Under the pieces are notes generated by a model, which saw only the letters and a list, made by a program, of their open reading frames with translations, made no database searches and was not told where the DNA came from. From a virus (taxonomy: Duplodnaviria; Caudoviricetes), in IMG/VR virus record IMGVR_UViG_3300037584_004179, positions 1 to 33,942 of that record: a stretch of DNA of 33,942 nt. The stretch is one strand, 5' to 3'. Shown in pieces: positions 1 through 33,942 of the stretch. The position numbers were made by a program, and so were the translations under genes. Numbering within the stretch: the stretch's first letter is position 1; the number at the start of each line of letters is the position of its first letter.

Positions 1-2000
1 TATTGTTTAGCAATATTTCTCATTGCTTTTACAAGTTCGCCGTCGGGTAGAGGAGGTACTTTTTTACCTTCTAAGATTGCTTCTTTTTGCGCAGCACTTC
101 TACCTGATTGCATTCCGTAAAAATTTTCCATACCTTTTTTACCAGCATTTGGGTGTTTAAAATTATGTTGAACATCTACAGTGTTTACCGATACAAAATC
201 TAAATCATCTCTTATCGCTTTTTTAATTAGAACCTTTACAGCGTGCTCAGCATAATCAGAGCTATCCTGCAAAGGTTGAAAATCAGTTCTAGCTTGATTA
301 TCTAACTGAGCATCCGCACCTCTCCTTCTTGCTGATCTATACAAAGTAGTAACAGAACTATTTATCTCTCGTAGTTCTTGTCTTTCTTTTGGTGTCATGT
401 TTACACCCTTATTAGAAAGTTCCCTGGCCCGTGGTAGGATTTCCTTGATTCTTTCTTCTACAAGTTTTTCTTGAAAGTTAATATTAAAAGGATTTGACGG
501 CTTTTTATTTAGTTTTCTGACCTCTTGTGCTATGTCAGCTTGTATCTCATCGATAGTAATCCCTTTCATATCAGGATTGTAAAAATCAGAACGAACACCA
601 TAACGAACAAAGTATAACTGATCGTTTGCTTGCTGCTCTCGACCATAATGTTTTGTATTTGATGGTCTTTTCCCTTTGTAAGTTCCTGCTCTTGGTTTTA
701 AGTTTACGACTATTTCTTGATAGGTCTCAGGCCCTTTCAATCTGTATTCATCATGCTGTCCGTATGAAGTATTACCACTTCTAATAGCACTTCCTTTTAA
801 CTGTTCATATTCCGTTGCTATATCACGCGCCATATCTTTTAAATCTTCTTTTGCTTTGTTAGGCACTGTCTGTTGAAATGTTTCGACAGCAGCTTTTGTT
901 TTTGGAATATTATCTCTAGCAAAATTATTTTTAAACATATCAAAAATACTTGTTTGAAATTCTATGTCTTTTAACTGTCGCATTATATTGGCATTTACAT
1001 TAAGGGCTTTTTCTCCCTCCAAGCCCATCGCATCATTTCTTGTAAATTGAATTTTGCGTTTTGCGAGATTGCGTGCGGCCATATCCACAAGAGGATCATA
1101 CTGCGATGTTAAAACTGCGTCCAAGTTTTTTTTAGTTTTAGCCTTTTGGTCTGTTCCTAAAACATTACCAGCTTCTTTACTGAGCATGTTTCTAATTTTT
1201 TTATACCCAACTTGTACTTCATGGGCTAAACTTTCTTCTGCTTTATCTAAAAAAGCGTCTACCTTTTTTACTGTTTTAATAGGTAAACCATATTCAGTAA
1301 CTTGTAAACGTGCACCTGGTGTATCATACGCCATATCTAGTAACATCTTTTTACCTACCTTAACATTAGAATCTTCTGCTGATTTAAGAATGCCCCCAAT
1401 TAATTTACCGCTATCATCAAACTCAGCAATGTTGGCATCACTTAGTTCTTGTCTTGTCACTCCTGCTTTTATGTTTTCAAAGCCAGGTGTTTTGTATTTC
1501 AGTTCTGCCATTCTTTGTGGATTTTTAAATTCACTCAACCACTGTTGTGCTGTAAGTGGTTTTTTAGATGGGTGTAAGGCTACAAAGTCATAAAGTGTTG
1601 AACCAAAATTATAATCAGGTAAACGTATAGCATCAAGCTGATTTGTGGAGTTGTGTTCTGGATCATCAATCTTACCACCAAAACTTAAAGGTTTTTTCAA
1701 TACAGCTTTACTTATATCTTCTAACTCTTGTTGTTCTTTTATTGCTGCTTCATTGGCTTTATACAAATCAGGATAATCTTTTGACACCTCTTGTGATATG
1801 TTTTCAGCTTTTTGAGCCTCTGCTTTTGATGCAAATCTATCTACACTGGTTTTAAATTTTTTATCGTCATCTCTAAAGAACTCACCAATGCCTTTTACTA
1901 TTTTTCTTCTTGCTTTAGGTAATGCTAGAGCAGCTGCCCCTATTCCACCAAGTACACCAAATATACCTGGACCACCCGATTCTTGATTTTCTTCATCCAT
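1..2000 (-). CDS. Large phage protein, 3' end outside the window (>660 aa), probable internal virion / polyvalent-type protein
   Basis: Missing from the ORF track because it runs off the edge. ATG at 2000 (MDEENQESGGPGIFG) overlaps the terL stop, and the frame is open in the segments I translated down to position 3. Contains HYG..DQLYFVRYG..ITIDEIQADIAQ, resembling the 'EEIQSD' region of large phage polyvalent/virion proteins. Confidence 0.7.
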   Translation of the reverse strand, partial: MDEENQESGGPGIFGVLGGIGAAALALPKARRKIVKGIGEFFRDDDKKFKTSVDRFASKAEAQKAENISQEVSKDYPDLYKANEAAIKEQQELEDISKAVLKKPLSFGGKIDDPEHNSTNQLDAIRLPDYNFGSTLYDFVALHPSKKPLTAQQWLSEFKNPQRMAELKYKTPGFENIKAGVTRQELSDANIAEFDDSGKLIGGILKSAEDSNVKVGKKMLLDMAYDTPGARLQVTEYGLPIKTVKKVDAFLDKAEESLAHEVQVGYKKIRNMLSKEAGNVLGTDQKAKTKKNLDAVLTSQYDPLVDMAARNLAKRKIQFTRNDAMGLEGEKALNVNANIMRQLKDIEFQTSIFDMFKNNFARDNIPKTKAAVETFQQTVPNKAKEDLKDMARDIATEYEQLKGSAIRSGNTSYGQHDEYRLKGPETYQEIVVNLKPRAGTYKGKRPSNTKHYGREQQANDQLYFVRYGVRSDFYNPDMKGITIDEIQADIAQEVRKLNKKPSNPFNINFQEKLVEERIKEILPRARELSNKGVNMTPKERQELREINSSVTTLYRSARRRGADAQLDNQARTDFQPLQDSSDYAEHAVKVLIKKAIRDDLDFVSVNTVDVQHNFKHPNAGKKGMENFYGMQSGRSAAQKEAILEGKKVPPLPDGELVKAMRNIAKQ

Positions 2001-3468
2001 AATATCTATATTCCTTAGGAGGTCTATCCTCGTTATCTACATAATCTGAGTATAACTCAACAAAGTTGCCTTGGCGATACCTTAGTAAGGCTTGCGTTGT
2101 TGAGTCAACATAATCGTCATTTGCACCATTCGGAAATGCAGCACACTCTTCAATAACTTCTTCTGCAAAATGTTCACCATACGGATACCATACAGCACCA
2201 CTTTCAAATATAGGAGATGTTGCATTAACACGGGTATGCTTGTCATTACCCTTACTTGGCACAAAAGGTATGACTGGTATACCCATTCTTCTAAATTCCT
2301 GAGTCAAAGGTTCACCACTAGCTTTCTGCTCAATAATAATAGATTCGGGTTCCCAATACTTATGTGCATCTAGAGCGACTGCTTTTAATTCTGGAAAATC
2401 ATATTTACCCCGTATAGCATCAAGAAGAATTATATTGGGTCCCCCACCTTCATCTGGAGTAAATACACCCCAAGTAGTAATGGCTGAATAGTCAGCTGTC
2501 TCTTTCTTACTGAACGCTGTATCATAACTTTGTATGACATGCATCAAATTAGGTATGGGTCCTTTCCAAGGTCGCCACCATTCTCTTTTTAAAATTGCAC
2601 CTTCTTCACTGGTAGGGTTCTGCATATACTGAGCAGACCAGTTTCGTATTGGTAATGATGCTTTGATTTTTTCTAATTCTTCTAAATTCCAGTACTCAGG
2701 CCAGACTGGGTTCCCTGAGCCGAGGATCGCTGGGAATGAAATTTGACGCCACGTATCTGCTTTCGGTTCAGTTTGAGCCTTCAATAAACGACCTGTTAAA
2801 TCATCTTCTGCCCATCTTGTCATCACAAGCAGAATTGAGCCTCCGGGTTGTAAACGCTGTCGTGGACCTGAAGCATACCATTCAAAAGCTCTGTCCATAG
2901 CCATATCAGATAAAGAGTCTTGTTCCGTGTGTGGATCATCAATAATCAGTAAGTCCGCACCACGACCCGTGATTGACGCTCCGACGCCAGCTGCGTAATA
3001 TTCACCACCTTGGTTAGTTTCCCATCTACCTTTGGCTTTTGAATCTTCTCGTAACCTGACGTCACCAAATATTTGTTTGTATTCAGGTGAGCCTACGATG
3101 TTTCGAACCTTAGAACCAAATCGTACTGCAAGTTCTGTGTTATGTGATACTTGCATAATTTTCATTTTAGGAAACTTCCCTATCATCCATGCTGGAAAAT
3201 AAATTGAAGCAAATTCTGATTTGGTATGTCTAGGAGGCATATTTATTATGAGCCTCCCTTTTTTATCTGCAGCCACTTTAGTAAATTCATTTGCAATTAT
3301 TTGGTGATGACCCCAGTTATCCCTTAGTTTGGTTTTACGATATATAAAATCGGGCCACATCTCTTTTACAAAATATAAAAAATTGTCTTGGCACAGTTTT
3401 ATGTTTTTTATCAAGAGCCTCTCTACTTCGAGCCTCAATTTGTCTGTGGTCAAATTATTAATTGACAT
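1993..3468 (-). CDS. terL: Terminase large subunit
   Basis: INMPPRHTKS Walker A, LLIIDDP Walker B, VMTRW motif, C-terminal RNase H-like nuclease (SYDTA..DYSA..DDYVD). The ATG at 3468 is preferred over the ORF-track start at 3477. Confidence 0.95.
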   Translation of the reverse strand: MSINNLTTDKLRLEVERLLIKNIKLCQDNFLYFVKEMWPDFIYRKTKLRDNWGHHQIIANEFTKVAADKKGRLIINMPPRHTKSEFASIYFPAWMIGKFPKMKIMQVSHNTELAVRFGSKVRNIVGSPEYKQIFGDVRLREDSKAKGRWETNQGGEYYAAGVGASITGRGADLLIIDDPHTEQDSLSDMAMDRAFEWYASGPRQRLQPGGSILLVMTRWAEDDLTGRLLKAQTEPKADTWRQISFPAILGSGNPVWPEYWNLEELEKIKASLPIRNWSAQYMQNPTSEEGAILKREWWRPWKGPIPNLMHVIQSYDTAFSKKETADYSAITTWGVFTPDEGGGPNIILLDAIRGKYDFPELKAVALDAHKYWEPESIIIEQKASGEPLTQEFRRMGIPVIPFVPSKGNDKHTRVNATSPIFESGAVWYPYGEHFAEEVIEECAAFPNGANDDYVDSTTQALLRYRQGNFVELYSDYVDNEDRPPKEYRYYG

Positions 3469-3475
3469 ACAAAAC

Positions 3476-3504
3476 ACTATAATCTAGGTCATAAGAAAAT
3501 GCAA
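3476..3504 (-). promoter_or_regulatory. Sigma70-type promoter for terL (probably leaderless transcript)
   Basis: TTGCAT-17 bp-TATAGT, with ATG 7 nt after the -10 box and no Shine-Dalgarno sequence. Confidence 0.6.
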
Positions 3505-3549
3505 ACATATGTATGTATTGATCTTGCCGTAGGCTGTCGTTGTCGCAAG

Positions 3550-3597
3550 AACCTATATCTTGTGCGTGGGAATACAAAAACATACTAGATATTGTGT
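3550..3597. promoter_or_regulatory. Tandem NrdR-box-like sites
   Basis: AACCTATATCTTGTGC (3550-3565) and ATACTAGATATTGTGT (3582-3597), 32 bp apart. They match the NrdR consensus ACACWAKATMTWGTGT at 13/16 and 15/16. Confidence 0.6.
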
Positions 3598-3806
3598 TTG
3601 GAACAGGTTGAGAGTCTCTTTTTAAGCGTTGCGCCCGCGGGGAAAATAAAACTTGATACAGGTAAACCTGTTTGCGTAACCTAATTTTTATATGGGAATT
3701 GTATTGTTTTATTTAATAACGACCGATTTTAAGAGCCGTAGATAAGCATAAAATAATTTAATGAAGTCTAATACTTTATTAATTAGGTTGTTATGTGAGG
3801 AATTGT

Positions 3807-3843
3807 AAAAGAAAAAAGGCTTACAAATTAATGTAAGCCTTTT
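3807..3843 (-). terminator. Rho-independent terminator of the early-gene block
   Basis: Minus strand GGCTTACA-TTAATT-TGTAAGCC followed by TTTTTTCTTTT, a few nt after the stop codon at 3850. Confidence 0.85.
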
Positions 3844-3849
3844 ATTGTG

Positions 3850-4104
3850 TTATCTAAGTATTGATATTCTAACTTGATGTAATGCACTTTGAACGTCATT
3901 CATTAAGGCTTGTGATTGTTCATTGTTATAATTAGAACAATGTTCAACGATTATATCTTCTAATACTTTTGCGACTAGAGCATTGTTTAACCTTAATTGA
4001 GAATGAGGTTCTCTAACATTACGTTCATTAGGTTGTTCAATCTCACTACTATCATTGATAGTAGTGAGGTTAGTATTAATAATAGTATCTAATAAGTTTG
4101 GCAT
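3850..4104 (-). CDS. Hypothetical protein (84 aa)
   Basis: ORF coupled to the upstream gene (TAATG overlap) and followed by a terminator. Confidence 0.75.
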   Translation of the reverse strand: MPNLLDTIINTNLTTINDSSEIEQPNERNVREPHSQLRLNNALVAKVLEDIIVEHCSNYNNEQSQALMNDVQSALHQVRISILR

Positions 4105-4508
4105 TATTTACCAACTTTCTTAATGTCATACTTTATTTCAACTGATTTAACTGCTTTTAAACAGTCTGCATAAACATTAGGATACTTCTCTTTTAATTTC
4201 TTAGTGTCTATTCTACCAGAAATTAAAATAGGTTGTTTGTTTGCATCAAGTAATTTAGTACCATTACCATTTACTGCATAACTACTTTCTCTAGTAATCT
4301 TAGAAATTGTAGTGCCTTTATATTTAGCAACCTTTGTGATATTAATCATAGAGGTATTTAAATCATCAAATACTTCTAGAATTAAAGGTTTCATATTAGT
4401 TAGTATTTTTTGCTTATCTAAAACTTCTTGTTTTAGTTCGCCATACTTAACAATAAATTCTTCCTTGAACTTAGTTAAGTAAGTATTTTTTAGTTTTAAT
4501 TGTGTCAT
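4104..4508 (-). CDS. Hypothetical basic protein (134 aa)
   Basis: ORF with AAAGGT SD-like sequence and an upstream -10 box; Lys-rich. Confidence 0.8.
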   Translation of the reverse strand: MTQLKLKNTYLTKFKEEFIVKYGELKQEVLDKQKILTNMKPLILEVFDDLNTSMINITKVAKYKGTTISKITRESSYAVNGNGTKLLDANKQPILISGRIDTKKLKEKYPNVYADCLKAVKSVEIKYDIKKVGK

Positions 4509-4529
4509 AATTACTACCTTTCATTGTTT

Positions 4530-4551
4530 AATTGTTAACACATATATAGTA
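4530..4551 (-). promoter_or_regulatory. Early promoter 1 (-10 box plus TGTTAACAATT motif)
   Basis: TACTAT (4546-4551), 5 nt, TGTTAACAATT (4540-4530). The -35 box is poor; long A-tracts lie upstream. Confidence 0.6.
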
Positions 4552-4637
4552 GACCACATTTTTATAATAACACCAAACACTTTTTTTATTTTTTTTGACT
4601 TTATTTTTTTGTGTTTTTTTTTACTGGTAGAATGATC

Positions 4638-4710
4638 TGGCGCGCGCACCGCTGCTGGTTAATGAAAACCAACAAACGGCAAACGGGACGGCAAACGGGA
4701 TACGGGAAAT
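4638..4710 (+). repeat. GC-rich bipartite element A (CGCTGC plus ACGG repeats)
   Basis: CGCTGC at 4650, then AAACGGC AAACGGG ACGGC AAACGGGA TACGGGAAA. Confidence 0.8.
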
Positions 4711-4714
4711 ATAT

Positions 4715-4786
4715 TTATCTGATTAGTAAAAAGAAAATGAGAACTGCTAGAAATACTCCTAGCAGTTCAAGGAAGGAACTTAACAT
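4715..4786 (-). CDS. Putative 23-aa membrane peptide MLSSFLELLGVFLAVLIFFLLIR
   Basis: Hand-translated. ATG overlaps the end of the 191-aa gene, with GGTGG upstream; one hydrophobic helix. Confidence 0.5.
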   Translation of the reverse strand: MLSSFLELLGVFLAVLIFFLLIR

Positions 4787-5355
4787 ATTGAAAAACCACC
4801 ACTACAACGAGCGAACAGTATAAACTCTTTGACGTTGTCAATCTCAAATGGATAAGAACTAGCCCAATTTTTTTGTTTTTGAAGTTCTTGCCAATTTGTA
4901 AATTCTTCTTTTGGCAAATCTTTTGGAGCAACTCCGTCGTGAGCATCAACTATTTCTTTCATTTTACTTTTTAAAATATCGTTATGCTTTTTAGCTTTCT
5001 CCATTTGTGCATCGTGTTCTTCTTTTAACTTGAGCAACTCGCCTTTATCCAAGACTTCCTGCAATCTGTTTGCAATTTTAACTGCAATCTTGTCCGAATA
5101 TTCTTTGCCGTCATTATAATGTAAACTTTTTCTTTGCTCGTCAGTTAAAAAATCTTTACATTTATCTTCTATTAAATATGCCAATGGTCTCCACCACCAC
5201 ACATTATTACGAAAGTAATGTCCAGGATTTTCTTCTTCAAAGATATTTGAAGCTCTCACATAATTATCTTTATCTTTATCGGTAGCAGTATTCCAATCAA
5301 TAGATGGTTTAACGCCTTTTAGTTTTGGATTAAGTCCGTATAAATCGAAACCCAT
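4780..5355 (-). CDS. Conserved phage hypothetical protein (191 aa)
   Basis: MGFDLYG..YFRNNVWWWRPL..YPF..NVKEF..SGGF.IC pattern typical of a phage early-protein family; AAGGAG SD. Confidence 0.85.
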   Translation of the reverse strand: MGFDLYGLNPKLKGVKPSIDWNTATDKDKDNYVRASNIFEEENPGHYFRNNVWWWRPLAYLIEDKCKDFLTDEQRKSLHYNDGKEYSDKIAVKIANRLQEVLDKGELLKLKEEHDAQMEKAKKHNDILKSKMKEIVDAHDGVAPKDLPKEEFTNWQELQKQKNWASSYPFEIDNVKEFILFARCSGGFSIC

Positions 5356-5371
5356 TTTTTTCTCCTTTATA

Positions 5372-5415
5372 AATTGTTAACAACTCTATTATATAAAGAA
5401 TAAAATTGCAGTCAA
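5372..5415 (-). promoter_or_regulatory. Early promoter 2 with TGTTAACAATT motif
   Basis: TTGACT-16 bp-TATAAT, 5 nt, TGTTAACAATT, then AAGGAG SD. Confidence 0.8.
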
Positions 5416-5456
5416 GAAAAAAATTTTTTAACAATCCATATTTTTCTCCAGAAAAG

Positions 5457-5533
5457 TTCCCCGCTGCGCCAGGCGACAGATTGGATGAAGAAAAAAAGAA
5501 AGAGCAGCCTCCACAAACGGGAAACGGGAAACG
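5457..5533 (+). repeat. GC-rich bipartite element B
   Basis: TTCCCCGCTGCGCC at 5457, then AAACGGGAAACGGGAAACG at 5515-5533. Confidence 0.8.
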
Positions 5534-5638
5534 TTATAAAAATGAAAACACCACACAGGCAATCACCACGGCTAAGAAAGCACTCAGCCGTGGAAAAAAT
5601 ATTGCCATTATTATTATAGTAAGTATGAAAGCCATCAT
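5534..5638 (-). CDS. Putative 34-aa membrane peptide MMAFILTIIIMAIFFPRLSAFLAVVIACVVFSFL
   Basis: Hand-translated. ATGA overlap with the upstream stop and GGAGGA upstream; almost entirely hydrophobic. Confidence 0.6.
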   Translation of the reverse strand: MMAFILTIIIMAIFFPRLSAFLAVVIACVVFSFL

Positions 5639-5922
5639 GCGATCTGCTGGTCCTCCTCGTAATCTTGAACAAGGGACCTTTCAATCTCTGCCCAATTAAC
5701 GGCATCCAGGAACGTGTACGCATAATCACGACCGAACCGCTGGACAGGCACATGTTCCAATGTTCTAAACTCCTCATCCAGCAACTCAGTGCAATACGCT
5801 TTTAATTCGTCACGATCAAAGTCTGGTGCTAGATGTTCGACACTAGCAAAGTTATCAATCATTTCTAGCTTTACACGCCACGTCTCGTAGTTGGTCCAGC
5901 CATTATAAGTATTGTCAGTCAT
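5635..5922 (-). CDS. Phage early hypothetical protein with YNGWTNYETW motif (95 aa, acidic)
   Basis: N-terminal YNGWTNYETW is a recurrent motif in small phage proteins. Confidence 0.85.
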   Translation of the reverse strand: MTDNTYNGWTNYETWRVKLEMIDNFASVEHLAPDFDRDELKAYCTELLDEEFRTLEHVPVQRFGRDYAYTFLDAVNWAEIERSLVQDYEEDQQIA

Positions 5923-6151
5923 GTTTTACCCTTTCTTCTTCTAAATATTTAAGTTTGTCTACTAAATTCATTAGAGCAAACATAGTTGCGTTTGTATTAG
6001 TTGGTGCACAGTCAAAACCATATTCAATAGAAGATTGATTCAAAGCTTGCCACACATTTATACATTCATATTTTTTTGCGTGAGCTTGATTTATTATTTT
6101 ACTAACTTCACTCATAACCCACTCAATCTGTTTTTCGTTTTTTTTACTCAT
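5915..6151 (-). CDS. Hypothetical protein (78 aa, DCAP motif)
   Basis: ORF overlapping both neighbours in operon fashion. Confidence 0.75.
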   Translation of the reverse strand: MSKKNEKQIEWVMSEVSKIINQAHAKKYECINVWQALNQSSIEYGFDCAPTNTNATMFALMNLVDKLKYLEEERVKHD

Positions 6152-6318
6152 GCCTGCACCATCCTAGCTTTTATTATATCCGCCTGCCATTCTTCATGAC
6201 ACACGTCACATATCTTGCCTTTGAACAATGGCCAGCCCTCTTGTCCCAAGGTCCAGAATTGATTTTTAGCATTTTTTTCTATTGGCTGCTTGCAGCAGCT
6301 GCATATATTTTCGGACAT
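6148..6318 (-). CDS. Small putative Zn-binding protein (56 aa)
   Basis: CSCC and CDVC motifs. The ATG at 6318 follows an AGGAG SD and is preferred over the 6351 start. Confidence 0.75.
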   Translation of the reverse strand: MSENICSCCKQPIEKNAKNQFWTLGQEGWPLFKGKICDVCHEEWQADIIKARMVQA

Positions 6319-6350
6319 AATTGCTTCTCCTATATTAAAGTTAATATCCA

Positions 6351-6395
6351 AATTGTTAACAGCCTGAATATAACTCAGGATCCTGATCCAGTCAA
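6351..6395 (-). promoter_or_regulatory. Early promoter 3 with TGTTAACAATT motif
   Basis: TTGACT-17 bp-TATATT, 5 nt, TGTTAACAATT. The spacer holds the palindrome TCAGGATCCTGA. Confidence 0.8.
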
Positions 6396-6465
6396 CAACT
6401 TTTTTACAGCGTGAAGAAAACTGCAGAAAACTAAAGAGTTCGGGAACTTTACAGGGAGCAGAACC

Positions 6466-6544
6466 TTCCCCGCTGCGCGCTGGTCAGTCAGATGGATTGA
6501 AAAAGTCCCAGAAAACTGCAACTTTGTACGGGAAACGGGAAACC
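6466..6544 (+). repeat. GC-rich bipartite element C
   Basis: TTCCCCGCTGCGCG at 6466, then TGTACGGGAAACGGGAAAC from 6525. Confidence 0.8.
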
Positions 6545-6548
6545 AGCT

Positions 6549-6935
6549 TCACGCTGCAGCGCGCCTGGCCAGCTCGATCAGGATCGATGGTAAAATGGTA
6601 GCGGGTTTAGTGTACGGGAAACGGGAAACGGGAAACGGGAGACCAGAATCACGGATCTCGAGAATTTTGAACTCTCTCTTCAAGGGGGAGTTATGCAAGA
6701 TAAAAGCTTTACCACCAGCTCGTTGTCTTTTGATTATCCAATTAATTTGGTATTTTGATATGCCGTAATTCTTGTCATCATTTGACTTTAACTCAAACCA
6801 AAATTCATTACCTTCGATACAAGCGTTAACATCAGGGATTCCGTTGATTGTACTGGACTCAATTCTAATGAGATGCCAATCCCGATAGGGTTTTTGAATC
6901 GTGTTAATAAGTCTCCATATTTGGGACTCTCTCAT
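6549..6935 (-). CDS. VRR-NUC / Holliday-junction-resolvase-like PD-(D/E)XK nuclease
   Basis: RIE..GIPDV..FWFELK..Q..W..GG pattern. Confidence 0.8.
   Translation of the reverse strand: MRESQIWRLINTIQKPYRDWHLIRIESSTINGIPDVNACIEGNEFWFELKSNDDKNYGISKYQINWIIKRQRAGGKAFILHNSPLKREFKILEIRDSGLPFPVSRFPYTKPATILPSILIELARRAAA
6552..6640 (+). repeat. GC-rich bipartite element D, within the nuclease gene 3' end
   Basis: CGCTGC at 6552, then four tandem ACGGGA(A) units at 6614-6640. Confidence 0.8.
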
Positions 6936-7093
6936 TATTTATCTTTCGGTAATTGTTTAGGCAAATAAACCACTACGAATGAACCACATTCTGGACAAGT
7001 TAAATTAGTTTCCATACAAAAATCATCATTTTCATCATCAATGTCAAAATCATTTGCCCAAATTAATTCTGCTTTACAATGCCAACAATTCAT
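6935..7093 (-). CDS. Small Zn-ribbon protein (52 aa)
   Basis: Hand-translated MNCWHCKAELIW..NLTCPECGSF; start and stop overlap both neighbours. Confidence 0.8.
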   Translation of the reverse strand: MNCWHCKAELIWANDFDIDDENDDFCMETNLTCPECGSFVVVYLPKQLPKDK

Positions 7094-7617
7094 TTTTCTG
7101 GTGTCACATCAATTATGTTATCGGCGTCTTTAATTTTATTTTCTAATTCTTTGAGACGTTCTTCTAATTTATCTCTACTCATGCCCTCTAAAGTGGTATG
7201 CGCAATTTCTTTTTTGTCAACAAATTGTCCTGCTAATTGTCCAGCCCTAAACTCTGCATTTATAGCCCCGGTGTATTGTCCTTTTGTTTCAGCGCCATTT
7301 CTTAATCTTTCAAATATTTTGTATCTTCTAAGTTTATCTTTTTCATATTTTTCTTGTTCTTGCTGTAATCTAATTTCAAGATATCTACAAATATGCGGGT
7401 TTATTTTTGGGTTTGTAAGTTTACTTGCTATTGCTGCAACACTTCCCTTATCAACTTTGTTACCTTTTGTTTCATAGCCAGCTTTCAAATATGCGTCTGT
7501 TTTAGATATTGAACCCCAATTATCCACAAGTATATCAATAAACTTCTTTTGTTTATCGGTTAGATCATCAATGGTTCTTACTTCTCTTTTTCTTTGTGGC
7601 ATATCTATTTTTACCAT
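7090..7617 (-). CDS. terS: Terminase small subunit
   Basis: LTDKQKKF..AYLKAGY..ASKL..PHI..YL N-terminal HTH pattern of the Terminase_2 type. Confidence 0.8.
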   Translation of the reverse strand: MVKIDMPQRKREVRTIDDLTDKQKKFIDILVDNWGSISKTDAYLKAGYETKGNKVDKGSVAAIASKLTNPKINPHICRYLEIRLQQEQEKYEKDKLRRYKIFERLRNGAETKGQYTGAINAEFRAGQLAGQFVDKKEIAHTTLEGMSRDKLEERLKELENKIKDADNIIDVTPEK

Positions 7618-7871
7618 AATGTCATTATATACAAAGTTTTTTTTAAAAAAAGTTTCTATTTTTTGTCCATAAGGATTTCTACTTTTTAGGAATAAAATAC
7701 TAAATTTAGTAATATATATTGATATTTTTCCTACTTTTTGGGAAAAATTCCTAGTTTTTTCCTAGTTTTTTTTCTAATATTTCCTTGTTTTCTGCTATTT
7801 TTCCTAGTTTCCTAGTTTTTTGTCTATGTTTTGAACTTTTTTTAAAAAAAGTTTGTAAGGAATGACATTAT
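7616..7871. repeat. AT-rich region with iteron-like repeats bounded by an inverted repeat (origin or pac candidate)
   Basis: Arms at 7616-7654 and 7834-7871 form an imperfect inverted repeat. TTCCTAGTTT occurs at 7748, 7759, 7801 and 7809, with variants at 7676 and 7728. Confidence 0.65.
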
Positions 7872-7902
7872 AGAAAACTGGGAAAATAAAAAATAATATT
7901 TG

Positions 7903-7931
7903 TTGACATTTTAGTTAATTTAAATTATACA
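7903..7931 (+). promoter_or_regulatory. Sigma70-type promoter for the hairpin leader and 81-aa gene
   Basis: TTGACA-17 bp-TATACA (TACAAT 2 nt further on). Confidence 0.6.
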
Positions 7932-7944
7932 ATAATTGTCACAA

Positions 7945-7998
7945 ACCTCAAGTTAGCCAAATTGTTAACACCTATTTGCCTTTCCGCTAGCTTGAGGT
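7945..7998 (+). ncRNA. Structured leader or candidate small antisense RNA
   Basis: 13-bp stem ACCTCAAGTTAGC/GCTAGCTTGAGGT with one G-U pair and an inner CAAAT/ATTTG stem. It encloses AATTGTTAACA, and its 3' arm contains the GAGGT SD of the gene at 8009. Confidence 0.5.
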
Positions 7999-8008
7999 AT
8001 CATAAACA

Positions 8009-8254
8009 ATGTTTTATTTAGAAATGTTTTGCGCTATAACCGCCGTCATATCAATTTATATTTATGGTAATCAATCTTGGTACGCACCGCTTTTCGGTTT
8101 TTTCTCTCAAATATTTTGGATTGCCTGGTCAATATTAGGAGGTCATTTTCCTATGTTATTTTTGTCTGCAGCCATGATATTGACACATATGAGAAATTGC
8201 AAAAAAATGAATACTATACGAATGCTGAAACAAAAATTGTGCTTATATAAGTAG
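8009..8254 (+). CDS. Small 3-helix membrane protein, PnuC-like half-transporter appearance
   Basis: Three hydrophobic segments and a G..SQIFWI.W pattern; has its own promoter and SD. Confidence 0.65.
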   Translation: MFYLEMFCAITAVISIYIYGNQSWYAPLFGFFSQIFWIAWSILGGHFPMLFLSAAMILTHMRNCKKMNTIRMLKQKLCLYK

Positions 8255-8681
8255 TGGGAGTGTTTTTAACCACTTGTCGTAAATCATTTAAATCTTTTCT
8301 AAGTTTCTTTTTTTTAGGTGGAGGTGAAGACAACATTTTTTTGTAAATTTTGTCATAGTCAAACCATTTAAGTTGTCTAAGAGTAAAGCGCATATGTAAA
8401 TTTTTAAGAGCTTTTATGTAACACTCTTCTATATCATCAGGATCTAATCTACCCCAAGTGCAAACTAAATCAAAATCTCTTGTCCGTGACACAATCCAGT
8501 TATGAGCTTCTATCTTAATTAAAGATGGTTTTCTATCACTATGATCTATCATACAATCTTCAATTGCATTTATTACAACTGAACGCCATAATTTTTCTTC
8601 GGATTCTAATTTATCAACCGATAAGACACTTCTTGCAAAGCGTAATCCCATTTTTCTCATTAAAAGCGGTGATGGATTCAT
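8214..8681 (-). CDS. Conserved phage protein (155 aa)
   Basis: E.KLWRSV...AIED..A..W..DF..VC....DPD pattern seen in phage proteins of unknown, possibly regulatory, function. Confidence 0.75.
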   Translation of the reverse strand: MNPSPLLMRKMGLRFARSVLSVDKLESEEKLWRSVVINAIEDCMIDHSDRKPSLIKIEAHNWIVSRTRDFDLVCTWGRLDPDDIEECYIKALKNLHMRFTLRQLKWFDYDKIYKKMLSSPPPKKKKLRKDLNDLRQVVKNTPTTYISTIFVSAFV

Positions 8682-8923
8682 TAGTGCCCGTAAACCTGTA
8701 TTAATTCTGTAAGCACTGTGTAATATTTTTCTGTAAATTCTGCTAATTGAGGGTCTTTTGATTTTGAAAAAGAAACGTATTCGTTATATATACCATCGAT
8801 AAAATGCATACGATCCACAGCATCCATCGTTGAAGGATCTATAATTGTGTCATTGTCTCCACCAATTAACTCTTTCCAGTCAATCTTTTTGTCCATTTTT
8901 TTATGGTACTCCTTTTTATTCAT
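8681..8923 (-). CDS. Hypothetical protein (~80 aa)
   Basis: ORF coupled to neighbours; the ATG at 8923 is preferred. Confidence 0.7.
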   Translation of the reverse strand: MNKKEYHKKMDKKIDWKELIGGDNDTIIDPSTMDAVDRMHFIDGIYNEYVSFSKSKDPQLAEFTEKYYTVLTELIQVYGH

Positions 8924-9143
8924 TTTTACCACCCTTAACAAGGTTCAATTTTATTACATTTTCTTTTTGATCTGTTGTTCGATAATATTGATCTAATAAT
9001 TTTTGATACAAAGCGCTAGAATAGTTAAAATCTAGACCCATAGATGCACCATAAATGAAGTCCATTACTTTTTTAAAATCTTTTTTTGTCAAATTTTTAC
9101 TTAAAATTGACATAATTTCATCAGTTTTATTTAAATCACTCAC
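8916..9143 (-). CDS. Hypothetical protein (75 aa)
   Basis: GTG start with AGGAG SD; C-terminal NVIKL..VKGG motif. Confidence 0.75.
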   Translation of the reverse strand: MSDLNKTDEIMSILSKNLTKKDFKKVMDFIYGASMGLDFNYSSALYQKLLDQYYRTTDQKENVIKLNLVKGGKNE

Positions 9144-9161
9144 AAAGTCTCCTAGTTAAGG

Positions 9162-9491
9162 TTACTCCTGGCCCCTGTTCCGTGATTCTTGATACTTGAT
9201 ATTTCTACTTTTATACGTGGGTAACTGACTATCGCAGTTTGGGCACACGAACCTAAGGTTCTCGAGCCTATGATCTAGTTTTACACCATTTTTATGGTCT
9301 AAGACAAGTGTTAATTTTTTTCCTTGCCATTCTCCAGTATTACCGCAGGCAAAACACTCGTATGGTACTTTACCAGTTTTAATGACGCGCGTCTTAAGAC
9401 GATGTCTATTTCTATACTGAGAGTCTTTAATAAATAATTCTTTACAAGAGATACTGGTAAAACTATTCGCTGGTTTGTAATAACGAGGCAC
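9162..9491 (-). CDS. HNH-family endonuclease-like protein
   Basis: CFAC..LDHKNG..DHRLENLRFVCPNC. Confidence 0.85.
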   Translation of the reverse strand: MPRYYKPANSFTSISCKELFIKDSQYRNRHRLKTRVIKTGKVPYECFACGNTGEWQGKKLTLVLDHKNGVKLDHRLENLRFVCPNCDSQLPTYKSRNIKYQESRNRGQE

Positions 9492-9636
9492 GATTTTTAA
9501 TTTCTTGTAATTCCGTCATAGTATATCCAAATTGACTTTGTAATCGTTCAGTTGCATAACTAGGTCTTTGGATACATTTAATTAATAATTCTTTTTCTGC
9601 TTTTACAGCTAATCTAATGTAATCGTCTTCATTCAT
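9463..9636 (-). CDS. Hypothetical protein (57 aa)
   Basis: Hand-translated MNEDDYIRLAVKAEK...; TAATG overlap with the upstream gene. Confidence 0.6.
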   Translation of the reverse strand: MNEDDYIRLAVKAEKELLIKCIQRPSYATERLQSQFGYTMTELQEIKNRASLLQTSE

Positions 9637-9929
9637 TAATGCACCTGTTTACTTAATTCATGAATTTTTTCTCTTTCTACGCTAAATACTTTTTCTTTAT
9701 CTGACTTCGCATTTTTATTCATTATCATTTCAATCATAGCAAAAATACTATCAAGTGCTGCTTGTTTTGAAGGAGCACATTCTAATAGACCCTCAAGTGC
9801 AGCAAACAAACCACCTTTTAATAACGCCTCCGGATCATATTTTTTTGACATTTCAGCATATTTTCGTCCAAACTCTGTATATATTTCATGCATTTCTTCT
9901 GCCTTCATTTGTGTTTTTTTATTTTTCAT
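9636..9929 (-). CDS. Hypothetical protein (~97 aa, ECAP motif)
   Basis: The ATG at 9929 follows AGAAAGGT and is preferred over 9980. Confidence 0.75.
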   Translation of the reverse strand: MKNKKTQMKAEEMHEIYTEFGRKYAEMSKKYDPEALLKGGLFAALEGLLECAPSKQAALDSIFAMIEMIMNKNAKSDKEKVFSVEREKIHELSKQVH

Positions 9930-9954
9930 TTTATTTACCTTTCTTTTATTAATA

Positions 9955-10131
9955 TTAACACCAATATTGAACTTCATCATTGTAGTCTATTCTGCAATCA
10001 CCAACTGACCCTTCACCTTGACAGGCAGGACAAATGTGTGTGTTTTCAGCTGTAATAGGTTTATTATGATCAGTGCGAATATACCCATTACCTTTACATT
10101 CTTCACATATTATATCTTTTCGTCTACTCAT
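9955..10131 (-). CDS. DnaJ-type zinc-finger protein (58 aa)
   Basis: Hand-translated; two CxxCxGxG motifs (CEECKGNG, CPACQGEG) and GGAGG SD. Confidence 0.8.
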   Translation of the reverse strand: MSRRKDIICEECKGNGYIRTDHNKPITAENTHICPACQGEGSVGDCRIDYNDEVQYWC

Positions 10132-10370
10132 TTTTCCTCCTTATTAAACAAAAATTTATCCCAATCATTATATTTATATTTTCTTACCCAGTCGCTAGCC
10201 TTATTGCATTTAGCAGCACGAAATTTGCGAAATGGGTATTCTTTTTCGTAAACGTCTACAAGTTCAACAACAGCTGCTTTGCAATCACTAATCAATTGAT
10301 TTGGGTAATGTTTCATATACAGTTTATCATTAAGCTCAAACCATAGTGTAACAATGAACCAATCAAACAT
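10128..10370 (-). CDS. Hypothetical protein (80 aa)
   Basis: Coupled ORF with hydrophobic N-terminus and two Cys. Confidence 0.7.
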   Translation of the reverse strand: MFDWFIVTLWFELNDKLYMKHYPNQLISDCKAAVVELVDVYEKEYPFRKFRAAKCNKASDWVRKYKYNDWDKFLFNKEEK

Positions 10371-10569
10371 CGATACCTAAACTTTCTCGAGCTTTTTGAC
10401 GTATGATAAATGTCTTCTCATCATAGCAACCCCAACCTTGAACATCTTTCTTTGTTTCTTTTTCAAAAATCTCAACTTGTTCATCTATTTTCGCATAATC
10501 ACAAATTTCAACCTCACCATGCACATGTTCAAGTCCGTTTGCTAAAAAAAATATTACAATCCACTTCAT
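10363..10569 (-). CDS. Hypothetical protein (68 aa)
   Basis: Start MKWIVIFF at 10569 overlaps the upstream stop; hydrophobic N-terminus and two Cys. Confidence 0.7.
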   Translation of the reverse strand: MKWIVIFFLANGLEHVHGEVEICDYAKIDEQVEIFEKETKKDVQGWGCYDEKTFIIRQKARESLGIDV

Positions 10570-10829
10570 TCTACTTCTCTCGCAAAAACATATACAGAAT
10601 CGTCCCAGTTTTGACATTTGTGCACTGTTAACGCTTTCATCTTTTTACCATTATATTCGAACTGTGAATCCGTTATAATTTCAAGATCAAGTGGTATCGA
10701 TATATGAATACCTTTTCTGTAATCTTCATGCGCAAGAGACATGTCTAAATAACCTGTCCCATACTTTTTGTTATTAATAAAAGCTAAGTAAGGCGCCCAT
10801 CTTATCTGTTTCTTTTCTGCTTCAGTCAT
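10566..10829 (-). CDS. Hypothetical protein (87 aa)
   Basis: GGAGG SD and ATGA overlaps. Confidence 0.7.
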   Translation of the reverse strand: MTEAEKKQIRWAPYLAFINNKKYGTGYLDMSLAHEDYRKGIHISIPLDLEIITDSQFEYNGKKMKALTVHKCQNWDDSVYVFAREVE

Positions 10830-11020
10830 TTTTCCTCCAATAAAAGTTCTTTGTATTTTTTTTCTGGTAGTTTTTCTTTTTTAGCTTGAAAACTAATGTA
10901 ATCGTAAATTAATTTTTCAATGAATGCGCCAGGTGTTCTATATTTCTTTTTGCATAAACCTTTTAATAATGCATAATTTTCAGAACGCACTGCCACAGAT
11001 TTCCATTTATTTATGTCCAT
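10826..11020 (-). CDS. Small ribbon-helix-helix-like DNA-binding protein (64 aa)
   Basis: MDINKWKSVAVRSENYALLKGLC..RTPGAFIEKLI fits a strand-helix-helix pattern; the ATG at 11020 follows GGAGA. Confidence 0.65.
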   Translation of the reverse strand: MDINKWKSVAVRSENYALLKGLCKKKYRTPGAFIEKLIYDYISFQAKKEKLPEKKYKELLLEEK

Positions 11021-11033
11021 AATTTCTCCATTT

Positions 11034-11879
11034 CTAATCGTGACAAAAACATGTATCAGTTGCTTGATCAAACTCAAACAACTCAAGTTGATCTTTAGTG
11101 TTTTGTAGTAATTTAGCGTAGCTTGGTCTGTCTTTACGAAAGTATGCAGCACGATCATTTCCCGTGCCCATCTTCTTACTTTCTTGAGCTATCCACCAGT
11201 CAGCTAATTTAGGGTCTGATTTTATTATGTTTCTTATTGTGTTTGCACCTTTTAAAAAACATAAATCACAATTACCTTGTGGTGTTTTACCACCAATATT
11301 TGGTAAACGTAAATCAAAATCATTATCCTTCCAAAAATCAAAAACATCTTTCACTGCAATTTTAGCAGTATGCAAAGGTGCCTCTGTTTCCCATCTTTCT
11401 TTTTTATTACGATTTGATAATCTCGCAACTCTGTGCGGTTCATCATACCTTAAACCTATATAACTCATCCAATGTTCAAAACCTAAATGAAACATACAAT
11501 ATGCGCGCATAGGTTTTATTTTTAAATAAGATGTACAGTATCTTGTAACAGGGTTAGGTAAAAACCTTTTACTATCTATTAGTTTTTCATAAGGCTCACC
11601 ATTCCTTGCAGCTGTTTCGTAATCAACAATTTTTAAATGATTTTCTGCTTTGTCATCCCACTCCATCCACACAATAGGAACATCCCAACGTGTAGAACAC
11701 TCATGTACAAAATCTAAAGTTTGCGGCATTTCTTTACCAGTGTTAGCAAAACAAACTGGTAAATCTTTTGGTAGTTTATTATCAAAAGCATCTAATATTT
11801 TTCTTAACATAAAACCAGATGTTCTACCACCAGAAAAGTTTATAACACCAGGAGTTTCTAACAAAAAAGGGTTAGTCAT
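11034..11879 (-). CDS. PAPS-reductase / NinC-like adenine-nucleotide alpha-hydrolase
   Basis: FSGGRTSG PP-loop, ANTGKE, RYCT..LK, IGLRYDE..R, GNCDLCFLK and C-terminal CFC. Confidence 0.85.
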   Translation of the reverse strand: MTNPFLLETPGVINFSGGRTSGFMLRKILDAFDNKLPKDLPVCFANTGKEMPQTLDFVHECSTRWDVPIVWMEWDDKAENHLKIVDYETAARNGEPYEKLIDSKRFLPNPVTRYCTSYLKIKPMRAYCMFHLGFEHWMSYIGLRYDEPHRVARLSNRNKKERWETEAPLHTAKIAVKDVFDFWKDNDFDLRLPNIGGKTPQGNCDLCFLKGANTIRNIIKSDPKLADWWIAQESKKMGTGNDRAAYFRKDRPSYAKLLQNTKDQLELFEFDQATDTCFCHD

Positions 11880-12126
11880 CCTGGCCCCGTTTAGCTAAGT
11901 TTTCTGATTTTATCAAGGCTGCTGCCAAGTCTGTACCAAACATTTGATGCTCTACACCTGTGTCAGGACATTGATATATAATTTTTTTAAAATCTTTTAC
12001 GTGCTCAGCGACATCACCTTCATCATAAGGATCCCCCCTAAAATCAGTAGCTTCTACTTTTCTTAAGGCTGCTTCTATTTGTTGTAAAAAATTTATTGTT
12101 CTTTTTGATTTAATAAAAGTTTTCAT
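11872..12126 (-). CDS. Hypothetical protein (84 aa)
   Basis: ORF directly downstream of a promoter; apparently leaderless. Confidence 0.7.
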   Translation of the reverse strand: MKTFIKSKRTINFLQQIEAALRKVEATDFRGDPYDEGDVAEHVKDFKKIIYQCPDTGVEHQMFGTDLAAALIKSENLAKRGQDD

Positions 12127-12132
12127 ATCCTA

Positions 12133-12195
12133 AATATATAGGATATTGTGGGGTAGGTCAAGAAATATTGACAAAATATCAAAAAATTATATTAT
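12133..12195. promoter_or_regulatory. Back-to-back sigma70-type promoters
   Basis: Minus strand: TTGACC(12161-12156)-17-TATATT(12138-12133). Plus strand: TTGACA(12168)-16-TATTAT(12190). Confidence 0.65.
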
Positions 12196-12213
12196 ATTAT
12201 TAGGAGAAACGTG

Positions 12214-12381
12214 ATGAATGCACTAATTGCAGAAAAAATGGCGTTAGAAAATCAATGGAATCATATGTATCTAACTAGAGGTGTATATTCTGTTGATATG
12301 AAAGATCTGGAAGGAAAAATTGATCTTATAAAAGAAAAAATTATCCAGAAAGATATAGCTAATGCTAAAATAAATTACTAG
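12214..12381 (+). CDS. Hypothetical protein (55 aa)
   Basis: Hand-translated MNALIAEKMALENQWN...; AGGAG SD at 12202, own promoter, stop overlaps the polA stop. Confidence 0.7.
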   Translation: MNALIAEKMALENQWNHMYLTRGVYSVDMKDLEGKIDLIKEKIIQKDIANAKINY

Positions 12382-14249
12382 GAAGCTTCACCGAAGTCTT
12401 TTCCTATCGCTACGTCGACTACACTTGGAACTTTCAGTTTCACGCAACCCTCCATCACTCTCTTTATTTGACCTACATCTTCATCATCAGCTAAATTAAA
12501 ACATAATTCATCATGTATTTGTAAAATTGGAGTGAAACCATTCTTGTGACATTCAACCACTGCTTGTTTAGTTTGGTCCGCAGCTGAACCTTGTATTAGT
12601 CTGTTTAAAGCTTTGTACGTAAAAGCTCTTTTAATGTTGCTGGAGCCATATTTAGCAGAGGCGTTCTCAAATCGCTCGGGTGTATGTACGCCAAAATCTT
12701 TTGGTTCCCACATCTCAAAACGACATTTGCGACCTAATTTAGTCCTAATCACACCCTCTGAATTTGCTTTTTGCATACACCTGTCAGATAACATTTTTAC
12801 AAAAGGCGCTCTTTTATTATATTTATTAATTAACTCTTTTGCTTCATCAAAAGACACACCCAACATATTTGCTAATTTATTTTTTCCCATGCCATACATA
12901 AGACCAAGTCCAATTGTTTTAGCTTGTTTACGATCTATGCCAACAAGATCAGCGACAGTTTGATGAAAGTCTGCATCAGCGTTAGTATACGCTTCAACTA
13001 ACTCTTGACTACCCTCATAGCCCTCACCAATACTTGCAGCATAGTGAACAACAAGCCGTGGTTCTTGTTGCGAGTAATCAAAAGAACCCCACTTGCATCC
13101 ATCTTCCGGTAAAAACAAACCTCTTATCATAGGTCCAAACTCTTTATTACGAGCTGGTAACTGCTGCAGGTTAGGGTTTGACATACTTAATCGACCACTT
13201 ACAGTGCCACCAGAGTCATTACGAAGCTGCTGTATTTCTCCATGGATCCTACCTTTATGTTCATATTTCATTATCGAGTTAAGAAAGGTATTGTGAAATT
13301 TATTTATCTCTCTGGCTTCTACAATAAGTTTAGATATCTCTTGTTTAGAGTTCATCAACCAATTTTGTGTAAAACTAGGTTCTCCTGATTTTGGTGTCTT
13401 AGGATAGTCAATGCCTAATTTATCAAAAGCAAAACCTATTTGACGAGCTGCCCAAATATCAATATCTTTGCCGATTAGACTTTTAATTTTATGTAATACT
13501 TTTTTTTCTCTATCTACAAAACTATTCTTTAATTTTTCAGCGCGTTCAATGTCAACCCGTATACCCTGTGTTCTCATCTTTATAAGAATCGGCAGCAGAT
13601 TCTTTTCTAACTCCCATATAGTTTCTAAATTTTGTTGTCTTATTTCATGCTTAAACCTTTGCCATAAAAGGTACGTGAGCCGTGCATCCTGTTCCGCATA
13701 ATAACCTACATGTTCAGCTGGCAGTTTCCACATTTCCATCTTAGGATCAACACCATGTGCCTTAGCAGCTTCAATCAAGTCAGTTTCAGCTTTTAATTCT
13801 CCAATGTAATCTTTAGCTAACGCATTCAATTTATAAGTATATCTATTCTCATCTATTAGGGCGCCAGCTACCATAGTATCTATTATCTCACCCTTAACAT
13901 CGATACCATATGCTTGTAACCAACCTACATCGTATTGAGCATTATGAAAAATTTTAGTGCAAGGTAAACTACACACATCATGCATATACCTCATAACTTG
14001 TTCTTTAATTAAATTACCACCACCAAAATGACCAAAGGGGTAATACCCTTGCCAACCCTCAGTTGCTACAGCAAAACCTATTATCTCACCAGCCCCTGTA
14101 GCCCAACCAGCTCCAATACCTTTTGTTATACCATCATCTCTTGTTTCTAAATCTATAGCAATTTCTTTCGCATCAGATAAATCTCTGTAATCACTAGGAG
14201 CTGACCATATGTGTTTTTTAAAATTAAATGTTAGTTGTAAACTAGTCAT
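12378..14249 (-). CDS. polA: Family A DNA polymerase with 3'-5' exonuclease
   Basis: Exo motifs DLE, HNAQYD, YAEQD; polymerase motifs FDYSQQEPR, RKQAKTIGLGLMYG, QIHDEL. Confidence 0.97.
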   Translation of the reverse strand: MTSLQLTFNFKKHIWSAPSDYRDLSDAKEIAIDLETRDDGITKGIGAGWATGAGEIIGFAVATEGWQGYYPFGHFGGGNLIKEQVMRYMHDVCSLPCTKIFHNAQYDVGWLQAYGIDVKGEIIDTMVAGALIDENRYTYKLNALAKDYIGELKAETDLIEAAKAHGVDPKMEMWKLPAEHVGYYAEQDARLTYLLWQRFKHEIRQQNLETIWELEKNLLPILIKMRTQGIRVDIERAEKLKNSFVDREKKVLHKIKSLIGKDIDIWAARQIGFAFDKLGIDYPKTPKSGEPSFTQNWLMNSKQEISKLIVEAREINKFHNTFLNSIMKYEHKGRIHGEIQQLRNDSGGTVSGRLSMSNPNLQQLPARNKEFGPMIRGLFLPEDGCKWGSFDYSQQEPRLVVHYAASIGEGYEGSQELVEAYTNADADFHQTVADLVGIDRKQAKTIGLGLMYGMGKNKLANMLGVSFDEAKELINKYNKRAPFVKMLSDRCMQKANSEGVIRTKLGRKCRFEMWEPKDFGVHTPERFENASAKYGSSNIKRAFTYKALNRLIQGSAADQTKQAVVECHKNGFTPILQIHDELCFNLADDEDVGQIKRVMEGCVKLKVPSVVDVAIGKDFGEAS

Positions 14250-14442
14250 AATCTCTCTCGATAATCATTTCTAAATAATGAATTGCCTTTTGGATATCTT
14301 CTTTTCCATTTTTATTTTTATGCCTACAAACATACTTGATAACATTACCTTCTGCAAATAATAAATTGTTTTCATTGATAAATTTAGAAGGTTGTATTTT
14401 AAAACTTTTATAGTGCTTACCACCTTTTTCCCATATACTCAT
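14242..14442 (-). CDS. DUF3310 / SaV-like protein
   Basis: GGKHY..IQP..F.EGNVIKYVCR..KNG.EDI.KA.HY. Confidence 0.85.
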   Translation of the reverse strand: MSIWEKGGKHYKSFKIQPSKFINENNLLFAEGNVIKYVCRHKNKNGKEDIQKAIHYLEMIIERDYD

Positions 14443-16070
14443 TTTTTCTCCTGTAAGTAAACAAAGTAATCTGAACCAATAGGATAGTTATATTTATAGT
14501 CTGTGGATAAAATATGTAAAGTGTTTTTTGCCCTTGTTACACCTGTATAATAAACTCTCTTTTCATCGGACTTCTCAGATATATTTTTATTTCTAAAAGC
14601 AGATGGCCAATTAGTTTTTGAATATATCAACACATTATCCGCTTCACCACCTTTTACAGAATGTATTGTATCTATTATTATTTGAGGTTCTGCGTTAAGT
14701 TGCCTAGCTCCATATCTTTTTAATAATCTTATAAAGTAAGTTATTTGTTCAGGTTTAAAGTTACGTTGTAATATCTCCCACCATGGTTTATTTCTTGCTT
14801 CATCTGGTAAATCTAAACCACACCAATCTTTTAAACCTTTAAAATCATATTCTTGATAATCAGGTAAATCTTGCCAAAACTTATCCCTTCTAAAATTTAA
14901 ATCCTGTAAATCTCTAATATATTTATACATACCTTCAGCCTCTTTTTTATTTATCTTTTTATTTTTAGATATTTTTGTCCAAGCTTTTATAGCTGCCCAT
15001 TGTTTAATATCAAAGGATCTATTACCTCTATTATCCCCATAGTATAGACCGGCATCTTTAGCACACATTCTAAGTTCATTCACTGTTGTGTTTACTCTAC
15101 CAAGTATGTACCAAGTGCCTGGCAATTTACCTATTGGAACTTCGTTGAAATTTAAATATCTTTTTACAGCTCCATCTTTTTGTAAAGCTTCATAATCCTT
15201 TTCAACACTATCTAATATACCACGTCTTATTATTTGTGAGAAATGATGTATAGCTTCACCAAACCTCCTAGTTTTTCTTAGTATAACTTTGCGCCCTGGA
15301 AAATAAGTAGTAAAATATTTAGGGTCAGCTCCATTCCATTTATAAATACCTTGATCATCATCGCCAGCTAAATAAATTCTTTTTACCTTTGAACACATTT
15401 TATATATGACTGACCATTGTAAAGGTGTGAAGTCTTGGGCTTCATCTAAAATTAATATCTCCAGTGGAGGAAAGTCCACTTCATCAATCGCTCTTTCAAT
15501 CATATCTGTAAAATCTATAAAGCTATCTTTTTTATAATTTTCATAAGTGCTAATTTTTCTTAAAAATATATCTAGATTATCTCTTTTATAAGATTCTTTT
15601 TTATAAACTAAACGTGGATCCGTCATCATATTTCTTGCTTTGTCATAAATACCAAGAGACCAATCCTTATATGTAAAATTATCATCTGATAAACGACCAT
15701 CTGAAGATTTTATTATTTTAGCTTGAAGTGCATAATCAAGCATGCAATTTTTTGGATCAAAAACTTCTTCCTCAAAATAACGTCTACAATATTTATGCAG
15801 CGTTTTAAATCTTTGAAAGTCATCTTCTGTATATTCTGTAAAAGTTGCTAGAGCCCTATCCCGTGCTGTGTTTACAGCTTTGTTTGTAAACGATATGAAA
15901 GCTATGTCTTTTGGATGAATACCTTTTGCAAGATGTTTTTTTAAAACACGTTCAATTAATGTGTAAGTTTTACCTGTACCAGGTGGTCCGAATATTTTAA
16001 CTGTCTTTTTGTGTATCAGCTTGTGCTTGTGCAGGTCTGAATTTGTTGTGGTAGCTATCATCCATTTCAC
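14439..16070 (-). CDS. Superfamily 1 (UvrD/Rep-like) DNA helicase
   Basis: GPPGTGKT, SFTNKA, DEAQD, GDDDQ.IY, TIHSVKGGEAD and YTGVTRA. The exact start is uncertain (possibly 16061). Confidence 0.92.
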   Translation of the reverse strand: MKWMIATTTNSDLHKHKLIHKKTVKIFGPPGTGKTYTLIERVLKKHLAKGIHPKDIAFISFTNKAVNTARDRALATFTEYTEDDFQRFKTLHKYCRRYFEEEVFDPKNCMLDYALQAKIIKSSDGRLSDDNFTYKDWSLGIYDKARNMMTDPRLVYKKESYKRDNLDIFLRKISTYENYKKDSFIDFTDMIERAIDEVDFPPLEILILDEAQDFTPLQWSVIYKMCSKVKRIYLAGDDDQGIYKWNGADPKYFTTYFPGRKVILRKTRRFGEAIHHFSQIIRRGILDSVEKDYEALQKDGAVKRYLNFNEVPIGKLPGTWYILGRVNTTVNELRMCAKDAGLYYGDNRGNRSFDIKQWAAIKAWTKISKNKKINKKEAEGMYKYIRDLQDLNFRRDKFWQDLPDYQEYDFKGLKDWCGLDLPDEARNKPWWEILQRNFKPEQITYFIRLLKRYGARQLNAEPQIIIDTIHSVKGGEADNVLIYSKTNWPSAFRNKNISEKSDEKRVYYTGVTRAKNTLHILSTDYKYNYPIGSDYFVYLQEKK

Positions 16071-17577
16071 TTTCTGTATCTTTAGTCTTTGGTTTTAAAG
16101 CCTGATGGTTTACAAACTCTGGCATTTCTACATTCCATACATTTTTCTCACCCTCGTGGTAATCTTTTCTCTCACAACCAAGTAATCTAAGGGCATCAGC
16201 TGTTGTGTTAAATACTTTTGTAGCATTTTTTTTTATAAATTTATCTAATGTTAGTCTCTTAAAATAACACACATTGGACTTACTATCTAATACTACATAA
16301 CCATCTTTAAGTTTATCAAACTTGTCTTGTTCTATATGTGATTCGAAGAAATCTTTAAGTAAAGAATAGCGCTCTTCTTCAAGTGTATCCGCATAGATAT
16401 GTTCCTGACTTTCTTCAGCTTGATCTACAATACCTTTCATCAAGAGTTCAAAAGGACTAGGACCTTTTCTAGGTTTAGGTAAAGTTAGCCAATAGACTCT
16501 ATGTCTTAATAGTTTGACTCTAAAAGATTTTTCATCTTTCATATCCTCAGGAGTTACAGATATGTGCTGACCTTTATAATCAAATTCATACCAAATACTT
16601 TTTGTATCTTGTATATATTTTATATTCTCAAACTGATCAATAATCTCTGGAACTGCTTCGCCAATCCCCAAACTTCTTGTTTTACATAAATCTTTATTAC
16701 AAATAGGCTGATACTCAGGATGTTTTGGTGGACATTGAAATTGATAACCACCTTTTGATACAGACTTTGCCAAAGCAATTACTTCAGACGTAGGTAAAGG
16801 TTTTGTAAATATCTGTGTGTTTCTAGCTATGGCTATTTGTTCAAGTTGTTGAACTGACAAAGATGGATCTTTTTTAGATTCCAAAACTAAAACATTGAAT
16901 AAAAAATTATTGCGGTTGGACCCACTCCAACCTTCTTGTATTAGTTTTTGCACACAAGGTGGATAGCTGCTCCACTGCGATTCAGCTTCATATTCTTTTA
17001 CTTTCAAACCATAAAAGTCCTGTGGAGCTAACATTTTTTCCATCGCCAGCTCAATAAATCTACCAATCATAATGGGTGTGTTGTTGTCATCAAAAGCAAA
17101 TTCCATAGATGCATTTACATTATGATAGGGCATATTGACTGCCTTATTACACGGAAATATTTCTTGAGCTAAAAAATATTGTTGATTTATCTCACCAAGT
17201 TTTTTCACTACTTTATCAACTTCAGCGAAATCACTAAAGAATACAAATATGTGTAATCCACCAGATTTAGACTTTACTGGTACAAAAGGTAGTTTGTATT
17301 TTTTAATAATTTCTACATACTTTTTTTCCGAATAATCTTTATAATTATTTGGATCTACATCAATACAACCCCATTTACATTGACCATCTATCTCAGGTTT
17401 TAGACCAACTCTAAGTTTGCCTTCAAGATGTTGTTTCCATATGGCGCTGGTCACTGGTTCGTGTATCGTGATATATTCAGCAGACTTCTTGCCTCTCTCG
17501 TCGTCCTCTCCCGTAAGAGAGGACTTAAGATAACGAGTGTTGTCACCTTCAAAAAGTTTAAATAGTTTTTCTTCCAT
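15997..17577 (-). CDS. AEP-superfamily primase(-polymerase) with PriCT-like domain
   Basis: WGCIDVD, SKSGGLH, PPC..RNNFLFN; no P-loop seen. Confidence 0.8.
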   Translation of the reverse strand: MEEKLFKLFEGDNTRYLKSSLTGEDDERGKKSAEYITIHEPVTSAIWKQHLEGKLRVGLKPEIDGQCKWGCIDVDPNNYKDYSEKKYVEIIKKYKLPFVPVKSKSGGLHIFVFFSDFAEVDKVVKKLGEINQQYFLAQEIFPCNKAVNMPYHNVNASMEFAFDDNNTPIMIGRFIELAMEKMLAPQDFYGLKVKEYEAESQWSSYPPCVQKLIQEGWSGSNRNNFLFNVLVLESKKDPSLSVQQLEQIAIARNTQIFTKPLPTSEVIALAKSVSKGGYQFQCPPKHPEYQPICNKDLCKTRSLGIGEAVPEIIDQFENIKYIQDTKSIWYEFDYKGQHISVTPEDMKDEKSFRVKLLRHRVYWLTLPKPRKGPSPFELLMKGIVDQAEESQEHIYADTLEEERYSLLKDFFESHIEQDKFDKLKDGYVVLDSKSNVCYFKRLTLDKFIKKNATKVFNTTADALRLLGCERKDYHEGEKNVWNVEMPEFVNHQALKPKTKDTESEMDDSYHNKFRPAQAQADTQKDS

Positions 17578-18377
17578 TAGAAGGGCACATCTCCACTTTC
17601 TTTAGGCTTTGTTTCATTCATAGCATTTTCTTGACCGAAATCCACTTTACCAAAAATTTCAGAAGACTTAGCACCTTCGTAAAAATCTTTAGTTACTTGT
17701 AAAGTTTTTTCATAATCAGCTATGATTTTATCAAACTCACAGACCCAACCATACCAAGAGTTTTGTGAATTAGACTCTTTTGTAGTAGTTAGTTTGTAAG
17801 CTGTTGCCCAAGAAGGTGGACAGAAAAAACCATTTTTACCTTTCATTCTTCTTGATTGAATCATAGAATTCCATAGTTTTGATTTTTTCTTTTGAGTAGA
17901 TTTCATAGTAATTAAAGCACTTTCAACAGGCTCATAATCTTTGTTAAGTATGTAAACAAAATGATTACCTGTGTCTTCGATATAATTACCATTTTCTAAT
18001 CTATCTTTGCCATCATCACCACGTGACGTTTGTCTTAAAATGGATGGATCAGTATGTATAGCAATGGGACGTCCCGGAGAATCACCCCTGTCTTTCCACT
18101 CATTAAAGGTATTTATATATAAACATGGAACAACAATTACTCCATCTTTACCTTTATATAAGGACCCTGTGATTTCATTATAGATATCACCTTGTCTTGC
18201 TTTTTCATTAAACTTACCATCACTTTCATCTAGTACTGGTGAGTTAGAATAAAGAATTTTAAGAATAGGCAGCTTAGTATCACGAGCTGTGATATTTTCA
18301 GCACCTTGTCCTGCAAATTCTTCAAGAGCAGATACAGATTGTACTGCGTTTTCTTTTTTCGTTGCGACTTGGTTCAT
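17577..18377 (-). CDS. Putative single-stranded DNA-binding protein
   Basis: Position in the replication module and acidic C-terminus ending DVPF. Confidence 0.65.
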   Translation of the reverse strand: MNQVATKKENAVQSVSALEEFAGQGAENITARDTKLPILKILYSNSPVLDESDGKFNEKARQGDIYNEITGSLYKGKDGVIVVPCLYINTFNEWKDRGDSPGRPIAIHTDPSILRQTSRGDDGKDRLENGNYIEDTGNHFVYILNKDYEPVESALITMKSTQKKKSKLWNSMIQSRRMKGKNGFFCPPSWATAYKLTTTKESNSQNSWYGWVCEFDKIIADYEKTLQVTKDFYEGAKSSEIFGKVDFGQENAMNETKPKESGDVPF

Positions 18378-18379
18378 AA

Positions 18380-18925
18380 TTATTTTTCTCCTTTTATGTT
18401 AGTCTTGTTAGCAACATATACTCCAAAAAGATCCATAGGAATATTATGACCATTTTCAATTTGCTCTCTGACAAATGCTTTTAAAGTCATAGATTCTACT
18501 TTTTCTTTTTGAACTACATTATGTCCTGCTTCTTTTAGATCGTGAAAGACACTCCGAGCGGCATTGTCCTCAGACTTTCCAAAAGTTACAGTAACATTGT
18601 TTTTAATAATATCCCCATATCCATTATCACGAAGCCAAGTATAGGCTTCATCTTGTTTAGATACAGGAATTTTTGCAGCATATTGTGGCTTTACCTCAAC
18701 AGATGATCCATCTGCTAATTTAAGCATAGATACGCCAGCTTGTTGCATTAAGTTTGGGATTTCTTGTTCAGAAAGCAAACGTGCTTCGGTTTGAAGGCTT
18801 TTTAAATGTTCTTCACACTTTGACATTTGTTCCTGAAGTCCCAATAACTTATTGCAAGATTGCGCGATGTCTTTAGTGACATCTGTGTCTACCTTGATGC
18901 GGGTAGATTCTGCTTCTAAGTCCAT
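18380..18925 (-). CDS. Conserved phage replication-module protein (181 aa)
   Basis: Coiled-coil N-terminus and WLRDNGYGDIIK..TLKAFVRE pattern; AAAGGAG SD. Confidence 0.8.
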   Translation of the reverse strand: MDLEAESTRIKVDTDVTKDIAQSCNKLLGLQEQMSKCEEHLKSLQTEARLLSEQEIPNLMQQAGVSMLKLADGSSVEVKPQYAAKIPVSKQDEAYTWLRDNGYGDIIKNNVTVTFGKSEDNAARSVFHDLKEAGHNVVQKEKVESMTLKAFVREQIENGHNIPMDLFGVYVANKTNIKGEK

Positions 18926-18945
18926 AAGAACTCCTTTCCAATATA

Positions 18946-18991
18946 TGTTTAAAATTTATTGATTGACTTGTCAACAAATATTTAATATAAA
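18946..18991. promoter_or_regulatory. Divergent promoters with adjacent -35 boxes
   Basis: Plus strand: TTGACT(18963)-17-TATAAA(18986). Minus strand: TTGACA(18974-18969)-17-TAAACA. Confidence 0.55.
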
Positions 18992-19002
18992 CTTATAGAT
19001 AT

Positions 19003-20409
19003 ATGGGATATGACTACAAAACCAAACCTTTTGAGCATCAAAGACAAGCGTTAATTGAAGGCGCAGAAAAATTTAATTACGCATATTTTATGGAAATGGG
19101 TACTGGCAAAACAAAAGTCAGTATAGATAATGCTGCTTATTTGTATCAACAAGAAAAGATAAATGTGGTCTTGGTAGTGGCACCAAATTCGGTTTATCGG
19201 AATTGGGTGGACGAAATAAACACTCATTGTCCTGTCGACACAGAAATTCGCATCCATAAATTAGACAAAAAATTTGCAAGGCTATCCCAAAAATTAACAT
19301 TCTTTTTAATAAATATAGAAGCATTTTCTCGTAAATCTGGTGAAAAGGTTGTCACTGATATTATAAACGAATATGCAGATACTGCAATGGTCATCGTTGA
19401 TGAAGCGACCACCATAAAAAATAGACAAGCAAAAAGAACAAAAACAATAACTAAATTATGTAAACCAATAAAATATAAAAGAATACTAACAGGTTCACCT
19501 GTAACCAAATCACCACTCGATTTATTTAGCCAATGTGGTTTTCTTAACCCAGAATTGTTGGGTATAACAAATTATTATGCTTTTAGGTCTCGTTATTGTG
19601 TGATGAAAACTATTGGTTTGGGTTCAACAGGTAGACAATTTAGCTTACCTTTGTATTTTACTAACCTTGATGAATTAGAAAAAAAACTTAAAACTTTTTC
19701 ATTTCGAGTAAAAAAACAAGATTGTCTAGATTTACCAGATAAAGTATATGAAAAAAGATATGTTGATATGACAGGTGACCAGCTTAAAGTTTATACTCAA
19801 CTTAAAATGTTTGCCCGTGCTGTGCTTGAGGATAAAGAAGCCAGCTACACAAACAAATTAACAGAGATAATTAAATTACATCAAGTTTGTTGTGGTTATA
19901 TGGTCACAGATGAAGGTGTAAAGCAAAATTTAGAAGACCCAAAACTTGATGAACTGCTCAGAATTCTTGAAGAAACTGATGGTAAAGTAATTATTTGGGC
20001 AAATTATGTTCATAATATTGAGACTATAATCAAAACACTACAGGATAAATTTGGATCAATGTCAGTTGTATCTATTTATGGTAGCATTCCTGTGGAGGCA
20101 AGAACTTCAGCTGTAAAAAACTTTCAGGAAAATAAACATGTTCGTTTTTTTGTAGGCAATCCAACAACAGGTGGGTATGGTCTAAATCTAACAAAAGCTA
20201 GTACAGTGATTTATTATAGCAATAATTATGATTTAGAGGTAAGACAACAGTCAGAAGATAGAGCACATAGGATAGGTCAAAACAATAAAGTAACGTATAT
20301 AGATATTTTAGCTAGATCAACTATTGACGAGTTTATTATTAAAGCATTAAACAAAAAATTTAAAATAAGTGCTCAAACATTAGGTGAAGAAGTATTAGAA
20401 TATTTGTAG
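19003..20409 (+). CDS. SNF2-like superfamily 2 helicase
   Basis: MEMGTGKT, VDEAT, LTGSP, GGYGLNLT and QSEDRAHRIGQ. Confidence 0.93.
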   Translation: MGYDYKTKPFEHQRQALIEGAEKFNYAYFMEMGTGKTKVSIDNAAYLYQQEKINVVLVVAPNSVYRNWVDEINTHCPVDTEIRIHKLDKKFARLSQKLTFFLINIEAFSRKSGEKVVTDIINEYADTAMVIVDEATTIKNRQAKRTKTITKLCKPIKYKRILTGSPVTKSPLDLFSQCGFLNPELLGITNYYAFRSRYCVMKTIGLGSTGRQFSLPLYFTNLDELEKKLKTFSFRVKKQDCLDLPDKVYEKRYVDMTGDQLKVYTQLKMFARAVLEDKEASYTNKLTEIIKLHQVCCGYMVTDEGVKQNLEDPKLDELLRILEETDGKVIIWANYVHNIETIIKTLQDKFGSMSVVSIYGSIPVEARTSAVKNFQENKHVRFFVGNPTTGGYGLNLTKASTVIYYSNNYDLEVRQQSEDRAHRIGQNNKVTYIDILARSTIDEFIIKALNKKFKISAQTLGEEVLEYL

Positions 20410-21104
20410 AACTTTTCTACCCTGGCCATCCATTTGTCTTCATACTCAGATAACATATTTGCATTCATCTTAAACTGTTGATATTGCAAGTCTTTTGTGC
20501 ATATACAAATTAAACCTTGTTCGATAGGACCAAAATTTAGTTTATGCGCTAAAGAATATGCAGCTATCTGATAATAATAGTCTTCAATCCATTCCTCTCT
20601 TTTTGGTTTGTTAGCTTGCTTAAAATCTACTATCGTAGATTTATCATCATATACACCAACTACATCTGTCATTCCTGCCCATCTATCTTTGTAAAATAAA
20701 CTTACTTCTGTGCCATATACCTGACTAAATCGGTCAAGATTAGAAACTATCGTATGTGCCATCATACGAGGTAAAGCACCATCTTTTGATAGGTTAATAT
20801 ATCCTATTCCGTTTAAATATTGCTCTAACACATAATGCATTTCTGTGCCTCTTTTAGATGCTTGGGCCGTGATCCGTGCAGCTTCTTGATATCCTACACG
20901 TTCTCTCCATGCATCTAGCGATCTTCTTTTTTCTTCACTTTGTGTTTTATTTAGAATAGTTGTAACTGAAGGAATTTTTTTTTCACCTACGTTATAGGTT
21001 CTACCGGACTCTTCATCATTTCTGGAATATTCTTTGTAGCTGTACTTCTTGTTTATAATAAAGCCAGATACTTCAAACTCTTTATTCTTCTTCGTTATCT
21101 GCAT
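20373..21104 (-). CDS. PD-(D/E)XK exonuclease (lambda-exonuclease/Cas4-like)
   Basis: PSVTTIL, RGTEMH, E..AGMTD..VDFKQ, YQIAAY; the start MQITKK at 21104 is preferred. Confidence 0.85.
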   Translation of the reverse strand: MQITKKNKEFEVSGFIINKKYSYKEYSRNDEESGRTYNVGEKKIPSVTTILNKTQSEEKRRSLDAWRERVGYQEAARITAQASKRGTEMHYVLEQYLNGIGYINLSKDGALPRMMAHTIVSNLDRFSQVYGTEVSLFYKDRWAGMTDVVGVYDDKSTIVDFKQANKPKREEWIEDYYYQIAAYSLAHKLNFGPIEQGLICICTKDLQYQQFKMNANMLSEYEDKWMARVEKFYKYSNTSSPNV

Positions 21105-21759
21105 ATAGATTATTAAAAGTAGTTTCCCAATCCATATAGCTATCATGTCCTTCAGCACTATGTGTCCATTGACTTGGTATAAAATCAGGAGCTCCTTTTC
21201 CTGTCACCCACATAGCTGGTGATGTAACTCTTACCCTATTATTAGGTAAAGCTACAATACAACCTTTCCAAGGACCACTTGTTAATTCCAAAACATGTGA
21301 TTGTTTATGCTGAGCAGGATCATCAGCTATTTCTGATCCAGTATAATCAACAGTAAAATAATATTTGCCAGTATAAAACTCTCCATCTATTTTACATTGC
21401 CATGGACTACTCGATGTTCTATCAAATTTTATTACCTCAAAGTTCCGTGCTGAACAATCCCATGGTTGTGCCAGATGAGTTTGAAGGGGAGGAGGAAAAG
21501 TATCCAAAGGTTCATCTGCCACAAGAGCCGTGATAGGCATTCGTGCCCACATTGCTCCACCATGGGGATTCTCAAGTCTATTCTCTTCGTCTTCACAGCC
21601 TGTGAAAATGACTTGAAAACTTAAACATCTATCAGGAATACTCGTAACAGCACATGCAAGTGCGTGAATGTACTCGCCCTGATATTTTCTGTGATTGTGT
21701 GTAAATTCTTTTCTTACCCAAACCTTAAAATAGGGTATGTTCTTAATAAGATATGCCAT
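21082..21759 (-). CDS. Conserved marine-phage hypothetical protein (225 aa)
   Basis: NIP..WVRKEF..GAMWARMPITA..QPWDC..QHKQSH..LPNNRVR; function unknown. Confidence 0.8.
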   Translation of the reverse strand: MAYLIKNIPYFKVWVRKEFTHNHRKYQGEYIHALACAVTSIPDRCLSFQVIFTGCEDEENRLENPHGGAMWARMPITALVADEPLDTFPPPLQTHLAQPWDCSARNFEVIKFDRTSSSPWQCKIDGEFYTGKYYFTVDYTGSEIADDPAQHKQSHVLELTSGPWKGCIVALPNNRVRVTSPAMWVTGKGAPDFIPSQWTHSAEGHDSYMDWETTFNNLYADNEEE

Positions 21760-21793
21760 ACCCCATAATAAGTATTACTAGCCGTAAAGCAAG

Positions 21794-22156
21794 TTATTTT
21801 TTTTTCATTAACATGTTAGCAGCTTTACGCACATCTGCTGTTGTAAGTCTAGCACCCACCCCAGCACTTTCTAAAGCCTTCATAAATGTTGCTCTTGTGA
21901 ATGATGCTTGGTTTGATGCTTTTTGTGCTTGCTTACCACTATTCTTCATAAAAGTAGCCGTGCCTTTTGACGCTTTCATCATTTTGGCTCCACCTTTGGC
22001 GTAACCTTTAGACTTCATCATTTTTCCGCCCATAGCTTTCATCATTTTGGCTCCACCTTTAGCATAGCCTTTTGATTTCATCATTCGACCGCTTTTGGCT
22101 TTCATCATTTTGGCTCCACCTTTAGAGTAGCCTTTTGATTTCATACCTCTTTTCAT
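21794..22156 (-). CDS. Small very basic repeat protein (120 aa), putative virion core / DNA-binding
   Basis: Three 21-aa repeats containing MKSKGY(A/S)KGGAKMMKA; AAGGAG SD; upstream TTTACT-17-TAGAAT. Confidence 0.8.
   Translation of the reverse strand: MKRGMKSKGYSKGGAKMMKAKSGRMMKSKGYAKGGAKMMKAMGGKMMKSKGYAKGGAKMMKASKGTATFMKNSGKQAQKASNQASFTRATFMKALESAGVGARLTTADVRKAANMLMKKK
21972..22146. repeat. 63-bp tandem repeat, about 3 copies
   Basis: GCTTTCATCATTTTGGCTCCACCTTT starts at 21972, 22035 and 22098. Confidence 0.9.
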
Positions 22157-22290
22157 TATTATCTCCTTATAAGGTTTATTAGTTAACTAGTGATATTCTA
22201 ATGCTTTTTCGTCAGGTAGTAAAGGTCATCTTGCATAAAAGATACGCGCTGACGGCTCTTAAAATTGGTCGTTTTTTCCCTGATTTCAGC

Positions 22291-22722
22291 CTAATTTAGC
22301 ATCATTATTAAAAAAGCAATTAAACCGATTAAAGTTACTGCAAGTAATCCATAAGCACAATTTACCATACGTTTTTCTCTTTCTGCCTTACGTTTTGCCT
22401 CTGCCGCAACTTTCTTTTTTCTAATATCTGTTCGAATAGCTACAAATTCACTCCAAGCACCTGGTGATCCGTGCCAAGTAAATATTTCTCTTAATTGATT
22501 TTCCATGTCATGAACTTGTTTTAAACTAAAGTAGGTATGCAGAGCCTCTTCATTTGAAGACGTAAACCATTTACTTTTTTCTTTTTTGTGTTGCTCTTCC
22601 ACATCACTCATTTGTTTAACAAATTTAATGATATGACCAGAAAGGCTATTTAATTCCTTCCCGACTTCGATTCCAGATTTTATTGCCCCAAAAGCAGCTG
22701 TTGCGATAGTTATTGGATCCAT
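22291..22722 (-). CDS. Conserved phage protein with C-terminal transmembrane helix (143 aa)
   Basis: The start MDPITIATAAF at 22722 is preferred; hydrophobic C-terminus. Confidence 0.75.
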   Translation of the reverse strand: MDPITIATAAFGAIKSGIEVGKELNSLSGHIIKFVKQMSDVEEQHKKEKSKWFTSSNEEALHTYFSLKQVHDMENQLREIFTWHGSPGAWSEFVAIRTDIRKKKVAAEAKRKAEREKRMVNCAYGLLAVTLIGLIAFLIMMLN

Positions 22723-22931
22723 GCCACAAGTCCTATTATTGTAATGATTATAGTGAGCATACCACTCATTAACCAAAATAACAACTTGTCTACTTTTTCA
22801 CCAAGCTTATCAATATCTTCGTGAATGTGTGCTAGATGATTCTCTTTAATTGTTCTTACATCTTTTTTTACACCTTCAATGTGCCCATACAAAGATATAA
22901 TATGTTCTTTAGTTGTTCTTGGTTCAGGCAT
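22710..22931 (-). CDS. Small coiled-coil protein with C-terminal TM (XhlA/holin-like architecture)
   Basis: ENHLAHIHEDIDKL followed by a single TM segment. Confidence 0.65.
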   Translation of the reverse strand: MPEPRTTKEHIISLYGHIEGVKKDVRTIKENHLAHIHEDIDKLGEKVDKLLFWLMSGMLTIIITIIGLVAWIQ

Positions 22932-25900
22932 TTCTTTGTCCTTGTTGACTTAACATTTGTAAAGTAGGATCGTTTGGAAATAAAGATGCAAACAAGCCTT
23001 GTCTTTGTATACCTGTTGCAGCTGGCTGCTGAGGCGTGGTCATTTCTTCTTGTCTTGGTGCACTAGGAGCACTTTGTGCAAGTTGCATAGCTTGAGGATT
23101 TCTGATCATCGCATCTAGATTAACATTTCTCATAGCACTTTCGTTATCAGCATCACGCACTGCATCTGTGAATGCTCTTGCTTTGATACCACCAGCAAGT
23201 ATTTCATCATACTTTGCTCTATCTTCTAAAGATGAATTTTGATAAAGGTGCACATCAGGAAACATTTTTTTAATTTGATTTGGTGGCAGATCAGACATTT
23301 TCATAGCTGTATTAGGAACCATGGTTCTTATTTGGTTGGAAAGATAATCTCTTATTTGTTCTGCTGTCATAGTATCAGGGTCTATAGGAACTTCATCTTC
23401 TGAACTTTTAAAATAATTTAATAAAATACCTAATGATCTTCTTTTTGATGGTGATAAATATTTTCCGAGCGGTTGAAGGGGATCAATAAAAGGAAAATCT
23501 TTAAAAGACCCTTTACCGACTTTTGCTAATCTTTCATCAGGTGTGTAAACATCTAGTAAAGCTTTCATAAATCTAGGATTTGACACTAAACCACCAACAC
23601 CTCTTAATAATAAAGGAGTCAAGATTAGACCCATAAAACCAACTCCTAGACCGCCTGTAAAAGCACCTATGGTACCAGCTGTTAAGGATAAACCTGTCAA
23701 TCCAATTCTTCGAGTAAGGAATCGGCTACTCTCACCAATAGACTGAGAATTAAATCTTTCTACAACATCTAAAAAGTCTTCTAAATCTTTTAATTGTTTT
23801 GCCCCCTTTTCACCCGTGCCAAACAATATTTGTAGTTTTTCTCTACCTGCTTGGTTTACACTGCCGTCAGCATTAGTTAAACCTAAATTTTTTCTTAAAA
23901 CATCCATACCTTGAAATTCACCTAAACCCTCTGGTGTTAGATTTACCTCTATTTGTTCTTTAGTAATTCTTTCTACATTATTTGCCATAGTCTTTTCAGC
24001 TTGAATTTTTTTAAGTTTTGCAATGTCAGCTGTTCCTGCAGCATCTAATACTTCGTCAGCAAACACACCCCGTGCCATACCTTTTTCCTGTAGATCTTTA
24101 AACAGCTCCATGTTTCTAGCTAAAGTTTCATCAGGCTGTTTAGCAAAAGATTTAAAAAATGCATCGTATACAAAACGTGAAGTAAGTTTGTTCATAAAGT
24201 TTTCACCAACTTTTATTTGCTTATCAACAACTTTGCCATCAGGTAAAGTTTCTTTTACTGTCCGAGTAAAACCTTTATCCGTAGCTCCTACCAAAAATCT
24301 AAGTTCGTTTAAAGCTTCAGGAGATCCATCTTTTAAAATACCTGTAATTACAGAGTCAAACATTTTACTCGGTACTTGTTTTGCATCTCCCATAACACCT
24401 AATTCAGATTTAGCTGAAAAAAGATAGTCACCAAATTTTTTTAATTCTTTAGCTGTCATACCTTCAAAAGGTGATGTAATAGCAGAATACATATGAAACT
24501 TATTGACTAACTCTTTACCAAAAACATCTAAATTATTAGCTGAATCTTCCATAAATTTATTTTTTTCAGCAGCGTTTGCAAATGATTTTCCAGCAAAATC
24601 TGGACTTTTTTCTAATATTTTTTGTTGAACGTCTTTTTGTCCTACTGAGGCAAAATCTTGTTCTAAAGATCTTCTAAGTCCTGTAGCTGCCTGCAATATT
24701 GATCTATTGTTAGGTGACATCTTCACAGACTTATTTATATCTTTTTTAAGTTGTAAGTATTCTTTAGGTGTAAGAAAAAATTTATCATCAAATATACCTT
24801 GATCTGCAAATTTTAAGAACAAAGCATTGACAGGATCATTTTTAGCTACCATTTTAAAAAGTCTTTTATCTTCATCTAAACCTAATTTACCAATTTCATA
24901 ATTTTTTAAATCGCCCATATATTCTTGAGCCATTTCTCTTAACTTAGTGGTTGGTATCATTCTTGGATTACCCATAGCATCAGCTTCATTTTTAAGTTGT
25001 TTAAAACCTTCATCAATCAAGTTCATATACTGTATGTAATTGTTATCTATTACATCTAAAGCCTCATATCCTAAGATGCGAGCTGTGGTCACAGGTGCAA
25101 AGTTTTCTGCAAACTCAAACATAGCTTCACCAACTTTTTTTTCTTGTGGTGCTCTTTGTTTTTTACCAACCACTGCAACACCTGGCATGATACCAAGAGT
25201 TTCAAAAAACGTTTTTATAAAATTACCAAAAATACCACCCTCTTTTGCAGCTTGACCTAAATTTAAATTAATCCCATATTTTTTTGCTAACTCAGCAATT
25301 TCTTTTGATTCTGGTGTACCTGTTGATGTAAGTTTCTTTGAAAAAGCTTTAGCTGTAATACCTGCCATTTCAGCAAAAGCGTTCATACCACCTGCCCACA
25401 TTAAAGAATTTTTAGCTGCCTCCATTGCATTTGCTAGTGTTCTTTGTACTGGAGGTAATTTATCTTTTTCATTCTCAGCCACATCAGCTAGATCATATTG
25501 AACACCAACTGCAAAATCTTTTTGTAAATTATTTACTGTGTCAAAAGCAGTAGAACCTGCAGCTGCGCCTAAAGCTCCACCAGTAATAGATTTTAATTCT
25601 GTCTTTGTAGCTTGTGTTGCTCCATATCTTAAAAAATCATCAGTTTTTCTTGCTGCATTTCCTAATGTGCCTACAGTTCTAGCAAACATTTTTCCTAACA
25701 TTCCAAAACGTTTTACCATAGGTATTTTGTTTAATTTAGCCGCTAAGTCAGCTGTTTTATTTACAAAACCATTTCTATAATTTACACCCATTTGTCTACT
25801 TGTTTCTGGATTAAATGCATTAATAAGCTTTTGCCTATCCATGATATAGGGTATGAAAGAGCCAGCAACATCTCCGAAAGTTTCGAAGCTAGCTTTTTCT

Positions 25901-26142
25901 GTCATTACTGTGCCAACACCAGGTATCGTGACACCAGGAACTGTTTCTTCTTCTTGCTGTATACCTTCAGCAATATCTTTTTGTGCAGATTGTTTTACGC
26001 TTTGATATTGATTTATACCAGAAAAATTTTGTAAAGCACCAGATTGAAAAGCTGAGTCTATCGCTATTAACTGTTCATCATTATATTGAGCAGGATCAAA
26101 CTCAAAATCGTCAAAAGATTTTTGTAACTCGTTTAGTTTCAC
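22924..26142 (-). CDS. Large putative internal virion (ejection) protein, 1072 aa
   Basis: Size, helical Ala/Gly-rich composition, hydrophobic patch near the C-terminus, last of three large coupled genes. Confidence 0.7.
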   Translation of the reverse strand: MKLNELQKSFDDFEFDPAQYNDEQLIAIDSAFQSGALQNFSGINQYQSVKQSAQKDIAEGIQQEEETVPGVTIPGVGTVMTEKASFETFGDVAGSFIPYIMDRQKLINAFNPETSRQMGVNYRNGFVNKTADLAAKLNKIPMVKRFGMLGKMFARTVGTLGNAARKTDDFLRYGATQATKTELKSITGGALGAAAGSTAFDTVNNLQKDFAVGVQYDLADVAENEKDKLPPVQRTLANAMEAAKNSLMWAGGMNAFAEMAGITAKAFSKKLTSTGTPESKEIAELAKKYGINLNLGQAAKEGGIFGNFIKTFFETLGIMPGVAVVGKKQRAPQEKKVGEAMFEFAENFAPVTTARILGYEALDVIDNNYIQYMNLIDEGFKQLKNEADAMGNPRMIPTTKLREMAQEYMGDLKNYEIGKLGLDEDKRLFKMVAKNDPVNALFLKFADQGIFDDKFFLTPKEYLQLKKDINKSVKMSPNNRSILQAATGLRRSLEQDFASVGQKDVQQKILEKSPDFAGKSFANAAEKNKFMEDSANNLDVFGKELVNKFHMYSAITSPFEGMTAKELKKFGDYLFSAKSELGVMGDAKQVPSKMFDSVITGILKDGSPEALNELRFLVGATDKGFTRTVKETLPDGKVVDKQIKVGENFMNKLTSRFVYDAFFKSFAKQPDETLARNMELFKDLQEKGMARGVFADEVLDAAGTADIAKLKKIQAEKTMANNVERITKEQIEVNLTPEGLGEFQGMDVLRKNLGLTNADGSVNQAGREKLQILFGTGEKGAKQLKDLEDFLDVVERFNSQSIGESSRFLTRRIGLTGLSLTAGTIGAFTGGLGVGFMGLILTPLLLRGVGGLVSNPRFMKALLDVYTPDERLAKVGKGSFKDFPFIDPLQPLGKYLSPSKRRSLGILLNYFKSSEDEVPIDPDTMTAEQIRDYLSNQIRTMVPNTAMKMSDLPPNQIKKMFPDVHLYQNSSLEDRAKYDEILAGGIKARAFTDAVRDADNESAMRNVNLDAMIRNPQAMQLAQSAPSAPRQEEMTTPQQPAATGIQRQGLFASLFPNDPTLQMLSQQGQRNA

Positions 26143-28895
26143 TGAATTACTCCTGTGTTTCTAAGTGCATTAGTTGTGTCCTCTTTTGACAAGCTTTGAC
26201 CTCTTAGTCGTGATTGACCAGATTGAGACTCAATAACCCAGCCATTATCTTTAAACATCAAAGGAATGACACTTTCGTCCCCGCCATTCGACAGGTATCT
26301 TTCAAATTCACTATTCATAACTGTTCTCATTTCGTCTCCAAAACTTTCATAGTTTTTAAGCACAAGCCCTCTGTCACCAAAGAATGGGAATATTTGTGTT
26401 CTCTCTGCTGCGTTATTAATATCACTGACAGCAAGTCTATCACCACCCTTGTTTGCGTGTGCAACTAAATACTTCATACGCTGTTCAATAATAAGAAGTT
26501 CAGCTAAAGCTCTTTTTTTATCAGCAAAGTCAGGTGCATTTTTGTCAAGTTTATATTTTCTTGCTACTATATCTACATAACCAGGTTTTGATACTGCAGC
26601 CATATCGTTTTTAAACTTTCTTATGACCTGCTCTGAATTTTTCTTCTCCCAATCTTTACCATATAATTGTTCAAGTTCCTCTGCGGTTTTTGCTGCTTCT
26701 GCTGCATCTAACCCATCACCTACAGTTAAAGTTGCCAAACTTTTTACAAAACTGTCATTAACTTGATTATAATTTAAATATTCATTACCTTGTCTTCCTG
26801 TGATATAATCATTTGCGTTTGTGCCACCAAGTGCTCTTGATAATTTTGGACCAACACCAGGCACTTGCGATAAAGTATCTGTCAACTTTCCATACAATAC
26901 TTGCAGTTCACCACTTAGGCCAATGATATCTGCGCCATGTTTTTTAACTATTTCTTGTACTGTTCTTGAGTAACGCATGGCTTCAGCAGCGTTTTTCATT
27001 CTATTTAAACTTTTAGCTTGAAGTGTTGGGTTATTTTGCACTTCTCTTAATTTGTCAACCATAACAGGTAAGCCTTTGTCATCTAAATAAGGTATAAGAC
27101 CTCTTCTCATATTACCATTTGCGTCCACATAGTCTCCATATATCATAGGGTCTTTGTTTTTATTGAAATATACAGTGGCTCCACGTCTACCAAGAAAAGC
27201 ATTAGGATCTTCAATTAAATATTTTTTACCATTACCATCAGCTTGTGTTAATTCTGCCATACGTTTTACTCTAGCTGCTTCTGCTTTTGCATTTAATTCT
27301 TTAGAGAGTTTGTCTAATTCAAAAGCGTTCTGAGCTGCTTGTCTTTCATTCTGATATTGTCTTTCTTCTATTTGTTGAGCAAGACCTAATTTTGATACAA
27401 ATATATTTTTATCATTAGCAGCCGTAGTAGCATCAAAAGCTTTTTCATAATCCATGTATTTTTCAGCCATAACTCTAGCATTGGCTTTTTCATTTTGATC
27501 AATAGCCATGATATCATCAGCTAAGGCAGAAGAGGATCTACCTAACACATCAAAAAAACCAGACATACCAGTTTGTGATGTTTTTGCACTCATCATTCGC
27601 ATAGCCCATTTGAATATTGCCATATCTCTATAATTATTAGTACCATCGTCTCCAGTCATCTCTTGATAAGTTTTTTTATACTCGTCAAAAGATTGTTTTT
27701 GTCTTTCATCGAGTTTATTTTCATAATCAGCTATTAAAGCTGCTGAACTCATCATATCCTTGTTTTGTTCTTCAGCTATAGTTGCTGCTGTTCCCAGTGA
27801 TGATTCACCTGTATCTAATTTTATTGTACTAAGTGTTTTACCATTAGCTCTTGCAAAATCCTCATCAAATTGTATCTGTGTTTCTCTCGCAAGTGCACCT
27901 TGTCCACCACCTATTATTTCATTATAAAGTTCTGGATCTTCATTTCTTCTAATCACATCACTAATTGAAACATCTTGTTTGTCTTTTTGTATTTGATCTG
28001 ACGCTTCTCCATATAATTTATTTAAATTTTCACTGTTTACAAGAAGTTGTTTTTGATCAGGTTGAGAAACTGTAGCCTCTGCTTGACTAACTATGTTTTG
28101 TTCAGTTGCATCCTTTACTGTGTCATCAATTATTTGTTCTTCATCTTCTGGAGTTGGTGGAGATAAACCTAATTCAGATGCTGTTTTTGGTTTACTTGGG
28201 TCAAACATTTCTTGACCTTCAGCATTCTCTGGTAACATCATATAACCAGCAGCTATTGGAATTTCTGATAAGAAAGGATTTTTTTTAACAAAATCAGGAG
28301 TCAATTCACCTGCTAGTTTTGTAACACCAGTCTTACCTGCAGATCCTTTAGCTAATGATTTAGGATTTCTTTCGACCATCCCCATTGGTTCATTTAATCT
28401 TCTAAAACCTCTACTGTACAAATATGCGCCTGGTCGCAAAAAAGGCACTGATGCAGCTGTTTCTAAACCACTACCAAGAGCCTCTATGCCTTTAGCTTTT
28501 GCTCCCTCAACATCACCTTCCATAAAATCACTTGCAGCCATAGCTGTATCACCAACAGTTTTACCACCATAAAAAATACCATAAGGCACAGAAGCTGCTG
28601 ACAGTGTTCTACCTATACCTTGACCAATTGGTGATTTTTCAATTGCTTTACCCGCTCGTTTTGCAAGTCTTGCAGCTGGGGACTGACCTATTCTGCCTGC
28701 AAGTTCAGCACCTCTTTGCATAACTGGTTGTGCTGCTTGTCTAAGACCCATAGCATACGGAGATAAATAAGGTGCAACTCTAGCACCTAGTTGCAGAAGA
28801 GGATTTATGAACATACCAGCCATATGTCCTGGCACCTGTTTCGTGGCTATTTGATATTTATGCCTGAACAATTTTCTTTTTAAAGTTTTGCTCAT
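26139..28895 (-). CDS. Putative internal virion protein, 918 aa
   Basis: N-terminal LKRKLFR, coiled-coil segments, position in the ejection module. Confidence 0.7.
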   Translation of the reverse strand: MSKTLKRKLFRHKYQIATKQVPGHMAGMFINPLLQLGARVAPYLSPYAMGLRQAAQPVMQRGAELAGRIGQSPAARLAKRAGKAIEKSPIGQGIGRTLSAASVPYGIFYGGKTVGDTAMAASDFMEGDVEGAKAKGIEALGSGLETAASVPFLRPGAYLYSRGFRRLNEPMGMVERNPKSLAKGSAGKTGVTKLAGELTPDFVKKNPFLSEIPIAAGYMMLPENAEGQEMFDPSKPKTASELGLSPPTPEDEEQIIDDTVKDATEQNIVSQAEATVSQPDQKQLLVNSENLNKLYGEASDQIQKDKQDVSISDVIRRNEDPELYNEIIGGGQGALARETQIQFDEDFARANGKTLSTIKLDTGESSLGTAATIAEEQNKDMMSSAALIADYENKLDERQKQSFDEYKKTYQEMTGDDGTNNYRDMAIFKWAMRMMSAKTSQTGMSGFFDVLGRSSSALADDIMAIDQNEKANARVMAEKYMDYEKAFDATTAANDKNIFVSKLGLAQQIEERQYQNERQAAQNAFELDKLSKELNAKAEAARVKRMAELTQADGNGKKYLIEDPNAFLGRRGATVYFNKNKDPMIYGDYVDANGNMRRGLIPYLDDKGLPVMVDKLREVQNNPTLQAKSLNRMKNAAEAMRYSRTVQEIVKKHGADIIGLSGELQVLYGKLTDTLSQVPGVGPKLSRALGGTNANDYITGRQGNEYLNYNQVNDSFVKSLATLTVGDGLDAAEAAKTAEELEQLYGKDWEKKNSEQVIRKFKNDMAAVSKPGYVDIVARKYKLDKNAPDFADKKRALAELLIIEQRMKYLVAHANKGGDRLAVSDINNAAERTQIFPFFGDRGLVLKNYESFGDEMRTVMNSEFERYLSNGGDESVIPLMFKDNGWVIESQSGQSRLRGQSLSKEDTTNALRNTGVIQ

Positions 28896-29977
28896 TATTT
28901 ACCGCCTGTAATACCTGTTCCACCAAGAACATCAAAGGCTTTATAAGCTCCAACACCTGCTCCGACAGCTTGAGCAAATGGATTAACACCCGGTCCTGTA
29001 CCAGCTGTAACTTGTGAAGCAGCAGTTGGTAGGGCAGTCATAATCCCTTTTTGAAATTCTATTCTTTGGAAAGGCTCATAGGCTCTAGCTACGTCTGTTT
29101 GTCTTTCAGCAGTTAGTGCTCTTTGTGCAAGGTCTCTTTGTATAGCACCTGCTTGTAACTGACTTTGGACATCTCTTTGTTGCATTTGCTGTTGTTGTGT
29201 GGCCATATCAGAGAACCCTTTTGCTTGATTTAATAAAGCTTGTTGTTGAAAAGCTTGTTGTTGTTGAGCAGCTCCTAGTGCAGCTTGAAAACCTTGACCT
29301 CTAAGTTGACCTATTTGTGATAATCTACCACGCTCTTGTTCTGCTAATTGAACACCTTCACGTCCACCACCAAAAGCACCTGCTTGTATTGCTTGAGCAG
29401 CTACGGACTGCTCTTTCATTTGTGCTTGTCTGTTTATTTCATCTATGGTGTATCTTTCGTAAGGGTTGAAAAATGCATCAATGTCTGGTCCTTGAAGAGC
29501 CTGAGCACCTGCTTGTTGTAAAGCACCTAAGCCTTCTTGTAAAGCTGGTAAACCAACACCAGTTGTTTGAGCAATACTAAAACCTTGTTGTTCTAAAGGG
29601 GATGCCCCAGCTACTTGATAAGCAGGAACACCTATTGGAACTTTAGATAATTCAATAGCTTCATCATACAAAGCTAATTTTCTAGACTCAATGTCAGGAG
29701 CCTCTCTTGAATATGTTGTTTGTGTTGTATTAGCTGGTTGCGATGGTGCAGGAGCAGGTTGACCACCACCGCCACCACCTTTTCCGTATTGTCTCAATCC
29801 AGTACATTCGTTAATAGTACCTGATCCACCTGCTAATTTTAAAAGTTTTGCTTCATCTTTATTTATATGCGCAAGTTCAGTGTCTCCACATGTTCCTTTA
29901 TTTGCAATATCTTTGTAAAGAATATTTAATAACCATATTTTTAATTTGTTTGGTAATACTTTAAGCAAAAATTTCAT
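28895..29977 (-). CDS. Putative DNA-transfer / pilot protein (Gln/Ala/Gly-rich)
   Basis: GGGGG linker, FFNPY..AGAFGGGR motif, N-terminal GDTELAHIN..GGSGTIN..TGL motif. Confidence 0.7.
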   Translation of the reverse strand: MKFLLKVLPNKLKIWLLNILYKDIANKGTCGDTELAHINKDEAKLLKLAGGSGTINECTGLRQYGKGGGGGGQPAPAPSQPANTTQTTYSREAPDIESRKLALYDEAIELSKVPIGVPAYQVAGASPLEQQGFSIAQTTGVGLPALQEGLGALQQAGAQALQGPDIDAFFNPYERYTIDEINRQAQMKEQSVAAQAIQAGAFGGGREGVQLAEQERGRLSQIGQLRGQGFQAALGAAQQQQAFQQQALLNQAKGFSDMATQQQQMQQRDVQSQLQAGAIQRDLAQRALTAERQTDVARAYEPFQRIEFQKGIMTALPTAASQVTAGTGPGVNPFAQAVGAGVGAYKAFDVLGGTGITGGK

Positions 29978-30380
29978 ATGCATATCCTGTTAGTTTCATT
30001 GTTTGTTTTTGTTCTTTCAACACTTTTATCCATCCTTTTCTGCCACAACATTCAATAATATCTAAACCTAAACTTTGTGCATATTTTATAAAGTAATCTT
30101 CTATCTCTTTTAAATACCTACAAACTTTTTTTCCTCCAATAAATAAAAAACCCAAAACTACTTTAGCTGGATAGTAAACTTTTTGTGTTACGACCACAGC
30201 TGTTATTTTTTTTTTATGTGTGATAAGAAACATGGTCATTGTTCCTTGTTTTAAAAGATCGTATGTGGTTTTAAGTGTATGTCTACCATTTGTTTGCACA
30301 ATAACTTTTTTTAACCACCCTTTTACTTGATCCCAAAAAACATCTACACATTCTACACTAACTTGTTTTATCTCCATCAT
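29961..30380 (-). CDS. GNAT-like virion assembly protein (139 aa)
   Basis: FIGG..IE..A..G..IE..GRKGW pattern preceding the ejection genes. Confidence 0.65.
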   Translation of the reverse strand: MMEIKQVSVECVDVFWDQVKGWLKKVIVQTNGRHTLKTTYDLLKQGTMTMFLITHKKKITAVVVTQKVYYPAKVVLGFLFIGGKKVCRYLKEIEDYFIKYAQSLGLDIIECCGRKGWIKVLKEQKQTMKLTGYAYEIFA

Positions 30381-31296
30381 TTACAATGTCATAAATTCTT
30401 TTTAATTGGTCCTGCTGATTATAAAAAAATTTAGCTCCTTTACTTCTCATATCTTTCATATCTTTCGGATTTGCTCCTGTCATGATACCCGCACCTAATA
30501 TTGCATCAGCACGAGAAACAAATTCTCCATCAGCAAGTTGTGCTAACATAGTATCTTCATCTTTATCACCATTACCTGAACCATCTTCAACATAACCCAT
30601 AGCTCGAACATAATTAGTTGAATCATTTTCATCATGATCCGATTTACTTGGTAAGTAATTTACACCACCTTCTCTATATTTAGGAATAAAGTTTACAATA
30701 CCACCTTCGGCTAATTGATATCTAGGTGATTGAAAATTATATAATGATCCTTGTTGACCCGCTGGTTCATCTGCATAAACTGCTCTTTCTCCTATACCTT
30801 GAAGATTACTACGAGCCGCTTGATATGCTTGGGCGTACTCTTCCTCAGAATAAGGTGATGCTTGTTCTAAAGTATCAGCCATAGTTGGAGGAGGGCTTGC
30901 TGATAACGAACTACCTAGTTGTCCTGCTGTTGTACCAACACCAATTGATTGTAATGTTGATAAAGGTGCTCTAGCTACCTGTTGAGCAGCCATATTTGCT
31001 GCTGCTTGTTGTGCAGCTTTTGTAGAACCTGCCATAAAACTAGCTGTTGTACCTGATCCTGTTACTCCTGCTCCAGCGCCTCCTACTGCTCCAGCGCCAC
31101 CACCTGTTGCTCCTGCTGCTCCAGCTCCTGCAGCTGCACCACTTAAACCTTGCATGGCATAACCACCAATACCACCTAGTAATGCACCTAATCCAAATGA
31201 TTTAAAAATATTTCTTCCTGATTCGCCTCTTGCGGCTGCCGAGATAGCTCCTATTCCACCCCCAATTAAAATAGGTAACATTAATCCTTGTAACAT
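30358..31296 (-). CDS. Gly/Ala-rich putative virion protein
   Basis: ATG at 31296 after AGGAG; LAEGG and D..LAQLADGEFV motifs; upstream TTGAAA-17-TAGAAT (31350-31322). Confidence 0.75.
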   Translation of the reverse strand: MLQGLMLPILIGGGIGAISAAARGESGRNIFKSFGLGALLGGIGGYAMQGLSGAAAGAGAAGATGGGAGAVGGAGAGVTGSGTTASFMAGSTKAAQQAAANMAAQQVARAPLSTLQSIGVGTTAGQLGSSLSASPPPTMADTLEQASPYSEEEYAQAYQAARSNLQGIGERAVYADEPAGQQGSLYNFQSPRYQLAEGGIVNFIPKYREGGVNYLPSKSDHDENDSTNYVRAMGYVEDGSGNGDKDEDTMLAQLADGEFVSRADAILGAGIMTGANPKDMKDMRSKGAKFFYNQQDQLKRIYDIVNDGDKTS

Positions 31297-31324
31297 ATAA
31301 ACTCCTAGTCTTTTAAGGTCTATT

Positions 31325-32155
31325 CTACTCTGTATCTGATGATTTTTCAACCTCCTGCTTGTTCATCTCATCATATAAACGGCCGGTATACTGAAACTCA
31401 CCAACATGTGTGATGTAATCCATAATGTAACAATATAATTTACCACCTATATTCTTCCATAAACGGCAGAAAGCAAAGTCTTCTCCGTAATATCTTTTAC
31501 TCTCAGTATCATAATAAGTGTCAAAAAAAGCATAAAAATGTGGTCTATCTTTAAACTCACCATCTATTACAGTTTTTTGTATAATATCCATATTAGGGTA
31601 AGCTTTAATTAATTTATCAAAAACTTGTCTTTGTATTAACATACAACCAGTTGGTGCGTGTGTAACTTCAATAACACCTTCTCTACATTTGACGTCATGT
31701 TCTTCATCTTCTAAAAGTATTGGATATTGATTTATATGAAATTGACATTGTTTAGGGTTTTTAATAAAACCACCTTTTATTTTGTCAATAAGATTTTCCC
31801 ATTTAGCTGTTTTAATTGGATAAGGTTGTGAGATTATTTCTTTATCTTTACTTATCATTTTAAATATGCTTTCAACATCAAAAGCAATATCAGAGTCAAC
31901 AAACAAAAGGTGTGTATAGTCTGTCTGTAAGAAAGCACTTACACATAAGTTTCTCCCTTGCGTAACTAAAGAAGATTTCATTAATTGAAATGTAACAAGT
32001 ATATCTCTTTTCATACATTCTTTTTGTAACTCAAGCATTGTTTGCGTAAAATGTATGGATACTTCACTATGTACAGGAGTAGCTACAAAAAGTTTTATTT
32101 TATATTTATCGGTATTTTTTGATTTATTAATCCAAAGTGGCTTATTGTTTTGCAT
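31325..32155 (-). CDS. Glycosyltransferase, GT-A fold (GT2-like)
   Basis: VATP..SSLV..GRN..HLLFVDSD..TGCMLI.R..GEDFAFC..H.G. Confidence 0.85.
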   Translation of the reverse strand: MQNNKPLWINKSKNTDKYKIKLFVATPVHSEVSIHFTQTMLELQKECMKRDILVTFQLMKSSLVTQGRNLCVSAFLQTDYTHLLFVDSDIAFDVESIFKMISKDKEIISQPYPIKTAKWENLIDKIKGGFIKNPKQCQFHINQYPILLEDEEHDVKCREGVIEVTHAPTGCMLIQRQVFDKLIKAYPNMDIIQKTVIDGEFKDRPHFYAFFDTYYDTESKRYYGEDFAFCRLWKNIGGKLYCYIMDYITHVGEFQYTGRLYDEMNKQEVEKSSDTE

Positions 32156-33071
32156 TTAAAACACCTGTAAGAAAATTTGTCCATTCAAATGCCTTTTTTT
32201 CCCAACAATAAAATCTTTTTACAAAATCTTGTTGTAAAGCCAAATGTTCTTTTATCATAGGTTCGTGAAGCGTGTCCCGTGCTACTTTAATAGCTTCTGC
32301 AAATTGAAAAGCTAGATTATTAAAATTTGTTTCATAGTTAATATATATTGGAAACTCGGATCCTGTTTCATATAAAGCACCATAATTAGTCACAACACAG
32401 TACAAGCCCGCAGCCATAGACTCTAACAAAGAGATGCATGATGTTTCTTCCCAAATACTTGGATAAACATATAAATGATAATTTGGTAATTTTTTTAATA
32501 TAAAATCATTTGGTCTATATCCAATATAATTTACATTAGGTAGTTCTCTTGCTTGATCATATAACTCTTGGTAATTATGATCATTATCTTCTTTAAACTC
32601 ATCTCCATAAACTTCACAACTACTATATACATCAAGCTCAATATTTTCACCCTCAAGATATTGCATAGCACCTAATAAAACATTAAGGCCCCTCCAAGGT
32701 GTGTTATGATGAATGATTCTTAAACGATCACCTTCTTTATAATCTTTTGATTTAGGAAAGTTAGTTACACCATTTTTTATGACATGACATCTGTCGGTTG
32801 GTATACCAAAACACTTTCTATATTCTTCGTAATTCCAATGTGAATTAAAAACATACCAATCATATTTAGTGTGATTATTCTTATCATCAAACCAAGGTTT
32901 AATATTAGGTTGATCTGGTGCATTTTTCTGCCACAGAATATTTACTTTATCTTTAGACAAAGGTGTTTTTTCAGGAACAGATAAACAAATTTGAACACCT
33001 TCTAACAATTCTTTTTTAACATTTTTCATTAAAAAATTATGTTGAAGTTCAGTTCCTCCTAGAGGATTCAA
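32142..33071 (-). CDS. Glycosyltransferase, GT-B fold (GT4-like)
   Basis: GGTE N-terminus, TPWRGL, YPS.WEETSCISLLESMAAG (EX7E). Confidence 0.88.
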   Translation of the reverse strand: MNPLGGTELQHNFLMKNVKKELLEGVQICLSVPEKTPLSKDKVNILWQKNAPDQPNIKPWFDDKNNHTKYDWYVFNSHWNYEEYRKCFGIPTDRCHVIKNGVTNFPKSKDYKEGDRLRIIHHNTPWRGLNVLLGAMQYLEGENIELDVYSSCEVYGDEFKEDNDHNYQELYDQARELPNVNYIGYRPNDFILKKLPNYHLYVYPSIWEETSCISLLESMAAGLYCVVTNYGALYETGSEFPIYINYETNFNNLAFQFAEAIKVARDTLHEPMIKEHLALQQDFVKRFYCWEKKAFEWTNFLTGVLNAKQ

Positions 33072-33253
33072 TCTGTTCCTCCTTCAATATCCAATTGCGG
33101 TACGATAATTGTAACGTCCCTTTGAATCTCTTCTTCAGTTGTTGCAGACATTTTATCCTCGACATCGAACTTTGCTTCATTTTCTGATGCATATACTTTA
33201 CCAGTTCTTTTGTTGATAATCTTAGTTTTTGATTCGCAGTGTATTACTTTCAT
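33068..33253 (-). CDS. Hypothetical protein (61 aa)
   Basis: ORF coupled to the glycosyltransferase gene. Confidence 0.7.
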   Translation of the reverse strand: MKVIHCESKTKIINKRTGKVYASENEAKFDVEDKMSATTEEEIQRDVTIIVPQLDIEGGTD

Positions 33254-33333
33254 ATCAAAAAATTAGGAATATCAAAATATTTATTATTATATATGTTGTC
33301 ATACTTTTAAATTTACATAATTAAAAAATAAAA

Positions 33334-33675
33334 TCAACCATTTTCTTGAGAACGATCAATAAGAGCATAAGATATTATTCCCTGAATCTCATCAGCGGTA
33401 CCTGCTGTCATTTTTATTATATCACCTTCTTCTAACACTAATGTTTGAGATATGATTTGTCTTGTTGTATTAGCTGATATAGAGGCATTATCAATTCTAA
33501 ATGTAGCTGTTGCGCTTGTATCGGTCACTTGTGTTACTAAACTTACTGAGCCAGTAGATCCATTGTGAACTTGTATTTGTTTAACTAAACAACGACCACT
33601 AGTGGGTGAGGTCAAAACACTCACAGTGTCTGTTGTTGTTAATGAAAAACCTTGATTTTTATATTGTATTGTCAT
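33334..33675 (-). CDS. Putative small tail/structural protein (113 aa)
   Basis: Thr/Ser-rich beta pattern with LVLEEGD motif. Confidence 0.7.
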   Translation of the reverse strand: MTIQYKNQGFSLTTTDTVSVLTSPTSGRCLVKQIQVHNGSTGSVSLVTQVTDTSATATFRIDNASISANTTRQIISQTLVLEEGDIIKMTAGTADEIQGIISYALIDRSQENG

Positions 33676-33839
33676 GAGTTCATAAAAAAGTTAAAAGCAT
33701 CTTGTTCGTTTTTCAAATCATTTTGATATGAAAAATTCAATTGGTTTACTAATGTTTCAATACTATAAGACATTTGTCTTTGGTTTTGCATAACATATGT
33801 TTCACTAAGTTGTGGTATCAGTAAATTAATTTTAGCCAT
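33672..33839 (-). CDS. Hypothetical protein (55 aa)
   Basis: Hand-translated MAKINLLIPQ..NQRQ..QLNFSYQ; overlaps both neighbours. Confidence 0.75.
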   Translation of the reverse strand: MAKINLLIPQLSETYVMQNQRQMSYSIETLVNQLNFSYQNDLKNEQDAFNFFMNS

Positions 33840-33942
33840 TATTTTGTTTTCTTTTTATATCTTAGTCTTTGATCTTTTTCAATGCCTTCTAAAATCTTTG
33901 CCTGTTGTGCATGTAGTTTAGTTGCCTTTTTAAGACCTTTAA
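33839..33942 (-). CDS. Partial small basic protein (5' end outside the window)
   Basis: ..KGLKKATKLHAQQAKILE..KKKTK* with TAATG overlap. Confidence 0.55.
   Translation of the reverse strand, partial: KGLKKATKLHAQQAKILEGIEKDQRLRYKKKTK

What the first reader, a model, noticed from the sequence alone, without database searches (positions are those of the whole stretch)
4530..7998. Three early transcripts share a 5' motif whose complement is displayed by an oppositely transcribed hairpin RNA
Seen: TGTTAACAATT begins exactly 5 nt after the -10 box of three minus-strand promoters (4540, 5382, 6361), so it covers the expected transcription start. The fourth copy (7960-7970) is not in that context. 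It is transcribed in the opposite sense from the + promoter at 7903, inside a 13-bp hairpin. That RNA would be complementary over 12, 12 and 14 nt (CCAAAUUGUUAACA) to the three sites. Inference: a one-to-many antisense switch that shuts off early cassettes or, reciprocally, early mRNAs opening the hairpin to free the sequestered SD. The alternative is that the TGTTAACA palindrome is a repressor operator, with the RHH-like protein at 10826-11020 as a candidate.
Basis: partly seen in the sequence, partly recalled or inferred. Interest (0 to 1): 0.8.

Follow-up and report, generated by a model that had tools for sequence, protein, structure and literature searches.

The report
Pelagiphage RNA mirrors early-gene leaders
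A very common kind of ocean virus that likely infects SAR11 bacteria carries a predicted small hairpin RNA whose loop is complementary to the starts of its own likely-early genes; loop and gene starts change together from virus to virus, so the RNA likely pairs with those messages and would turn them down together.

Summary
Observation confirmed and extended. The window is an HTVC023P-like phage. The four 11-mers, the hairpin (7945-7998) and the opposed promoter are real. Relatives keep an element at this position whose seed follows each phage's own cassette leaders through about ten motifs: mean match 8.8 nt cognate vs 7.2±0.15 permuted (35 clusters), and 9.75 vs 7.8±0.25 on one orthologous gene (28 clusters). 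A TTGAC promoter points along the antisense strand in 19 of 33 carriers (1 on the sense strand). Stems have 46 G·U vs 7 A·C on that strand. Cultured HTVC023P has a variant. The operator and the 'freed SD' alternatives fail across relatives. Against: no stranded RNA data, modest binding energies, no G·U excess in target duplexes, one mismatched phage (L023), no element in HTVC027P. Best reading: a multi-target antisense sRNA repressing early translation (0.68). It works like P1 C4 but is not C4. This scan noted similar anti-leader hairpins in other phages (unreviewed).

The parts
7903..7931 (+). Predicted sigma70-type promoter of the RNA (TTGACA-17-TATACA)
   Evidence: TTGAC-type promoter on this strand in 19 of 33 carriers, 1 on the other strand, 1.3 expected
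7938..8003 (+). Candidate small RNA (5' end inferred from the promoter; 3' end unknown, no U tract in this lineage)
7945..7957 (+). 5' arm of the 13-bp stem
7986..7998 (+). 3' arm of the 13-bp stem
7957..7972 (+). Seed A': complement of the leader motif
7973..7985 (+).
6348..6395 (-). Promoter (6395-6367) and 14-nt target (6361-6348) ahead of ORFs 6148-6318, 5915-6151, 5635-5922
5371..5415 (-). Promoter (5415-5388) and 12-nt target (5382-5371) just upstream of the SD of ORF 4780-5355
4514..4551 (-). -10 box (4551-4546), 11-nt A target (4540-4530) and 9-bp B' target over the SD (4522-4514) of ORF 4104-4508
9932..9962 (-). Fourth predicted target: 12-bp B' match over the SD (9943-9932, one G.U) and 10-bp A' match (9962-9953, one G.U, read by eye) ahead of ORF 9636-9929
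4780..5355 (-). Conserved cassette gene (191 aa, 34% identical to HTVC023P gp23); its leader was used for the single-gene covariation test
8009..8254 (+). Optional 81-aa ORF behind the hairpin (phrog_2421, unknown function); present in 17 of 34 carriers
7090..7617 (-). Terminase small subunit (anchor for finding relatives)

Best explanation
The hairpin at 7945-7998 is likely a phage small RNA, predicted to be made from the opposed promoter at 7903, whose open loop would pair with the 5' leaders and ribosome-binding sites of several of the phage's own likely-early mRNAs and so would lower their translation together. Shown by sequence: complementarity, its covariation across relatives, conserved position, promoter-like site and stem asymmetry. 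Inferred: (1) the RNA is made; (2) the targets are early transcripts (synteny with the early cassette of HTVC027P, strong host-type promoters); (3) pairing blocks 30S loading (arm A' covers the bases just upstream of the SD or the 5' end, arm B' the SD); (4) because a stable RNA builds up while early mRNAs turn over, it acts as a delayed brake on the cassette. Two layouts exist: one long hairpin with a 22-49-nt loop (this phage), or 5' hairpin + single-stranded anti-SD seed + terminator-like hairpin, often U-tailed. In the first layout A' lies 5' of B' while the targets read A then B, so both arms could bind one mRNA only across the closing stem as a three-way junction (speculative), or each arm serves different targets.
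For: Cognate vs permuted match 8.79 vs 7.17±0.15 nt, 0 of 20,000 permutations, 35 clusters. Region in the top 5% of its own locus's windows in 23 of 35 and top 1% in 15 of 35; for this window best of 2,180. One orthologous gene: 9.75 vs 7.80±0.25, 28 clusters, 0 of 20,000; 8 clusters not in the first test 9 of 20,000. Paired changes between neighbours on the TerS tree, e.g. L020/L141 vs L019/L021 (support 100/99) and a 1-nt insertion in both seed and leaders of L012/L016. Stems: 46 G.U vs 7 A.C on the antisense strand in 34 of 81 distinct stems that passed the score cut; shuffles 435:340, p = 1.7e-6. Antisense promoter 19 vs 1 of 33. Seeds less paired than their flanks in 24 of 25. 31 of 58 matches of 9 nt or more overlap the SD; median span -18 to -8 from the start codon. 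In this window four of the five best-scoring of 41 start regions are the three cassette heads and ORF 9636-9929 occupying ranks 1-4; a homologue of that ORF sits in the cassette of L013 with a leader matching L013's own seed. HTVC023P: best of 5,650 windows, matches of 10, 13, 10 and 15 nt to four of six leaders. Syntenic HTVC027P genes gp35/37/39 are Early and fall about 16-24-fold by the last time point.
Against: No stranded RNA or TSS data: one metatranscriptome held as contigs, which cannot show strand or ends. Net binding is modest: -5.8 to -7.3 kcal/mol at 37 C and -6.9 to -9.3 at 20 C after opening costs; cofold, which cannot model loop pairing, gains only 0 to -1.6. Mismatches inside cognate duplexes are not biased to G.U: 18 G.U vs 28 A.C in 57 helices, non-cognate 470:472, p = 0.18, so the duplexes themselves do not distinguish RNA pairing from DNA repeats. 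12 of 35 clusters are not in the top 5%; L023 has an intact element of the L025/L255 type but leaders of the L020/L141 type. No comparable element in HTVC027P, whose early genes still decline. Clusters are related, so permutation p-values overstate independence; the 33-34 carriers were picked by me. In HTVC023P the seed is predicted partly paired. Repression rather than activation or stabilisation is assumed.
Confidence: 0.68

Rival explanations
1. The motif is a DNA operator for a phage repressor (the RHH-like protein at 10826-11020 or another), and the fourth copy is one more operator.
For: TGTTAACA is a palindrome and overlaps the predicted start site of three promoters. The protein has weak structural look-alikes among RHH proteins (ParD2 Z 3.4, omega Z 3.0). 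Duplex mismatches show no G.U bias.
Against: Most relatives' motifs are not palindromic and 31 of 58 overlap the SD. The same WKSVAVR strand occurs with four different motifs (window, L007, L033, L098/L110), and a different strand with the same motif (L008). An operator does not explain the stem, its strand asymmetry or the opposed promoter.
Confidence: 0.07
2. The element is a relic or recombination copy of an early leader (direct DNA repeat kept alike by gene conversion) beside a terminator, with no regulatory pairing.
For: All matches are direct DNA repeats; cassettes are mosaic; L023 is mismatched; no G.U bias in duplexes.
Against: The copy has no conserved start codon or frame on the sense strand (read), lies in the unpaired part, has a promoter and G.U-type stems on the opposite strand, and in this layout has motif and SD in the reverse order from the leaders.
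Confidence: 0.09
3. The hairpin is a cis switch in the 5' UTR of ORF 8009-8254; early mRNAs open it and free that ORF's SD or start codon.
For: In this window GAGGT lies in the 3' stem arm 10 nt before the ATG; in L013, L015 and L017 an ATG falls in the 3' arm.
Against: The ORF is absent in 17 of 34 carriers; the SD is not kept; the targets pair only with the loop and cofolding does not open most of the stem.
Confidence: 0.05
4. The RNA pairs with the leaders but activates, stabilises or sponges rather than represses; or, in this layout, it acts on RNA polymerase as a 6S-like promoter mimic whose loop templates the same 5' sequence.
For: In this layout arm A' matches the very 5' end, up to 30-43 nt from the start codon at 6361; pairing a 5' end could shield it from decay (general knowledge). 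A' lies on the 5' side of the loop next to the stem, as the 6S template strand does (recalled).
Against: Arm B' and all second-layout seeds cover the SD, which favours repression. The RNA is about 60 nt with one stem, far shorter than 6S (recalled); no Rfam match.
Confidence: 0.11

Closest known systems
C4 antisense RNA of phages P1/P7 (passages in PMC5320573)
   Same: Phage RNA acting in trans through two loop elements, one occluding the ribosome-binding site (b') and one giving specificity upstream (a'); a few changed bases alter specificity between phages.
   Different: C4 has three stem-loops, is about 77 nt, is cut by RNase P and serves lysogenic immunity in a temperate phage. Here one or two hairpins, no Rfam match, 3-5 dispersed targets, a phage group described as lytic (PMC12753301 abstract passage), and A'/B' in non-colinear order.
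Trans-encoded base-pairing sRNAs with an anti-SD seed and intrinsic terminator (definition in PMC12197685, parts 1-2 of 6 read)
   Same: Own promoter, short seed, several targets, separate locus; the second layout has the textbook hairpin-seed-terminator anatomy.
   Different: Seeds are mostly perfect 9-15-nt matches to the phage's own leaders and co-vary with them. The multi-target phage sRNAs described in the parts read (VpdS, PreS, DicF) act mainly on host mRNAs or through Hfq; Hfq use here is untested.
Cis-encoded phage antisense RNAs: lambda OOP and aQ, P22 sar and sas, BTP1 STnc6030 (PMC12197685 part 2; PMC7067206 passages)
   Same: Phage RNAs that regulate the phage's own mRNAs; STnc6030 gives superinfection exclusion.
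   Different: They are transcribed opposite their single target; this element lies 1.6-3.4 kb from its cassette targets.
P4 CI RNA (recalled; named in earlier scan notes)
   Same: Small structured RNA whose loops pair with short sequences in the phage's early leader.
   Different: CI is cut from the transcript it controls and causes termination; here a separate opposed gene and several transcripts.

Membership tests
C4 antisense RNA (P1/P7) | Match to the Rfam covariance model | tested here: not met
   No Rfam hit at the hairpin down to E = 5; none at gathering score in 6 related loci
C4 antisense RNA (P1/P7) | Three stem-loops (P1-P3), about 77 nt | tested here: not met
   One 13-bp stem with a 28-nt loop; relatives one or two hairpins
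C4 antisense RNA (P1/P7) | Two target-pairing elements, one over the ribosome-binding site | tested here: met
   A' and B' arms
C4 antisense RNA (P1/P7) | RNase P processing | not testable with these tools
   No RNA end data
Trans-encoded base-pairing sRNA | Separate locus with its own promoter | tested here: met
   Predicted only:
Trans-encoded base-pairing sRNA | Short accessible seed complementary to several mRNA initiation regions | tested here: met
Trans-encoded base-pairing sRNA | Intrinsic terminator giving a discrete 3' end | tested here: inconclusive
   U-tailed hairpins in many second-layout relatives, none in this window
Trans-encoded base-pairing sRNA | A discrete RNA is expressed and changes target output | not testable with these tools
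   Only unstranded contigs
Trans-encoded base-pairing sRNA | Hfq or other chaperone dependence | not tested
   Host not identified; paper search gave nothing on this
Cis-encoded antisense RNA (OOP, sar) | Transcribed from the strand opposite its target | tested here: not met
   Element at 7945-7998, targets at 4514-6361 and 9932-9962
RHH repressor-operator system | Protein has the ribbon-helix-helix fold | tested here: inconclusive
   Model pLDDT 64, no strand as a monomer; Foldseek E > 7; best RHH Z 3.0-3.4; no RHH Pfam hit
RHH repressor-operator system | DNA-reading strand co-varies with the site | tested here: not met

The most novel reading that the evidence does not exclude
The seed and leader tags form an RNA-only identity code in a lytic phage group that dominates the ocean: once one phage is established, its accumulated RNA silences the first transcripts of any later phage with the same tag (superinfection exclusion, or a carrier state in starved SAR11 cells), and escape from kin drives the paired diversification into about ten specificity groups. 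In the window's layout the RNA would grip each leader from both sides of its closing stem as a three-way junction.
Probability: 0.22. Interest if true: 0.87.

Novelty: new variant of a known kind. Interest (0 to 1): 0.68.

Why it matters
[quoted passage not shown] A protein-free, multi-target RNA switch with a co-evolving address tag would supply a mechanism, would mark early genes from sequence alone (it already flags ORF 9636-9929), and can be tested at once in cultured HTVC023P on Pelagibacter HTCC1062. A 2020 paper states that sRNA function in lytic phages is less obvious and few are predicted (PMC8244752 passages). Similar unreviewed notes from this scan in unrelated phages suggest the design may be widespread.

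Tried and rejected
Rfam: nothing relevant. RNA evidence: one marine metatranscriptome with a small share of words, held as contigs; a 2,499-nt contig spans 7813-8266 but shows neither strand nor ends; not used as support. G.U test on target duplexes: negative. The first stem finder was too loose (81:42 against a background of 490:362) and was replaced by a stricter one. Three hybridisation energies and the 'A vs g9929' energy were computed on mis-registered coordinates and are discarded. A 40-nt sliding duplex scan with the loop did not rank the three targets among its top 14 sites (it ignores accessibility and favours GC-rich sites). Covariation of the ORF 9636-9929 target could be examined in only three lineages (7 loci). 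The L131 loop variant predicts a changed leader, but its contig ends before the cassette and a pattern scan found no relative. HTVC027P: whole record searched for a complement of the gp36/gp38 leaders; best is 9 nt after gp39, no better than chance sites. A MAFFT alignment of 11 hairpins was too poor for pair counting, so no covariance model was built. RHH fold searches inconclusive. Literature: 8 searches found no description of this element; PMC9599517 and PMC12753301 have no occurrence of 'antisense' or 'small RNA'. In PMC10690425 (viral structured-RNA catalogue) six motifs were not found, but files 1, 2 and 4 of its supplement were not searched, so the element could be listed there. Subscription journals are not covered.
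Full report
Context. The window is a 33.9-kb linear virus record, 57% complete, with a family A DNA polymerase, primase, and small and large terminase. Its closest annotated relatives are Pelagibacter phages HTVC023P and HTVC027P (TerS 56% and 33% identical). HTVC023P has the same order: TerS, a cassette of small genes with their own intergenic spacers, TerL, and shares the 191-aa gene (34%). The host is therefore likely SAR11, by inference only. In HTVC027P the genes in the same position before TerL (gp35, 37, 39) are classed Early and fall from about 214,000, 182,000 and 158,000 TPM at peak to 11,000, 7,400 and 10,100 (supplement rows of PMC12753301); the window's cassette genes have no hit in the HTVC027P stretch searched, so 'early' rests on position and promoters.

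Observation. All four copies, the 5-nt spacing, the 13-bp hairpin and the opposed promoter are as described. Four copies of an 11-mer exceed 300 of 300 simulations. Caveats: the 4540 promoter lacks a good -35; the + promoter's -10 is TATACA; the promoter scan as a whole is at chance level (60 found vs 53±6.5).

Relatives. TerS searches gave 206 loci; 112 had at least 800 nt upstream and 2,000 nt downstream and fell into 70 clusters. To avoid choosing by eye I defined the test region by a landmark unrelated to the hairpin (190 nt beyond the conserved repeat block upstream of TerS) and called leaders automatically. 35 of 68 clusters had both the landmark and at least two leaders (33 dropped; HTVC023P and HTVC027P treated apart). 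The longest exact match between region and leaders averaged 8.79 nt for a phage's own leaders and 7.17±0.15 under permutation, 0 of 20,000. Against other windows of the same locus the region ranked in the top 5% in 23 of 35 and top 1% in 15 of 35. With one orthologous gene only (82 of 114 loci with both genes had the landmark; 28 clusters) the values were 9.75 vs 7.80±0.25; 21 of 28 cognate pairs reached 9 nt against 23% of non-cognate pairs; the 8 clusters absent from the first test gave 9 of 20,000, though I had already seen the hairpins of several of them and two of the eight (L111, L173) lie in coding sequence and are probably chance. The tag takes about ten forms (TGTTAACAAT, GTGTTAAACA, GTAATATTAAC, GGTGTAAAAATGTC, ATCAACATTGGG, ACCAATGGAGG, AAACGGAG, AACTAACGGA, TCAACAAAGG, AACGAAAGG), and seed and leaders change together even between neighbours on the TerS tree. 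Clusters are kin, so the p-values overstate independence. L023 is a true exception: intact element, wrong tag.

Which strand, and RNA or DNA. Among 33 carriers that I picked, a TTGAC-16/18-TA promoter points along the strand opposite to the cassette in 19, along the same strand in 1, with 1.3 expected from shuffles. With a finder that scores G.U and A.C alike, 34 of 81 distinct stems passed the cut and held 46 G.U vs 7 A.C on that strand (shuffles 435:340). Seeds are less paired than their flanks in 24 of 25 clusters (0.57 vs 0.38; seeds are AU-rich, which favours this). Many relatives show promoter, 5' hairpin, single-stranded anti-SD seed and a U-tailed hairpin on the antisense strand. Against: mismatches within cognate duplexes are not G.U-biased (18 vs 28 A.C), and no stranded RNA data exist here.

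Anatomy in this window. The loop has two arms. A' (7957-7972) matches the three leaders; B' (7973-7985) is an anti-SD, kept as CCTTTC-like text in the aligned single-hairpin relatives, and pairs 4-9 bp with the SD region of their leaders. A simple hybridisation-plus-opening model at 20 C ranks, among 41 start regions, ORF 9636-9929 first (-12.4, via B', 12 bp with one G.U), then the three cassette heads (-8.5, -7.3, -6.7), with the polymerase gene next at -6.4, so the margin is thin for the weaker ones. ORF 9636-9929 also has an A-type site; in L002 that site is a perfect 10-nt match, and in L013 the homologous gene lies inside the cassette behind a leader matching L013's own seed. B' pairs 9 bp with the SD at 4514-4522 (helix -12.2 at 20 C before opening costs). 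Leaders read A then B, while the RNA reads A' then B'; simultaneous pairing would need a junction across the closing stem, which is speculation.

Cultured phages. In HTVC023P the best of 5,650 windows lies behind gp20 on the opposite strand, ahead of a U-tailed hairpin, and matches four of six leaders by 10-15 nt; the next-best region scores 9.3 against 10.7, and the seed is predicted partly paired. It may be a 3'-UTR-derived form. HTVC027P has no such element, yet its early genes decline, so the RNA is not the only way to end the early phase in this group.

Rivals. Operator: motifs are mostly non-palindromic and often cover the SD; the candidate protein's N-terminal strand does not follow the motif; its fold is unresolved. 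Cis switch for ORF 8009-8254: ORF absent in 17 of 34 carriers, SD not kept. Repeat relic: does not explain promoter, stem strand or reversed order. Activation or a 6S-like role: possible but not favoured by SD coverage.

Comparison. It works like P1/P7 C4 (two arms, one on the ribosome-binding site, small changes set specificity; PMC5320573 passages) but fails the C4 structure and Rfam tests. It fits the general class of trans-encoded sRNAs (PMC12197685, parts 1-2 of 6). Papers seen: PMC9599517 and PMC12753301 term passages plus supplement rows of the latter; PMC8244752, PMC5320573, PMC2704228 and PMC7067206 passages; PMC10690425 listing and part of its supplements; others as listings only. 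Eight searches found no description of this element. P4 CI, 6S and the rarity of the last -10 T in alphaproteobacterial promoters are recalled, not checked. This scan holds no note on this DNA or its look-alikes but lists 159 findings with my search words, the 8 shown describing similar anti-leader hairpins in other phages; they are unreviewed and not independent evidence. The immunity reading in the section on the most novel reading was formed after seeing those notes and the C4 passages.

Verdict. A real, conserved, co-varying element; most likely a multi-target antisense sRNA that dampens the phage's early cassette (0.68). New variant of a known kind; interest 0.68.

Noticed in passing
window 7610-7877: AT-rich non-coding block upstream of TerS with repeated TTCCTA(G) units and 41-nt inverted arms (7610-7650/7837-7877, 83%); four or more T[AG]GGAA units upstream of TerS in 50 of 70 clusters. 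Candidate packaging site, origin or genome end; unexplained.
   Followed up: partly
window 4672-4707, 5513-5542, 6528-6553, 6614-6653: Tandem GGGAAAC heptamers with CCCCGCTGCGC/GCGCGC elements in the spacers upstream of each cassette promoter; such repeats in the cassette of 24 of 70 clusters; HTVC027P has CAAGCTT-type tandem repeats upstream of gp33 and gp34. Possible protein-binding or DNA-entry signals.
   Followed up: partly
L023 (element about 2141-2250; leaders in cassette): Element of the L025/L255 tag type joined to leaders of the L020/L141 type: a recombinant, an escape variant or a chimeric assembly.
   Followed up: partly
L131 6523-6580 (-): Stem nearly the same as the window's, with a loop variant (TTGAC for TTAAC) that predicts either changed leaders or a G.U pair; contig ends before the cassette.
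   Followed up: partly
window 9636-9929 (-); L013 about +1429 from TerS: The same small gene sits upstream of TerS here and inside the cassette in L013, each time with a leader matching the local seed.
   Followed up: yes
window 8009-8254 (+): Hydrophobic 81-aa ORF (phrog_2421) opposite to nearly all other genes, overlapping the 3' end of ORF 8214-8681; optional passenger behind the RNA.
   Followed up: partly
L008, L010, L013, L015, L012, L131 between landmark and promoter: An extra G/C-run hairpin (GGGGG...CCCCC around a TTTTGTCACAA-type loop) lies just upstream of the RNA's promoter in several relatives; a similar TTTTGTCACA loop is in the L137/L071 terminal hairpin, and GTCACA lies at the RNA's 5' end in this window.
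   Followed up: no
window 21794-22156 (-): 120-aa basic protein made of repeated SKGYAKGGAKMM units; possibly DNA-condensing.
   Followed up: no
window 11034-11879 (-) and 9162-9491 (-): PAPS-reductase-family gene and an HNH endonuclease.
   Followed up: no
L210 about 3440-3500 (HTVC027P, after gp39): A 9-nt complement of the gp36/gp38 SD next to a hairpin at the 3' end of the early operon; not above chance sites.
   Followed up: partly
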